From an uncultured Verrucomicrobiae bacterium (GTDB lineage Bacteria > Verrucomicrobiota > Verrucomicrobiia > Chthoniobacterales > UBA10450): a stretch of 64,000 nucleotides of DNA. The position numbers and the translations under genes are program-made. The stretch spans positions 352,001-416,000 of the forward strand of contig CAWIBO010000002.1 of NCBI GenBank assembly GCA_963834385.1, written 5' to 3'. Shown here in pieces: positions 1-64,000 of this stretch (position 1 is the stretch's first letter; the number at the start of each line of letters is the position of its first letter). Under the pieces are notes generated by a model. That model did not search any database, had not been told where the DNA came from, and saw nothing but the letters and a program-made list of their open reading frames with translations.

Positions 1-4
1 GGAA

Positions 5-2776
5 ATGCGGGCGCTTTTCGGGCATGAGAAGGGGGCGATCGAGAACACCCTGGAGATCGCGGACCGCTGCCGGGTCGAGCTGGAGTTCGGCAAATCGAAG
101 TATCCCGATTACCCGGCGCCGGAAGGGAAGACCCGGGAAGCCTATTTGCGGGAGCTTTGCTACCGGGGGCTGCACGACCGCTTCGGGGAGCGGGCGACAA
201 GTGATCCGAAGCTGATCGAGCGGCTCGATTACGAGGTGGACGTGCTCGAGCGGACCGGTTTCGTGAGCTACTTCCTGATCGTCTGGGACTTCATCCATTT
301 CGCCAAGCAGCGCGGCATCCCGGTGGGGCCCGGGCGCGGCTCGGCCGCCGGTTCCATGGTGGCCTATGTCCTCGGCATCACCGACGTGGATCCGCTGCGG
401 TTCAACCTGCTGTTCGAGCGGTTCATGAACCCGGAACGCATTTCCCCGCCTGATATCGACGTGGATTTCTGCGAGTCGCGCCGCGGCGAGGTGCTCGAGT
501 ACGTCCGGCGCAAATACGGGGAGCGGCGGGTCTCGCAGATCATCACCTTCGGGAAACTGAAGGCGAAAAGCGTGGTCCGCGATGTCGGCCGGGTCATTGG
601 CCTGAGCTACGGCGAGGCTGACCGGCTGGCGCGAATGATTCCGAACGAACTGAACATCACGCTTTCCTCGGCGGCCGAGAAAGTGCCGGAGCTGAAGAAG
701 GCGATCGAGACCGAGCCGGCCACGAAACAGCTTTGGGATTACGCCACCGTCCTCGAAGGACTCTCGCGCAACGCCGGGGTGCACGCCGCGGGGGTGGTCA
801 TCGGCGACCGCGACCTTTCCGAGTACGTCCCGCTCTCTCGCGACACCCGCGGGACCGACGTGGTGAGCCAGTTCCCGATGAACCCGTTGAACGACCTCGG
901 GCTGCTCAAGATGGATTTCCTCGGGTTGAAAACCCTCACCGTGATCGAGGATGCGGTGACACTGATCCGGCGGGAGCACCCCGATTTCGCGATCAGCAAG
1001 ATCCCGTTCGACGACGCCAAGGCGTTCGAACTCTTCAACCGCGGCGAGACCATCGGCATTTTCCAGATGGAATCGGGCGGGATGACGAGCGTCTCCAAGC
1101 AGTTCGAGGTGAAACGGATCGAGGACATCATCGCCCTGATCGCGCTTTACCGGCCGGGACCGATGGAACTGATTCCCGATTTCATCAAGCGGAAGAAAGG
1201 GCTCGCAAAAATTCGCTACGAGCATCCGCTCCTGGAGGAGATTTGCGCCGAGACCTACGGCGTCATGATCTACCAGGAACAGGTCATGGCCGCGGCCAGC
1301 CGGCTGGCCGGTTACTCGCTCGGACAAGCCGACCTGCTCCGGCGCGCCATGGGCAAGAAAGACCGGGAAAAGATGGCGAAGGAACGCGAGCGCTTCATCG
1401 AGGGGTGCGCGCGGACGAACAGCATCGCGGAGAAGAAGGCGAACGCGATCTTTGACCTGCTGGAGAAATTTGCCGGGTATGGGTTCAACAAGAGCCACAG
1501 CGCGGCCTATGGCCTGATCAGCTACCAGACCGCCTACCTGAAGGCGAATTTTCCGGTCGAGTTCATGGCCGGCCTGCTCAGCAACGAGATCAATAACACC
1601 GACAAGATTGCCGTTTTCGTGGGGGAATGTAAGCGCATGGGCATCCCGATTTTGCCGCCTGACGTGAACGAGAGCGGCCTGAAGTTCACCCCGGCCCCGC
1701 ACGAGGGGGCGCGGGGCATCCGTTACGGCCTGGCTGCGATCAAGAATGTCGGCGAAGGCGCGATGGAGGCGGCCATTGCCGAGCGGGCGGCCCACGGGAG
1801 TTTTTCGTCGCTGGAGGATTTCTGCGGGCGGCTCGATTCACGCGTGGCCAACCGGAAGATGCTCGAGAGCCTGGTGAAATGCGGCGCCTTCGACTTTGTC
1901 GGACGCGAGCGCGCGGCGCTTTTTGCCTGCATCGACGAGGCGATGGCGGCGGCTTCCTCCGCCCATCGCGACCGCGCGGCGGGGCAGGCCTCGCTGTTCG
2001 GCGACGACCCGATCGTGCCGGCGCGGGCGTCGATCGCGGCCGATTTCGAGCCCTGGAGCGAGCGGGAGAAGATGACCTACGAAAAGGAGCTGCTCGGGTT
2101 TTATGTCACGGGGCATCCGCTGGATGCCTACGCGGGCGCGCTTGCAGCGGGGAAATACCAGAACATCGCCGAGATGGGCGAGCTGCCGGACCGGGCGGTC
2201 TTCCGGATCGCGGGAGCGCTGGCCCAGCTCGACAAAAAATTCACCAAGCGCGAAGGCAAACCCTTTGGGGTCGCCTTTGTCGAGGATCTCACCGGGACGC
2301 TCGAGATCGTCCTTTGGAACGAGGTCTACTCGAAGGTGGCCGACAAACTGACCGTGGGCGCGGTCTTCGCCATCCAGGGCACGGTGGACAAGCGCGACGA
2401 TTCGGTGCGCGCCACAGCGCAGAAGATCAAGCTTCTCACGCCCGACGCGGCGGGCGCTCGTCCGGCGCCCACGGCCGGGAAGGGGAATGGCCACGGCGGC
2501 GCCATCACCCTGCGCTTTGGACCGTCGGCGACGCGCGCGGATCTTTGCACGGTGCGGGAACTTCTTGCCGGCTCGCCGGGTTCCTGTCCGGTGACGCTCC
2601 TGATTGATCGCGGCCGGGGCACGCCGGTGGTGCTCGATGCCGGGGCCGAGGTCCGGGTGGCGCTGACGGAGGAATTGCGCCTAAAGCTGGCGCCTTGGCT
2701 GGAGCGGACCGCTCAGGGTGTGGCCGCAGGCTCGGGAGCCTCGGGTTCGGCTTCGTCGGGAAGCGGCGGGGCGTAG
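5..2776 (+). CDS. dnaE: DNA polymerase III alpha subunit (5' end lies upstream of the window)
   Basis: Motifs GPGRGSAAGS, PDIDVDF, HAAGVVI, GLLKMDFLGL, FAGYGFNKSH, EKELLGFYVTGHPL; C-terminal OB fold. PHP domain mostly outside the window. Confidence 0.98.
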   Translation: MRALFGHEKGAIENTLEIADRCRVELEFGKSKYPDYPAPEGKTREAYLRELCYRGLHDRFGERATSDPKLIERLDYEVDVLERTGFVSYFLIVWDFIHFAKQRGIPVGPGRGSAAGSMVAYVLGITDVDPLRFNLLFERFMNPERISPPDIDVDFCESRRGEVLEYVRRKYGERRVSQIITFGKLKAKSVVRDVGRVIGLSYGEADRLARMIPNELNITLSSAAEKVPELKKAIETEPATKQLWDYATVLEGLSRNAGVHAAGVVIGDRDLSEYVPLSRDTRGTDVVSQFPMNPLNDLGLLKMDFLGLKTLTVIEDAVTLIRREHPDFAISKIPFDDAKAFELFNRGETIGIFQMESGGMTSVSKQFEVKRIEDIIALIALYRPGPMELIPDFIKRKKGLAKIRYEHPLLEEICAETYGVMIYQEQVMAAASRLAGYSLGQADLLRRAMGKKDREKMAKERERFIEGCARTNSIAEKKANAIFDLLEKFAGYGFNKSHSAAYGLISYQTAYLKANFPVEFMAGLLSNEINNTDKIAVFVGECKRMGIPILPPDVNESGLKFTPAPHEGARGIRYGLAAIKNVGEGAMEAAIAERAAHGSFSSLEDFCGRLDSRVANRKMLESLVKCGAFDFVGRERAALFACIDEAMAAASSAHRDRAAGQASLFGDDPIVPARASIAADFEPWSEREKMTYEKELLGFYVTGHPLDAYAGALAAGKYQNIAEMGELPDRAVFRIAGALAQLDKKFTKREGKPFGVAFVEDLTGTLEIVLWNEVYSKVADKLTVGAVFAIQGTVDKRDDSVRATAQKIKLLTPDAAGARPAPTAGKGNGHGGAITLRFGPSATRADLCTVRELLAGSPGSCPVTLLIDRGRGTPVVLDAGAEVRVALTEELRLKLAPWLERTAQGVAAGSGASGSASSGSGGA

Positions 2777-4851
2777 AGGCGGGCGGTGGTTCCCTCCTGA
2801 AACCAGCAAATCCGCACGGTGCTCGGAGTGACTGTGGCGCTCCCGCTGCCCTGCGGCACCAGCGTGGCGGTCCAGTCATCGGCGAACCAGGTCCCGCTCA
2901 GGCTGATTTTTTCCAGGGCGCCCGGCGCCGGTCCGCCCGCGAGCGGCGCGGCCGGGGTGAGGTCGAGCGCGGCGAGGCAGTCTTCGGTCTGCAATCCGGC
3001 GGCGGGCAGCGGGGCGAGGGGCACGAATTCGGCCAGGGCGCGATTGTTCTCCTCGAACCGGACCGTGCCTCGCGCCGGCAGGGCGGCGTCGTCATCGCGA
3101 AGCTCGAGGCGTTCGATCGTCATTTCGCGACCGGCCATGGCGGCCTGGGCGGTGAGCGTGTGGCGGTCGCTTTTTAGTTCGATCCGACGCAACTCGAGCC
3201 GGGCGGGGTCGTAAACGGCATCGACCTCGGCCGCGAGGGGAGGAAGTCCGGGAAGGGAGGCGGCGGCCAGGCCGGCGCCGGAGAGACGGAAATCACCCTT
3301 GTGCTCGCCGGCAGTGCCGTTGCCGTGCCAGGTGAAGCGAAGGGAACCTTTCGGCGCGCCCACGGGCCAATCGGGCGGGAACGCGCCCGCATAGGGCGTG
3401 AGCGATTCGATCTGGCCGGAAAGTTCGGCGGTGTAGCGCTGGCGCGGCGCGGCGAAGTCGATGCGGCCGCGCGCGTCCACGGAGTCGCGCAGGTTGCGGG
3501 CTTCGAGCGCGGTCAGGGTGAGTTCGGCGCCGTCGATGCTGAGGCGGGCGCGCAGGCTGGCCACGGGCGCGCCGAAAAGCTTGAGCGATTCTCCGCGGAT
3601 GCTGATGGTGCCGGCCATGTCGCGGAGCTGCTCGCGCATGGAACCCTCGATGCGCAGGGTGCCGGCAAAGTTTTTGGCCGGGAGACCGACCAGCTCGGCG
3701 AATTCGCCGAGGTCATTGACCGTGGCCGAGATGTCGCTGCGAAAACTCGGCTGGAGCCACATGGAGAGGTCGGTGGGCAGGGCGTATTCGCCGCTGAGGG
3801 TGAGTTCGTTGCTGCGTTGCTTGAGATAAAGCTGGGCCACGTGGATCTCGCGGTTGTAGAGCGAGGCGCCGAGCATGAGCACCTCGGCCCGCCGGGCCCG
3901 CCAGCTCAGGGCGTTCACCTCCATCCAAATGGAGCCGGTGGCGTTGGCCAGATCCCTGACGTCGCCGCGAAAGGTGAACTTGGAGGCACGCAACGTTCCG
4001 GCGGCCGGCTCGCGCAGGCCGATGGTCTTGAGCAGTTCGGCGAAGGAGACGTTCGCGGCCGATCCGGCAATGTCCCAGGTCACCTTTTCCTCCGGTTGCT
4101 GGCGGGAAACGCTGGCGCGCACTTCGCCGCCAAAAGCGTCGAGGTGAATTTCGAACCGGACCCGGCTTTGCCCAAGCTGCGAAAGATCGCCGCTGATGGT
4201 TTCGAGCTGCAGATCGCGGCCGAGACGCAGGGCCGCCAGGGTCAGGCGCTGGTTTTCCCAGGAAGCGGGACCCGAGATGCCGGTGAACCGCTGTTTGAAC
4301 AGGGGCGAGGTGATCGCCACGGTGCCGGCGCTGAAATGGCCCGCATCGTACTGGCTGGCCGTGAGATTGACCCCTTCCAGGAGCACCTCGGTGGAGTCGT
4401 CCACCACCCGCAGACGAAGATCCTGCAGGGTGAACCCGGCCGGGAGCAGGCTGTGAATCATCTCCCAGTCGAACTGGCAGCGTTCGCCCACCCCGGCGCG
4501 CCGCCGAATTTCGCCGCCCGGCTTGAGCAGGGTCAGATATTGCAGCGGCTGCTCGCCCCGTTTGCGAAAGAAGGCGAGCCAATCGAGCGAGAACTGCGCG
4601 CGCTCGATTGTGAAATCGACCTCGTAGGTGCAGGCCTGTTCGCTGCGGATGCGGATGTTCTCGATCTCGACCGGTCGAAAATAGGGGGCGCTGATGCGGC
4701 CCAATTGAATGCGCAGGCCCTGGTGGCGCGACTGGTAGCCGGCATAAAGCCGCAGGCCGGCGCCGATGAGGTAGGGCGAGAGCGCGAAGAGAACTCCGGC
4801 CAGGAGGGCGAGGAAGAGCAGAAAGAGGAGAAGACGTCGGCCAAGGCGCAT
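2713..4851 (-). CDS. AsmA/TamB-like beta-taco envelope protein (hypothetical)
   Basis: N-terminal TM anchor followed by long alternating beta-strand pattern; GGAG RBS upstream of ATG 4851. Confidence 0.6.
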   Translation of the reverse strand: MRLGRRLLLFLLFLALLAGVLFALSPYLIGAGLRLYAGYQSRHQGLRIQLGRISAPYFRPVEIENIRIRSEQACTYEVDFTIERAQFSLDWLAFFRKRGEQPLQYLTLLKPGGEIRRRAGVGERCQFDWEMIHSLLPAGFTLQDLRLRVVDDSTEVLLEGVNLTASQYDAGHFSAGTVAITSPLFKQRFTGISGPASWENQRLTLAALRLGRDLQLETISGDLSQLGQSRVRFEIHLDAFGGEVRASVSRQQPEEKVTWDIAGSAANVSFAELLKTIGLREPAAGTLRASKFTFRGDVRDLANATGSIWMEVNALSWRARRAEVLMLGASLYNREIHVAQLYLKQRSNELTLSGEYALPTDLSMWLQPSFRSDISATVNDLGEFAELVGLPAKNFAGTLRIEGSMREQLRDMAGTISIRGESLKLFGAPVASLRARLSIDGAELTLTALEARNLRDSVDARGRIDFAAPRQRYTAELSGQIESLTPYAGAFPPDWPVGAPKGSLRFTWHGNGTAGEHKGDFRLSGAGLAAASLPGLPPLAAEVDAVYDPARLELRRIELKSDRHTLTAQAAMAGREMTIERLELRDDDAALPARGTVRFEENNRALAEFVPLAPLPAAGLQTEDCLAALDLTPAAPLAGGPAPGALEKISLSGTWFADDWTATLVPQGSGSATVTPSTVRICWFQEGTTARLYAPPLPDEAEPEAPEPAATP

Positions 4852-4903
4852 CGCGGCTCCTTTTAGCCTCAATTGCCGGGGTCGGGAAGCGACAAAAGCG
4901 GCC

Positions 4904-5584
4904 TTACCCAGCCGGCGGTCGCGCGCCGAAGAGGACGCGCATGGGGCGCGCCGGCTGCAATTTCTCCTCCAACTGCTTTTGCAACGCGGCCTCCGCCTCG
5001 CGGGGCAGGCCCGCCGCCTCGGCTTTTTCGCGGGCCAGCTGACCGAGCGCGGTGATTTCTTTTTCCAAATCCGCCGCGGAGATCCGGTTCCAAAAACCGC
5101 TTTCGAACTCGAGCACCTCGAGCGCTTCCTGGTCGAGCCCGAGAATCCGCGCCGGCGGCACCTGCACCCGGATGGCCTCTTCCTCCACCGTCACGGAGAA
5201 GTTTTCGCGCAGATCAAAACCGGCCTTGACCTTGAAGCGGCCGCGCAGGCGCAGGCGCTTGGTGCTCCCCGCCCAGGTATGGGTGAAGTCATGCTCGATC
5301 TCGGTGGCGCGCGACGCCGTGATGAGCTCGGCCGCGGCGGTGGTTTGCTCGAAGACCACGCGGTCGTGCACGGTGATGCGCGGTTGCAGCCGGGTGACCT
5401 GAACAAAGCCGTCGCGCAGGTCGCGCCCGAGACGTTCCAGTTCGGCGGTGGTGCGGGCGGCCGTGCGCGCGGGCCAGCTTTCCAGGCGCAGGAAGATGGC
5501 GAAGACTACCGCCCCGATGATCAGGGCGATGAGGACAAGCGCCAGGGGCCAGACGGAGCGGCGCGGCGGATCCGGTAAGCTCAT
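4904..5584 (-). CDS. DUF4230 domain membrane-anchored protein
   Basis: N-terminal TM; KVKAGFDL and VQVPPARIL motifs typical of DUF4230. Confidence 0.75.
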   Translation of the reverse strand: MSLPDPPRRSVWPLALVLIALIIGAVVFAIFLRLESWPARTAARTTAELERLGRDLRDGFVQVTRLQPRITVHDRVVFEQTTAAAELITASRATEIEHDFTHTWAGSTKRLRLRGRFKVKAGFDLRENFSVTVEEEAIRVQVPPARILGLDQEALEVLEFESGFWNRISAADLEKEITALGQLAREKAEAAGLPREAEAALQKQLEEKLQPARPMRVLFGARPPAG

Positions 5585-5782
5585 GGGGACCAGTCGGCCA
5601 CTTTGGCCGGGGATGCAGCCGGAAAGTACCGCCCCCCGCGCCCGTGAGGACGCGAAGGGCGGCTGTTCCCCCCAGAACAATCTGGAAAACAGCGTGTCGA
5701 ATACCCGAGGAGAACAGCGGTAGCAACAAAAATCATTCGGCCTGATTTGTTTCAGGGCCCCCCCTGTCGCAGTTTGGCGGCG

Positions 5783-5810
5783 GCGCGGGGCCGGTTCCGC
5801 GCTTTTTTTT
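5783..5810 (+). terminator. Intrinsic terminator-like hairpin plus T8 immediately upstream of recF
   Basis: GCGCGGGG-CCGG-TTCCGCGC followed by TTTTTTTT. Confidence 0.5.
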
Positions 5811-5812
5811 GC

Positions 5813-6871
5813 ATGATCAGCCAGCTCAATCTTCGCCAATTCCGCTGCTTTGAGAGCCTCGCGGTCGAGTTTGCGCCCGGCTTCAACTTCTTTGTCGGCG
5901 CCAACGGGCAGGGGAAGACTTCAATCCTGGAGGCCGCCTGTGTGCTCCTGCGGCTGCAGTCGCAACGAAGCGCTTCCCTGGCCCCGCTAGTCCGCAAAGA
6001 GGCCCCTTTTTTCGCCCTGGCCGGTTGCGCGGACGGCCACGCGGTCGAATTCCGTTACCGGCCGCTGCGCCGGCGGCTCCTGCTCGATGGCGTGGAACAG
6101 CGAGGCACGGCTGATTACCTGGAGCTGGCGCGGGTGGTTTCCTTTGCCAACAGCGACATCGACCTGGTGCGCGGCGGTTCGGAAGGGCGCCGGCGTTATC
6201 TCGATTTTCTCGGCAGCCAGCTGGAAGCGCGTTATCGCCCGATCCTGCGGCGTTATGAACGGGCCTTGCGCTCGCGCAACGCGCTCCTCCGCCAATCCGC
6301 GCCGCGCCCGCGCGAGCTGGCCGCGTATGACGGGCCGCTGGTGGAGGCGGGCAGCGAGTTGCTGACGCTGCGCGCCGGCCTGGTGGCCCGGCTGGCGCCG
6401 TTGGCCGCGGCCGCGCATGGCGAAATTGCGGGCGCGCCGGAGCGGTTCGCCCTCCGCTACCTGCCGGGGAGCGGCCCTGATTTTGCCGGTGAACTTGAAC
6501 AATCGCGCGGCGAGGAAACGCGGCTGCGACAAACGCAGGTCGGTCCCCACCGCGACGACCTCGAGCTGCTCGTCGATGAAATGGCGGCCCCGCAGTTTGC
6601 CTCCGAGGGCCAGCAAAGAACCGTGGCGCTGGCCCTGAAGATCGCCCAGGCCCGCGTCTTTGAGGAAACGAACCGGACCCCCCTGCTCCTGCTCGATGAC
6701 ATTTTCGGCGAACTCGATCGCGCCCGGCGGAATCGTCTTCTCACCGCCCTGCCCGACCGCGCGCAAAAACTGGTCACGGCCACCGCGATGGACTGGCTGG
6801 AAAATCTGCCGGAAGGCCCGGTCTGGGAATTGTCCGGGCGGATGCTGCGGCCGGCCGGCGCGGGGGATTGA
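5813..6871 (+). CDS. recF: DNA replication/repair protein RecF
   Basis: Walker A GANGQGKTS; GPHRDDL; ASEGQQR; LLLLDDIFGELD. Confidence 0.96.
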   Translation: MISQLNLRQFRCFESLAVEFAPGFNFFVGANGQGKTSILEAACVLLRLQSQRSASLAPLVRKEAPFFALAGCADGHAVEFRYRPLRRRLLLDGVEQRGTADYLELARVVSFANSDIDLVRGGSEGRRRYLDFLGSQLEARYRPILRRYERALRSRNALLRQSAPRPRELAAYDGPLVEAGSELLTLRAGLVARLAPLAAAAHGEIAGAPERFALRYLPGSGPDFAGELEQSRGEETRLRQTQVGPHRDDLELLVDEMAAPQFASEGQQRTVALALKIAQARVFEETNRTPLLLLDDIFGELDRARRNRLLTALPDRAQKLVTATAMDWLENLPEGPVWELSGRMLRPAGAGD

Positions 6872-6917
6872 GGAATCCTGCTGGCTGGCGGCCCGCGTAT
6901 TATACTAGGATAACACT

Positions 6918-7467
6918 ATGCGAGGACGCCAAAAGAACCTGACCGGATCGCTCCTGGTGGCGCATCCGGATCTGCGCGACCCGAATTTTCGGCGCAGCGT
7001 TCTTTTGATCTCGGCGCATGACCCGGATGATGGGGCGCTCGGGGTCATTCTGAACCGGCCCTTGGACCGCCAGGTTTCGGAGCTGGTGAGCGAGCCGGCG
7101 CCGGACGCGCTGAACGAAGTGCCGGTGTTCCTGGGCGGGCCGGTCGCGCGTGACCAGTTGATTTTCGCCTCCCTGGAATGGGAAGGGGCAACGCGCCTGA
7201 AACTGAATCATAACCTGAACCTGGACGAGGCCGAGGATCGCGCGGAAGAGGATGCGCTTTCGATCTGCGCCTTTGTCGGCTACGCGGGCTGGAGCGCGGG
7301 GCAGCTCGAGGCGGAGATGCGCCAGAATTCGTGGGTGGTCCGCAAGCCGACGCGCTCGGTCCTCTCGCGCGAGGGCCTGCCGACGCTTTGGTTCGAAATC
7401 ATGCGGAGCCTGGGACCGTGGTACAAGATGCTGGCGGCGGCGCCGGACGATCCTTCCTCTGAACTAG
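6918..7467 (+). CDS. YqgE/AlgH (UPF0301) family protein; probable 1-nt indel near 7455
   Basis: LLVAHP, DPNFRRSV, GGPV, GYAGWSAGQLE. The canonical PDDPSLN-stop ending appears in a shifted frame ending at 7467; the unshifted frame runs to 7520. Confidence 0.88.
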
Positions 7468-7516
7468 GTCCGCGATTTCGCTTGTCAGCGGTCGGGACTG
7501 TTCTATCTCTCTCTGC

Positions 7517-8614
7517 GTGATTATCGGTGTTCCCAGTGAGATCAAGGAGCAGGAACATCGGGTCGGTCTTGTTCCCGCCTCGGCTTTTCTCCTGACCCGC
7601 CGCGGCCACACCGTCCTGGTGCAAAAAGGGGCTGGCAGCGGCTCCGGATACACCGACGAGGAATATGTGCGCTGCGGGGCGCGCATCGTGGAGAAGGCGA
7701 CCGATGTCTTTGGCGAGGCCGAGATGGTGGTGAAGGTCAAGGAACCGCTCCCGGCCGAGTACGGCCTGCTCCGCCAGGGCCAGATTCTTTTCACCTACCT
7801 GCATCTCGCGGCGAGCAAACCGCTGACCGAGGCGCTTTTGAAGTCGGGGGTCACGGCCGTGGCCTACGAAACGATCCAGGTGAACAACCGGCTGCCGTTG
7901 CTGGAGCCGATGAGCGAGATCGCGGGCCGCATGTCGGTGACCATGGGAGCGTTCTATCTCGCGAAGTTCAACGGGGGCAACGGCGTCCTTCTGGGGGGCG
8001 TCCCCGGGGTCATGCCGGGGAAAGTGGTGGTGATCGGCGGCGGCACCTCGGGCGTGCACGCGGCCCGCATGGCCGTGGGGCTGGGCGCGGATGTCACCAT
8101 TCTCGAGGTGGACCTCGACCGGATGCGTTTTCTCGATATGACGATGCCGCAGGCGAACACTCTTTATTCGAGCGAAGCGAACCTGCTCGACCTGGTCTCC
8201 ACGGTGGACCTGCTCATTGGCGCGGTTCTGGTGCCGGGAGCGAAGGCGCCGAAGCTGGTGACGCGGGAGATGCTGCGGCAGATGAAGCCGAACAGCGTGC
8301 TGGTGGACATTGCGATTGACCAGGGGGGTTGCGCCGAGACTTCGCGGCCGACCACCCACCGCGAGCCGACCTTCGTGGAAGAGGGTGTGATTCACTATTG
8401 CGTGGCGAACATGCCGGGGGCCTACGCCCGCACGGCGACGCAGGCCCTGACCAATGCCACCCATCGCTACGTGGAACTGCTGGCCGAGCACGGGCTGAAA
8501 AAGGCCTGCGAGATGCAGCCGGCCCTGACCGGGGGGATCAACACCCGGGAGGGCCGCCTGACGATTGACGCCGTGGCCGAGGCCCACGGGCTGAAATTCG
8601 AGCCCGCCTTCTAA
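7517..8614 (+). CDS. ald: Alanine dehydrogenase
   Basis: [48 protein letters not shown]. Confidence 0.97.
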
Positions 8615-8706
8615 AGGGGGGCCAGCCCGGGCCAAAGAAGAAGTCCAAATTCTTCACTTGCTGCGATTCAGCCAATAGCCCAATGTGGGCAACTCAACCA
8701 TTACCT

Positions 8707-8986
8707 ATGAAGAAATATATCTGTATTCTCGCCAGTGCCGCGCTTTTAGCCGCGTGCGAACAAAAAACCGACGTCAGCGCTCCCGCGGGTGACGCGGTCT
8801 CGCCGACTCCGGCGGACACGGCGGTCGACACCACGACCACCACCACCGACCATGACCCCGGCGGCCACGATGACCCCGGCCATGGACACCGCCCCGGCCA
8901 TGACGCCCGCGATGGACACCGCTCCGGCGATGACGCCCGCGATGGACGCGAGCCCGGCCGACGCGACCACCGCGCCGACTCCGTAA
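8707..8986 (+). CDS. Small lipoprotein with Met/Thr/Pro/Ala repeats; probable frameshift near 8850
   Basis: MKKYICILASAALLAAC lipobox; continues in a shifted frame as (MTPAMDTAPA)n to TAA at 8986. Confidence 0.65.
8870..8959 (+). repeat. 3 x 30-bp coding tandem repeat
   Basis: ATGAC(C/G)CC(G/C)GC(C/G)ATGGAC... units starting at 8870, 8900 and 8930. Confidence 0.85.
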
Positions 8987-9004
8987 GGAAAACTTCAACG
9001 CAAC

Positions 9005-9047
9005 GCAAAATCTTCCGCCGGGTTCATTCCCGGGGGAAGATTTTTGC
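9005..9047. terminator. Long hairpin, probable terminator
   Basis: GCAAAATCTTCC-GCCGGG ... CCCGGG-GGAAGATTTTTGC inverted repeat after the lipoprotein gene. Confidence 0.55.
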
Positions 9048-9070
9048 TGTACGCGCGTCGTGAAAATCCG

Positions 9071-9454
9071 ATGACGGTCAAGGGCGAAAACCGGCCCGCG
9101 CCGGGCGGGACGCTGCCCCGGTCCCGGCGTTTGATCCGCACGGCGGATTTCGCGCGGGTCCGGCTGGAAGGCCGGACCGAGCGTGGTCGGCTGATGATGC
9201 TGGGCTGTCGCCCGGCCGAGGGCGAGGAACGGTTTCGGGCCGGGTTCGTCACCAGCAAACGGGTCGGCGGGGCGGTGGCGCGCAACCGCGTCCGGCGCCG
9301 GTTGCGCGAGATCGTGCGGCGGCACCAGGACCGGCTGCGGGCGGGGCTTTGGATCGTGACCATCGCCCGAAGCGAGGCGGCGGAAGCGACCTACGCCGCG
9401 CTGGAAGATGAGTGGTTGCGCCTCGCAGGGCGCGCTTCTATTCTAGCGCCCTGA
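9071..9454 (+). CDS. rnpA: Ribonuclease P protein component
   Basis: RAGFVTSKRVGGAVARNRVRRRLRE (RNR motif). Confidence 0.95.
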   Translation: MTVKGENRPAPGGTLPRSRRLIRTADFARVRLEGRTERGRLMMLGCRPAEGEERFRAGFVTSKRVGGAVARNRVRRRLREIVRRHQDRLRAGLWIVTIARSEAAEATYAALEDEWLRLAGRASILAP

Positions 9455-9732
9455 TGCGCCAGCTCATCAAAATTGCGATCCGTGCCTACCAATGGACACT
9501 CTCGCCCGTGCTCACTTTTCTGGCCGGTCCCGGCGGCGGTTGCCGTTTTGAACCGACCTGTTCCGCCTATTGTCTGGAGGCGGTCGAGGTCTGGGGAGCT
9601 GCCCGCGGCAGCTGGCTTGGGCTGAAACGACTTGGGCGCTGCCAGCCCTGGGGCGGCCAGGGATATGATCCGGTGCCACGGCCATCCGGGCCGGCAGCCG
9701 ACGTCGGCTGCGATCATCTCGCCTGCCGGTAA
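9454..9732 (+). CDS. yidD: Membrane protein insertion efficiency factor YidD
   Basis: YQWTLSP, CRFEPTCSAY, RCQPWGGQGYDPVP. Confidence 0.95.
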   Translation: MRQLIKIAIRAYQWTLSPVLTFLAGPGGGCRFEPTCSAYCLEAVEVWGAARGSWLGLKRLGRCQPWGGQGYDPVPRPSGPAADVGCDHLACR

Positions 9733-9747
9733 CCCGCTCTTTACCCC

Positions 9748-11473
9748 ATGGACAGGAAAGCCTGGATTGTCGTTACCCTTTGTGTCCTCGGCCTGGTCGG
9801 CTGGCAGTTCCACATGATGCGGCAATTGCCGCCCGCGCCGGTGGCTGTTCCGGCCAGCCCGGCCCCCACGGGTGCACCGACCACCGCCCCGGCCACGCCG
9901 GCCCCGCAAGATCGCAGCCGCGCCCGCGCCCAGCCCGGTCGAGGTCGAGGAAAAGTTCGAGGAGAAATTCGAGGTCCTGCGCAACGAGGACATGGAGCTG
10001 CGCCTGACCAACCGGGGCGGCGGCATCAGTGAGGTGGTACTGCCCAATCATCGCGCGGAAAATGGCGGGCCGGTGGTCCTGAACGCCGTGGGCGACATCC
10101 CGATCGGCGCCATCCTGGCGCAGCCGGGCAGCCCGCAGTTGCCGGAGTTTACCGCCGTGCGGCCGGGCGAGGGCAGCGTGGTCTACGAACGGAAGAACGC
10201 CGCCGGGCTGAAGGTGACCAAACGCTTTTCGCTGCCACCGCCGACGGGCAAGGACAATTTCATTGCCACCATGGAGGTGGAATTCCGCAACGAAGGGGGC
10301 ACACCGCAGGTCGATCCCGGCTATTTTATCGCTCTCGGCTCGGCACGGCCCGGGCACAAGAACGATTACCCCACTTACACCCGGGTGACCTGGACCATTG
10401 AAGGTTCGCCCGAGCACACCGACGTCACCTGGTTTGATCCCGCGACCTATCCGCTGGTGGGGATCGAGCGGCGCCCGGCCCGCGACGTTTTCGAGACGAC
10501 TTTTGCGCAGGCCGACTGGGCCGCGGTAAGCAACCAGTTCTTTGTCACCCTGGTCACGCCGCAGAACGCGAAGCTGACCGGAATCTGGGCGCGGCGTTTT
10601 GATCTGCCCGCCGCCGACGGGAACGCGCCCGCGCACGGCATCCAGGCCGCCATGCGGATGGCGGGGTTCACCCTGGCGCCCGGGCAGGCCAGCACCGTGA
10701 GCGTGCAGATTTACGCCGGGCCGAAGCTCTACAACCGCCTGGCCCAGCTGAAGAGCGACGAGGCCGAGATCATGGACTTCGGCATCTTCAAACTCTTCAG
10801 CCAGGCGCTGCTGAACCTGATGAACCTGCTGCACGGGTGGGTCGGCAACTACGCCATCGCGATCCTGCTCCTCACCACCATCGTCAAGGCCGTCCTCTGG
10901 CCCCTGCAAAACAAGGCCAACCGTTCCATGCGCCGCATGGCCGCGCTCGCTCCCAAAATGCAGGAGCTGAAAGAGAAGCATAAGGACGATCCCACCCGGA
11001 TGAACCAGGAGGTGATGAAGCTCTATAAGGATTACGGGATCAACCCCGTGGCGGGGTGCCTCCCCATGCTGATTCAGCTTCCGATTTTCTTCGGCCTCTT
11101 CACCATGCTGCGCCAGGCGGTGGAGCTGCGGAACGCCAGTTTCCTCTGGGTCGGCGACCTTTCCCAGCCGGACACCGTCGGTTACCTCCCGGTCCTGGGC
11201 TGGCCGATCAACATCCTGCCGCTCCTCATGGCCCTGACCAACGTCTGGATGTTCCAGGTCACGCCCAAGACGGGGGATAAGACCCAGCAGCGCATCATGA
11301 TGTTCATGCCGGTGATCTTCGTCATTTTCTGCTATAACTTTGCCTCGGCGCTGTCATTGTATTACACCGCGCAGAACCTGTTGACGATTCTGCAGCTGTA
11401 CCAGAATAGAAACCAGCCGATGCCCACGCTGGAAAAGGTGGTGCCGGCCGGCAAACAGAAACGGAAACGATGA
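9748..11473 (+). CDS. yidC: Membrane protein insertase YidC; frameshift near 9900 (likely artefact)
   Basis: N-terminal TM MDRKAW in one frame; rest has YAGPK, LWPL, INPVAGCLP, FLWVGDLSQPD. Confidence 0.95.
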
Positions 11474-11961
11474 CCCCGAAGGAACTGCTCGACACCATGC
11501 TCGGTTACCTCGGTTTCGTGGTCGAAATCGAGGAAACGCAGAACGAGGCTGGCAACATCGTGCTCCAGATTTATACCGAGGAAAGCCGGCGGGTCATCGG
11601 GCGCGACGGTGAGACGCTGGAAGCCATCCAGTTTCTCCTCAACCGTGTTTTGCAGACCAAGGACAAGGACGCGCCCAAGGTGGTGGTCGATTGCGAGCAT
11701 TACCGCTCCATGCGCGAGGACCGCATCATCCAACGGGTGCGCGAGCTGGCTGAGCGGGTCCGGGCCACCGGGCGGTCCCTCCAGCTCGAACCGATGAATT
11801 CCTACGAGCGCCGCATCGTCCACAACGCCTTCAAGGACGATCCCGACGTCGCCACCTGGAGCCCAAACGATTCCGCCCGGATCAAGCAGATCACGCTGAT
11901 GAAGCGGAAAGGTGCGGCGGAGACCGCCCCGGCCCCCGACACCGCCAGCAACGCCTCATAG
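11470..11961 (+). CDS. jag: Jag/KhpB RNA-binding protein (KH + R3H)
   Basis: IGRDGETLEAIQ; LEPMNSYERRIVH; follows yidC. Confidence 0.92.
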   Translation: MTPKELLDTMLGYLGFVVEIEETQNEAGNIVLQIYTEESRRVIGRDGETLEAIQFLLNRVLQTKDKDAPKVVVDCEHYRSMREDRIIQRVRELAERVRATGRSLQLEPMNSYERRIVHNAFKDDPDVATWSPNDSARIKQITLMKRKGAAETAPAPDTASNAS

Positions 11962-12055
11962 CGCGGTCCCCGCGCCAATTTTTCGGACACTTTCCCTCGC
12001 GCTCTTGCGGGAGGGAATATTTTCCTGCCGGCGAACGGCGTGAGCTGGCGGACGC

Positions 12056-12237
12056 GCTTCGAACCAGGAGGAACGGCCCGAGACTCAATAGCCCACCCGG
12101 TTGCTCAACCCTCGCCGTTCACGGCAATGATAATATTCGCCAAACCAGGAGAGCAGCCTTTATTCACTAGATCTGAGTGTGGGTGTCGGAGATTGGGCGT
12201 CCCAAGGAGCACGGGCCACAGGAACTCGGACTGAAGC
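12056..12237 (-). ncRNA. Candidate structured non-coding RNA (~180 nt; 6S-like size, family unassigned)
   Basis: Nested complementary segments, lower GC than flanking CDS, minus-strand TATGCT -10 box at 12240-12235. Strand uncertain. Confidence 0.45.
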
Positions 12238-12313
12238 ATAGGGGGTCAATTTCAAGGGCGATCATCTCCCGGTTGTAATTTCCTCCGGCGATCTATCATC
12301 TGCGGCAGAGCCC

Positions 12314-12360
12314 GGACATGCGAAGCATGTCCCTCCGGAGGGACGCGCTTCCGCGCGTCC
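12314..12360. repeat. REP doublet (GGAG-foot), copy 1
   Basis: GGACATGC-GAA-GCATGTCC-CTCC|GGAG-GGACGCGC-TTCC-GCGCGTCC; matches the copies flanking the RAYT and at 52731. Confidence 0.9.
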
Positions 12361-12451
12361 AAAGCGTTGCCCGATCAAGGGTCCCGCTCTGGCTGAGGCG
12401 CTTCCCTGGAGGCAATCCGGGTTCCGCGACGGCAGTAGGCGCGGAAAAGTG

Positions 12452-13453
12452 TCAACTCTCGCCGAATCGAAAGAGCACTTTGCCCTCGCGCTCTCCCTGC
12501 GCCGCATGGGCCACGGCTGTGTGTGCCTCCGTCAGCGGATAACTCCGGGCCACCGCCACCCGTAGCTTCCCCTTCCGAGCCAGGGCAAAAAGGGGCGCGA
12601 ACGTCTCCTCCCGCTGCGCGGGCGTCGCCCGGTCGTACCATTGGTTTACCCAAAAACCGGTCAGGATCAGGTTTTTGAAAATCAGAAGGCCGTTCGGGAT
12701 TTTCAACGGCTGCAAGCTCATGGCGCCGAAGGTCACCAGCGTCGCCTTGGGCGCGAGACAGTTCGCGAGGCGGAGCGCGCTGTCGCCGCCCACCGCGTTC
12801 AAGCCCAGCCGGACCGGCTCGCCCCCGGTCGCGCTTTTGACCTCGTCCCGCAGCGTTTCGCTGTCGACCAGGACGACGTCGGCGCCCAGGGCCTCGAGTT
12901 CCGCCTTCACCTCCGCGCGGCGGACAACGTTGATCGTCCGGAACCCGCGGTCTTTGGCAATCTGGATGACGGCCTGGCCGGCGCCGGAGTTGGCGGCATT
13001 CTGGATCAGCCAATCGCCCGGGCGCAGCTCCACGAAGTCGTGCAACATCCGCCAGGCGGTGATCGGGTTGATCTTGAGCATGGCGGCCTGTTCCACCTCG
13101 ATCTCGGAAGGCACAGCCACGAGATCGTGGGCGGGCACCGCGAGGGCTTCCCGCCAGGTGCCGATGTTGTGGGGAAGAATCACGCGGGTCCCCGGAGCGA
13201 GGCCTTCGACCCCGCGCCCGGTCTCACGGACCACCCCGCAACCCTCGAAGCCCGGGGTGGCGGGCAGCTCGGGCCGCACGGGATACTTGCCCTCGATGGC
13301 GTTCAGGTCGGCCGGGTTGATCGGCGCCGCTTCCATTTCGACCACCGCCTCGCCGGGACCGGGCTCCGGCCATGGTCGCGTTTCCACCTCGAGGACCTCG
13401 GATGGTTTTCCGTGCGTTTTGTAAACGGCGGCGCGAATATCTCTGTTCCCCAT
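12452..13453 (-). CDS. MDR-family 2-enoyl thioester reductase (MECR/ETR-like)
   Basis: AAPINPADL..IEGKY, GFEGCG, INPITAWRML, IQNAANSGAG, LNAVGG. Confidence 0.9.
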   Translation of the reverse strand: MGNRDIRAAVYKTHGKPSEVLEVETRPWPEPGPGEAVVEMEAAPINPADLNAIEGKYPVRPELPATPGFEGCGVVRETGRGVEGLAPGTRVILPHNIGTWREALAVPAHDLVAVPSEIEVEQAAMLKINPITAWRMLHDFVELRPGDWLIQNAANSGAGQAVIQIAKDRGFRTINVVRRAEVKAELEALGADVVLVDSETLRDEVKSATGGEPVRLGLNAVGGDSALRLANCLAPKATLVTFGAMSLQPLKIPNGLLIFKNLILTGFWVNQWYDRATPAQREETFAPLFALARKGKLRVAVARSYPLTEAHTAVAHAAQGEREGKVLFRFGES

Positions 13454-14401
13454 GGAGAGCCAGCCTACAGCGCAGGGAACCGCGGGCAATCTGCAAACCG
13501 GCGCGCGCTTTGCCCTGCTTGGCCTCGGCATCAACGTCATCCTCGCCGCCGGCAAGATCATCGCCGGCGTGGTCGGCAATTCCTATGCGCTGATCGCCGA
13601 CGGGATCGAGTCGGTGCTCGACGTCAGCGGATCCATCGTCATCTGGCTCGGTCTCAAGGTGGCGGCGCGGCCGCCGGATGAGACCCATCCCTACGGGCAC
13701 GGCAAAGCCGAACCGATTGCCTCCGCCGTCGTGGCGGCCGGTGTCCTCGGGGCGGCCATCGCGCTGGCCACGCAGAGCGTCGAGGAGATCGTGCATCCGC
13801 AGGGGCCACCCGCTCCGTTCACCCTCCTGGTCCTGGTGGTGATCGTCGTGATCAAGGAAATGCTCTATCGCGGCGTTATTCGCGTCGGGCGCGCCTTCAA
13901 CAGCCTCGCTCTGCAGACCGACGCCGTGCATCACCGGCTGGACGCGGTCACTTCGGTGGCGGCTTTCATCGGCATCTCCATTGCCCTCCTCGGCGGCCCT
14001 GGCTGGGAAGCGGCGGACGATTGGGCCGCGCTCTTCGCCTGCGGGTTGATTGCCTTCAATGGGTTTCGTCTGCTAGCCCCGGCGCTGCAGGAGATCATGG
14101 ACACGGCGCCCCGGGGTGAACTCCCCCGGCTGATCGCGACGGCGGCCCACGGTGTTCCCGGCGTTCTTTCCCTCGAAAAATGTCTCGTGCGCAAAATGGG
14201 CGTCTATTTTTATGTCGATCTGCACATCGCCGTGGCGGAGGAGATCACCGTGCGGGAGGGACACGAGATCGCCCATGCCGTGACCGACGCCATTCAGCGA
14301 CGGACCCGCGCATCGCCGACGTCCTGGTGCACGTCGAGCCGGCTGATGCGCTTATTTCGCCAGACCCGGCGCCTCCACCAGCGTCAGGAGCGCGCCCGTA
14401 A
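13452..14401 (+). CDS. Cation diffusion facilitator (FieF-like) transporter; frameshift near 14297
   Basis: SYALIADGIES, HPYGHGKAE, DAVHHRLD, YVDLHI; C-terminal DVLVHVEP in a shifted frame. Confidence 0.9.
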
Positions 14402-15026
14402 GTTTGCGGCGAACCGCCGCGATGCGGCTTCCAAACCGAACCAGCCGCGGGATGGATGTTGGGTGACGCAGAAGATGGGCGAGGAGACGTCCCGGTTCGG
14501 TGCGCTGGCGCGCGATGGAGAAGAGCACCGACGGCGGTGCCGGGAACGGCTCGGCCGGCGTGTCGCTGATGGCGCGCAGGGAGAGCAGCGGAAGATCGCG
14601 AGCCTGACAAAGCCGCGCGATCACGGCGGTTTCCATATCCACCGCGGAAGCGCCGGTGCTGAGGGCGAGCTGTTGCCGCTCGTCCGCGCCGGAGACGATC
14701 AATTCGGCGGTGTGCAATTTCCCCACGGCAACTTCGGCGGAGGAAAGCGCGCGGGCCGCGGCGGCGAGAAGAAAGGAATCGGAAAAATTCTCCGCCAGGA
14801 GAAGGTGTCCCACCGGAAGCCACGAGTCGAGCGCACCGGCAAAGCCGGCACTGATGACAGCGTGCACCTCCCGGCCCTCCAAACCCTGACCGAAACGCGC
14901 TTCCGTGGCGGCTGCGCCGACGCCGGTGTGAAGAATGAAAACGCGTTCCCGCAGCGAAGGGGAAGCGGCGACAATCCGGGAAAAATCACGGCTCTCGGAT
15001 GAAAGCGCAAAGCAGACGGCAATCAT
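14352..15026 (-). CDS. Nucleoside phosphorylase-like protein (PNP_UDP_1; MtnN/HpnG-like)
   Basis: TGVG, ISAGFAGAL, AVDMETA, LRAISD. Confidence 0.8.
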   Translation of the reverse strand: MIAVCFALSSESRDFSRIVAASPSLRERVFILHTGVGAAATEARFGQGLEGREVHAVISAGFAGALDSWLPVGHLLLAENFSDSFLLAAAARALSSAEVAVGKLHTAELIVSGADERQQLALSTGASAVDMETAVIARLCQARDLPLLSLRAISDTPAEPFPAPPSVLFSIARQRTEPGRLLAHLLRHPTSIPRLVRFGSRIAAVRRKLTGALLTLVEAPGLAK

Positions 15027-15066
15027 CGTCGGGCGGGCAGAAATCCCGGAGAGCGAGGCCGGCCGG

Positions 15067-15786
15067 TTACGGGGCTGCCGGCTTTGCGGCCGGGTCCTGC
15101 AGGCGAACCTGGAGGATTTTCTTCGCTGCCGTCCCAGCCGGGGGCGCGGGCGGCTTCGGTCCCGGGTCGGGTCCGCCCAGCGGCACCAGGCGCAACTGGA
15201 ACTCGTGGATAAAATCAGGCGGAATATCGGCGAGGACGGAAAAGCCCCTGTCGTCGGCGAGCGCCTTGGCCGCAGAACCACCCAGCTCGTTTGCAGCCGT
15301 CATGATCTTCGCGGCAATTTCCTCGTGGCGCGCCTGCGGCGCCTCGATTGTGATGTCGGAAGCCTCGAAAGTGGGAGGGGGGAGAGCGGTCGCGGCCGTG
15401 TTCTGGATGGACCGGGCAAGTTGCTCGCGGATGGCGGCCTCTTTTTGCGGGGCATCCACCTGCTTCTTCTGGCGCACGGCGATGAACCAGACGCCCACGG
15501 CGACATTCACGAAAACGAGCGCAATGAACCAGATGCCGAACTTTGCGCTAAGCAAAGCGCCCCGGCGCGCCTCCTCCGTGTTCTCAGGCTGGTTGACCTG
15601 CGCGGGCGCCACCACTTCGCGCACGTCGCGGTCCGGCTTTTTCTGCCGCGCGGCGTGGAGCTCGCGCGCGGCGGCCAGTTCGCGCTGCAGGACGGTGTTG
15701 GCCTCGAGGCGATCGTCCAGCTCCTTCTTTTCCGCCTCGGGCAGCTTGCCCTCGAGGTAATCGAACCATTTCTCCGGAGAAATCAT
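15067..15786 (-). CDS. Hypothetical single-pass membrane protein with anti-sigma-like N-terminus
   Basis: DYLEGKL..E...L..RL helix pattern plus one TM segment. Confidence 0.55.
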   Translation of the reverse strand: MISPEKWFDYLEGKLPEAEKKELDDRLEANTVLQRELAAARELHAARQKKPDRDVREVVAPAQVNQPENTEEARRGALLSAKFGIWFIALVFVNVAVGVWFIAVRQKKQVDAPQKEAAIREQLARSIQNTAATALPPPTFEASDITIEAPQARHEEIAAKIMTAANELGGSAAKALADDRGFSVLADIPPDFIHEFQLRLVPLGGPDPGPKPPAPPAGTAAKKILQVRLQDPAAKPAAP

Positions 15787-15864
15787 CAGGGAAATCGTCA
15801 CGCGGGACGCATTTCGAAGCAATCGCTAAGTGCAGTTTTTCGGCGGCCGGGCGGCAGGCCATCT

Positions 15865-16278
15865 TCACCCGTCGGTTGGGGTGTCCCAATTGAATTTTTT
15901 CACGCGCCCATTCTCGCCAAAGATCAAAACTCCGGTCCGGACGATGGTCGGCTTGAAGTTGAAAGGAATGAACGATTTTCCGATCACTTCTCCCATGTTC
16001 AGAAGATACACCCAGGTCTCGCCCTCTTCGCTCATCGTCTTCCGCTTAGGGGGACCATAACGGGCGAGCGCCTCGGCCTTCGTCATTCCCACCCTTGGCG
16101 GGACCTCCGCTTCGGGGTTCGACATCTTCCCCACCTTGGGGCGAGGGGTTGGTGAAGTCTTTGGCTTCGCTTTTATGGGGCTCGCAGATCTGGCGGGGAG
16201 AGATTGCTGCGCGGTCGCGGTTCCGATTGAGCCGCAGAAGAGGGCGGCGACGATCAGGGAAACGAAGGCTGTTTTCAT
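15865..16278 (-). CDS. Secreted SmpA/BamE-like domain protein
   Basis: Signal peptide; GMTKAEALARYGPP ... ETWVY ... LIFGENGRV. Confidence 0.65.
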   Translation of the reverse strand: MKTAFVSLIVAALFCGSIGTATAQQSLPARSASPIKAKPKTSPTPRPKVGKMSNPEAEVPPRVGMTKAEALARYGPPKRKTMSEEGETWVYLLNMGEVIGKSFIPFNFKPTIVRTGVLIFGENGRVKKFNWDTPTDG

Positions 16279-16307
16279 AGTCTGTGTTTTGTGTAAAGCC
16301 CGCGCCT

Positions 16308-16673
16308 TCATCGCTCCTTTCCCTGCCAGGGCCACCGGCCGGTCAGCTCGAGTTCCATGGTGAAGCTGAGGAAGGTCCGGATCACGACAATGATCGCGAG
16401 GACGCTGACCGTCTTGAAGGTCAGCTCGACCGCGACGGTGTGGATGATATCGGCCGCGACGAGGAACTCCAGTCCGAGAAGAATGCCGCGACCAAGGCGT
16501 TGCCGGAGCAGCTGGTAAACCGCGTCATTGTCGCGCCGGCGGAGGAAGCCGGCGCCCGCTGCCACCAGCGCCGTGAAGGCGACGAGAGCGATGAGGCAAA
16601 TGCCGACGATCTCGAGACTGGCGGCACAAAGCTCCGCCACCGGTTTCACCGCCCCAAGGAAACTCTCAATCAT
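16308..16673 (-). CDS. DUF1622 membrane protein
   Basis: LGRGILLGLEFLVAADII, IRTFLSF. Confidence 0.88.
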   Translation of the reverse strand: MIESFLGAVKPVAELCAASLEIVGICLIALVAFTALVAAGAGFLRRRDNDAVYQLLRQRLGRGILLGLEFLVAADIIHTVAVELTFKTVSVLAIIVVIRTFLSFTMELELTGRWPWQGKER

Positions 16674-17949
16674 CACTACCTCCCAGGCTGATCTCGCCAT
16701 CTTCTTCGCCCGCTGGCGACGGTTTTGCCAGGCGCCAGCGCAGAATGAGATAGCCGAAAACGCCGGACACCAGCGTCCCGAGCAGAACCCCGAGGCGTTC
16801 CAGGCCGAAGTAGGAAGCGTCGCGGCCCTGCGCAAAGGCGAGCGAGGCGATGAACAGACTCATGGTGAACCCGATCCCGCAAAGAAGGGAGGTGCCGTAA
16901 AGTTTGCCCCACCCGACTCCTTCCGGCAGCGCGGCCAGGCGCAGACGCGTGGCCAGCCAGGAGAAACCCATGATCCCGATCTGTTTCCCGAGAAAGAGAC
17001 CGGCGACAATGCCGAGCGGCACCGGGTGCATAATGTCATTCAAGGAAAAGCCGGCGAGCGAGACGCCCGCGTTGGCGAAAGCGAAGACGGGCAGGACGCC
17101 GAAGGCAACCCATGGATGCAGGGTGTGCTCGAGGTTGGCCAGGACCGATTTCGCCCCAGGCTCGCCTTCAGGACCGCTCGCGCCCCGGATCGGGATGAAC
17201 ATGGCCAGGACGACGCCGGCGAGGGTGGCATGCACTCCCGACTTGAGCACCGCCACCCAGAGCGGGATGCCGAGAAGGATATAGGCGGCGGGCCGCTGCA
17301 CGTTCAGCGCGTTCAGGAGGGCGAGACCGGCGAGGAAGAAGCCGGCGAAGCTGAGGCTCATGGTGGAAAGATCGCCCGTGTAAAAAATGGCGATGACGGC
17401 AATGGCGCCGAGGTCGTCAAAGATCGCCACGCTCAGAAGGAAGGCTTTCAAGGCCGTCGGCACCCGTTTCCCCAGCAGAATCAAAACACCGAGGGCAAAG
17501 GCGATATCGGTCGCGGTCGGGATGGCCCATCCGCGCATGGCGCTGGCGTTGCCCCAGTTGAGCGCGGCGTAAATGCCCGCGGGCGCGACCATCCCGCCGA
17601 TGGCGGCGAAGGCCGGCAGACTGGCCCGGCGCAGGCTGGAGAGATGGCCCTGGAGCATCTCGCGTTTCAGTTCCATCCCGACGAGGAAAAAGAAGACCGC
17701 CATGAGCCCGTCGTTGATCCAAAGCAGAAGCGGCTTCGCGAGGCTGAAGGTGCCCACCCGGATCTCAAAGGGGAGGTTGAGCAGCGCTTCGTAAGTCGCG
17801 GCGACGGGCGAGTTGGCCACCACCATGGCCACCGCCGCCGCCGCCATGAGCGTCAGTCCGCCCGCCGCTTCCAGGCGCAAGAAGGCCTGAAGCGGGCGCA
17901 AGAGCCGGTCGATGGATCCGGAGGCTTTCTCTGCCAGGGTGGAGACCAT
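16666..17949 (-). CDS. nhaA: Na+/H+ antiporter NhaA
   Basis: WINDGLMAVFF, GWAIPTATDIAF, AIFDDLGAI, LCGIGFTMSLFI. Confidence 0.97.
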   Translation of the reverse strand: MVSTLAEKASGSIDRLLRPLQAFLRLEAAGGLTLMAAAAVAMVVANSPVAATYEALLNLPFEIRVGTFSLAKPLLLWINDGLMAVFFFLVGMELKREMLQGHLSSLRRASLPAFAAIGGMVAPAGIYAALNWGNASAMRGWAIPTATDIAFALGVLILLGKRVPTALKAFLLSVAIFDDLGAIAVIAIFYTGDLSTMSLSFAGFFLAGLALLNALNVQRPAAYILLGIPLWVAVLKSGVHATLAGVVLAMFIPIRGASGPEGEPGAKSVLANLEHTLHPWVAFGVLPVFAFANAGVSLAGFSLNDIMHPVPLGIVAGLFLGKQIGIMGFSWLATRLRLAALPEGVGWGKLYGTSLLCGIGFTMSLFIASLAFAQGRDASYFGLERLGVLLGTLVSGVFGYLILRWRLAKPSPAGEEDGEISLGGSDD

Positions 17950-18077
17950 GGTGGGAGACTCTCACCAAACGGCAAACGCGCCAAGGCCCGACGCGTTCGA
18001 TTTTCCCGGGGAAAACGGCGGGTTTTACGAGGGGGCGACGGTTGCGCTTTGGAGGCTCGGCCCTACTCTGTCTGGAC

Positions 18078-21000
18078 GTGCAGGATGAAATCCCGGCAAA
18101 AAAGACGCGGCGATGGTGGCATTGGGCCGGCTGGGCCCTGCTCGCCCTCCTTTTGCTTGCCGCCATCCTGCACCGGCCGCTCCTGCAAACGGTGGCTCGC
18201 CGGGTCCTGATCTCGGTCGCCGAGAAACAGAACCTCAAGGTCCAATTCCGGCTCGAAGGATCGATGCTGGGCGATGTCACCTTGCGCAACGTCCGCGCCA
18301 CCGCCACCGGCCCGTCCGCGGTCCAGATGCTCGAGGCCGGAATGCTCCGGGTGGATTACAGCCTTTGGGGCTTCGCCACCGAGGGGATGTCCGGCCTGCT
18401 CCAGACCATCGAGGCCCGCGACGTCACCGCGGTGCTCGACCCGGCCAAGGCGCCGCCTTCTCCCGAGCTGAAGAAAAAGGAGGAGACCAAGTTCAGCCTG
18501 CCCGCCGTTTTCCCGCGCCGGTTGCTCCTCTCCGATGTGAGCCTGCGCCTGAAGGCGGACCCGCACGATTTCATCCTGGGCAATCTTTTTCTCGATCTCC
18601 ACCCGCGTCAGCCGGGCGAATTGCGGGTGGCCCTGCTCCAGCTCGCCAACGGCAAAAGCTGGCAGAACGTCACGGCCACGACTTCCTACGAGAACCGCAA
18701 TCTCGTCCTGCGAAACCTCGTTCTCGACGACGGCACCCGCCTCGACCTCGTCAATCTGGACGCGTCGCGCGTCGATGAAGGGAAGCTCGATGTGAAGTTC
18801 GACGGCCTCGTCGGCGGCGGAAGGGTCGGCGGGAGCATTGCCCTGGGCGAGAAAGGCGGTGGCGCCGAGACCACGGTCGATTTCAACGTGCAAAACACTT
18901 CGTTGGCGCAGGTCGGGCGTTCCTTCGGCCGGGAAGACACGGGCGTGGCCGGCGAAGTGGACCGTCTTTCCGTGAAAGGCCGCGGCCGGATTGATCGGCC
19001 GGAGACCTGGTCGGGTGCCATTGCGGGAGAAATTCGAAACCTGGAGGTGGCGGGCGCAACCTTTGACCGTGCCGTGGTTGACCTCAGCGCGGCGGATGGC
19101 CAGGCCAGCATCTCGAACGTGACCCTGAGCCAGGGGAGCAACAATCTCATCCTGCAGGGCAGCGCGGAACTTCCGGAGAAGCTCTCCGGGTTCGGACGGG
19201 CGCCGGCGAACATCCAGCTTCGCGGCGTTCTGCCTGATCTGGGCGAAGTGACCGCGAGGCTGCCGCAGCCAGTGACGGGCAGCGCCGAGATCAACGGCCA
19301 GGTAAAGGTCGAGGACGAAACGCTGCGCGTGGATGTGGTGGTGGCCGGCGGACCGATTGATTTCGGGGAGGGCTCGGTGCAACGGCTGCTCTTAAAGGTG
19401 GAAGCGGCCCGCAAAATGCCGCAGCCCGGGGCGGAGGAACCGTATTACACCAACCTCACCTCCGAGATCAGCGTTGACGCGACCGGGTTGCGCGCCCGCG
19501 CCTATGCGGTCGATTCGGTCGAAGGCCGGATCAGGAGTCGCGGCGAGAATGTCTCGGTCGAGCAGCTTCTGGCCGTGCGCGGGGCGAACCGGGTGACGCT
19601 TGCGGGCACCTACGTTCTTCCCCGGGATTTCGCCCGGGCCGCCTCACAGCCGGGCACGATCGATCTTGCCGTGAGCGCGCCGAGTCTCGGCGAGTTCTGG
19701 GTGGACGATTCGCCGGACCGGGTCACGGGTGCGATCGATGCGCGGGTGGCGGCAGATTTCCGCGAAGGCCTGGGCGACGGCTATTTCAATCTCCTGGGTT
19801 CAAACCTGGAGATGCGGAAGCTGACGATCGAACAGTTCACCGCGCAGGGAACGACCGGGGCCGGGACCCTTTACCTGAACGACCTGACCGCGCGTTTGCA
19901 CGAGCAGGGCTACATCATTGCCTCGGGCCAGGTGAAGGCGGAGAAGCCGTTTCCCTACGAGGGCCGTCTGCTGGTTGATGTGGATGATCTTTCCCGCTTC
20001 GAGCCGGTGCTGCGCGCGCTGGGGAACAAGGCGGAGTTGGCCGGTGCGCTTGAGATCAACTGGGCGGGGAAGGGGATCGGGGCGAAGTTTGAGGACAGCG
20101 GCGAGCTGAAGCTCGAACTCGAGGGAGGGCGCTACGGCGATCTCCGCAACCTGAAAGCGAAGATCGAGGCGGCCTACACTCCCGAAGCGTTGAACGTGCC
20201 GATCATCTTTGCCTCGAGCGACGAGATGATGTTCCAGGCCTCCATGGCCACGCGCGACAATGCCCTCGAGCTCTCGGAGGCGCAGGTTTACCAGGGCGAG
20301 TCGAAATATGCCGTCGGCTACGCCTCGGTCCCCCTCGTCTGGCAGAACATCGGCACGGATCGGCCGCTCCTGCGCGACGACGGCGACGTCTCCATTTCCT
20401 TCCAGTCGGAGAACCTCGACATCGAAAAGCTTTTCCAGGATTTCGGGAAGGAGGCGCCGGTGAAGGGCGCCGCCACGATCGTGCTCGAGGCGAGCGGCCC
20501 GCTCTCGGATCTCCGGGCCTCGCTTGATCTCAAGTTTGCCGGGCTGCGCTCGGAACAATACGACGATCTTCAGCCGGCCACCTTCGACATCCAGGCGCGG
20601 CTCGAGGACAACCAGCTGGCGGTCGATGGCAAACTGGTGCAGGCGCGCATCGAGCCGGTGACGCTGGAGGCGCGGCTGCCGATGAACGTGGCCGAGACCA
20701 TTCAACGGCGCAGCCTGCCCGACAACATCCCGCTGTCGGCGAGCGTAAAGATGCCGCGCAGTTCCATGAACTTCGTCCGCCAGTTCGTCCCGGCTCTTCA
20801 GCGCGTGGATGGCGACATGGCCTTCAATCTCGATGTCACCGGCACCGTTCGGAACCCGACCCTGCGCGGATCGGCCGAGATGCACATCAACGTCGCGCGC
20901 ATGGCCAACGCCACCCTTCCTTCCGTCTCGAATTTTGATGCGCGCCTTGTTTTCGACGGGGACACCCTCACCTTCCAGACCTTCAAGGGCGAGCTGGCCG

Positions 21001-21968
21001 GCGGGCCGTTCACCCTTTCCGGCCAGGTGCGTTTCCCGACGCTGACCGAGCCGGTCTTTGACCTGGCCTTGAAGGCCGACAGCATCCTGGTGGCGCGCAA
21101 CGACGACCTGACCGCGCGCACCGACGCCACGCTGACGTTCGAGGGGCCGCTCAACAGCGTGAACGTGGTCGGCGAAGTGGCGCTGACCAACAGCCATTTC
21201 CTCAAGAACATCGACCTGATTCCCATCGGGCTGCCGGGGCGTCCGCCGCCGCGTCCGCAGCCGCCCGCGGCCGCGCCGGAGTTCGCCTTCCCCAACCCGC
21301 CGCTGCGCGACTGGACTTTTGATGTCATCATCCGGACCAAGGAACCGTTCTCCATTCGCGGGAACCTGGCGCAGGGCGGCGCGATCGTGGACATGAAATT
21401 GACGGGCACAGGCGCAGAGCCTGCGCTCCAGGGGACCGTGCGGCTGGAGAACCTCGAGGCCACGCTGCCGTTCAGCCGGCTCGAGATCAACCAGGGCTCC
21501 ATCTACTTTAAACCCGACGACATTCTCAACCCCTCGATCGAATTGCAGGGCACATCGGTCATTCGTGACTACACCGTGCGCGTTTACGTCTATGGCACGG
21601 CGCTGGCGCCCGAAGCCGTCTTCAGCAGCGAACCGCCCCTGCCGCAGGAGGAAATCATTTCCCTTCTCGCCACCGGCACCACCCGCGAGGAACTCCTCGG
21701 GAACAGCAATGTCCTGGCCGGCCGCGCCGCCATGCTCCTTCTCCAGCAGCTTTATCGGAAAATTTTCAAAAAGGGCGACACGCAGCAGGCCAGCACCACC
21801 TCCGTGCTCGATCGTCTCGATCTCGACGTCGGCCGGGTCGACCCGCGGACCGGCCAGCAAACCGCCACGGCGCGTTACCGCGTCAACCGCAATTTCGTCC
21901 TTATCGGCGATATTGGCGTGGAAGGAGACTTTCGCGGCATGGTGAAATACCTTATCCGTTTCCGGTAA
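18078..21968 (+). CDS. Translocation/assembly module TamB-family protein
   Basis: ~1300 aa, N-terminal TM, beta-rich body, C-terminal FSSEPPLPQEEIISLL; directly upstream of an Omp85 gene. Start approximate. Confidence 0.82.
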   Translation: MQDEIPAKKTRRWWHWAGWALLALLLLAAILHRPLLQTVARRVLISVAEKQNLKVQFRLEGSMLGDVTLRNVRATATGPSAVQMLEAGMLRVDYSLWGFATEGMSGLLQTIEARDVTAVLDPAKAPPSPELKKKEETKFSLPAVFPRRLLLSDVSLRLKADPHDFILGNLFLDLHPRQPGELRVALLQLANGKSWQNVTATTSYENRNLVLRNLVLDDGTRLDLVNLDASRVDEGKLDVKFDGLVGGGRVGGSIALGEKGGGAETTVDFNVQNTSLAQVGRSFGREDTGVAGEVDRLSVKGRGRIDRPETWSGAIAGEIRNLEVAGATFDRAVVDLSAADGQASISNVTLSQGSNNLILQGSAELPEKLSGFGRAPANIQLRGVLPDLGEVTARLPQPVTGSAEINGQVKVEDETLRVDVVVAGGPIDFGEGSVQRLLLKVEAARKMPQPGAEEPYYTNLTSEISVDATGLRARAYAVDSVEGRIRSRGENVSVEQLLAVRGANRVTLAGTYVLPRDFARAASQPGTIDLAVSAPSLGEFWVDDSPDRVTGAIDARVAADFREGLGDGYFNLLGSNLEMRKLTIEQFTAQGTTGAGTLYLNDLTARLHEQGYIIASGQVKAEKPFPYEGRLLVDVDDLSRFEPVLRALGNKAELAGALEINWAGKGIGAKFEDSGELKLELEGGRYGDLRNLKAKIEAAYTPEALNVPIIFASSDEMMFQASMATRDNALELSEAQVYQGESKYAVGYASVPLVWQNIGTDRPLLRDDGDVSISFQSENLDIEKLFQDFGKEAPVKGAATIVLEASGPLSDLRASLDLKFAGLRSEQYDDLQPATFDIQARLEDNQLAVDGKLVQARIEPVTLEARLPMNVAETIQRRSLPDNIPLSASVKMPRSSMNFVRQFVPALQRVDGDMAFNLDVTGTVRNPTLRGSAEMHINVARMANATLPSVSNFDARLVFDGDTLTFQTFKGELAGGPFTLSGQVRFPTLTEPVFDLALKADSILVARNDDLTARTDATLTFEGPLNSVNVVGEVALTNSHFLKNIDLIPIGLPGRPPPRPQPPAAAPEFAFPNPPLRDWTFDVIIRTKEPFSIRGNLAQGGAIVDMKLTGTGAEPALQGTVRLENLEATLPFSRLEINQGSIYFKPDDILNPSIELQGTSVIRDYTVRVYVYGTALAPEAVFSSEPPLPQEEIISLLATGTTREELLGNSNVLAGRAAMLLLQQLYRKIFKKGDTQQASTTSVLDRLDLDVGRVDPRTGQQTATARYRVNRNFVLIGDIGVEGDFRGMVKYLIRFR

Positions 21969-24121
21969 TGAAACCGCTGCTCCTGCTTCTTTTGCCTCTC
22001 GCCCTTCTGGGCGGGCCGGTCCGTGCCGCGGTGGAGGCACAGCGGATGGAAGAGAAGGAGGAAGCCGAGCGCGCGGTGACCAAACAGAAAAAGAAGGTGG
22101 CGCAACAGTCCAACCTCGAAATCGTCGGGGCCGATTCCTTCGCCGACAAGGTTTTGCGCGATCATCTCAAGGAACAACTGACCTCGATCGAGCAGCTCGG
22201 GCTGACCGCGCCGCGCGCGGACGACACCGCCTTTTTTCTCGAGCTCTTTTATCGCAAGCACGGTCATTCCAAGGTCAACGTGACCTATGCCATTCTGCCG
22301 GGCAGCAAACTTCGCCTGACGGTGCAGGAAGGCCCGCTGATGACCATCGGCGAAATCCGTTTCGTCGGAAATTCGGTCATTCCGCACGAGAAACTCTTCG
22401 AATATGTCGTCGGCCCGATCAGGGAACGCGAATCCAAGGCGCAGCCCACGCTGCCGTTTGTTCCCGGCGATCTCGAGGAAGGCGTGGAACTGGTTCGGCG
22501 CCTTTATGTCGCGGAAGGGTTTCTCGATGCCATGATTGATGCCCCCATCTTTACCGAAAAGGGCGATGGGACCCGGGTGCAGGTGACCATCCCGATCCAC
22601 GAGGGACGCCGCTACACCTTTGGAAAGATCTCTTTCATCGGGCCCGCCCCGGTCCCCGAGGAGCAACTCCTGAGCGAGATTCTCGATCTGGTGGCGGAAC
22701 CGTACACCGCCGCACGGGTGGCCGATATTCCCCGTCGTCTCCAGGGTTATCTCAAGCAGCGCGGATATTATAATGCCAACGTGGATGCCGCCGGATTTCC
22801 GGAACGCGCTCCGGGGGGCCGCGTTCCCGTGCGCGTCACCCTGGAGCCCGGCGCCGTTTATCACTTTGGCGATGTGCGGGTGACCGGTTTGAAACGGTTG
22901 CGCCCGAGCTACCTCGAGAATCGCTTCGATGAACTCGAGGGTGATGTCTACGATCCCAAGGAGATCGACCAGCGGTTCCGCACCCTCATGCGGACCGGTC
23001 TCTTTAACATCCTGCAAATCAACCCGGTGCCGGTCGGCGACAAAACCCTCCGGCTGGACATCACCGCGGAGGAGGCCAAGGCCAAGGAGGCCGGTGTCTC
23101 CGTCGGCTACGGCACTTTCGCCGGATACATTCTCGGAGCGCAATATCGCGACCGAAACCTTTTTGGTTATGGACGTCCCGTCACCACTTCGGCCGAAATC
23201 TCACAGCGCGGTTACAAGGGCGAGATTATTTTCGAGGATCCTTATCTCTTCACCACCGACGTAAAGCTGCGCCTCCGGCTCGGCGCGCTGACCTATCAAT
23301 TCGAGGGTTATGAGAAGTTCGAGATCGGCGTTCGCGGTGAGCTCTCGCGCAAATTCGGCAAATATTACGAGGCCGGCCTCGTCCTTCAGGCCCGTTACGT
23401 TGACATCATCAACGCCACCATCGAGTCGAAGTTTCTTGGACAAAGGCGATACCAGGTGAACAGCATCGGGTTCACCCAAAGCCTCGATTTTCGCGAGGCG
23501 CCTCTGGTCGCGCCGCGCGGCTTGGTCGTCGATCACACCTTTGACGTCGCTCTTTCCGCCATCGGGAGCGAGATCGATTATGTGCGCACGACCGCGCGCG
23601 CAACCTACTATCTCCCCTTCAGTCCGCCGGTGAAGAACGTCAACCTGGTCGAGGATGTGGAGAAAAGCGGCTTCCAGAAGTGGTTTGAGAATTCCGGCAT
23701 CGCCGTGGGCGCGCGCGTGGGAATGATTCAGCCGCTTTCAAACTTTGGCGCGAACGCCATCCCCATCGATGAACGATTTTTCAACGGCGGCAGCACCACC
23801 GTGCGCAGCTTCCCGGAACGCGAGCTCGGCCCGCGCGACCGCAAGCTGCTCCCAATCGGCGGCGAGTTTTACTCCGTTTTCAACGCCGAATACACCTTCC
23901 CGATCTACGGCGAACTGCACGGCGCCGTCTTCATCGATGCCGGCAACCTCCAGCCCGACGTGACTGATATCGGCTTCGATGACATGCGCTACGGCGTCGG
24001 CACCGGTCTGCGTTACCAGCTTCCCATCGGGCCCATCCGCGCCGACTACGCGGTCAACCCGAATCCGAAGCTCGGCGAAAGCGAAGGCGCCTTCCACTTC
24101 AGCTTCGGCTTCGCGTTTTAA
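21968..24121 (+). CDS. BamA/TamA (Omp85) outer-membrane assembly factor
   Basis: Signal peptide, POTRA repeats, RNLFGYG, RFFNGGSTTVRSF, IGPIRADY, terminal Phe. Confidence 0.92.
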   Translation: MKPLLLLLLPLALLGGPVRAAVEAQRMEEKEEAERAVTKQKKKVAQQSNLEIVGADSFADKVLRDHLKEQLTSIEQLGLTAPRADDTAFFLELFYRKHGHSKVNVTYAILPGSKLRLTVQEGPLMTIGEIRFVGNSVIPHEKLFEYVVGPIRERESKAQPTLPFVPGDLEEGVELVRRLYVAEGFLDAMIDAPIFTEKGDGTRVQVTIPIHEGRRYTFGKISFIGPAPVPEEQLLSEILDLVAEPYTAARVADIPRRLQGYLKQRGYYNANVDAAGFPERAPGGRVPVRVTLEPGAVYHFGDVRVTGLKRLRPSYLENRFDELEGDVYDPKEIDQRFRTLMRTGLFNILQINPVPVGDKTLRLDITAEEAKAKEAGVSVGYGTFAGYILGAQYRDRNLFGYGRPVTTSAEISQRGYKGEIIFEDPYLFTTDVKLRLRLGALTYQFEGYEKFEIGVRGELSRKFGKYYEAGLVLQARYVDIINATIESKFLGQRRYQVNSIGFTQSLDFREAPLVAPRGLVVDHTFDVALSAIGSEIDYVRTTARATYYLPFSPPVKNVNLVEDVEKSGFQKWFENSGIAVGARVGMIQPLSNFGANAIPIDERFFNGGSTTVRSFPERELGPRDRKLLPIGGEFYSVFNAEYTFPIYGELHGAVFIDAGNLQPDVTDIGFDDMRYGVGTGLRYQLPIGPIRADYAVNPNPKLGESEGAFHFSFGFAF

Positions 24122-24155
24122 GGTCACAGGGAACCGGCGGCACGGCCGGCGTGAC

Positions 24156-24618
24156 CTATTCCGCCGTCTCTTCTGCGTCGGGCTCTTCCGCGAGGCGTTC
24201 CCGGTAGGAGGAACCGTCGCTGGCGATCTCGGTGATGCGCCATTCCTCCTTCTCCTGCTTGAAGGTGTAGGTGACGGAATGTGCTTCGCCGAAGTTGGTG
24301 AAGGTGGCGGTGTAAACCGGCGTGGGCGGGCCGGAGACTTCCTGAACCTTGAGGGTCCGGGCCACTTCGGCCTCGTCGTAGTCGTTGCCGGGCACAAAGG
24401 GATTTTCCATGACTTCTTCCGCGGCCACGGCCTTTTTGATCAGCTCCAGCAGGTCGGTCGCCAGGTAACGCGCCAGTTCCTCCTCATGCACCCAGAGGGT
24501 GTCGGCGAGGAACGACTTGTAGAGGTCGTGGACCATCTTTTCCGGGGCGGGCTGGTTCCGCGGCCACGGCGAAAGAGGTGAGAACGAGGACGATGAACAA
24601 GCGGAGAGAAAGCTGCAT
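24156..24618 (-). CDS. Secreted DUF3828-like protein; frameshift near 24545
   Basis: Signal peptide MQLSLRLF... in one frame; NPFVPGND and WRITEI in the other. Confidence 0.55.
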
Positions 24619-24700
24619 GGGGCTGACTTGTCGCCTTTTTCGCTCCGAATGCAACGGAGGCGCGGCCCGGGGGCGGGGGCTGTTCCCGGGCAAGGGCGCC

Positions 24701-24757
24701 TTGCGAGGGGAAAGGGTCGAACCTATATTCCGGAGGCATCCGTGGCGGTCGCCACGG
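24701..24757 (+). promoter_or_regulatory. Sigma70-like promoter of the hppD operon with downstream palindrome
   Basis: TTGCGA (24701-24706), 17-bp spacer, TATATT (24724-24729); CCGTGGCG-GT-CGCCACGG at 24740-24757. Confidence 0.6.
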
Positions 24758-24781
24758 TCGTTCACCAGAGAGGACTCCCTT

Positions 24782-25942
24782 ATGAGCACAACCGTAGCCG
24801 AACCAAAGAAACAAAGCGTGGCCGACCGCATGAAGGCGGAGCACCAGCCGGACCAGGATTTCCTCCCGTTGCAGGGCACTGATTACGTGGAGTTCTACGT
24901 CGGCAATGCCAAACAGGCGGCCCATTACTACAAGACCGCCTTTGGTTTCCAGAGCCTGGCTTATGCCGGACCCGAAACCGGCGTGAAGGACCGGGCCAGC
25001 TATGTCATCCGGCAAAACAAACTGACCTTCATGTTGACCACGCCGCTGCGCCCGGATGGCCCGATCGCGGACCACATTCACCGGCATGGCGACGGCGTCA
25101 AAGTGCTGGCCCTGCGCGTGGACGACGCCACCTCGGCCTGGAAGGAAACGACCAAACGGGGCGGAAAAAGCTATCTCGAGCCCAAGACGCTGGAAGACGA
25201 GAACGGCCGCGTGGTCATGAGCGGCATCCACACCTACGGCGACACGGTCCATCTCTTCATCGAGCGCGGGGATTACAAGGGCGTCTTCATGCCCGGCTTC
25301 CGGAAGTGGGAATCGAAATACAATCCGCCGGAAACCGGCCTCCTCTATGTCGACCATTGCGTCGGCAACGTCGGCTGGAACCAGATGAACCCGTGGGTGA
25401 AGTTTTACGAGGAGGTCATGGGCTTCCGCAACATCCTCACCTTCGACGACAAGGATATCTCGACCGAGTACTCCGCGCTCATGAGCAAGGTCATGAGCAA
25501 TGGAAACGGCTTTGTGAAGTTTCCGATCAACGAGCCGGCCGAGGGGAAAAAGAAGTCGCAGGTGGAGGAGTATCTCGACTTCTACGGGGGCGAAGGGGTG
25601 CAGCATTGCGCCCTGGCGACCAACAACATCATCGAGACGGTGAGCGACCTGCAAAACCGCGGGGTGGAGTTCCTGAATATCCCGGACAGCTATTACGAGA
25701 CGGTGCTCGACCGCGTGGGCAAGATCGACGAGGACCTGAAGCCTCTGCGCCAGCTCGGTATCCTGGTGGACCGCGATGAGGAGGGCTATTTGCTGCAGAT
25801 CTTCACCAAACCGGTGGAAGACCGGCCCACCCTGTTCTTCGAGATCATTCAGCGCAAAGGGGCAAAGAGTTTTGGGAAGGGTAATTTCAAGGCGCTTTTC
25901 GAGGCGCTGGAGAAGGAACAGGACGCCCGTGGGAACCTTTAA
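24782..25942 (+). CDS. hppD: 4-hydroxyphenylpyruvate dioxygenase
   Basis: HGDGVK, DHCVGN, FPINEP, GEGVQH, LLQIFTKP, FGKGNFKALFEA. Confidence 0.98.
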   Translation: MSTTVAEPKKQSVADRMKAEHQPDQDFLPLQGTDYVEFYVGNAKQAAHYYKTAFGFQSLAYAGPETGVKDRASYVIRQNKLTFMLTTPLRPDGPIADHIHRHGDGVKVLALRVDDATSAWKETTKRGGKSYLEPKTLEDENGRVVMSGIHTYGDTVHLFIERGDYKGVFMPGFRKWESKYNPPETGLLYVDHCVGNVGWNQMNPWVKFYEEVMGFRNILTFDDKDISTEYSALMSKVMSNGNGFVKFPINEPAEGKKKSQVEEYLDFYGGEGVQHCALATNNIIETVSDLQNRGVEFLNIPDSYYETVLDRVGKIDEDLKPLRQLGILVDRDEEGYLLQIFTKPVEDRPTLFFEIIQRKGAKSFGKGNFKALFEALEKEQDARGNL

Positions 25943-25952
25943 GGAGTAGCAA

Positions 25953-27138
25953 ATGCCGCATTATCAGAAACTCGGGGAGATCCCGCGCAAACATCACGTC
26001 TGGTTTCATCGCAACGGGGCCGGGCCCGGCTACAAGAACGAGGGGATCTATTACGAGCACGTCATCACGACGGAAGGCTTCAACGAGGCCTACTCCATCA
26101 TGTATCACCTGCGGCCGCCCACCCGCGTTCGCAGCGTGGAACTCCTCAAGTGCGAGGAGCTGAAGAAGGTCGCGAACGCTCCGCTCCGCCATCATCATCT
26201 CAAGGCGGCGAATGTCCCGCGGCAGGGCGATCTTTATACCGGGCGCATCCCAATGCTCTTCAACCAGGACATGATCGCCTACCGGCACAAGCCGGCCAAG
26301 ACCTACGGCGAGTACGAGTATTACCGGAACGGCGGGGCCGACGAGATCATCTTCGTCTTCAAGGGCGCCGGCACGCTCGAGTCCCCCTTCGGCAAACTGC
26401 GTTATCGGGCGGAGGATTACATCGTCATCCCGCGCGGCATCACCTATCGGCTCGTTCCCGGACAAGGTGGAGGAGGAGGACTATCTCATCCTCGAGTCGA
26501 ACGGCCCGGTCCGGATTCCGCGGCGTTATCTGAATCATGACGGCCAGATCCGCATGGGCTCGCCCTATTCCGAGCGCGATTTCCACGGCCCGACCGAGAT
26601 TCTCACGATCGACAAGGACGAGGATGTGGCCGTGCTGGTGAAGGACGGTCCGCGCTGGACCCGCGTGGTGCATGCCCATCATCCCTTCGACATCGTGGGC
26701 TGGGACGGGTTTGTTTATCCCTTCACCTTCAACGCGCAGGATTTTGAGCCGATTACCGGGACGGTGCATCAGCCGCCGCCGATCCATCAGACCTTTGAGA
26801 TCCGCGGCTATGTCGTCTGCACGTTCGCCCCGCGCATGCTCGATTATCACCCGGAGGCGGTGAAAATCCCGTGGGTGCACGACAACGTCGAGGCCGACGA
26901 GGTCCTCTTTTACGTGCGCGGCAATTTCGGCTCGCGCAAGGGCATCGAGGCCGGCTCCATGACGCTGCATCCGCGCGGCATTCCGCACGGGCCGCATCCG
27001 GGCACCATCATGGCGAGCAAGGATGCCACCCGCACGGAGGAACTCGCCGTCATGTTCGACACCGAGCACACGCTCGAGCTGACCGAGCAGGCCTTGAAGC
27101 TGGACGACGAGAAGTATCCGCTGAGCTGGCTGGATTAA
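25953..27138 (+). CDS. hmgA: Homogentisate 1,2-dioxygenase; frameshift near 26461
   Basis: GEIPRKHH, PFDIVGWDG, HQPPPIHQTF, TLHPRGIPHGP, ELAVMFDT. Confidence 0.93.
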
Positions 27139-27141
27139 CGC

Positions 27142-27771
27142 TTGAAACGCGACGGCCACTCAGAGTTCGAGATCGAGGAACGGCTCACGCGCGAGCCCAA
27201 CCGGCTCAAGCCCGGCAAGCTGGAGGAGCTGACCTCCTCCTTTGGCGAGATCCTCGAGGCCATCGGCGAAGACCCGGCGCGCCAGGGACTGCTCAAGACA
27301 CCGGAACGCGCGGCCCGCTCCTTCGAGTTCCTGACCCAGGGTTACCGGCAAAGCGTCGAGGAGATCGTCAACCAGGCGATCTTCGATTCCGACGCGAGCG
27401 AGATCGTCCTGGTGAAGGACATCGAGCTTTATTCGATGTGCGAACACCATCTCCTGCCCTTCGTCGGCAAGGCGCATGTCGCCTACATCCCGAACGGCAA
27501 GGTGATCGGTCTCTCCAAGGTGGCCCGGATCGTGGATGTCTTTGCGCGTCGCCTGCAGATCCAGGAACAGCTGACCACCCAGATCGCCGACGCCATCATG
27601 ACCACCCTCCACCCCGACGGCGTCGCCGTGGTCATCGAGGCGAAACATCTTTGCATGATGATGCGCGGGGTGGAAAAACAGAATTCCACCATGACCACCT
27701 CCTGCCTCCTCGGATCGTTCAAGGAGGACGCCCGGACGCGGTCGGAGTTTCTCTCGCTGCTCAAGGGCTAG
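27142..27771 (+). CDS. folE: GTP cyclohydrolase I
   Basis: [36 protein letters not shown]. Confidence 0.97.
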
Positions 27772-27779
27772 GAGCGCGC

Positions 27780-28976
27780 ATGCTCCTGACCGTCAGCAAG
27801 CGCCTCGAGTTTTGCGCTTCCCGCCGGCTGGCTCTCCCCGGGCGGACGGCGGCGCAGAACCGGGTCGATTTCGGGGCGGAGAGCGCGGCCCGCTACGGCA
27901 CCGGCCGGAATTATGTCGCCTGGTTCGTCCTCACCGGCACGGTGGACGAAAAGACGGGGATGCTGGTGAACATCAGCGAGATCAAACGCCGCGCCGCCGC
28001 CATCGTGGACGAGCGTTTCGACCACAAATTCCTGAACGCCGATCACCCGGCGTTTCGCGAGGCCGCGCCCACGGCGGAAAATATCGCGCGCCAGCTCCTG
28101 CAGGAGGCGCTGCCGGCTTTTGCCGGGATCAAGGCGGAGCTGACGGCGGTGCACCTGCGCGAAAACCGTTACCGGTCCGCCACCGTTTACGCCTCGGGCG
28201 CGACCGAGGCCAACCATTGGTTCGAGTTCTCGGCCGCGCGCCAGACGATGTCGCCCCATCTTTCCCAGGAGGAGAACGAACAGCTTTTCGGCGCGGCGGC
28301 CTCGCCCGCCGGGCACGGTCATCATTACCGGGCCCGGATCACCTTTCGCGACACCTTCCCGCCGGTCTCAGCGGTGGAGAAGACCCTGCTGGAACAGCGC
28401 GATCTTCTCGATCACAAGAACCTGAACCAGGAAGTGCCGGCGTTACGTGGCCGGCCAATCACAACTGAGTCGCTCGCGCGCTGGCTGCGCGAAACGCTGT
28501 CCGGGGACCTGCCCGTGTGCGGCGTTCGTTTGCATGAGCGTGACGATTTTTTCGCGGAAGCCTGGCCGGAGGGCGAGACGCTGCTGGGGCTCCGGCGTTC
28601 CTTCAGCGCGGCGCATCGGCTGCATTCCTCCGCGTTGACGGAGGAAGAGAACCGAACGCTTTACGACAAGTGCAACAACGAGCTGGGGCATGGGCACACC
28701 TATGTGGCCGAGGCGACAATCCGCGGTCCCTATGATGAACGCACGGGGACGGTCTCATCCTTCGACCGGTTGCAGCAGGGTCTGGCCGAGGCGGTGGCGC
28801 CATGGGAAGACCGGCACCTCGACCTCGAGACCGATGAATTCCGGGACCATCCCTCCACGGGCGAGAACATCGTGCGCGCCCTCTGGGAGAAGGTGAACGG
28901 TCGTTTGGACGACCAGCTGGTCCGCTTGCGGCTCTGGGAAACCGCCAATAACCGGTTTACCCTGCGGCGTTCATGA
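27780..28976 (+). CDS. Three-domain 6-pyruvoyl-tetrahydropterin synthase (PTPS/QueD fold x3)
   Basis: Three tandem units each with F.A..R/Q, D(H/R)..L, T.E.I/L and L.E motifs; third unit has FSAAHRL ... KCNNELGHGHTY. Confidence 0.88.
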   Translation: MLLTVSKRLEFCASRRLALPGRTAAQNRVDFGAESAARYGTGRNYVAWFVLTGTVDEKTGMLVNISEIKRRAAAIVDERFDHKFLNADHPAFREAAPTAENIARQLLQEALPAFAGIKAELTAVHLRENRYRSATVYASGATEANHWFEFSAARQTMSPHLSQEENEQLFGAAASPAGHGHHYRARITFRDTFPPVSAVEKTLLEQRDLLDHKNLNQEVPALRGRPITTESLARWLRETLSGDLPVCGVRLHERDDFFAEAWPEGETLLGLRRSFSAAHRLHSSALTEEENRTLYDKCNNELGHGHTYVAEATIRGPYDERTGTVSSFDRLQQGLAEAVAPWEDRHLDLETDEFRDHPSTGENIVRALWEKVNGRLDDQLVRLRLWETANNRFTLRRS

Positions 28977-29665
28977 AACGTTATCTTGTCACCGGCGCCA
29001 GCCGCGGCATCGGACGGGCCATCGCCCTGAGATTGGCGGCGCCCCAGACGACGATCATTCTCCATGGGCGCGATGAGAAGGCGCTGGCCGAGGTCCGCGC
29101 GGGTGTGGAAGAGCGCGGCGCCACCGCCCGCGTTGCCCCGGCTGACCTCGCCACCCCGGAAGGGGTGGAGGGTTTGGTCGCCGCCCTGGGCGGCGAAAAA
29201 CTTGACGTCCTGATCAACAACGCCGGCCTCGCCGTGGTGAAACCGCTCGCGGAGATCTCGCTCGCGGAATGGCAGCGCAGCCTGGCCGTGAACGTGACCG
29301 CGCCGTTCCTTCTCACCCAGAAGCTGGCCGACCGGATTCCGCGCGGCGGAAGCGTGGTCAACATTCTTTCCATCGCCGCCCGGACCGGGTTTCCGGGCTG
29401 GAGCGGTTATTGCGCAAGCAAGTTTGCCCTCGAGGGTTTCTCGCAGGCGGTCCGGGAGGAGTTCCGGCCGCGGGGGGTGCGGGTGATCAACATCTACCCC
29501 GCCGCGACCGACACCGAAATCTGGGAGGGGGTGGAGGGGGAATGGCCGCGCGAAAAGATGATGCGGGCCGAGGAGATCGCCGGGGCTGTGTCTTTTGCCC
29601 TGGCGCAGCCCGAGACGACCACGGTCGAGAATATCACTCTTTCGGCGACGGCGGGCGCCCTTTAG
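28973..29665 (+). CDS. SDR oxidoreductase, candidate sepiapterin reductase
   Basis: TGASRGIG, NNAG, GWSGYCASK; overlaps the PTPS stop (ATGA). Confidence 0.8.
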   Translation: MKRYLVTGASRGIGRAIALRLAAPQTTIILHGRDEKALAEVRAGVEERGATARVAPADLATPEGVEGLVAALGGEKLDVLINNAGLAVVKPLAEISLAEWQRSLAVNVTAPFLLTQKLADRIPRGGSVVNILSIAARTGFPGWSGYCASKFALEGFSQAVREEFRPRGVRVINIYPAATDTEIWEGVEGEWPREKMMRAEEIAGAVSFALAQPETTTVENITLSATAGAL

Positions 29666-29674
29666 GCGCGACGT

Positions 29675-29893
29675 CTACTCGTAGCGGCCGCGGGCGGAAA
29701 GTTCACCGCGCAATTCCGACTGCAGCTTCGGGCTCAACCGGCTCAGGATCTGTTCCCGCCGTTTCGGATCCACGCTCAGGAGCTGGCGCATAAACTTTTC
29801 CCGGGTGCGCCGCGCTTCGAAACGGCTGAAGAAGACGGCCGCAGCCAGGACGGCGGCGATGAACCAGACAACCAGCGCGCCGGCCGTGACCAT
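29675..29893 (-). CDS. Small hypothetical membrane protein
   Basis: 72 aa, N-terminal TM, starts 3 nt after the phhA stop. Confidence 0.55.
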   Translation of the reverse strand: MVTAGALVVWFIAAVLAAAVFFSRFEARRTREKFMRQLLSVDPKRREQILSRLSPKLQSELRGELSARGRYE

Positions 29894-29896
29894 GGC

Positions 29897-31681
29897 CTAG
29901 GAGGAAGCGGTCTGCAGACCGGTTTTGTGATAGGTCACCAGGCGGAAACCCCACTCGATCACCGTCGCCTTCGCCTTGTCCTCCGCTTTTCTTTGGTTGA
30001 GGAAAGTGACGATCTTCTGCTTTAGCTCGTTTTGCTCGCCCGCCTCGTCGAGGATCTCGAAAATCTCCATCGAGAGAAGCCAGTCATCCGGATGCTCGGC
30101 CTGCTGGGTTTCCCAGATCTCGCCGAGGCGCTCGTAGCCGACCTTGCGGGCGCGAATGTCGCGCACCTGCTGGTAAAGGCTCTCGAGCTTCTTCCGCCGG
30201 GCATCGGACGGCACCTTGATCGTGCGCTCTTTCGGGACGAGCGCGACCTGGTTGTAGGTGTCCTTGTCGGCCGCGCCGTTGAAGACGGAGGTGATGCGTT
30301 CGCCCACCGCCATGTCGAAGGTCCCCCAGTCCGGGTCGAACAGGACGCGGTCGCCCAGCCGCACCGAGCAGTTCGAAAAAGTCAGCAGGAGCAAACGCCC
30401 GTCTTCGCGCACGATTCGTTCCACCTTGCCCGCGACCACGACGCCGCTGACGAAGTTGATCGTCGCTTTCATCCCGGCGGCGATGCCGATGCTCTGCAAC
30501 TGGTCGTCCGTCAGGTTTTCCGGCGGCACGCTGATGTTCCGCCAGCCGCCCACGGGCGCGCCGAAGCCTTTCGCATGGTAATCGCTTCCGTGCCCTTCGA
30601 GCTGTTTGTTCTCCCACGCCAGCGCGGTCGGTCCGGTCGTCCGGAGATAAATGGGTTCGCCCTTCTCCCCGGGGAGGACCTGGGTGAAGGTGCCGCTCAC
30701 CTGCAGCCCGGAGGAATACTGGCAGGTCGCGGTGTTCCGGCTTTCGATCGCCTTGTTGACTCCCTCCAGTCCGCCGACCTGGAAGGCCATGGTGGCGGCG
30801 AATTCCTCGAGGACGGTGCTCAGGTGCTTGAAATCGCGGCAGACGAAGAGCTGCGGCTGTTTCGTCGTGATATCGAACGGGGTCTGAGCCGCCTCGATCG
30901 AATACCAGAGTTTTTTGACCTCGGGTTCCAGGCAGGAAACAGATTCGCCGATCGAGGAAAGGAGGCCCGCGCCATAGATTTTCGGTTTCTCCAGCGTCCC
31001 GATCAGGCCGTATTCGACCGTCCACCAGTGCAGACGCGAGAGGAGCGCCATCTCGGAAGGTTCCCCGAGGTTTTTCTGGCGCTCTTCCACCTCGCGGGTG
31101 GCTTTTTCCAGCTCTTTGGGGTCGGAATTCGGCAGTTCTTTCAGGATGGAAAGATGCCGGATGGCCTCGTAGAGCTCGAAATCCTTGCGCGACTGCATCG
31201 CTCTCGCGCCCACTTCGCCGAAACGCTGGAGGTAATCGGAATATTCGCGGTCGACAATGATCGGCGCGTGCCCGGCCGCCTCGTGCACGATGTCGGGCGC
31301 GGGCGTGTATTCAATGTGATGGATCTGCCGCATGTCGCAGGCAATGACGAGAACCTTGTAAGCCTGGAACTCCATGAAGGCGGCCGGCGGGATGAACCCA
31401 TCCACCGCCACCGCCCCCCAGCCGATGCGGCCGAGGATGTCGTTCATCTCCTCGATGCGCGGGATGCGGTCGAAGGAGATGCCGGTTTCGAGCAGACCCT
31501 TGAAATAGACCTTGTGCGCGTATTCCTTCAGGAAAAAGGCGTTCTGGCGCATGATAAAACGCCAGACGGCATGGTCGACCGGGGTGTAATCGTCGTAACG
31601 CTGATCGACCGCGAATTGGAGCAGATGTTTTGGCAGCGACTGCACCGCCGCATTGGTTAGGCTGAAAGGTTGAAGGCTCAT
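29897..31681 (-). CDS. phhA: Pterin-dependent aromatic amino acid (phenylalanine) hydroxylase, long form
   Basis: YTPAPDIVHEAAGHAP, WWTVEYGL, IYGAGLLSSIGE, plus a C-terminal extension. Confidence 0.92.
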   Translation of the reverse strand: MSLQPFSLTNAAVQSLPKHLLQFAVDQRYDDYTPVDHAVWRFIMRQNAFFLKEYAHKVYFKGLLETGISFDRIPRIEEMNDILGRIGWGAVAVDGFIPPAAFMEFQAYKVLVIACDMRQIHHIEYTPAPDIVHEAAGHAPIIVDREYSDYLQRFGEVGARAMQSRKDFELYEAIRHLSILKELPNSDPKELEKATREVEERQKNLGEPSEMALLSRLHWWTVEYGLIGTLEKPKIYGAGLLSSIGESVSCLEPEVKKLWYSIEAAQTPFDITTKQPQLFVCRDFKHLSTVLEEFAATMAFQVGGLEGVNKAIESRNTATCQYSSGLQVSGTFTQVLPGEKGEPIYLRTTGPTALAWENKQLEGHGSDYHAKGFGAPVGGWRNISVPPENLTDDQLQSIGIAAGMKATINFVSGVVVAGKVERIVREDGRLLLLTFSNCSVRLGDRVLFDPDWGTFDMAVGERITSVFNGAADKDTYNQVALVPKERTIKVPSDARRKKLESLYQQVRDIRARKVGYERLGEIWETQQAEHPDDWLLSMEIFEILDEAGEQNELKQKIVTFLNQRKAEDKAKATVIEWGFRLVTYHKTGLQTASS

Positions 31682-32581
31682 CGGTCTCTTTATTTGCCGG
31701 CACGCGGGAGCGGGCGGGGGGCACCCCTAACGTACGCCCGCGCGCGGCCGCATCAAGACGCTTTCCCGAAAAAGGACCCGCTTCTTTGGCTCAATTTCCT
31801 CTGCCTTGATGCGCCCCTCGTGGCGGTGACGTGGCAGGCGCTGTTCGCGGAGGCCGCGGAGGTTGCTCCCGGCTGGGCCGCCCGCGCGGCCTTGTTCGCC
31901 GCGGCCTGGCTCATTTATCTGGGCGACCGCTGGGCCGATGCAGGCAGGCTGCCGGCAGACGCGCCCCGTTCACGCCGGCAGCAGTTCTGTCTCGACCATC
32001 CCCGCGTCTTTCTCGTCGCCCTCGGCAGCGTCGGTCTTGTTCTTCTCTCTCTTCTTCCTCTGCTGGACCGCGGTCTTCTGGTGACCGGTGGAGTGATCGG
32101 CCTGCTTTCGCTCCTTTACCTGCTGGCGAATCAATTCGCTCCGACGCTCTGGCAGCGGTTTCCGTTGAAGGAAGCGACGATCGCGTTGCTCTTTGCCGCC
32201 GGGACCTGTGCGGGGGTCGGTCCCGTCCTCGCTCGTTCGCCGTCGCTGGCGGCGGCCGCGGCCTGTTTCGCTCTGCTTTGCCTGACGAACTGTCTCAGCA
32301 TTGCCCGTTGGGAAGAAGGACTGGACCGCGCGCAGGGGCGAAGTTCCATCGCGACCTCGCCTTACGGTTTGACCGCGCTGCCGCTGTTGAGCGGTGGCGC
32401 GACCCTGGCCGGCGCAGTCGTTCTGCTTTTCACGGGGGTGCCGCTGGTCCTTTTCGTCGCGCTCGCAGGGGCCGCGCTTCTCCTGCTCGCCCTGAACCTT
32501 TTGCCGGGGCTCGAGACCGATCGGCGCACCGCCGCGGCGGATCTCGTGCTTTTGACCCCTCTTTTCGTTCTTTGGGGATGA
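31670..32581 (+). CDS. UbiA-like polytopic membrane protein (start uncertain)
   Basis: Multiple TMs; WLIYLGDRWAD Asp motif. Confidence 0.55.
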   Translation: MKAHRSLYLPARGSGRGAPLTYARARPHQDAFPKKDPLLWLNFLCLDAPLVAVTWQALFAEAAEVAPGWAARAALFAAAWLIYLGDRWADAGRLPADAPRSRRQQFCLDHPRVFLVALGSVGLVLLSLLPLLDRGLLVTGGVIGLLSLLYLLANQFAPTLWQRFPLKEATIALLFAAGTCAGVGPVLARSPSLAAAAACFALLCLTNCLSIARWEEGLDRAQGRSSIATSPYGLTALPLLSGGATLAGAVVLLFTGVPLVLFVALAGAALLLLALNLLPGLETDRRTAAADLVLLTPLFVLWG

Positions 32582-33279
32582 ACTGCGACCGCCTCGCGCC
32601 GGTCTACGCCCTCCTCGAGCGGGCGGTCTTCGGCGGCGCGCTGCAACGCGCCCGCACCGCCCTGCTGCCGATGCTCGCCGGGCCCGCGCGGGTGCTGCTG
32701 GTGGGCGAGGGGGACGGCCGTTTTCTGCGGAGGCTGCTGCTTCGCTTTCCCACGGCCCGGATCGATTGCGTCGATGCCAGCGAAGGCATGCTGCGTCTGG
32801 CCCGGACCCGGGTGCCTCCCGGTGCTGCGGTGGATTTCATTCAGGCCCGGCTGCCCGGGTGGACGCCCCCGACGGCGGAGTATGATCTCGTGGTCACAAA
32901 TTTCTTCCTCGACTGTTTCACCGGCATGGAGCTGGGAGCGGTGGTGCCGCTTCTTCGCCGGGCGCTGCGGCCAGATGGAGAATGGCTGGTGACGGAGTTC
33001 GCTCTCCCCGAGAGGCCGCGGGTGTGGCGCTTCGCGGCGGGAGGCCTGCTGAGCCTCATGTATTTCTTTTTCCGGTGCACCACCGGGTTGCAGGCACGGA
33101 CGCTGCCCGATTACGCGAAGGCGCTGCGGCAGACTGGTCTGAAGCGGCACGCGTTACAGGAGAGCGTCGGCGGTCTTCTGCGCTCCGAGATCTGGCGCGC
33201 GCTCCCCCCGGTAGGGCGAGACTCTGTCGAGCCTGCGAGCACGTCAAAAATTTACCACAGAGACCGCAGAGGGCACTGA
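32578..33279 (+). CDS. Class I SAM-dependent methyltransferase
   Basis: VLLVGEGDG, VDASEGML, YDLVVTNFFLD. Confidence 0.85.
   Translation: MNCDRLAPVYALLERAVFGGALQRARTALLPMLAGPARVLLVGEGDGRFLRRLLLRFPTARIDCVDASEGMLRLARTRVPPGAAVDFIQARLPGWTPPTAEYDLVVTNFFLDCFTGMELGAVVPLLRRALRPDGEWLVTEFALPERPRVWRFAAGGLLSLMYFFFRCTTGLQARTLPDYAKALRQTGLKRHALQESVGGLLRSEIWRALPPVGRDSVEPASTSKIYHRDRRGH
33211..33233 (+). repeat. GTAG-foot REP-like hairpin (second family)
   Basis: GTAG-GGCGAGAC-TCT-GTCGAGCC. Confidence 0.6.
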
Positions 33280-33328
33280 GGGGAGCAGGGGAAGGAAACA
33301 GACAGGATTTACAGGATTGAACAGGATT
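33254..33328 (+). repeat. Short ~9-bp tandem repeats
   Basis: CCACAGAGA/CCGCAGAGG/GCACTGAG, then ACAGGATT x3. Confidence 0.7.
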
Positions 33329-33371
33329 GGAGGTGAACAAACGCGATGGCGTACGGCCGCCCGTCGGAGGC

Positions 33372-35385
33372 CTACTTGCCCTGCCGCCGCCGGCGGATGA
33401 TCCGGACGAGAAAGAAGACCCCGGCGAGCGCGGCCACCCACGGAGCGAAGAAGGCGAGGGCTACGCCGATCATGCGCACACTCCACATCAAGGCCGAGGC
33501 ACCCTGGGCCAGAGTGCGGCGGATGGTGGCGAGCAGGCCTGTCTCCTCCCCGACGATGTCTCCCTGGCTGTAAATCTGGATGCTGACATCAGCCGGCGCC
33601 GATTCCGAGTCAGGCCGGCCCGGAAGATCCTGCCGCTGCACGGTGAGGTCCTTCACCTTGCCGAGGTCGTCGAACGAGCTGATCAAGCCCGGGTAATCCT
33701 TCAGCGGCACCCGCAGGGTGACCCGGGCCACTTCCTCGCCGTTCGCGCCGCGACTGAAGGTGGAACTGCGAATCTCGGCGTTGAATCGCGCCGCCGATTT
33801 CTTCAGGTCGGCGACCCGGTCAGTCACGTTCCGGGTGAGCAGGCGCAGGCTGGTTTGCTGCACGGAAGGCTCCTGTTCGTCGCGGGTAATGGAAATGTTC
33901 AGGGCGACCTTGTCGCGTTCCACCTTGCTCTCGGCCGCGTTGCCACGATCCGATCCGCCCTGGGCAATACGCTCCGTCTGATCGTCAAATCGCTGGACCC
34001 GGCCCAGCGCCTTGAGACGCGTGATGGTCTCGTCGGCGATCTCCGGGGCGAGAAGGAGGGAAACCTGCGCGGTGACCCGGCCGGAATAATCACGGTCGAG
34101 ATTTGAGTTCACAATCTGGACCTTGTCGCCGGTGGCGGCGGCCTTGACCTCGGCAAAGGTCTTTTCCACGTCGGGAGCGAAGAGGGCGAGATTGGCCGTG
34201 CGCCGGAGCAGAAACGCGGCGGGCTCATCGAGGTCTTTCTCCGCCAGTTGGATGGTGACCGTGGCGTAGGTGACGAGGGCGTCCCAGTATTTCAATTCGC
34301 CCTGCATTTGCTCGATCTCCTGGCGGACCCGGGCGAGTTCCTTTTCCACCTGGAGCAGGTCGCCGACTTTCCCCTGGGTTTTCCCGAGCAGCTCGAGCAG
34401 GCGTTCCTCCATCCGTTTTGCGTTCCGCATCCGGGCGTCGGTATCGAGGTAGGCTTTGGTCACGTCCTCGCTCCCGAGGGTCTGGTTCTTCAGTTCCCCG
34501 AGCCCACGGAGTTTCTGCAGAAACGAGTCGAGGTTTGCGGGCAAGACCCGGACCACGACGGTTCCCTGCAGCTTGCCGTTGGCGAGCTTCTCCGAGCGTA
34601 CTGGTGGCGATAAAGCCGCGATCTTCCTGGGCGAAGCCGGCGATCCTGGCGACGGCGTCCTCGAATTTCAGCACTTCCAACTGCACCTGCGCGCTTCGGA
34701 TAAGTTTCCGGGACTCGTTCGGCAGGGCCGCGGCCGGCGTCCCGGGACGCGGCGAGTCGGGCGCGATCTCCGCCTTGGCCATTTCGCGTGAGGCGACCGC
34801 GGCGTCGGCGCCGACCTCGCCCAGTTCTTCCATGCGTCCCGCCGCTTCTGCCGGCGTATCGGCGAAATCGTGCGCCTGATGGGGCGCAACCGGTGGCGGC
34901 GGGGGCGCTGCGGCCGGCGGCTCGCCGAGGACGCCGCGCCGCTGTTTCATGGCGCGGGGGGCGAGGTTGCCGCTCCCGGTCTCGCTGAAGGCGGCCGCGA
35001 CTTCTCCCAAGGGCGTCTTTCCCCTGTTCTCACCGGTCACGACTCTGCCCACCTGCACCAGGCCGAGCAGGAGGATGGCGGCGGTCGCGAGCTGGGCCGG
35101 ACGGGTGCGGAGAAGGCTGCCCGCGAGGTCGATCAGGCTCCGTTTCTCCGAAACCCGGTTTCGGAAACCGGTGACCATCCGCTGTTCGAGGTTCGGATCC
35201 GGCGCTTCCTCCGCGAGAGTCTCTTCAAGAATAGTGTTCATGGTTTGTATCTCCTGCTGGGCCTGACCGCAGGCGGCGCATTCCGCCAGGTGCTCCTGCA
35301 GACGGGCCGCTTCCTCCGGGGCCAGCTCGCCGTGCGCATCGGCCGCGAGCCACTGGTCAATGTTTTCGTGAATGCTGTTGTTCAT
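33372..35385 (-). CDS. zf-HC2 anti-sigma factor with DUF4349 domain(s); frameshift near 34600
   Basis: HLAECAAC, TM, RKLIRSAQVQL, EDVTKAYLD...R, DLLQVEKELARVR, C-terminal TM. Confidence 0.82.
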
Positions 35386-35924
35386 CTGAGTTCGGCCAGG
35401 GCCGGTCGAAGTTCCTCCCGCAAAGTGCGCAGGGCGCGCCCGAGAATGCCGCGCAACGCGCCGTTGCTGAGGTCGAGCGCCCGCTCGATCGCGGCGTAGT
35501 CCATCTTCTCGAAATAACGAAGAGCGAGAGCGGAGCGATGCAGCTCGGGCAGGCGGCCCAGCGCGAGGCGGACCGCCTGTTCCCTTTCCTCCGTGGCCGG
35601 ACTGGCGGCGGCGAAATGGTCGATCACGGCCTCGAGATTTTCCGGCGTGCTTCGGCGCCCGCGGCTCCGGGCCAGGTCGCGTGCCCGGTGCCGGGTGATG
35701 GTGCCCAGCCAGGCCGGAAGTTTTTCCGGGTCGCGCACGCGCCAGCGCGATTTCCAGGCCTTGACCAGCGCATCCTGCACTGCGTCCTCTGCTTCCTCGC
35801 GGTTCTGCAGAATGCCGTAGGCGATGGCAAAAAGCTGGCGGCTGTGTGAACGGATGACCATTTCGAAAGCGTCGCGATCACCGCGCAGGGCAGCCTGGAA
35901 AAGGTCGTGTTCAGTTCTGTCCAT
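35382..35924 (-). CDS. ECF RNA polymerase sigma factor
   Basis: GDRDAFE, AEDAVQDAL, AWLGTI, region 4 LRYFEKMDYAAI. Confidence 0.92.
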   Translation of the reverse strand: MDRTEHDLFQAALRGDRDAFEMVIRSHSRQLFAIAYGILQNREEAEDAVQDALVKAWKSRWRVRDPEKLPAWLGTITRHRARDLARSRGRRSTPENLEAVIDHFAAASPATEEREQAVRLALGRLPELHRSALALRYFEKMDYAAIERALDLSNGALRGILGRALRTLREELRPALAELR

Positions 35925-36011
35925 CAGCGTTGATCCAAAGCCTAGACGACGGCCCGGGCGAATCCGCGCGAAAAATCTTTCGCGCCCGGCAGGAAGGAAG
36001 CCAGGGACCGG

Positions 36012-37293
36012 TTACAAGGGCAGCTTCAGGATGACCGCGTCCTGCAATTCTTCGGGGGCCGCCTGGCTGCCCTTCTCATCGACCAGACGCCATTGGCTGT
36101 TCGCGACAAAATAAAGGCTGCCCCCAACGACAACGCCCAGGGCCGGTTCGTCGAACATCGGATTATTGGCTTCCAGCACCTCGGTCCAGGCGATCGACGA
36201 GTGGTCTTCGCCCAGGCTGAGCCGGATGACGCGGTTCGGCGTAATGCCGTTCTGGACCGCGACCAGGGTTTGGCCCACGGCGTAAAGTCCATCGATGCCG
36301 AGGAGGACCGTGTTGGGTCGGGTGCTCATTTTCGTCACCTTCTTTGTCCGCAGGTCGATCGCAAAAATACCCTGGGCATAATCGGCCACGAAAAGCCGGT
36401 CACCCCCGGGAGCGAGCGCAATGCCCTGCAGGTTCAGGAACGGTTCGCCGGACAGGAAGGGCAGGATTTTATCGTCGCCCTGCGCGACCCGGTAGATGAC
36501 GGGCGAAAGGCTGTCGGTGGCATACACATCCCCGTTCGGCGGCGATCACGAGATCGCCCAGCAGATGTTTGCGCAGCTTCTCCGCAATCAGCATTCGGCC
36601 GATCATTTTGCCGGTGGCTAGGTCGTACTTTACCAGGCCGGCCTGTCCGTTTTCGTCCGGCCGCAATCCCTTCATCTGGGGATGCGCCGCAATGCAGGCC
36701 CAGAGAATTCCGCGTTCTTCGTCCACCTTCATCCCGAGGACGCTCCAGAGTGAATCTTGCGGAGCCGAGAAAGGCGTGACCCGCCCGTCGCGGTCGAGGG
36801 CGAGGATTTTGCGCTGGTAAACGCTGCTCAGAAAAAAGCGCTGCTCTTTGGCGTGGTAAGCCACGCCTTCCGGGACGAGCCCCTTTTCCGGCACGGTAAA
36901 CGCCACCTCGCTGCGGACCAGCGGCTCAAGGTTCACAGCCAGCTCGCGCACCACGGTCTTGAATTCAGGGGTGCCGCTGATCCCGGCGAAGTCCGGGTCG
37001 GCCTCGATCTTTGGGTAAGCCAGTCCCATCTTGGCGGCGACGGCAAGCGCGTCGACCGCCACCACGGTGTGGCCGAGGAGCGCATGACCGGCGGCCAGAT
37101 TGTAAATATAGGCGGGATGATTTGGCCGAAGCTGGAGCGCGGTCTCGAGGTGCCGGACGAAAAGCGCGTAATCCTTGCGCTCATAGGCTTTCCTTGCTTC
37201 CGCGGCAAAGTGCCGGGCGTCCCCGGCGGCAGCCCCGGCCCAGACGGCGCTTCCGGCGAGGAGCGCGAGCAAAAGAATGATCCGGCGCTTCAT
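36012..37293 (-). CDS. Secreted TPR + SMP-30/beta-propeller protein; frameshift near 36540
   Basis: Signal peptide, YNLAAGHA TPR, PEGVAY, LFVADY, GIDGL. Confidence 0.75.
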
Positions 37294-38054
37294 GGTTTGC
37301 CCGTCCCGAGGATTGCTTCCGGCCGGTAAAGATCTTCGTTGCTGCCCTGGAACTCGGCTTTCAGCTGCACCTTGAAATGCGCCAGATCGACCAGGGTCCA
37401 GCCGGTGAAGCGCCAGCCCTTCCGTTCTTCGCTCTCATGCTCAATTCCCACGACCAGATGCACCGCATCCTCGCGCACCTTTCCGGAGGCCGCGCGTGGC
37501 TGGAAATAAAATGTGCGGAAACTGCTTTCGCGGCTGCCGGCCGCGTAGAGCTTCGGATCGAGGTAATAAACGCGGCCGGAGGTTTTCTCGACCACGCGGA
37601 GATCCGGATAACCGGAGCGCTGACCGCGCCCCGCCATTGTCCGGGGGAATTCACAGTTCAGGCCCGGCGTTTCGTTGAGCAGCGTTTGCAGCATTTCCTC
37701 GAAATGACTGCTCACTTCGTTGATGCGCGGGACCTTTTGCACCGGGTGATCGGCGGTGTTCAGCCGTCGCAGGGTTTCGTCGAGCGCCCGTCCCAGTTCC
37801 TTCAACACCCGCTGGTCAACCGGATCGTCTGCCTTGAAAGGGATGATCTTGCGGCCGGTTGTCGCGAGAATGACGTCGCGGAACGGGATGCCGCGCAGGG
37901 CCGCATCCTCCTCCAGGAGCCATGGGATCAGGGTTTGCACGGGAGCCGCACGGGATGGCTCGGGGGTCGGGCTGGCCCCGCGGGCGAGGGGCACACCCAG
38001 CCACAGGAGCACCAAACCAACGGCACCGGCCCGGGCGCAGTCGGCCGTGCTCAT
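37290..38054 (-). CDS. Signal-peptide-bearing PD-(D/E)XK restriction-endonuclease-like protein
   Basis: Hydrophobic N-terminus ending PLARG-A; RINEVSSHFE ... SGYPDL ... YYLDPK. Confidence 0.65.
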   Translation of the reverse strand: MSTADCARAGAVGLVLLWLGVPLARGASPTPEPSRAAPVQTLIPWLLEEDAALRGIPFRDVILATTGRKIIPFKADDPVDQRVLKELGRALDETLRRLNTADHPVQKVPRINEVSSHFEEMLQTLLNETPGLNCEFPRTMAGRGQRSGYPDLRVVEKTSGRVYYLDPKLYAAGSRESSFRTFYFQPRAASGKVREDAVHLVVGIEHESEERKGWRFTGWTLVDLAHFKVQLKAEFQGSNEDLYRPEAILGTGKP

Positions 38055-39283
38055 TCGATGGCGACCGCTTTCTCCAGCAAGGGCAGGACGGAGGCGAAGC
38101 TCTGCTCGGTGCGGGCGTGGACAAAGAGCAGCGGATCGCTTTTCTCCACCTTCTGCCCCACTTTCCGAATTTCGGAGAAGCCGACCGCGGGATCGATCTC
38201 GTCCGAGGCCTCGCGCCGGCCGGCGCCGAGAAAAAGGGCGGCTCGGCCGATCAGTTCCGCGTCCATGCGTCGGATTTTTCCCGATTTGCGGGCGGGCAAA
38301 GGCCGGAGCACGGGCGCGCGGTGCATTTCCGCCATTTTTTCCAGGGTGGTGGCATCGCCATCCTGCGCATAAACCAGCGCGACAAATTTTTTCCAGGCGG
38401 TGCCGTCCTTGAGCCATGCGGCCAGCTTTTTGCGCGGAACCGGCGCCACCTTCTCCGCCAGGTCGAGCACCAGCTCGATGACATCCGGCGGTCCGCCCCC
38501 CTGGAGCACGTGCACGCTTTCCGCCACCTCCAACGCGTTGCCCACGGCATGGCCAAGGGGTTCATCCATTGGGGTGAGCAGGTGCGACACTTCCACACCC
38601 ATCTCCCGGCCCACCGTGGTCATGGCTTGCGCCAGTTTCTTCGCTTCCGCCCGCGTTTTCATGAAGGCCCCGCGGCCGAATTTCACATCCAGCACCAGAC
38701 GATCCAGACTCTCCGCGAGTTTCTTGCTCATGATGCTGGCCACGATCAGCGCCTGCGACGGCACGGTCCCGGTCACGTCGCGCAAGGCATAGAGCTTCTT
38801 GTCCGCCGGGCAGATGTCCGACGTCTGGCCGATCATGCAGAGGCCGATGCTCTTCAACTGCGCCAGGGCGCGTTTTTCGTCGAGATGCACGTTGAAACCC
38901 GGAATGCTCTCCAGCTTGTCGAGCGTGCCGCCGGTGATGCCGAGGCCCCGGCCCGAGATCATCGGGACCCAGACTTCCGCGCAGGCCAGGAGGGGCGCCA
39001 GCACGAGCGAAACCTTGTCGCCGATCCCCCCGGTGGAATGCTTGTCCACCCGCGGCGGCGCCCCCTTGGGATAACGCAGGACCCGGCCGCTGTTCATCAT
39101 CTGCTCGGTCAGGTGCCGCGTCTCCGCCGGCGACATGCCCCGCCAGAGCACCGCCATGGCCCACGCGCTCATCTGGTAATCGGGAATCTCGTCGTTGGTG
39201 AAACCCGTGACGAGAAACTCGATTTCGTCCCCGCTGAGCTCTTCGCCGTTTCGTTTTCGTTCGATGATGGTCGGGACGTGCAT
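38051..39283 (-). CDS. pdp: Pyrimidine-nucleoside (thymidine) phosphorylase
   Basis: DKHSTGGIGDK, SGRGLGITGGTLDKLESIPG, YALRDVT, SIMSKKLA. Confidence 0.95.
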   Translation of the reverse strand: MHVPTIIERKRNGEELSGDEIEFLVTGFTNDEIPDYQMSAWAMAVLWRGMSPAETRHLTEQMMNSGRVLRYPKGAPPRVDKHSTGGIGDKVSLVLAPLLACAEVWVPMISGRGLGITGGTLDKLESIPGFNVHLDEKRALAQLKSIGLCMIGQTSDICPADKKLYALRDVTGTVPSQALIVASIMSKKLAESLDRLVLDVKFGRGAFMKTRAEAKKLAQAMTTVGREMGVEVSHLLTPMDEPLGHAVGNALEVAESVHVLQGGGPPDVIELVLDLAEKVAPVPRKKLAAWLKDGTAWKKFVALVYAQDGDATTLEKMAEMHRAPVLRPLPARKSGKIRRMDAELIGRAALFLGAGRREASDEIDPAVGFSEIRKVGQKVEKSDPLLFVHARTEQSFASVLPLLEKAVAIE

Positions 39284-39307
39284 TGCCTTTAGTAAACTCC
39301 GCCTTCC

Positions 39308-40438
39308 TCAGGATGCCAGCAGGCTCGTTCCCACCGGCCACTCGGTTTGAAAGTAATCCGCCAGGGTCGCGGCCACATCGGCAAAGGTCGCGCGCTCGCC
39401 CAGGTCCCGCGATGCGCCCGGCAAAAGGAAGATCGGGACCTGCTCGCGGGTATGGTCGGTCCCGCGAAAGGTGGGATCGTTGCCGTGGTCGGCCGTGATC
39501 AGGACCAGGTCGTCCGGCCGGATCAGCTCGAGGAAGGAACCGAGCCAGCGGTCAAATTCCTGCAGCGCCCCGGCGTAGCCGGCCACATCGCGGCGGTGCC
39601 CGAAAAGCATGTCGAAGTCGACCAGGTTGGCGAAAAGCAGGCCGCGCGCGGTCTGTTGCCAGAGTTCGCTGATGCGCTGCATGCCTTCGCCGTTCGAAGC
39701 GGTGGGGTGCGATTCCGTGAGGCCGCGCCCCGCAAAGATGTCTCCAATTTTCCCGATACCGATCACAGGCAGCAGCTTCTCCGCCAGGGCCTCCAGAATT
39801 GTGCGGGGTGGTTTCAGGGAAAAATCGTGGCGGCGGGCGGTGCGCCGGAACGAACCCGGGGCTCCCGTGAAGGGCCGGGCGATGACGCGCCCGATCAGGT
39901 AACGGTCCGCGACCACACGAGCCGCTTCGCAGATCTCGTAAAGGCGCGGGGGCGAAATGATCTCCTCGTGCGCGGCGATCTGCAGGACGGAATCAGCCGA
40001 GGTGTAGAGGATGGGCGACCCGGTGCGCAGATGTTCCGGGCCGAGTTCCTCGAGCACGGCGGTGCCACTGCGCGCAAAGTTGCCGAGGAAAGTGACTCCG
40101 GCAGACTGTTCGATCTCCCGCACCAGTTCATCGGGAAAGCGTTCATGGACGGCAAACGGTTCCGCGAGGACCACGCCGGCCAGCTCCCAGTGCCCGGTGG
40201 TGGTGTCCTTGCCCGGCGATCGTTCCCGCATCCGCCCATAGGAGGCGCGGTAGGGCGGCGCGGCGGCAAGACCGGGCACCAGTTCCGGGAGGCCGAGCGA
40301 AACGAGGTTCGGCAGGGCGAGGCCGGGCTCCGCCTCGAGAATGTGGCCGAGCGTGTTGGCACCCTCGTCGCCATAGGCCGCGGCGTCCGGCGCGTGTCCG
40401 ATCCCGACGCTGTCGAGCACGAGCAAAAGCGCTCGCAC
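39308..40438 (-). CDS. deoB: Phosphopentomutase
   Basis: VLDSVGIG, GKDTTTGHWE, YTSADSV, NLVDFD..FGHRRD, TADHGNDP, DHTRE. Confidence 0.97.
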   Translation of the reverse strand: MRALLLVLDSVGIGHAPDAAAYGDEGANTLGHILEAEPGLALPNLVSLGLPELVPGLAAAPPYRASYGRMRERSPGKDTTTGHWELAGVVLAEPFAVHERFPDELVREIEQSAGVTFLGNFARSGTAVLEELGPEHLRTGSPILYTSADSVLQIAAHEEIISPPRLYEICEAARVVADRYLIGRVIARPFTGAPGSFRRTARRHDFSLKPPRTILEALAEKLLPVIGIGKIGDIFAGRGLTESHPTASNGEGMQRISELWQQTARGLLFANLVDFDMLFGHRRDVAGYAGALQEFDRWLGSFLELIRPDDLVLITADHGNDPTFRGTDHTREQVPIFLLPGASRDLGERATFADVAATLADYFQTEWPVGTSLLAS

Positions 40439-40454
40439 GGTCAGGGACCCCGCA

Positions 40455-41333
40455 TCAGAGCCCGATCGGGTGCCAGGCCGTTTTCATTTCCACGGTCTCG
40501 AGGATCCAGTAGGGATCCTGCCCGGCCTCTCCGCGCCAGTCGTTCGCGGCAAGTTCCCGCCGGAAATAACGTTTCACGTTGAACTCGCCGCCGGTCTGCA
40601 ATTTTCGGCTGACGGCGTCATCGCCCGCGCCGTCCACGATGGCGTTCACGTCCATGTGACTGGCAAAATGCGGGGCCAGCTCCGTCCGGTCGCCGGCGAG
40701 GACGTTGACCACGCCGCCGGGGAGATCGCTTGTGGCGAGCACCTCGGAAAAGGTGAGGGCGGGAAGCGGTTTCGCGGACGAAGGCAGGAGGATGGCCGTG
40801 TTGCCGGAAAGAATGACGGGCGCGAGGAGCGAGACCAGCCCGAGCAGGGCGGGTTCGTCCGGGCAAAGGATGATCACGACGCCGGTGGGCTCGGGCGTGG
40901 TGAAATTGAAATGGGAACTGGCCACGGGATTCACGCTTCCGAAAACCTGGGAGAACTTGTCCGTCCACCCGGCGAAATGGACCAGCCGATCCACCGCCAG
41001 CGAGGTCTCCTCGTCCGCCTGCCGGATGGTGGCGCCGGCCCGGAAAAGTTCGTCGGCCAGCTCGGCCCGGCGCATCTCGAGCATTTCGGCCGCGCGGTAA
41101 AGGATCTGGCCGCGCAAATAGGCACTTTGTTTGGACCAGCCGCCGAAAGCCGCCCGCGCCGCCGTTACGGCATCGCGGAAATCCTTGCGCGAGGCCCGGC
41201 AGTATTGGGCGATCAGTTCGCCGTTCTCCCGCAGGGCGGGCATGACGCGTCCGTTCTCGCCCCGGACGAATTTTCCCCCGATAAGCAGCTTGTAGGTTTT
41301 CTGAACTGCGAGACGTTGTTCGGCCTTGGGCAC
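40455..41333 (-). CDS. Short aldehyde dehydrogenase-like protein (NAD-binding half only)
   Basis: KTYKLLIGGKF, SDLPGGVVN, KTAWHPIG; 292 aa with no ELGGK or catalytic-Cys domain. Confidence 0.85.
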   Translation of the reverse strand: MPKAEQRLAVQKTYKLLIGGKFVRGENGRVMPALRENGELIAQYCRASRKDFRDAVTAARAAFGGWSKQSAYLRGQILYRAAEMLEMRRAELADELFRAGATIRQADEETSLAVDRLVHFAGWTDKFSQVFGSVNPVASSHFNFTTPEPTGVVIILCPDEPALLGLVSLLAPVILSGNTAILLPSSAKPLPALTFSEVLATSDLPGGVVNVLAGDRTELAPHFASHMDVNAIVDGAGDDAVSRKLQTGGEFNVKRYFRRELAANDWRGEAGQDPYWILETVEMKTAWHPIGL

Positions 41334-41384
41334 GAGGCGACGATTGCTTAAGTGAGCGGAAAAGAAAATGCTAAACCGTCGAAA

Positions 41385-42335
41385 ATGAAAAAATCAGCGA
41401 GGATCTTTGTCGCGGGGCATCGCGGTCTGGTCGGCCGCGCGCTCGTCCGAGCCCTGCAGCGGCAGGGCTTCACCGACATTGTCACGCGGGGGCGGGCCGA
41501 GGTGGACCTGCGCGAGGAGCGGGCGGTGCGCCAGTTTTTCGAGAAGGAGAAACCGTCCCACGTTCTCCTGGCCGCGGCGCGGGTGGGCGGGATCAAGGCG
41601 AACAACGACTTCCCGGTCGAGTTCATGCTGGAAAACCTGGCCATCCAGAACAGCGTCATCAGTTCCGCGCACGCCACCGGGGTGGAGAAGCTGCTCTTTC
41701 TCGGCAGCTCCTGCATTTACCCGAAGTTTGCACCCCAGCCGATCCCGGAGAGCGCGCTTCTCACCGGCGCGCTTGAGCCGACCAACGACGCCTACGCCGT
41801 GGCCAAGATCGCCGGGATCAAGCTTTGCCAGTCTTACGCGCGAGAATACAACTCCAATTTTATCTCGGCCATGCCGACGAACCTTTACGGGCCGCACGAC
41901 AATTTCGACCTTGTCTCCTCCCACGTCATGCCTGCGCTCATCCGCAAGGCGCACGAGGCAAAAGAAACGGGCGCGCGCGAGCTGGTGGTCTGGGGTTCGG
42001 GCGAACCGCGGCGTGAATTTCTGCACGTGGACGACCTGGCCGATGCCTGTCTTTATCTGCTGGAGCGCTACGATTCGCCGGAGATCGTGAATGTCGGCTG
42101 CGGGGAGGACATCTCCATCCGCGAACTGGCCGAGCTTGTCTGCCAGGTGGTCGGATTCGAGGGCGAGCTGGTCTGGGACCGCTCGAAACCCGACGGCACC
42201 CCGCGAAAACTGCTCGACGTCACGAAACTGCGCGGGCTCGGTTGGAACCCGCGGATCGGGTTGCGTGAAGGAATCGAAAGCACTTATCGCTGGTTCCGCG
42301 AACACATCACCGCCGGCGAGGCGCCCCCCCGATGA
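41385..42335 (+). CDS. fcl: GDP-L-fucose synthase
   Basis: GHRGLVG, AARVGGI, GSSCIYP, YAVAK, MPTNLYG, KPDGTPRK. Confidence 0.96.
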   Translation: MKKSARIFVAGHRGLVGRALVRALQRQGFTDIVTRGRAEVDLREERAVRQFFEKEKPSHVLLAAARVGGIKANNDFPVEFMLENLAIQNSVISSAHATGVEKLLFLGSSCIYPKFAPQPIPESALLTGALEPTNDAYAVAKIAGIKLCQSYAREYNSNFISAMPTNLYGPHDNFDLVSSHVMPALIRKAHEAKETGARELVVWGSGEPRREFLHVDDLADACLYLLERYDSPEIVNVGCGEDISIRELAELVCQVVGFEGELVWDRSKPDGTPRKLLDVTKLRGLGWNPRIGLREGIESTYRWFREHITAGEAPPR

Positions 42336-43261
42336 ACCGTCCGCGCGTTGGCGTCGTTGGTGTCGGCCACATTGGCGCCAATCATGCCCGCCTTTACGGC
42401 GCCCTGCCCCAGGCGGAGTTCACCGCGGTGCACGACACGGACAGGCGCATCGCGGAGAAGGTGGCCGGTAAGCACAAGGTCCGGGCCGCGGCCACCCTGG
42501 AGGAATTCGCGGCGCAGGTCGACGCGGTTTCCATTGCCACGCCCACGGCGACGCATTACGAGATCGCAAAAACGCTGCTGGGGCTCGGGAAGCATTTGCT
42601 CATCGAGAAACCGATCACGGAGAACACGGCGCACGCCAGCGAACTGGCCGCCCTGGCCGCGGAGCGCAACGTCGTTCTCCAGGTCGGTCACGTGGAACGG
42701 TTCAACCCGGTCCTGGGCGCCCTCGAGGAGCGGCTCACGCATCCCCGCTTCATCGAGGCGCACCGGCTTTCGCCCTACCCGGACCGCAGCACCGATATCA
42801 GCGTGGTCCTCGATCTCATGATTCACGATCTCGAGATCATCCTCCACCTGGTGCGGTCGCCCGTGCAGAACATTGACGCGGTTGGCGTCCCGGTCCTGAG
42901 CCGGAGCGAGGATATCGCCAACGCGCGTCTCCGGTTTGAGAATGGCTGCGTCGCCAACATCACCTCCAGCCGGATCAGCCCGGAAAAGATGCGCAAGATC
43001 CGCGTTTTCCAGGAGGACGCCTACCTCTCGCTCGATTACCAGAACCAGACGGGCGAGATTTATCGCCGGACTGGCACCGGAATCACGCGGGAAAAGGTGC
43101 CGATTGAGCGGGATGAGCCGTTGCGCGGCCAGCTTGCCTCGTTCGTTGAGTGCGCCGCCACCGGGCGCCAGCCGAAAGTCTCGGGGTTCCAAGCCACCGC
43201 CGCGCTGGAGCTGGCGGTGCGAATCACCGAACGAATCGGCGAAACGCCCTTTGGGCCATGA
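42332..43261 (+). CDS. Gfo/Idh/MocA oxidoreductase (GnnA-like)
   Basis: GVGHIG, IEKPI, VGHVERFNP, DLMIHD; lies upstream of lpxB. Confidence 0.85.
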   Translation: MNRPRVGVVGVGHIGANHARLYGALPQAEFTAVHDTDRRIAEKVAGKHKVRAAATLEEFAAQVDAVSIATPTATHYEIAKTLLGLGKHLLIEKPITENTAHASELAALAAERNVVLQVGHVERFNPVLGALEERLTHPRFIEAHRLSPYPDRSTDISVVLDLMIHDLEIILHLVRSPVQNIDAVGVPVLSRSEDIANARLRFENGCVANITSSRISPEKMRKIRVFQEDAYLSLDYQNQTGEIYRRTGTGITREKVPIERDEPLRGQLASFVECAATGRQPKVSGFQATAALELAVRITERIGETPFGP

Positions 43262-43773
43262 TCGCCTGCCCGGAACAACTGGACGCGGAGGGACGCGCTT
43301 CCGCGCGTCCACTCTCCTCCCGTCGCCATCCGCTGCACCTTCCTCCGGCGGAAAGGCATGGACGTTCAATCATCGTTTTTGTTACCGCCTGCACCAGCCG
43401 GCGGCGGAAGATTCTGGCTTCACCCGGCGCCCACGAGGCAATCGTCGAAGCCTGGCGCCAGGCGAATCAATGGCTGGTTGGGCGATATGTCATCATGCCG
43501 GACCATGTGCATTTTTTCTGCGCGCCCGCTGATTTGGCCGGAGGATCGTCACTTGAGAGATGGATGCAATACTGGAAGTCCATCGTCACGCGGCAATTAG
43601 GAGGGACCGGCGGGCGTGTATGGCAACGTCATCACTGGGATCGCCAACTCCGCCGCAGAGAAAGCTACGACGAGAAATGGAAGTATGTCTGCGGCAACCC
43701 AGTGCGGCACTCACTCGTGGAAAATGAGCGCACCTGGCCGTTCCAGGGAGAACTGAACAAGCTGCGATGGTAA
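43258..43773 (+). mobile_element. REP-associated tyrosine transposase (RAYT, IS200/Y1-like HUH)
   Basis: FVTAC, YVIMPDHVH (HUH), WQRHHWDR, KYVCGNPVR (Y..NP); associated with REPs on both sides. Confidence 0.9.
43287..43310 (+). repeat. REP (GGAG-foot) at the 5' end of the RAYT
   Basis: GGAG-GGACGCGC-TTCC-GCGCGTCC. Confidence 0.9.
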
Positions 43774-43784
43774 ACGCGCGCATT

Positions 43785-43830
43785 GGACGCGCAGAAGCGC
43801 GTCGCCGGAGGGACATGCTTCCGCATGTCC
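43785..43830. repeat. REP doublet downstream of the RAYT
   Basis: GGACGCGC-AGAA-GCGCGTCG-CC|GGAG-GGACATGC-TTCC-GCATGTCC. Confidence 0.9.
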
Positions 43831-43883
43831 GGGAATGCAAACGGCGGGCTTCCTCGCGTCTCACGACGGAACCCAGGAAAGAC

Positions 43884-45017
43884 ATGAAGCTTTACTTTGT
43901 TGCGGGTGAAGCCAGCGGTGATAACCACGGCGCCGCCCTCCTGGAGGCGCTGCGGGCAGCCGATCCCGCCCTGGAATTCGCCGGCCGCGGCGGGCCGCGT
44001 CTGCGCGCCCTGGCTGGTGACGGAATCCACGATTGGATCGGCGAGGCTGCGGTGGTCGGGCTCTGGGAAGTGCTCAAGAAGTACGGCTGGTTTCGCGCCC
44101 AGTTCCAGGAGGTCCTGCGCGAGATCGACCGCGCCGCGCCGGACGCGGTGGTCCTGATCGATTATCCCGGTTTCAATCTCCGTCTGGCCCGCACCCTGCG
44201 CGCGCGCCATCCCGCGTTGCGCATCATTTATTACATCAGTCCGCAGGTCTGGGCCTGGCATCGCGGACGCATCGGGCGCATGGCGGGATATCTCGACCTG
44301 ATGCTCTGCATCTTTCCGTTCGAAGCCGCGCTATACCAGCAGTCGGGGTTGCGGGCCATCTTTGTGGGCCACCCGATGACGGAAACGGCCGTGCCGCCAC
44401 CAGCGCCGGAGACGCGCGACCGTGACCTGGTCGCCCTTTTTCCGGGCAGTCGAAAAAGGGAGGTCAGCAAAATACTGCCGGTCCTGCTGGAAGCGGCGGC
44501 GCATCTCCTGGCGGCCCGGCCGGCCACCCGTTTCGAGATCGCGGCTGCCTCGGCCGGGATGGCGGAGATGGCGCAGGAGCTTTTGGCCGGCACGAAGCTC
44601 GCGCCTGACCGGGTGACCATCCGGACGGGTGAGGGGAGAGAGCTGATGCGTCGCGCACATATCGGTTTGATTGCCTCCGGCACCGCCACGCTCGAGGCGG
44701 CCTTGCACCGGCTTCCCTTCCTGCTCGTCTACAAGGTGTCGCCGCTGACTTATCTCGCGGCCCGACTTCTGGTCCAGGTGCCTCATCTGGGGATGCCCAA
44801 CGTCATTGCTGGACGCGAGATTGTGCCGGAGTTCATCCAGGGGAAGGCCGATCCCCGTCTGCTCGCGGAAAGTGCGCTCACCCTGATTTACAGCGAGCAC
44901 GCCCGCGCCGCCATGCGACAAGACTTTGATGCGGTGGTGGCGCAGTTGGGCGAGGAAGGCGCGAGCCGAAAGGCGGCGGCGGCCATCATGGAAGAATTGC
45001 GCCGGCCAGCCGCCTGA
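43884..45017 (+). CDS. lpxB: Lipid-A-disaccharide synthase
   Basis: VAGEASGD, IDYPGFN, YISPQVWAW, FVGHP, FPGSR, SGTATLE. Confidence 0.97.
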   Translation: MKLYFVAGEASGDNHGAALLEALRAADPALEFAGRGGPRLRALAGDGIHDWIGEAAVVGLWEVLKKYGWFRAQFQEVLREIDRAAPDAVVLIDYPGFNLRLARTLRARHPALRIIYYISPQVWAWHRGRIGRMAGYLDLMLCIFPFEAALYQQSGLRAIFVGHPMTETAVPPPAPETRDRDLVALFPGSRKREVSKILPVLLEAAAHLLAARPATRFEIAAASAGMAEMAQELLAGTKLAPDRVTIRTGEGRELMRRAHIGLIASGTATLEAALHRLPFLLVYKVSPLTYLAARLLVQVPHLGMPNVIAGREIVPEFIQGKADPRLLAESALTLIYSEHARAAMRQDFDAVVAQLGEEGASRKAAAAIMEELRRPAA

Positions 45018-45065
45018 CCCGAAAAAGCGCCTCCGGCCCCGCGCAATTATGTATACTCCGGCAGC

Positions 45066-46520
45066 GTGAGCGATCTTCCGTCCATCCAGAACTTCATCGG
45101 CGGCGAATTCGTTGCGCCCTCAGGGGGCAAATATCTTGGCAACATCGAGCCGGCCACGGGAAAGGTTTACTCGCAGGTGCCGGATGGCGACGCGAACGAT
45201 GTGGAGAAGGCGGTCGCGGCGGCGGAGAAGGCGTTTCCCGATTGGGCGCGCACGCCGGCGGCGGATCGATCGCGCATTTTGCTGCGCATCGCCGAGCTGA
45301 TCGAGCGCGACCTGGAAAAGCTCGCGCGCGCGGAGTCGATCGATACCGGCAAACCGCTCGCGCTCGCGCGCAGCCTCGACATTCCGCGGGCGGCTTCGAA
45401 TTTTCGCTTTTTCGCCACCGCCATCCTGCACACCGAGAACGAGGCGCACGTCACCGACGGTGTGGCGTTCAACTACACCCTGCGCCAGCCGCGCGGGATC
45501 GTGGGCCTCATCTCGCCATGGAATCTGCCGCTCTACCTCTTGAGCTGGAAAATTGCGCCGGCCATCGCCTGCGGGAACACCGCGGTCGCCAAACCGAGTG
45601 AGCTGACGCCGATGACCGCGTATTTGCTCTGCGAGATTTGTCGTGAAGCCGGGCTGCCACCCGGCGTGCTCAACATCGTCCACGGCACCGGGCCGAACGT
45701 CGGGCAAGCCATCACCGCGCACCCGAAGATCGGCACGATCTCGTTTACCGGTGGCACGGTGACCGGGAAAAAAGTGGCCGAGACATGCGCGCCGATGTTC
45801 AAGAAAGTCTCGCTCGAACTCGGGGGAAAGAATCCCAACATCATCTTTGCCGATGCCGACCTCGAGGCGGCGATCAACGGCAGCCTGAGATCGTCGTTTG
45901 CCAATCAGGGGCAGGTCTGTCTTTGCGGCTCACGCGTTTTCGTCGAGCGGCCGATTTACGATGAGTTCGTCAGGCGCTTCGTCGAGAAGGCCGGCCAGCT
46001 CAAACAAGGCGACCCCCTGGAGGAAAAGACCGAGCAGGGCGCGATCGTCTCGCAAACACAGCTGGAAAAGGTGAAGTTCTACGTCGACCTCGCGCAGAAG
46101 GAGGGTGGCCGGATTGCCTTGGGCGGCAAGAGCCCGAACCCGCCGAACGACCGTTGTGCCGATGGCTATTTCTTTCCGCCGACCGTTCTGACTGACCTTC
46201 CCGTCGCCTGCCGCACGAATCGCGAAGAAATCTTCGGGCCGGTCGTTTCCATCACGCCGTTTGAGCGCGAAGACGAAGTCATCGCGTATGCCAACGACAC
46301 CGAATACGGCCTCGCCTCGAGCGTCTGGACACAAAACCTCGGACGGGCCCATCGCGTCGCCGAGCAGATCCACACTGGGACCGTCTGGGTGAACTGCTGG
46401 CTCGTGCGCGACCTTCGCGTCCCCTTTGGCGGAATGAAGGCGAGCGGCGTCGGCCGCGAAGGGGGCAACGAAGCGCTGCACTTTTTCACCGAACCGAAAA
46501 ATATCTGTATCGCCCGGTAG
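45066..46520 (+). CDS. 2-aminomuconate/2-hydroxymuconate semialdehyde dehydrogenase (ALDH8-like)
   Basis: DIPRAASNFRFF, ISPWNLPLYLL, LELGGKN, NQGQVCLCGSR, RDLRVPFGG. Confidence 0.88.
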   Translation: MSDLPSIQNFIGGEFVAPSGGKYLGNIEPATGKVYSQVPDGDANDVEKAVAAAEKAFPDWARTPAADRSRILLRIAELIERDLEKLARAESIDTGKPLALARSLDIPRAASNFRFFATAILHTENEAHVTDGVAFNYTLRQPRGIVGLISPWNLPLYLLSWKIAPAIACGNTAVAKPSELTPMTAYLLCEICREAGLPPGVLNIVHGTGPNVGQAITAHPKIGTISFTGGTVTGKKVAETCAPMFKKVSLELGGKNPNIIFADADLEAAINGSLRSSFANQGQVCLCGSRVFVERPIYDEFVRRFVEKAGQLKQGDPLEEKTEQGAIVSQTQLEKVKFYVDLAQKEGGRIALGGKSPNPPNDRCADGYFFPPTVLTDLPVACRTNREEIFGPVVSITPFEREDEVIAYANDTEYGLASSVWTQNLGRAHRVAEQIHTGTVWVNCWLVRDLRVPFGGMKASGVGREGGNEALHFFTEPKNICIAR

Positions 46521-46667
46521 GTTCCCTTCAGGACGTGGCGATGTGTCGACGTCCATAATCTCGCGCCAATTCGGCCGTCACAGACCGCCGCCGAGTAAGG
46601 ACAAAAGGTGGACGCATTCGCCGGCAGGCGCCACGCGGCTCAGGCTCGGCCGCAGGTCGGCTGGAGT

Positions 46668-46925
46668 TTACGAGACCGGAGGGTCTTCCCGCACGGCATT
46701 TAAGTCTTCCAACTGCGGCACCTGCTCGTCCTCGTATTTCTCGATGAGCAGGCCGACAATTTCCATAAGCGAGGCGAGCGGGTGCGAATCATCGTTTCCG
46801 ACTTCGTCCACGAGTTGATCGAGCAGGACAACGAGTCTCTGGTATTCCAACTCGGTGTGCGGGACGAAGACCGACTGCGAGAGTTCGGGCCAGTGGGCGA
46901 GTGTCGCTTTCAGGGTATCGGTCAT
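46668..46925 (-). CDS. higA: HigA-like antitoxin, N-terminal domain only
   Basis: LLDQLVDEVG...HPLASL....LIEKYEDE; ATGA-coupled to higB. Confidence 0.75.
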   Translation of the reverse strand: MTDTLKATLAHWPELSQSVFVPHTELEYQRLVVLLDQLVDEVGNDDSHPLASLMEIVGLLIEKYEDEQVPQLEDLNAVREDPPVS

Positions 46926-47209
46926 CGTTTCCAGGCTCCGGTGTCGTATTCCGGGTGAGTGAGGACGGCACGAATATATACCTTCCCGCGGTTATAGTGA
47001 AGGGCGGCGATGAGGCGTACTTTGTTGCCGCCGATATTGAAGACAGTGAGTTTTCCCACGAGATCGGCGCTCGGGAAAGTTTCGCGCAGATGGACAAAGC
47101 TGCGAAATCGGCCGCGTTTCATCAGCCGATACCACTGCGCCAGCGCGCTCAACGCTTCGGGATGCTGTTTCGCAAAGTCGTTCAAGCGTTTGCGCGTGAT
47201 GACATGCAT
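46922..47209 (-). CDS. higB: HigB-family mRNA interferase toxin
   Basis: MHVITRKRL, TFPSADLV, VFNIGGNKVRLI, LTHPEYD. Confidence 0.92.
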   Translation of the reverse strand: MHVITRKRLNDFAKQHPEALSALAQWYRLMKRGRFRSFVHLRETFPSADLVGKLTVFNIGGNKVRLIAALHYNRGKVYIRAVLTHPEYDTGAWKR

Positions 47210-47261
47210 CAGGGAAGTCAGCCACAAACCGCGAGCTTGTTCCAGCGCGATGCTGAGAAGC

Positions 47262-47340
47262 GACGGCACGCTGAAGGGAAGAGTCACAAGTTGGTTTACG
47301 AGGGCGTGTTGGGGACGCACCCGTGGGACGACGGTACGCT
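47262..47340 (+). pseudogene. Decayed fragment paralogous to the beta-propeller gene segment 48882-48961
   Basis: Reads KSHKLVYEGVLGTHPWDDGT versus [20 protein letters not shown]; about 61/78 nt identical by hand alignment, with one gap. Confidence 0.75.
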
Positions 47341-47415
47341 GCGGGGTTTTTTAAGTCGGCGGGATGGCGGGGCGCCGTGGTTAGATCTATTATTGCCCGA
47401 TAGGAGGAGGTTGCC

Positions 47416-47694
47416 ATGTGTCGAAACATCAAGACGCTGCATAATTTCGAGCCGCCCGCGACGGAAGCGGAGATTCGCGCCTCGGCCCTGCAGTTTGTGC
47501 GCAAGCTGAGCGGTTTCACCAAGCCGTCGCGGATCAACGAGGAGCCTTTCGAGCGGGCCGTCGAGGAAGTGACGCGGGTCGCGCACGAGCTGCTCGAGGC
47601 ACTGGAGACGAACGCGCCTCCGCGCGATCGCGCGGTGGAGGCCGAGAAGGCGCAGGCGCGATCGCGGGCCCGATTTGCCGGGACCGGCGGCTAA
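47416..47694 (+). CDS. DUF2277 family protein
   Basis: MCRNIKTLHNFEPPAT..EIRASALQFVRKLSG; strong AGGAGG RBS. Confidence 0.9.
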   Translation: MCRNIKTLHNFEPPATEAEIRASALQFVRKLSGFTKPSRINEEPFERAVEEVTRVAHELLEALETNAPPRDRAVEAEKAQARSRARFAGTGG

Positions 47695-47767
47695 GCGGGC
47701 TGGCTGGAGGAATTGGGCGCTGGGAGCCAGACGGCCCTCAGAACACGATTAACAATAAAAGACTTGT

Positions 47768-47799
47768 TGTTTATCAATATGACGCATATTGTTAAGACA
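47768..47799. promoter_or_regulatory. AT-rich imperfect inverted repeat, probable operator of the downstream HTH regulator
   Basis: TGTTTATCAATAT-GACGC-ATATTGTTAAGACA directly before ATG 47801. Confidence 0.55.
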
Positions 47800-47800
47800 T

Positions 47801-48328
47801 ATGAATGACCCAGCCTCTCAACGACAGCCCGGTTCGGCGACCCTGACCATCTCCCGGATCACCCTGCGCATCCTCCTTGTGCTCAATGTGCTCCAGGGCG
47901 TCGCCATTCTTGGCCTCCTTGGTTTCAGTGTCGTCTCGCCGGGCCGGATCATGGCCTCGCTCGACGTCGCCGAATCGATGTTTCGCGGCATGCAAATGGT
48001 CGCGGTGCTTGGCCTCGTCTGCGTGCCGCTTTATTACATCATTCTTCGCCGTCTGCTCGACATGGTGGAGAGCGTGAGGGCGCGCCAGCCGTTCATCAGC
48101 CTGAACGCCGCCCGGCTCCAGACCATCGCCTGGGCGCTGCTCCTCCTTCAGCTTCTCAGCCTCATCATCGGCTGGATCGCGGAGAGCGTCTCCACCCGGG
48201 AGCACCCATTCCAGGTGGATGCCGGCTTCTCCTCCAGCGGCTGGGTGGCTGTGCTTCTCGTCTTCGTTCTCGCCCGCGTTTTCGCCGAGGGCGCCCGGAT
48301 GCGCGAAGAACTGGAAGGGACGGTGTAA
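47801..48328 (+). CDS. DUF2975 membrane protein
   Basis: Four TMs; PF...NAARL; VFAEGARMREELEGTV. Confidence 0.88.
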   Translation: MNDPASQRQPGSATLTISRITLRILLVLNVLQGVAILGLLGFSVVSPGRIMASLDVAESMFRGMQMVAVLGLVCVPLYYIILRRLLDMVESVRARQPFISLNAARLQTIAWALLLLQLLSLIIGWIAESVSTREHPFQVDAGFSSSGWVAVLLVFVLARVFAEGARMREELEGTV

Positions 48329-48330
48329 CC

Positions 48331-48561
48331 GTGGCCATTGCCGTCAAACTCGACGATTTGCTTTACGCCCGGCGCATGACCCTGACCGAACTCTCGGAGC
48401 GGGTCGGCATCACCCTGGCCAACCTTTCCATTCTCAAGACAGGCAAGGCCCGCGCCATCCGCTTCACGACCCTCGAGGCCTTGTGTGAAGCGCTCGGTTG
48501 CCAGCCGGGCGATCTGCTCAAGTTCGAAGGAGCGGGGGAGGCCCGACCGCCGGAGGCGTGA
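48331..48561 (+). CDS. Cro/C1-type (YozG-like) HTH regulator
   Basis: VGITLANLSILKTGKARAIRFTTL..LC..L.CQPGDLL. Confidence 0.92.
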   Translation: MAIAVKLDDLLYARRMTLTELSERVGITLANLSILKTGKARAIRFTTLEALCEALGCQPGDLLKFEGAGEARPPEA

Positions 48562-48626
48562 AGGTTTTGCGGGTCCCGGGTGTTTTGCTCTTCCGGCCAA
48601 TCGGTTTGCCCGGTAGTTAGTAACGC

Positions 48627-49787
48627 ATGAGCAGCGTTCGGCTTTTGGTGGGGACGCGCAAAGGCGCGTTCATTCTTGCGGCGGACGGGAAGCGGGAGAA
48701 CTGGACGGTGGACGGCCCGCACTTTGCCGGATGGGAAATGTATCATTTGAAGGGGTCGCCGTTGGAGCCCAACCGCATTTACGCCTCGCAGTCGAGCGCC
48801 TGGTTTGGGCAGATTATTCAGCGCTCGGACGATGGCGGGAAAACCTGGACGACGCCGGGCGGGGGGATGGAACAGACGCCCGAAGGGATGCCGAAGGGGG
48901 AGAGCAACAAGTTCGTTTACGAGGGCGTGCCCGGGACGCACATGTGGTACGACGGGACCCAGCATCCGTGGGAGTTCAAGCGGGTCTGGCACCTCGAGCC
49001 GTCGCCGGGCGATCCGGATCATGTTTACGCCGGGGTGGAGGACGCGGGGCTTTTTGAGTCGAAGGATGGCGGCGTGACGTGGGCGGAATTATCCGGGTTG
49101 CGCAAACATGACACCGGCCCGCAGTGGCAGCCGGGCGCGGGCGGGATGTGTCTGCACACGATCCTGATCGATCCGACGAATCCGCGCCGGCTTTATGTGG
49201 CCATCTCGGCGGCGGGCGCGTTTAGGAGCGATGATGCGGGGCAAACCTGGAAGCCGATCAATCGCGGTCTGGTTTCGCAGTTCATGCCCGATCCGGATGC
49301 GGAGGTGGGGCATTGCGTGCATCGGATCGCGTTTCATCCGTCGCGACCGGAGACGCTCTTCATGCAAAAGCATTGGGACGTGATGCGAAGCGATAACGCG
49401 GGCGATCAGTGGAGCGAGGTAAGCGACAATTTGCCGACGGATTTCGGGTTCCCGATCGACGTGCATGCGCACGAGCCGGAGACAATTTACGTGGTGCCGA
49501 TCAAGAGCGACTCCGAGCATTTTCCGCTCGAGGGCAAGCTGCGGGTCTACCGGAGCAAGAGCGGCGGAGGCGATTGGGAAGCGCTGACCCACGGGCTGCC
49601 GCAGAAGGATTGCTACGTCAATGTCCTGCGCGATGCGATGTGCGTGGATACGCTGGACGATTGCGGAGTGTATTTCGGAACAACAGGCGGCCAGGTTTAT
49701 TGCTCGGCAAATGGCGGCGATACGTGGAAGGCGATCGTGCGCGATTTGCCGCCGGTGCTGTCGGTGGAGGTGCAGACGTTGCGCTAA
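48627..49787 (+). CDS. BNR/Asp-box beta-propeller protein (sialidase-like, no signal peptide)
   Basis: LVGTRKG; Asp boxes [40 protein letters not shown]. Confidence 0.88.
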
Positions 49788-49791
49788 GTGA

Positions 49792-49918
49792 AAGCTCCAA
49801 ATTCCAAGGTCCAGGCACAGAAGCCCCATGTTCCAAGCTCCAAGGGTCTTCGCCCAAGGTGGTATGATGTTTGATGCTTGAAGTTTCTCTGGACCTTGGA
49901 TGTTGAAGCTTCAAGCTT
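49792..49918. repeat. Inverted arrays of degenerate 7-bp repeats (AAGCTCC-like)
   Basis: AAGCTCC AAATTCC AAGGTCC ... AAGCTCC, then TGATGCT TGAAGTT ... TGGACCT TGGATGT TGAAGCT. Confidence 0.75.
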
Positions 49919-49924
49919 TCCCTC

Positions 49925-50221
49925 ATGATCCGCATCGCCCTCCCGCATCATCTCCGGACCCTCGCGCGGGTGGGGGATGAGGTGGAACTGGAGGTTAAGG
50001 GCCCCGCGACGGTGGGCGGCTTACTCGACGCGCTGGAGGCGAAATATCCGATGCTGCGCGGGACGATCCGCGACCACGGCACGCTTAAGCGTCGGCCCAT
50101 GCTGCGCTTCTTTGCCTGCGAAGAGGATGTTTCGCATAAACCGATCGATACTGTTCTTCCCGGGTCGATCGCAGATGGAAGGGAGCCGTTCATCATTCTC
50201 GGCGCCATCGCGGGTGGCTAA
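49925..50221 (+). CDS. MoaD/ThiS ubiquitin-like protein
   Basis: 98 aa ending [13 protein letters not shown]. Confidence 0.88.
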
Positions 50222-50303
50222 ACAGGAATTATTTTTCCAGATGATTGAGTGGAGAACATCGGATGCTAATCTGGGTTAATCTGCGAAATCTGCGGACGAC
50301 AAC

Positions 50304-50729
50304 ATGAGCGAATCTTTCGAAAGCGCGCGCGCGGCGGAGCCTGTGGGCGCATTTCCGCACGCGAAGCGCGTGGGCAACCTTCTCTTTCTTTCCGGGATCG
50401 GACCGCGGGTGCGTGGGAGCCAGGAGATTCCCGGCGTCACCCTGGATGCGGAGCGCAATGTCATCAGCTACGACATCGAGAAACAGTGCCATGCCGTGTT
50501 TGAGAACGTCCGGCTCGTCCTGGAAGACGCGGGAGCGGGCTGGAACGACATCGTGGATGTGACGGTTTTCCTGACCGACATGAAGAAGGATTTTCCGATT
50601 TTTAACCGGATCTATCCCGGATATTTCGCCGGGGAAGGCAAACCCAATCCGACGCGGACCACGGTGGAGGTGAGGGCGCTGCCGACGCCGATCGCGATTG
50701 AGTTAAAGGTGATCGCGGTGGCTGGCTGA
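50304..50729 (+). CDS. RidA-family protein (2-aminomuconate deaminase-like)
   Basis: FPHAKRVGNLLFLSG, DVTVFL, PTRTTVEV..LPTPIAIELK. Confidence 0.88.
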   Translation: MSESFESARAAEPVGAFPHAKRVGNLLFLSGIGPRVRGSQEIPGVTLDAERNVISYDIEKQCHAVFENVRLVLEDAGAGWNDIVDVTVFLTDMKKDFPIFNRIYPGYFAGEGKPNPTRTTVEVRALPTPIAIELKVIAVAG

Positions 50730-50897
50730 GACGGGCATCCTATAATCCCCCGGGGGAGCCTGTCGTTTCTTGGACAGGATTCACAGGATGGCTTGGGGAG
50801 CAGGGTCCGATTGCATCAATCTCCCATCTCCCCGGTGAAAAGGGGCGGTCATCGTTTTGCATTCGATTTTCGGAAATCGACAGCCGACCATCCTCTC

Positions 50898-52697
50898 ATG
50901 CCGCGCATCCGCCTCATGTCCGAGACCCTGGCCAGCCAGGTCGCCGCGGGCGAAGTGGTGGAACGGCCCGCCTCGGTGGTCAAGGAGCTGGTCGAGAACA
51001 GCCTCGATGCCGGGGCGCGCTCGATCGAGGTCATGATCCGGCGCGGGGGCAACGCACTCGTGCGCGTGATCGACGACGGGTGCGGCATGGACCGGGACGA
51101 CGCGCTCCTTTCGCTCGAACGCCATGCCACCAGCAAAATCAGCCGGGCGGAGGATCTCGCCGCCATTTCCACCCTCGGCTTCCGCGGGGAAGCGCTTCCG
51201 AGCATCGCCAGCGTCTCCCGTTTCCGCCTTTCCACCCGGGAACCGGAGGCCGTGGCCGGGACGGAGATCATTGTCCAGGGCGGTCGAATCGAGACTGTGC
51301 GCGACGGCGGCGAGGCCCCGGGCACGCAGGTGGAGGTGCGCTCTCTCTTCTATAACCTGCCCGCTCGTCGCAAGTTTCTCCGGACGGAAAACACGGAGGC
51401 GCGCAACGTCGAGCATCAGCTCCATCTCCAGGCGATCGGCCATCCCGGCGTCGCCTTCGCCTATGTCCGCGATGAGACGGTCGTCTTCCAGCTTCCGCCC
51501 ACGACGGATCTGCGCGCCCGGGTCCGTGATCTGCATGGGGCCGAGCTGGCGGGACGTCTTCTCGATGTGCCGGAGGGGAACGGCCCAGTCCGGGTGCGCG
51601 GCATGATCGGGGAGGCCGGCGTCAGCCGCCAGACCCGCGCGCTGCAATATGTCTTCGTCAATGGCCGCGCCGTGGAAAGCCCGGTGCTGCACGCCGCCTT
51701 GCGCGAGGGTTATCACACCGCGCTCATGAAAGGCCAGTTCCCGGTTTGCTTCCTTTTCGTCGAGCTCGATCCCGCCGCGGTCGATGTCAACGTTCACCCG
51801 GCCAAGCGCGAAGTCCGTTTCCGCGATCCTTCTTCTGTCCGGGAAGCGGTCGTCAACGCCCTGCAACGCACGCTCGAGGAGGGGCGGCGCGACTGGCAGG
51901 AGCAGTTCCGGCCCGCGCCGGCTGGCCCGGACGTCTCTTTGCCCCCACCGGCAGCGATGGCCCCGGTCGCTCTTCCCGGCGCCACACCTTTCCCGGCCGC
52001 GCCGGTGCCCGAGCCCGATCTCAGCGGGCTGGCGGCTCCCTCCTTCGCCTCGCCGCGCATGCAACGCCCCGAGCCGCCCCCTGAGCCCGGTGCGGCGCCG
52101 GCGACCCCGGCGCACGATGGACGGTTTCAGATCATCGGCGTTCTCAACAAGCTCTATGTCTTGATGGAAAACGCCAATGGGCTTGTCCTGGTCGACCAGC
52201 ACGCCGCGCACGAGCGGATTCTCTTTGAGGAACTGCGGCGCCGCCTGGAGGAGCAGGGGGTTCCATCACAGCGGCTGCTCCTCGCCCAGACCTTTGAACT
52301 CCCGCCGCGGGACGCCGCCTGGGTGGAGCGCAACGCTGAAACCCTGCAGAAAATGGGCATCGGCATCGAGCCGTTCGGCGCCAACTCCTTCAAGATCGAC
52401 AGCCTGCCCGCTTTCCTGCACGTGACCGATCCGGTCCAGTTCATGCGCCACGTGATCGACGAGCTGAAAACGAGCGCCAGCTCGTCGTCGCCCATGCGAC
52501 TTGGCGAGGACATGATCGCGAAAACCGTCTGTCGCCACGCCGTGAAAGCGAATGATCCGCTCCGTTATCCCGAGCTGGAAAAGCTCATCGGCGATCTGCT
52601 CGAGTGCGAACTGCCCTATTGCTGCCCGCACGGGCGTCCGACCATGATCCAGATCTCGCACGCGGAGCTGGAGAAAAAGTTCGGGCGCAAAGTCTAG
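50898..52697 (+). CDS. mutL: DNA mismatch repair protein MutL
   Basis: AAGEVVERPASVVKELVENSLDAGA, GFRGEAL, DQHAAHERILFE, CPHGRP. Confidence 0.98.
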   Translation: MPRIRLMSETLASQVAAGEVVERPASVVKELVENSLDAGARSIEVMIRRGGNALVRVIDDGCGMDRDDALLSLERHATSKISRAEDLAAISTLGFRGEALPSIASVSRFRLSTREPEAVAGTEIIVQGGRIETVRDGGEAPGTQVEVRSLFYNLPARRKFLRTENTEARNVEHQLHLQAIGHPGVAFAYVRDETVVFQLPPTTDLRARVRDLHGAELAGRLLDVPEGNGPVRVRGMIGEAGVSRQTRALQYVFVNGRAVESPVLHAALREGYHTALMKGQFPVCFLFVELDPAAVDVNVHPAKREVRFRDPSSVREAVVNALQRTLEEGRRDWQEQFRPAPAGPDVSLPPPAAMAPVALPGATPFPAAPVPEPDLSGLAAPSFASPRMQRPEPPPEPGAAPATPAHDGRFQIIGVLNKLYVLMENANGLVLVDQHAAHERILFEELRRRLEEQGVPSQRLLLAQTFELPPRDAAWVERNAETLQKMGIGIEPFGANSFKIDSLPAFLHVTDPVQFMRHVIDELKTSASSSSPMRLGEDMIAKTVCRHAVKANDPLRYPELEKLIGDLLECELPYCCPHGRPTMIQISHAELEKKFGRKV

Positions 52698-52730
52698 CGG
52701 GAACCTGGGCAGACCGTCGCGGCAGGAGGT

Positions 52731-52778
52731 GGACATGCGGAAGCATGTCCCTCCGGAGGGAGGCGCTTCCGCGCGTCC
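52731..52778. repeat. REP doublet (GGAG-foot), distal copy
   Basis: GGACATGC-GGAA-GCATGTCC-CTCC|GGAG-GGAGGCGC-TTCC-GCGCGTCC between convergent genes. Confidence 0.9.
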
Positions 52779-52790
52779 AACCACGCGGCG

Positions 52791-53876
52791 CTAGCGGCCA
52801 CCGCCCGCGCCGGCCGCAGGCCGTTCTCCCCAGTATTTGGCGAGCACCTCTTTCAAGCGCGGGGTTTGCAGTCGAAAGTTTTGCTCTGCCGCCGTCGGCG
52901 CCTGCGGGAACCATTTCCACCAGAACATGCCCGCGAGAACGTCGCGCGACCGGTCGGCGGTGCGGAGAGCAGCCTCGACGCAGCGCGCCTGCACTTCCTC
53001 GGCGTGCGGTCCACCCGTTTTGAACGACCAGGGCTCAGCCGCGGCGCGCGCGTTCTCGTTATAGCCGATCTCCACGAAAACGAATTTCTTGTTGCCCTGC
53101 TGTTTCGAAAAACGTCGCAGGATCTCCATCCGCTCCGCCCAGGCCCGGTCCAGTTCCGCCTGCGACGGGTTCTTCGTTTTGGTCAGCGGAAAGTAAGCCA
53201 GCACGCCGAGGTAATCGACCGCGTCCCACCACGGAACCTGCTCGAACTCGTTCCAGTTCGCGCCATACGTGATCCGCCCATGATAAACCGCGCGGACCGC
53301 CGCGATGATCGCACGCCAGTCCTCCTCAAATTTCTGGGCGTGGGTATACTCGAGCCCGACGCAAAAAAGCGGTGCCTTCTCTTCCTCCGCGATCACCGCC
53401 ATCTCCACGATCCAGCGCCGGTATTCCGCAAAGAAGGCGTCCCATTCCGCCTTCGTCTTGAAATCGATCTCGCCGCGCCAGAGCCATTGCGTGCCCCAGT
53501 AGGCAATGTGCGGGATGAGCATCACCGAAATTCCCCGGTCGCGCGCCCAGCGCAGCGGCTGGCGGATGTGGCGGTCGTGGTCGCTCCCGGGCCAGCGCAG
53601 TCGCCCGTCGTTCTCGATCCGGGCGTAGGGATGAATCGAGATTGCGTTTACGCCCAGCGCCTTCAGCTCATCGAGCGACGATTCCATCGCCGGGCTTTGC
53701 CACTCGATCCCCCAGGTCTGGCAGGAGACCGTGACCCCTTCGTAAAACGTCGGCTCTTCCGCCCGGGATCCTTCCACTGCCGCGAAGAAGGAGACCATCG
53801 TCGCGAGCAGAAGAGGCACGCGGCGACGCCGGTTCGGCCGCGGTTGAATCATCATGCGGGACGGGAGCGGCGCCAT
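52791..53876 (-). CDS. Secreted GH113-like TIM-barrel glycoside hydrolase
   Basis: Signal peptide; MLIPHI, WRGEI, VGLE, ITYGANW, GVLAYFPL, FVEIGY, FWWKW. Start may be 53855. Confidence 0.75.
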   Translation of the reverse strand: MAPLPSRMMIQPRPNRRRRVPLLLATMVSFFAAVEGSRAEEPTFYEGVTVSCQTWGIEWQSPAMESSLDELKALGVNAISIHPYARIENDGRLRWPGSDHDRHIRQPLRWARDRGISVMLIPHIAYWGTQWLWRGEIDFKTKAEWDAFFAEYRRWIVEMAVIAEEEKAPLFCVGLEYTHAQKFEEDWRAIIAAVRAVYHGRITYGANWNEFEQVPWWDAVDYLGVLAYFPLTKTKNPSQAELDRAWAERMEILRRFSKQQGNKKFVFVEIGYNENARAAAEPWSFKTGGPHAEEVQARCVEAALRTADRSRDVLAGMFWWKWFPQAPTAAEQNFRLQTPRLKEVLAKYWGERPAAGAGGGR

Positions 53877-53877
53877 C

Positions 53878-55038
53878 CTATTTCGGGCGGGGCGGCGCCG
53901 GGGAAAAGGCCGGGATTGGCTGGTTCGCCCCGAGCGCCTGCAGGCAAATCTCCGCGAAGTCGAGCGACTCGCCGATGACCTGGTCCATGTCGAGATAGCG
54001 ATAGGTGCCAAGGCGCCCGAGGAACGAAACGCCCGGGGTCTGCACGGCCAGCTCGCGGTACTTCTCCAGGAGGGTCAGGTCGGGCTCCAAACGTTTCGGA
54101 TAGTAAGGGACGTCGTCGGCGCCGGTCTCCTTGCTGAACTCGCGGAACGCGATCGTTCGTTCGTGTTTTTCCCAGGGTGCGAAATGCTTGTGCTCATGGA
54201 TGCGGGTGAACGGCACCTGCAGATCGGTGTAATTGATCACCGCGTTGCCCTGGAGATCACCTTCCGCATCGATCTGTTCAAAGGTGACCGTCCGATAGCT
54301 CAGCCGCCCAAGTTTGCAGCCGAAGAAAGCGTCGAGCGGCCCGGAATAAAAAACGTGGTCGGCTTTGTCGTGGCCGTTCGGTTCCCAGCGGGTCTTCAAC
54401 CGGAGAGTGATGCCGGGGTGATCCAGGATTCGGCGCACGATTTCGCTGTAGCCGTCCCGCGGGATGCCCTGGTGGGCCGAGTTGTAATAGTTGTCGTCGT
54501 AACTGAACCGGACCGGAAGGCGTTTCAAGATGGAAGCGGGCAGTTCGCGCGGTTCGCAGCCCCATTGCTTGCGCGTGTAGCCGTAAAAAAAGGCTTCGTA
54601 GAGTTCGCGCCCGATGAATTTCAAGGCTTGTTCCTCGAAGTTGGCCGGCTCGCCGATGGTGGTGTCGCTTTGCTGGGCGAGGAAGGCGCGCGCCTCCGCG
54701 GGCGAGAAAGTCTGGCCGTAGAACTGGTTGATCGTATGGAGATTGATCGGGAGCGAGAAAACGCCGCGCGCCGTCTGCGCCTTGACCCGATTGATCCAGG
54801 GCATGATCGGGACGAACCGATTCACGTAATCCCAGACGTCCTGATGGTTCGTGTTGAAGATGTGCGGCCCGTACTTGTGCACCATCACGCCACTCCGGTC
54901 ATCCCGCTCGGTGTGACAGTTTCCCGCGAGGTGGGGACGTTCATCCAGGACTTCCACCTGGCATTCGCAACGGCTGACCAGTTCCCGGGCCAGGACCGCA
55001 CCGCCGAACCCGGCACCGATGATCAGGAATTTGCGCAC
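53878..55038 (-). CDS. glf: UDP-galactopyranose mutase
   Basis: IIGAGFGG, HKYGPHIF, YTRKQWG, PYYP, GRLGTYRYLDMD. Confidence 0.96.
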   Translation of the reverse strand: MRKFLIIGAGFGGAVLARELVSRCECQVEVLDERPHLAGNCHTERDDRSGVMVHKYGPHIFNTNHQDVWDYVNRFVPIMPWINRVKAQTARGVFSLPINLHTINQFYGQTFSPAEARAFLAQQSDTTIGEPANFEEQALKFIGRELYEAFFYGYTRKQWGCEPRELPASILKRLPVRFSYDDNYYNSAHQGIPRDGYSEIVRRILDHPGITLRLKTRWEPNGHDKADHVFYSGPLDAFFGCKLGRLSYRTVTFEQIDAEGDLQGNAVINYTDLQVPFTRIHEHKHFAPWEKHERTIAFREFSKETGADDVPYYPKRLEPDLTLLEKYRELAVQTPGVSFLGRLGTYRYLDMDQVIGESLDFAEICLQALGANQPIPAFSPAPPRPK

Positions 55039-55182
55039 AATGAGATAAGGGGAGGGCCCGTCTTCCGGCGCGGCGCGCCGGAGAGCAAGGTTCCAGCACC
55101 GATTTCGTCGCAGGGAACGTTTCAGGCAAGTGACAAAACGCCGGGGACGCGACTTGGGGTTTCGTGGTAGAATTGCCGCCGC

Positions 55183-55977
55183 ATGGAGGAGATTCCGCGT
55201 TTCAACGTCCTCGGGGTGGGCATTTCCGCCCTGAACCAGACCAAAGCGCGGGAACATCTTTTTGCCGCGGTTCGCGAAGGCCGGCGCGGGTATGTCACGA
55301 TCAACAACGTCCACACCGTGAGCGAGGCGGTGCCCGATGAAAAACTTCGCCGCATCTTTGCCGGTTCGCTCCTCTCGACGCCCGATGGCATGCCGCTCGT
55401 CTGGCTCGGGCGCTGGCATGGTTTCCCTGAGGTGGATCGCGTTTACGGTCCCGACCTCCTCCTGAACCTGTGTGAGCACTCGCAGGGGCCCGGGTTCCGC
55501 CATTTTTTCTACGGGGGCAAACCGGGCGTGGCCGAGGAACTCGCGCGCAACCTCCAGGCGCGCTTTCCGCAACTGGTGGTGGCGGGGACGTTCACCCCGC
55601 CTTTCCGGCCGCTGAACGACGAGGAACGGCGCGACCTGTCCGGGAAAGTGCGCGCGGCCCGGCCTGATTTCGTCTGGGTGGGGATCAGCTCGCCCAAGCA
55701 GGAATATTTCATGGACGAATACTGTCCGCTCCTGACCGAGGCCAAAATTTTCATCGGGATCGGGGCCGGGTTCGATTTCCTGAGCGGCCGGGTGCGCCAG
55801 GCCCCGCGCTGGATGATGCGGGCCGGGCTGGAATGGCTTTTCCGGCTGACCCAGGAGCCGCGTCGCCTCTGGCACCGCTATCTCGTCCTCAACCCGCTCT
55901 TCATCCTGCGCACCGCCGCCCAGCTCCTTGGCCTCCGCCGTTACGACATTCCGGCGACTCCTTCGTTGCGAGTTTGA
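55183..55977 (+). CDS. WecB/TagA/CpsF (GT26) glycosyltransferase
   Basis: PDGMPLVW, RVYGPDL, FFYGG, VWVGISSPKQE, GLEWLFRL..EPRRL. Confidence 0.95.
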   Translation: MEEIPRFNVLGVGISALNQTKAREHLFAAVREGRRGYVTINNVHTVSEAVPDEKLRRIFAGSLLSTPDGMPLVWLGRWHGFPEVDRVYGPDLLLNLCEHSQGPGFRHFFYGGKPGVAEELARNLQARFPQLVVAGTFTPPFRPLNDEERRDLSGKVRAARPDFVWVGISSPKQEYFMDEYCPLLTEAKIFIGIGAGFDFLSGRVRQAPRWMMRAGLEWLFRLTQEPRRLWHRYLVLNPLFILRTAAQLLGLRRYDIPATPSLRV

Positions 55978-56000
55978 CGGTTCGCTCTACCGTTCCAGTC

Positions 56001-56987
56001 ATGTCATCCCCCGGCGGCATAAAAGGACACGCCATTGAGGCCGGCGGCTATTTGAAGGCCCTGGGGATCTGGAGTGCGCGCAATCCCGCTTCGGCCTTTC
56101 TTTTGGCCGCCGCGCTCGCCGCGCTCACTTATTTCTTCGGATTCCTCCCCCTTTACGCCAACGCCACCCAGCCGGTGTTGACCTGGGCGTGGCTCCGATT
56201 TCTTCCCCAGTACAACCAGGAGCACAGCAAGATCATCCCGCTCGTGGTCCTGTTCCTGGTTTGGTATCACCGCGACAAGATCAAGGCGGCTCCGGTCAAA
56301 GGGAGCAATCTGGGCCTGTTCTTTATCGGGCTCGGCTTGGCGTCGTATGTCGTCGCCGCCCGCGCGCTTCAGCCCCGCGTGGCCCTGCTCGGCCTGCCGG
56401 TCCTGGTCTTCGGCATCGTTCTCTATGTCTGGGGCCGGGAGATTGCGCGCATTCTCATGTTCCCGATCGGTCTGCTCGTTTTCATGATCCCGATGGGGGC
56501 GCTCGAGCAGACCACCTTCCGCCTGCAATTTCTGATCATCGGGTTCGTCAAATTCCTCAGTAACATTTTCGGCATTGGCATTTACACGGTCGGGACCTCG
56601 ATCCGGCCGATCTCAAACGAATGGGGCTTCGAGATCGCGGAAGGGTGCAGCGGCATCCGCTCCCTGATCGCCATGATCATGATCACGGCGATTTACGCCC
56701 ACCTGCGGGAACCGAAGCTTTGGAAGAAGATGGCGCTGCTCGCCGCCTCGATCCTTTTCGCGGTGGTCGGAAATGCCGGGCGCGTCTTCACCATCATCGT
56801 CCTGGGCAAGCTCGGGTTCCCGACCTTCGCCGGCGGCGTTTATCACGATTGGTCGAGCCAGCTGATCTTTTTCCCGATCGCGCTCGCGTGCATGCTCGGA
56901 TTTCACAAGCTGTTAAACCTGAACTACCGGCGGATCTTCCGCCGGGGCGCGCTCAAGGAGAAGGAGGCGGTGGTGTATGACTACTAG
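56001..56987 (+). CDS. Exosortase (EpsH family)
   Basis: Polytopic; IAEGCSGIRS (Cys), GNAGR (Arg), YHD (His). Confidence 0.9.
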   Translation: MSSPGGIKGHAIEAGGYLKALGIWSARNPASAFLLAAALAALTYFFGFLPLYANATQPVLTWAWLRFLPQYNQEHSKIIPLVVLFLVWYHRDKIKAAPVKGSNLGLFFIGLGLASYVVAARALQPRVALLGLPVLVFGIVLYVWGREIARILMFPIGLLVFMIPMGALEQTTFRLQFLIIGFVKFLSNIFGIGIYTVGTSIRPISNEWGFEIAEGCSGIRSLIAMIMITAIYAHLREPKLWKKMALLAASILFAVVGNAGRVFTIIVLGKLGFPTFAGGVYHDWSSQLIFFPIALACMLGFHKLLNLNYRRIFRRGALKEKEAVVYDY

Positions 56988-57705
56988 CCGTCTCCTCCTG
57001 CTTCTCGTCGTCCTGGGGGTTGGCCTCGGGTCCGTCTTTTTCCTGCCGAAGACCGTGGGTTCGCAGCCGGCGGGCATCCGGCTGGAGCTGCCCGAGTATG
57101 TGGGCAAATGGTACGGGGTCGACCAGGAGATCACCCAGCGCGAGCGCGACACCCTCGCGGCGGACACGCAGTTTGCCCGCAAGCTTTATACCGATGGCCT
57201 GGGCAATTCGGTCTACGTCTCCATCGTCATGTCGGGGAACGATCTCGACAACAGCATTCATCGGCCCGAGCGCTGTCTGCCGGCGCAAGGCTGGACCGTG
57301 GCGGATTCGCGGAAGGTGGCCGTGCCCGTTACCGACGGCAAACTGCAGGTGACGCGGCTGCACAACGTGCGGCAGATCCCGACGAAGGTGGGGACGATGG
57401 TCCCGATCTACAACCTGAGCTACTACTGGTTTGTCGGGCACGACGAGGTGACCGCCTCGCATTTCGAACGCACCTTCATCGACATCAAGGATCGCGTCCT
57501 GCACGGTTACAACCAGCGCTGGGCCTACATCACGGTGGGAGCCGAGGTCACCGAAGGCCTGGTCCGCTTCGGCCGCTCGGAAAAGGCGACCGACGAGATG
57601 ATCCGCGATTTCATCGAGAAACTTTATCCAACAATCTCATCTCCTGGGGCGGCGGTTTCATCTGCTGCAGTAGCTAAAACTTCGCCCCCGCAGCCGCGTG
57701 CTTAG
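56977..57705 (+). CDS. epsI: Exosortase-associated EpsI family protein
   Basis: SIHRPERCLPAQGW, YYWF. Confidence 0.85.
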   Translation: MTTSRLLLLLVVLGVGLGSVFFLPKTVGSQPAGIRLELPEYVGKWYGVDQEITQRERDTLAADTQFARKLYTDGLGNSVYVSIVMSGNDLDNSIHRPERCLPAQGWTVADSRKVAVPVTDGKLQVTRLHNVRQIPTKVGTMVPIYNLSYYWFVGHDEVTASHFERTFIDIKDRVLHGYNQRWAYITVGAEVTEGLVRFGRSEKATDEMIRDFIEKLYPTISSPGAAVSSAAVAKTSPPQPRA

Positions 57706-57721
57706 AGATCTCGCGGAATAG

Positions 57722-58339
57722 CTACCCCGCGCCGACTCTTGCGATGGCGAGGAATTGCAGCGCGCGGCCGAAGAGGAGATTAATGCCGGGAGGGTACAGG
57801 TTCATCCGGTCCAGCCGCAAAACCGGCTGAAGTTTCAGGCGGTCGAGGACCTCAGTCCATTCGCGCGCAGTCCGATATCGAAAAAGGCAGGGCACTCCGT
57901 GAGGCGCGTTCGCCGCCCAGTCGATGAGGCAAATTCGTTGGTAGGCCAGGGGACCACTTATCTGGTGGTCTTTGATGACTACCAACCTGCGGGAGACCCG
58001 AAGACACTCCTTCAAAAGATCGTCGGAAGATTCCTCATGATGGAGGACATCTGCCAGGATGACGACGTCGTAAGAGCGATCGTCGAAGGGAAACCGTGTT
58101 CCCTCGTAGGGCATGACCTTGATTGGCTCACCGCCCCGTCTGTGTTTCTCCAGGCCATGAACAACAAGGTCCTTTTGCGGATTCGCGTTCAATAGGCCCG
58201 CGCCGAGGGCTCCGACCCCGCAACCGACATCCAGAACGTGGTCGCCGGCTTGCAGGTGGGGAGAGATCGTCCTGACCAGAACCTCGAGACGCCTTTGATA
58301 GATCGGACGATGCAAAGCCAGGAGGAAAGTTTTGAGCAT
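57722..58339 (-). CDS. Class I SAM-dependent methyltransferase
   Basis: VLDVGCGVG, PFDDRSYDVV..DVLHH. Confidence 0.88.
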   Translation of the reverse strand: MLKTFLLALHRPIYQRRLEVLVRTISPHLQAGDHVLDVGCGVGALGAGLLNANPQKDLVVHGLEKHRRGGEPIKVMPYEGTRFPFDDRSYDVVILADVLHHEESSDDLLKECLRVSRRLVVIKDHQISGPLAYQRICLIDWAANAPHGVPCLFRYRTAREWTEVLDRLKLQPVLRLDRMNLYPPGINLLFGRALQFLAIARVGAG

Positions 58340-58346
58340 ATCGGGA

Positions 58347-59812
58347 CTATCTGGTTTCGAAGATTCGGAAAGCGTGCAGTGCGTGCGTTTGCACCAGGCC
58401 ATGTTCCGCGGCGTAACGGACCGTTTTCCCTTCAGGATCGTAGATGTCTCCCTTCGAAAGAACGATCATGTCGGGTTTAGGCAACCGCGAAAGGCGCGTA
58501 GGCGATGGGGTCAGGACCGGACTGGACGGTTGGTCGAGCGGCAACCCGTAAAAGAGGCCGGTGCTCCGGTCTGCCATCCACCAGATACGCGCACCCTTGG
58601 AGAGGGCTCGGTGGATCATTTCAGACGCACCACGATAATCGTCCCGCGCGTGTCTTGCGGCAAAGCGCACTTCGAGGGCGGAAGCGAGGAAAACTGCCGG
58701 AAGGACGGAGAGAGTGCAACGCGCGCCCACCGTCCGTTCTTTGTCCCCAACTGGCGCATGCCCAAAGCCAGGGCAAAAAGGACGAAAGGGAACAACGGCA
58801 TGAGGTGACGCCCAAGGATCCGGACGTGTGAAATGTTCCCCGCAAGCATCACGAGCCCCAAGGGAAGGAGAACGCCCAGGAGAACAGCCAGGGCCTGACG
58901 ACTTCTCCACCAAGTCGCAGGCAGCGATCGCCAGGCTTGCCAGGCAATGATGATCAGGGCGAAAACTCCCAGAGCCAGGGGCAGGGCATGCTTTGCGAGG
59001 GCACCGGCAACGTTCACGCGCATCTGGGTTCGACCCGGCCCGAAGCCCGCGAGCCCCAGCTGCTCGTAAAGAACAAAGAAGAGATTCGCGATGTTGGTCG
59101 TGGCAATGGCCGAGGCCCGTGCGCCCAGCTGGATGGTCCAGCCATAATAAACGGCCAGGGCCGTCATGGCAGCGAGGAAGCCCAGGACGATCGGAAGATT
59201 GTCGCGGAGCAGCCGGAAAAAATTCTCACGGCCAAGCAGCACGGCGACCCCGGCGAGCCATCCCACTGTCCACGGCACGGCCACCAGACTGGTGGCGGCA
59301 ACGAGGAAAAGTCCCAGAAAGGATACCGCCAATGGAGCAAGCGTCCGGTTACCGGCATTGACCTCCTCGACCAGCCGAATGAGTCCGGCGAGGGCAACGC
59401 AGGAGGCGGCAAAAAGGAGAATATAAGGACGGGCTTCCGAAAGGTAGTACCAGGTGAACGCGTTGGTCAGCGCAAGAGCGGTGAACCAGAATTGCATCCT
59501 CGGCCGACCTTGCAGCGCCCAAAGGGCCGCCGCCAGGCCGGCGAAAAGGAGCGGGACGTTGGCCGTTCGAAGAGAAACTTCGCTTGCTCCGAAAAGTTTT
59601 TCCCAGCCCCACAGGTAGAAAAGGTGCGGCAGGAGTTGAAGATTTGAATGGCCCTCCACCCGCAGCGCATGCCACCAGTCGACCACTGAAGGTTGGATCG
59701 CCTTCATTCCGGCGGCACCCTCGTCTATCCAGAAGCTCTGGTTCGAAATGGCGAAGGCGCTAACTATGAGTGTGGCAATCGCCAGGAGCAGGAGCTTTAA
59801 TGGGCCTGACAT
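58347..59812 (-). CDS. GT-C/PMT-like membrane glycosyltransferase; frameshift near 58700
   Basis: SFWIDE, SEARPY, GRHL, many TMs; C-terminal DDYRGA in a shifted frame. Confidence 0.7.
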
Positions 59813-59844
59813 GCGGTTAACCTAGCTCTCCCAAAATTCCGCGA

Positions 59845-61286
59845 ATGCAAGCTCCGGCCGGCAACGGTTCTTCTGAAGCCCCGCTCTGTGTTGATCTCGA
59901 CGACACGCTTCTGCGGACCGATCTGCTCTACGAATCTCTCCTCCTCCTTGCCCTGCGGGCGCCTTCTTCCCTGCTACGGGTGCCCCTTTGGCTCTGGCAG
60001 GGACGAGCCAGCCTCAAGCGGCGGTTGACGGAGCAGGCGATCGACGTCGCTCGTCTCCCTTTCCGCGCTGACCTCTTGGAATATTTGCGAGCCGAGCGCG
60101 CGCGTGGCCGGCGCCTCGTTCTCGTTACGGCGACCGACAGGCACCTTGCGCACTTGATTCAGGAACACCTGCAACTGTTTGACGAGGTCCTGGGCAGCGA
60201 TGGCGCAGTGAATCTTAAAGGACCTGCCAAAGCGCGGATTCTCGAGGACAGGTTCGGAAAAGCGCAATTTGATTATGCCGGGGATTCGCGCGCCGATCTT
60301 CATGTCTGGCGGTCGGCCCGCCGGGCGGTGGTGATTTCCGATAGCGCCCGGTTTATCGCGGGGGTAAAGAGCATCATTCCCGTGACGAAAACCTTTCCGA
60401 AATCGACGCGTCCGGCCGAGGCCTTGTTTCGGGCCTGTCGTCCCCATCAGTGGGCGAAGAATCTTCTCGTCCTGGTTCCGATCGTTACCGCGCATCGGAT
60501 GGCCGATTTCCCAGTTGTTCTTGCGGGAATCCTGGCCTTCATCAGTTTCAGCCTCCTCGCCTCCAGTGTTTATCTTTGGAATGACATGCTGGATCTGGAA
60601 TCGGACCGTGGACATGCGACGAAGCGGAACCGGCCACTCGCGGCGGGACAGGTGAGCATCCCGGCGGCCGCCGCCCTGGCCTCGCTGCTTTTGCTCGCTG
60701 GCCTGGCAGTGGGCGCTCTTACGGGGCCGGGCTTCCTTCTCATCGCTGGAATCTACCTCGTCAGCAATTTCGCGTATTCGACCTGGCTGAAGCGCGTCGT
60801 CATGCTCGACGTGGTCATTCTGGCCTGCTTTTACACCCTTCGCCTCCTCGGGGGCGGGGCGGCCACGGGTATCGGGGTCTCCGACTGGCTGCTGGCGTTC
60901 TCCGTCTTCTTCTTCTTCGGCCTCGCCATGGTCAAGAGGTATCAGAGCTCCGCCTGGTGGCGGAAAATGATGTGATGCCGGTAATGGGCCGCGGGTATGT
61001 CGCGACCGATTTGGAGCCCGTCCGGGCCTTTGGAATCGCCGCCGGAATGCTCTCGGTCTTGGTCATGGTCCTGTACGTCATGAGCCCTGAAGTGAGGATC
61101 CTGTATCAGCGTCCTTCGCTGCTCCTGCTGCTTTGTCCCTTGCTCCTTTACTGGATCGCCCGGCTTTGGTTCAAGGCGAACCGGGGGGAAGTGCCGCAGG
61201 ATCCTGTCCTTTTCGCGCTGACGGATCGAACGAGCTACCTGACCGGCCTTCTGAGCGCGCTGGTTTTGTATGCCGCCGCGCGGTAA
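59845..61286 (+). CDS. HAD-domain + UbiA prenyl-phosphate phosphoribosyltransferase fusion; frameshift near 60945
   Basis: VDLDDTL, YAGDS..D; RPHQWAKN, NDMLDLESDRGH..KRNRPLAAG; DPVLFALTD. Confidence 0.88.
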
Positions 61287-61299
61287 GGCCGGATGACCG

Positions 61300-62410
61300 G
61301 TGTCAGCTGATCGTGACGTGAGAGTTTGTTTCTACTGCGCCGACCAGCATCCGGAGAAGGACCGGACGCGAGGCATCACTCGCTACACCGAGGAACTGGC
61401 TACTGCGCTTGCTCGGTACACCGATGTGGAAATTTTAGTTGCGACCTCTCCGTCGGCAATTTCCCTGCCAGAGGCCGCGGGGACCCGGCTATTGCCGTTC
61501 CGGACCAGCAATCCTGCCGGACGTCTCCTTGCCGATGAATGTCATCCCCTGTTCTTTCGCGGCAGCGTTGATCTTTGGCATTATCCAAAGGGATTTCTAC
61601 CGAGGCTTCCTAGCCGCCCCTTTATGCGTCGCCACGGTGCATGATGCCATTCTGCCGTTTTACGCCCGCTTTTATCCGACTCACCGATCGAAACTGGCCT
61701 ACGCCTACTGGCTTTCCAGGTTCGAGTTAACCCTGAGGCGCGCGCCGACGATCATCACAGTCTCGAAAAACGCCGCACGCCAGATCACCTGCTTTTGTTC
61801 TGAGCGAGGAATACCGGAGCCTGCGATCAGGGTGATCTACCTGGGAGCCGATTGGAGCCACGATTCCACAGGTGAGACGAAAGAAGACATGGTGATTCAT
61901 CTGGCCTCTCCGGAACCGCACAAGAAAACCGCGCAGCTGTTGCGCTGGTGGAAGGAAATTCTGGGAACCGGACGAGACCTGCCAAGGCTGCGATTGGTCG
62001 GCCGGATGGATGCGGAAAGCCTTTCCCTGGCGACGGCCCTGCCAAACATCGATCTATCGGCACCGGCGTCCAAAGGGGAATTGATGCGACTGATGAGCAA
62101 GGCAAGAGCGCTGCTCTTCCCCTCAGAAATCGAGGGCTTCGGATTGCCTGCGCTGGAGGCTTATGGGGTTTTCACCCCGGTGGTCTACCGAGCAGGGACG
62201 GCCGTGGAGGAAGTTCTCCAAGGGTCGACCGGAGCGTTTCACGAAAACACGTCTGGATCCTTCGAAGCGGCTCTCAAAGCCGTGCTTGCCCTTGAGCTTT
62301 CGGACGTGCGGCAGATCGCCAGCGTTTTGCGCGCCAAATTCTCCTGGGAAAAATGTGCGAAAGAAACCGCAACGGTCTATCGCGAGGCGATGGGGCGCAA
62401 AATTGACTGA
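61300..62410 (+). CDS. GT4-family glycosyltransferase; frameshift near 61615
   Basis: GITRY, TVHD, TVS, PHK, FPSEIEGFGLPALEA, FSWEKCA. Confidence 0.85.
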
Positions 62411-63901
62411 GTGGACGAACGATGCAGCGAGGCGGGTTCGGGGGAAACGTTCCGAAGCTTGCCGGCCACCGCTGAAGTCCCAACGCCGACAAAGCTCCAG
62501 AACGTGATGCCTCCCATCGGACCCTCCAGGACCACGCCGAAACTGGCGGCTCCCAAGAGAACGAACATCGAAGCCCAGGGAGCCAGGACACTCTGGGGAA
62601 GCCGCCCTGCAGCAACAGCGCGCGCCGTCAGGAAAGCCTCGCGTGCTATAAGGAAGATAACGGCCGTAAACAGGATCAGGCCGACAAAGCCAAGGCGCCC
62701 GAAGATGGTCAACCAGATGCTGTGCGGACTTCGCGTCGTAAAGCCGTCACCTCTGTTGGCGAAATAGCGGCGAACAAACTCGTCGGCCAAATTGTAGCCG
62801 AACCCCAAACCGAAAACGGGGTTGCCGGTCAGGGTCTCCTCGATTACCGCCTGCCACCAAGTGGTCCGGAACCGGTTGTTGTCCGCCGACACTTCTCCGA
62901 ACTCCGCCCCGATAACTGCCCGACCCGGAGATGTCGACGATCGACTGCACCTTGTCCGCTGCTTTGGTTGCGAGGCCAGAGCCTGTATTGAGCCCGGCAA
63001 AATTAAGAAAGAGCAGCGTGAGCCCGGCCAGTACGGCCGAAAGACCGACGCTGGCAGGAAGCCCGGGCCTTCTGGCCAGCATGAGCAGGCCGAAAGCGAG
63101 CATCATGCCGAGAAAGACGGCGCGGGAGAAGAGGAACAGGATGCTCCCGGCAAAAACAATCGCCACCAGGACGTTGGCGGCTCGCAGGATCCCGGAGGTC
63201 GGATAAAAATAAAGATAGAGCGCGGAGCAGATCAAGGAAACCGACGAGAAGATCCCCTTTTGGAAGAAGATGGGCACGTTTCCCAGCCGCACAGAATAGA
63301 GAAGGCTGGGCGCCAGCAGTGTCAGGAACATGACGGGGAGCAGAATCCAGGCGCTGAGGAGAAGGCACTTCCTCAAGAACCTCTGCCCTTCCTCCGTCGA
63401 ACCGATGCGATAAGCGACAAAAAAGAAGAACGCGTAATACGCGATGGCGGAATCACGCAGGGTGTCGATCGCGCTGCCGCCACTGGTCTTAAAGAACAGA
63501 TCGAAAAACAGACGGAGCAGACCGTAACCCAGGAAGGCACTGATCGCGTAGGAGAGAGGGAAATTCGGAATCGGCGACTGCCGCTTGGTGGCCATGTCGC
63601 ACACCCATCAGGGCGAGAGAAATGGCCAGGCCCACTTCCCCGACGAAAAGGGGACCGGGGCCAAGACGCAGCTGGGCGAAGCCGCGATTCCCGATAAAGT
63701 AGCCGATCAGGAGAAAACCAAGGACAAGCGCGTCGATGGGCACCTCCCTTTGAGGAGGAATGAATAGGCTCCAAGCAGGATGACGCCGCCCGCGAAGATC
63801 ACCGGGACCAGCCACAGCGCGTCCCCACGAAGAGACGCAAGAATGACCGCTACGAGCAGGCCAAGGATTGCAACGATCAGACTCTTAACCTTCTCAGACA
63901 C
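62377..63901 (-). CDS. O-antigen ligase/Wzy-like polymerase; frameshifts near 63745, 63603 and 62912
   Basis: Polytopic; NRGFA, FSRA, NPVFGLGFG, RSPHS...FGRLGFVGL, spread across four ORF pieces. Confidence 0.8.
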
Positions 63902-64000
63902 AGGGAAGTGTTCGTTTCGGTCTACCGGGTGTCAACCGGGCATCCTGTGAGGCACCAACGGAAGCTCATGACGGCATAATGGAAGAACTGCCGCGATCGG

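Follow-up and report, generated by a model that had tools for sequence, protein, structure and literature searches.

A three-domain protein of Verrucomicrobiota, most likely a 6-pyruvoyl-tetrahydropterin synthase, with its catalytic residues divided among three T-fold units

A single gene of an uncultured Verrucomicrobiae bacterium encodes three tandem units of the 6-pyruvoyl-tetrahydropterin synthase (PTPS) family, and these units divide the catalytic residues among them: the three zinc-binding histidines and the cysteine occur together only in unit 3, the Asp-His pair only in units 1 and 2. The pattern is conserved across homologues, the gene sits in a pterin-related operon, and the chain is confidently modelled as one body. 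From these observations we infer that two chains dimerise, that Asp-His is supplied in trans with unit 1 as the donor, and what the enzymatic product is; the reading toward which we lean is a PTPS-II in which each chain forms a pseudo-trimer, two chains stack head to head, the trans Asp-His comes most likely from unit 1, and each dimer has two active sites.

Within the window (the whole stretch of DNA analysed, 64,000 nucleotides), the gene occupies 27780..28976 on the forward strand, running as one 398-aa open reading frame from an ATG at 27780 to a stop codon at 28974-28976, with an AGGAG 5 nt 5' of the ATG that overlaps the stop codon of the preceding gene. The protein matches PF01242 (PTPS) in three stretches (E 6.4e-57, 191 bits; Pfam cut-off 22.4). 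A six-frame search of the 2.9-Mb assembly found PF01242 only at this gene, at 27792-28190 (E 2.1e-19), 28221-28565 (E 1.1e-11), and 28593-28967 (E 6.6e-23), each stretch passing the cut-off alone (in falling order, 82, 70.7, and 45.9 bits). The three tandem units claimed in the first-pass annotation are thus recovered, with bounds that agree to within a few bases. Each unit alone also matches rat PTPS 1b66 (unit 1, E 2.2e-12; unit 2, E 2.5e-14; unit 3, E 1.2e-22), and residues were assigned from these three alignments, using the rat residue numbering, which agrees with the 1b66 chain index plus 4.

Unit 1 (27792..28190, +) is a T-fold without zinc ligands or cysteine: it has R15 for His23, E34 for Cys42, and T41 and R43 for His48 and His50, and keeps D81-H82 in the motif FDHK, encoded at 28020..28025 (+). 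In unit 2 (28221..28565, +), R154 and A173 stand in place of His23 and Cys42, H179-G-H181 (in GHGH) and D211-H212 (in LDHK) are both kept, and the stretch after strand 2 is about seven residues shorter. Unit 3 (28593..28967, +) has the complete zinc and cysteine centre, H279, C298, H304, and H306, with the stretch C298-x5-H304-G-H306 at 28671..28697 (+), and has E343-D344-R345-H346 (28806..28817, +) where Asp88-His89-Lys-Asn would lie. The equivalents of Glu107 and Glu133 are kept in all three units. The residue statements that the first-pass annotation had made about each unit are all correct by these alignments.

The complementary residue pattern proved to be fixed in all 120 close homologues when the check proposed for it was run. 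In unit 1, R15, E34, and R43 are found in 120/120 and the set that includes T41 in 118-120 of 120, and D81-H82 is found in every one; in unit 2, R154, H179, H181, and D211 are found in 120/120, and A or S at position 173 and H212 in 119 each. The altered motif of unit 3 is not simply decaying in the close homologues, because D344 is conserved in 113/120 and H346 in 120/120. Of the 119 residues aligned at position 343 among these 120 sequences, 96 are Q, 15 are R, and 2 are E, and EDRH is a minority spelling of a norm that reads Q/R-D-K/R-H. An alignment of 74 sequences (A1) has as its invariant columns G42, N44, H279, H304, G305, H306, and also D81, unchanged in all 74. Across the 207 three-domain proteins tabulated, the unit-3 H/C/H/H set is complete in every one, and a unit-1 cysteine occurs in none, although the positional pattern has essentially a single origin and the 207 are therefore not independent evidence that unit 1 never carries one; in the domain tree, the unit-1 domains group as a single clade, and those of units 2 and 3 come close to doing the same. 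The unit-3 Asp-His is found in 0/120 close and 12/87 distant three-domain proteins, with 27 different residue pairs at that position, and the unit-1 Asp-His is kept in 120/120 close and 79/87 distant ones. The units are about equally conserved (mean identity 61-65%; conservation reaches 95% or more in 37-45% of columns). A decaying pseudogene was considered and ruled out, since the three units are alike in conservation and the pattern is fixed.

The AlphaFold monomer has T-fold topology, in which two helices separate strands 2 and 3 of a four-stranded antiparallel sheet: its secondary structure is E-(H)-E-H-H-E-E repeated three times. The model is one compact body (pLDDT 97.0, pTM 0.93). PTPS chains match its fold with Z 14-17.5, the best match of unit 3 being C. 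elegans PTPS 2g64 (Z 17.5, residues 263-398), and Foldseek gives TM 0.86-0.93 to the animal enzymes 2g64, 3i2b, and 1gtq. In VIA-align, urate oxidases align over two adjacent units (Z 9.6-10), and the model resembles a closed 12-stranded barrel, with such barrels aligning over residues 1-389 or 1-390 (Z 5.4-6.4). The proposal that a single chain makes a pseudo-trimer is supported by the monomer prediction, a single pseudo-trimeric body, and by these barrel and urate-oxidase matches. Among solved structures, no chain spanning all three units was found (best Foldseek query TM 0.33; at most two units in VIA-align), and a search of the ESM Atlas yielded nothing beyond the Verrucomicrobiota PF01242 clusters of the protein itself.

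These features suggest how the protein may work. The three units would close into a 12-stranded barrel that replaces three separate subunits of the classical enzyme, with the catalytic zinc held by unit 3 only (H279, H304, and H306) and the general base, Cys298, also there. Two chains would stack head to head like the two trimers of the classical hexamer, and Cys298 would be activated by an Asp-His pair of the other chain, most likely unit-1 D81-H82. The Asp-His position of unit 3 would itself face the Cys-less unit-1 site and would hence be free to change, leaving two composite active sites, not six, in a dimer of six T-fold units. In rat PTPS the corresponding residues are Cys A42, Asp B88, and His B89. 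All three units of one chain lie in the same ring of this arrangement, and unit 3 should therefore receive its Asp-His from another chain. The first-pass annotation had a unit of the same chain supply the pair; its complementarity of residues stands, and its same-chain supply probably does not, given that the triad histidine of E. coli QueD (His71'') is marked as coming from an opposite-ring protomer (PMC9894224). It had also named unit 1 or unit 2 as the donor, and of these conservation would favour unit 1, unit 2 less so. The pairing rule behind this choice (1 with 3, 2 with 2) comes from a geometric argument, namely that units facing each other across the rings of a D3 hexamer pair reciprocally.

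The same pseudo-trimer and reaction could instead depend on unit 2, which would give its Asp-His to unit 3 either from the other chain (pairing 2 with 3 and 1 with 1) or as the in-ring neighbour, the last strand of unit 2 pairing with the first strand of unit 3. We regard this as unlikely, though unit 2 has a more strictly kept Asp-His than either other unit (His 95/97 and Asp 94/97, versus 89/97 for the unit-1 His) even where unit 2 lacks a cysteine. In close homologues H212 and D211 persist together in 119/120 proteins in a unit without Cys or first His, a retention that the unit-1-donor model leaves unexplained. Unit 2 is moreover linked covalently to unit 3, and neighbouring T-folds are joined by beta1-beta4' contacts (PMC9894224). 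Pairing 2 with 3 would, however, require the unit-3 Asp-His wherever the unit-2 site is complete, and it is missing in 28 of the 36 distant proteins that have such a site, with no association between the two on the tree. In 13 representatives with a degenerate middle unit, the unit-2 Asp-His is gone, while the unit-1 Asp-His is kept in 13/13 and the unit-3 site is intact. The in-ring version further conflicts with the cross-ring triad histidine of solved QueD (PMC9894224) and leaves the invariance of D81 unexplained. The unit-1 His is lost in eight proteins, and in seven of these the unit-2 site is complete. For the Cys-loop and Asp-His regions of the three units, mutual information computed from 207 sequences (effective number 75.5) averages 0.324 for the unit-3 site with the unit-1 motif, 0.275 with that of unit 2, and 0.291 with that of unit 3, a small difference to which no significance is attached and which leans weakly toward the predicted unit-1 pairing.

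Stacking of two chains is itself a point on which readings diverge. Fusion makes trimer assembly needless, a single chain is already modelled as a compact body with high confidence, and the unit-3 Asp-His position has been remodelled to a conserved D-x-H, all of which would suit a lone pseudo-trimer whose Cys298 acts without a classical Asp-His or with a substitute residue. This seems to us very improbable, because every solved PTPS or QueD entry covered by the sources consulted is a stacked ring pair with active sites at the ring-ring interface, and because strict Asp-His conservation in units that lack a centre would make little sense unless a partner site lay across such an interface. Compatible with our preferred reading, and less probable than it but a possibility to take seriously, is that units 1 and 2 are more than scaffold and that their remodelled pockets bind pterin or metal as regulatory or structural sites. 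A candidate is a QueD2-like three-histidine metal site on the true two-fold axis, where H179 and H181 would be joined by H212 from the partner chain. The replacements are fixed (R15/E34/R43 and R154/H179/H181/D211, each in 120/120), both glutamates persist in every unit, and conservation in units 1 and 2 equals that in unit 3; the zinc of A. baumannii QueD2 is held by the HGH histidine pair and the triad histidine of an opposite protomer (PMC9894224). The conservation could, however, stem solely from barrel packing and the dimer interface, and QueD2 is a distant relative with tetrameric rings (7v0f, Z 11.5).

The neighbouring genes point to a tetrahydrobiopterin (BH4) pathway. Tightly spaced or overlapping, they follow a conserved order, 4-hydroxyphenylpyruvate dioxygenase (HPPD), homogentisate 1,2-dioxygenase, GTP cyclohydrolase I (FolE), the triple gene, and a short-chain dehydrogenase (SDR), beside a long phenylalanine hydroxylase. 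HPPD (24779..25942, +; longest ORF from 24578) has glyoxalase and HPPD N-terminal domains. Frequencies of neighbours were counted in 26 related Verrucomicrobiota loci, found with the single protein as query, and HPPD is present in 19 of these at 78-85% identity. Homogentisate 1,2-dioxygenase (25953..27138, +) is here two overlapping ORFs with HgmA_C and HgmA_N matches, split by a 1-nt insertion near 26453-26456; the extra base is missing in four relatives, in which the gene is one frame throughout. FolE (27142..27771, +; PF01227 E 2.7e-78; TIGR00063 261 bits, cut-off 181.6) ends 8 nt upstream of the triple gene and precedes it in 24/26 loci. The SDR (28973..29665, +; PF00106 E 9.7e-48), whose start overlaps the stop of the triple gene (ATGA) and which follows it in 21/26 loci, is a candidate sepiapterin reductase: it aligns from end to end with Chlorobium sepiapterin reductase 2bd0 (E 9e-24), one hit in a long list of generic SDRs, and is a generic SDR by sequence. 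The convergent 594-aa aromatic amino acid or phenylalanine hydroxylase (29897..31681, -; NF010657 796 bits, cut-off 346) matches the 592-aa phenylalanine 4-hydroxylase 7vgm_A in the PDB (E 7.4e-171), and a hydroxylase lies within the flanks in 13/26 loci. FolE would make dihydroneopterin triphosphate, the triple protein would convert it to 6-pyruvoyl-tetrahydropterin, and the overlapping SDR would reduce this to a cofactor that would serve the neighbouring phenylalanine hydroxylase and the phenylalanine and tyrosine degradation genes of the same operon. No RNA family reached the Rfam gathering score anywhere in the 64-kb window, and a scan for promoters and terminators stayed near shuffle expectation. 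A search of sequencing runs found no RNA run with the gene and three soil DNA runs, all of one study, with 6-7% of its words.

The triple protein is most likely, judging by sequence, the 6-pyruvoyl-tetrahydropterin synthase of the BH4 pathway. The signature of PTPS-II is C-x5-HGH and that of QueD C-x3-HGH (PMC5041015). Unit 3 alone has C-x5-HGH (C298-NNELG-H304-G-H306) together with the third, N-terminal zinc histidine H279; C-x3-HGH occurs in no unit. The E-x2-HGH of PTPS-III, which replaces FolB, is likewise absent: unit 3 has L-G before HGH with the cysteine five residues off, unit 2 reads S-P-A-G-HGH, and the genome has a separate FolB. All three units match animal PTPS better than QueD, and the genomic association of PTPS-II with a sepiapterin-reductase-type SDR and a pterin-dependent hydroxylase is found here. 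Two features depart from PTPS-II, in which every subunit has Asp-His and about 140-aa subunits form a homohexamer: the Cys-bearing unit has E343-D344 at the Asp-His position, and three units make up each 398-aa subunit.

The other assignment to be weighed is 6-carboxytetrahydropterin synthase (QueD), the name that homologues carry in their sources. The protein scores 90.3 bits with TIGR03367, just above the cut-off of 89.25, and the assembly has no other COG0720 gene, yet it contains queC, queF, a queE-like gene, and tgt. The TIGR03367 score, however, passes only as the sum of two domains, the single stretches reaching 41.4 and 37.7 bits, and the sole Cys-bearing unit has C-x5-HGH and lacks the C-x3-HGH of QueD. 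A true QueD from a relative (G020), with C-x3-HGH and adjoining queE, matches nothing in this genome (best E 0.12), the triple gene sits in the FolE-SDR-hydroxylase cluster away from que genes, and ten relatives have both the triple gene and a separate QueD. We consider it highly improbable that the protein is QueD and not a BH4 enzyme.

This genome, with its queC, queE-like, queF, and tgt genes and its lack of a QueD, presents a queuosine puzzle that recurs elsewhere. The triple protein is the sole COG0720 protein in about half of this bacterial family, 12 of the 25 genomes searched, this one included and several of them 93-99% complete; queC is kept in 25/25 and a queE-like gene in the 6 checked of those 12 (the presence of queF and tgt refers to this genome). 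The triple protein might also supply 6-carboxytetrahydropterin for queuosine, through the unit-3 site or a Cys-less unit-2 pocket on the dimer axis. We think this doubtful at best; were it so, two different pterin chemistries would be housed in one asymmetric pseudo-hexamer.

The triple layout is widespread and conserved in a large group of soil bacteria, where it is annotated generically. In one family of the order (f1), the triple form is present in 21/24 genomes and the long hydroxylase in 23/24, and the other families of the order have the triple form in 0/16 genomes (the unpublished genomes G002, G007, and G014 are among those counted). In G029, a genome of a sister family, a single-domain PTPS of the canonical kind (H, C-x5-HGH, and DH) lies between an SDR and a short hydroxylase. 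The first-pass annotation knew of no characterised three-domain PTPS, and none appeared in the literature searched; the kind of enzyme is itself known, and it is the triple-unit layout that is absent from that literature.

In homo-oligomeric enzymes with shared active sites, the fate of subunits after fusion is rarely visible. Here fusion fixed the positions of three T-folds, and the catalytic residues then became distributed among them, metal and base in one unit and the Asp-His proposed to activate the base in others. If trans-complementation is true, a natural six-site enzyme has been cut to two composite sites with four pseudo-sites under selection, a case that can inform work on T-fold assembly, pseudo-enzyme domains, and zinc economy. 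Thousands of such proteins, characteristic of the Chthoniobacterales that abound in soil, carry generic or QueD labels, and these labels hide a probable bacterial tetrahydrobiopterin pathway tied to phenylalanine and tyrosine breakdown.

Several known systems resemble the triple protein in part. QueD of E. coli (PTPS-I; 4NTK, 3QN0) shares the T-fold (Foldseek TM 0.88-0.90), the zinc centre, and the cysteine with an Asp-His partner, which in QueD crosses the rings (PMC9894224), but, unlike the triple protein, has C-x3-HGH and a single domain, makes CPH4 for queuosine, and clusters with que genes; its matches to units 1 and 3 are weak (E 1e-4 to 1e-3). A. baumannii QueD2 (7V0F; COG0720) holds its metal with an HGH pair and an opposite-ring triad histidine, a precedent for H179, H181, and H212, but differs in its tetrameric rings, C-x4-HGH, C-terminal extension, and role as a low-zinc paralogue, and its Z of 11.5 was obtained on unit 1. 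Two-domain bacterial PTPS proteins, of which 49 were compared and no characterised member was found in the literature searched, always have a complete C-terminal domain and often an N-terminal one without Cys that keeps Asp-His; with two units, not three, their ring geometry must differ. Covalent fusion of neighbouring T-folds of the same ring is likewise found in urate oxidase, GTP cyclohydrolase IB, and bimodular QueF, but with two units per chain, other chemistry, and other ring sizes. The closest relatives are the single-domain PTPS-II enzymes (rat 1B66/1GTQ, human 3I2B, C. elegans 2G64, and the bacterial form of G029), which have the same fold and PF01242 domain. Unit 3 is like these in its three zinc histidines, C-x5-HGH, and both glutamates (35-38% identity, TM 0.86-0.93), and the pathway partners are the same: GTP cyclohydrolase I, an SDR, and a pterin-dependent hydroxylase. 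Classical PTPS-II, however, is a homohexamer of about 140-aa subunits, each with a full catalytic set and together forming six sites, whereas the triple protein is a fused chain with the complete zinc and cysteine centre in unit 3 only and Asp-His in units 1 and 2 only.

The triple PTPS is encoded by a single open reading frame of 398 codons (27780-28976, + strand), with AGGAG 5 bases upstream of its ATG and overlapping the preceding gene's stop codon. The first-pass annotation had read three 6-pyruvoyl-tetrahydropterin synthase (PTPS) units in this one chain, and Pfam indeed places PF01242 on three stretches of the product (E 6.4e-57). A six-frame genome search puts units 1, 2 and 3 at 27792-28190, 28221-28565 and 28593-28967, all on the + strand, above the curated cut-off and within a few bases of the limits first drawn; across the whole 2.9-Mb assembly (5 contigs, 89.6% complete) it found no PF01242 match beyond this locus.

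Each unit aligns best with animal PTPS, the rat enzyme (1b66) giving E 2.2e-12, 2.5e-14 and 1.2e-22 for units 1, 2 and 3. We take rat numbering to be the chain index plus 4 in these alignments. Rat His23 then corresponds to R15, R154 and H279 in units 1, 2 and 3, Cys42 to E34, A173 and C298, His48/His50 to T41/R43, H179/H181 and H304/H306, and Asp88-His89 to D81-H82, D211-H212 and E343-D344 (followed by R345-H346). Equivalents of Glu107 and Glu133 are retained in all three units, and unit 2 is about 7 residues shorter after strand 2. Every residue originally called in the three units agrees with these alignments. Unit 3 carries C-x5-HGH, the signature given for PTPS-II in the available text of a review of COG0720, the PTPS/QueD family, where C-x3-HGH denotes QueD (6-carboxytetrahydropterin synthase) and E-x2-HGH PTPS-III (PMC5041015).

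Of 8,000 candidates scored in a word-indexed search, 2,654 proteins reached E 1e-3 or better, and the best 120 of these, query included, form our close set (about 395-427 aa; the 119 non-query members 60-67% identical to the query), whose named members are all Chthoniobacterales or Verrucomicrobiota. The complementary pattern read from one sequence proves to be fixed in these best 120 of 2,654: in unit 1, R/E/T/R occurs in 118-120 proteins and D-H in 120; in unit 2, R154, H179 and H181 are present in 120, Ala or Ser at 173 in 119, and D-H in 119-120; H/C/H/H and H346 of unit 3 are found in all 120. Of 119 residues at position 343, 96 are Q, 15 R and 2 E, and position 344 is D in 113/120 and N in 7/120, so what the window spells 'EDRH' is an uncommon variant of a conserved x-D-x-H. 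Conservation is about even across the three units (mean identity to the query 61-65%, with 37-45% of columns conserved to at least 95%), which rules out decay of units 1 and 2; judged by their sequences, both are under selection.

The architecture extends well beyond these relatives. Searched exhaustively and without a profile, 1.84 billion cluster representatives yielded 2,335 matches at E 1e-3 or better, many of them proteins of three domains (about 360-420 aa) or two (about 270-290 aa), and a second search, with a profile built from 12 distant triples, returned 2,541 proteins at E 1e-10 or better, whose names include the cultured Chloroflexi genus Ardenticatena, Anaerolineales, Zixibacteria and GN15. 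We split 207 proteins in which three domains were detected (120 close, 87 distant) into their units, aligned these jointly and tabulated the key positions. A complete H/C/H/H set is found in unit 3 of 207/207 and unit 1 of 0/207; 39 of the 87 distant proteins have the three His of unit 1 without the Cys. Asp-His is present in unit 1 of 120/120 close and 79/87 distant proteins, in unit 2 of 119/120 and 84/87, and in unit 3 of 0/120 and 12/87. On a tree of 97 triples the unit-3 Cys and three His undergo zero changes; the Asp88 and His89 positions of that unit hold 27 different residue pairs and change 14 and 7 times. In a tree of individual domains all unit-1 domains form one clade and unit-2 and unit-3 domains nearly one clade each, with 3 label changes against a minimum of 2 and a shuffled mean of 137, and IQ-TREE on a domain subsample gave the same picture. 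This clustering by position argues, at the level of domain sequence, that the triplication is old and essentially one event; given their shared origin, the many three-domain sequences do not count as independent evidence of the basic layout.

Unit 2 is itself complete for H/C/H/H, alongside unit 3, in 36/87 distant and 0/120 close triples, among them P0141 (Ardenticatena maritima, 418 aa), P0136, P0148 and P0164, which would mean four sites per dimer. The 49 two-domain PTPS proteins tabulated always have their complete site in the C-terminal domain. In one relative (G011, 97% complete) the triple gene (C20:22757-23828) has a TAA inside unit 2, which is matched in two pieces; the middle unit is either naturally disrupted or misassembled.

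How the divided residues might come together depends on the quaternary arrangement. AlphaFold2 (74-sequence alignment) gave a mean pLDDT of 97.0 and a pTM of 0.93, the latter being high enough for confidence in how the three units are predicted to sit relative to one another; the model supports the earlier proposal that the chain is a pseudo-trimer. The rat PTPS triad is Cys A42, Asp B88 and His B89, in agreement with a cross-ring origin of Asp-His. In the available text of one structural account, T-fold enzymes are a head-to-head stack of two rings, in-ring neighbours being linked through beta1-beta4' contacts; in E. coli QueD, His71'' (the histidine of the triad) is assigned to the opposite-ring protomer, and the equivalent His68'' of QueD2 ligates Zn across rings (PMC9894224). 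The first-pass annotation had unit 1 or 2 supply Asp-His to the unit-3 Cys within one chain. The residue complementarity stands, and the same-chain supply is unlikely: since three fused units fill one ring, Asp-His would have to come from outside it, and by analogy with His71'' the donor is most likely a second chain.

In a D3 hexamer a two-fold axis relates the members of every top-bottom pair, which makes donor and acceptor reciprocal, and a two-fold dimer of pseudo-trimers would hence allow only three pairings: 1-1 with 2-3, 2-2 with 1-3, and 3-3 with 1-2. The first, though allowed, would have the unit-2 site rely on the unit-3 Asp-His, yet of the 36 proteins whose unit-2 site is complete 28 lack that motif, and the two features show no association on the tree; the last would have unit 3 rely on its own lost Asp-His. 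We favour the pairing 2-2 with 1-3, in which each dimer would have two active sites, unit 1 of one chain feeding unit 3 of its partner, because it fits the residue-retention patterns. It would set the sole freely varying Asp-His (unit 3) opposite the only site that always lacks Cys (unit 1); D81 of unit 1 is invariant in the 74-sequence alignment, as are the unit-3 histidines; and where representatives have a degenerate middle unit, its Asp-His is lost in 13/13 and that of unit 1 kept in 13/13. A complete unit-2 site, found in 7 of the 8 proteins without the unit-1 His, may be a fallback in those seven. Mutual information leaned towards this pairing too slightly to carry weight. Less neatly accommodated is unit 2, which in 119-120 of the 120 close homologues retains Asp-His and HGH though it is without Cys and first His; candidate explanations are a QueD2-like His3 metal site between chains and a pseudo-site that binds a ligand on the true two-fold axis.

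The gene is the fourth of a tightly packed + strand set: HPPD (24779-25942), homogentisate dioxygenase (25953-27138), GTP cyclohydrolase I (FolE, 27142-27771), the triple PTPS, and an SDR (28973-29665) whose ATG overlaps the triple PTPS stop. A 594-aa phenylalanine-hydroxylase-type gene (29897-31681; NF010657 796 bits, PDB 7vgm E 7e-171) converges on the set. The dioxygenase gene is split into two overlapping reading frames by a one-base insertion near 26453-26456 (CTCGTTCCCGGAC in the window, CTCG-TCCCGGAC in relatives, four of which have no such base and stay in a single frame throughout); the insertion is an assembly error or else a genuine hmgA frameshift. Across 26 related Verrucomicrobiota loci, several on contigs that end early, FolE is present in 24, the SDR in 21, HPPD in 19 and the hydroxylase in 13, and no gene of the set is less conserved than the triple PTPS (41-63% vs 57-90% for its neighbours). 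Among 40 relatives (these genome counts include the unpublished G002, G007 and G014), the triple form occurs in 21/24 same-family genomes and the long hydroxylase in 23/24, each in 0/16 from other families of the order. Two relatives, G007 (94% complete, unpublished) and G013 (84% complete), have the long aromatic amino acid hydroxylase and QueC and no PF01242 match. G029, from another family, has a short hydroxylase (309-aa ORF), an SDR and a single-domain PTPS-II side by side (L041:1669-3629), this PTPS being canonical with H, C-x5-HGH and D-H in one domain; the locus offers a useful comparison for the module's ancestral state, before fusion.

From its sequence and setting, the triple PTPS is probably the PTPS of the tetrahydrobiopterin (BH4) pathway, in which FolE, PTPS and SDR would act in turn, serving the phenylalanine hydroxylation with which the homogentisate route begins. 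The genome also encodes pterin-4a-carbinolamine dehydratase and a separate FolB. The SDR's role rests on gene context because its sequence is generic, Chlorobium sepiapterin reductase (2bd0) being one among many matches.

A role in queuosine synthesis is what database labels suggest. The triple PTPS scores 90.3 bits against a cut-off of 89.25 for the QueD equivalog (TIGR03367), passing only by summing two domains, which is probably why '6-carboxytetrahydropterin synthase' is a frequent label; the sole Cys-bearing unit of this protein has the PTPS-II signature. The genome holds queC with queF just upstream (contig C5:739508-740140), a queE-like gene (C2:844878-845219) and two tgt genes (C5:722042-723106; C3:85769-86818); no QueD was found in this 89.6% complete assembly, the triple PTPS being its only COG0720 gene. 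Of 25 same-family genomes, this one and the unpublished G002, G007 and G014 included, 12 have the triple gene only (one with a stop inside unit 2), 10 have it with a separate C-x3-HGH QueD, and 3 have no PF01242 match; QueC is present in all 25, and a QueE-like gene also in five high-quality triple-only genomes. The separate QueD of the relative G020 (100% complete; L039:1966-2358) adjoins queE and has C-x3-HGH, with Gln at the expected first Zn-histidine.

Databases hold thousands of such proteins under generic names. As the first-pass annotation had supposed, no characterised three-domain PTPS turned up in the literature searched, nor did any description of one in the available text of the COG0720 review, which enumerates PTPS-I to PTPS-VI and where 'tandem' is absent from the main text (PMC5041015). 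The fold and chemistry are familiar; a covalent pseudo-trimer with sorted catalytic residues is undescribed in the literature searched.

Among solved structures, a PDB sequence search returned only single-domain entries (121-141 aa), and the top Foldseek matches are single-domain PTPS chains (target TM 0.86-0.93), each spanning a third of the query (query TM 0.32-0.33). Run on 48,161 representative chains, VIA-align matched 2g64 to residues 263-398 (Z 17.5) and 2dj6 to residues 1-138 (Z 15.7); neither it nor Foldseek found a solved chain covering all three units. Urate oxidases, with two T-folds per chain, match two adjacent units of the model (Z 9.6-10), and 12-stranded barrels (KdgM, NanC and a designed barrel) span residues 1-389 or 1-390 at Z 5.4-6.4; the predicted structure fits a closed, 12-stranded pseudo-trimeric barrel.
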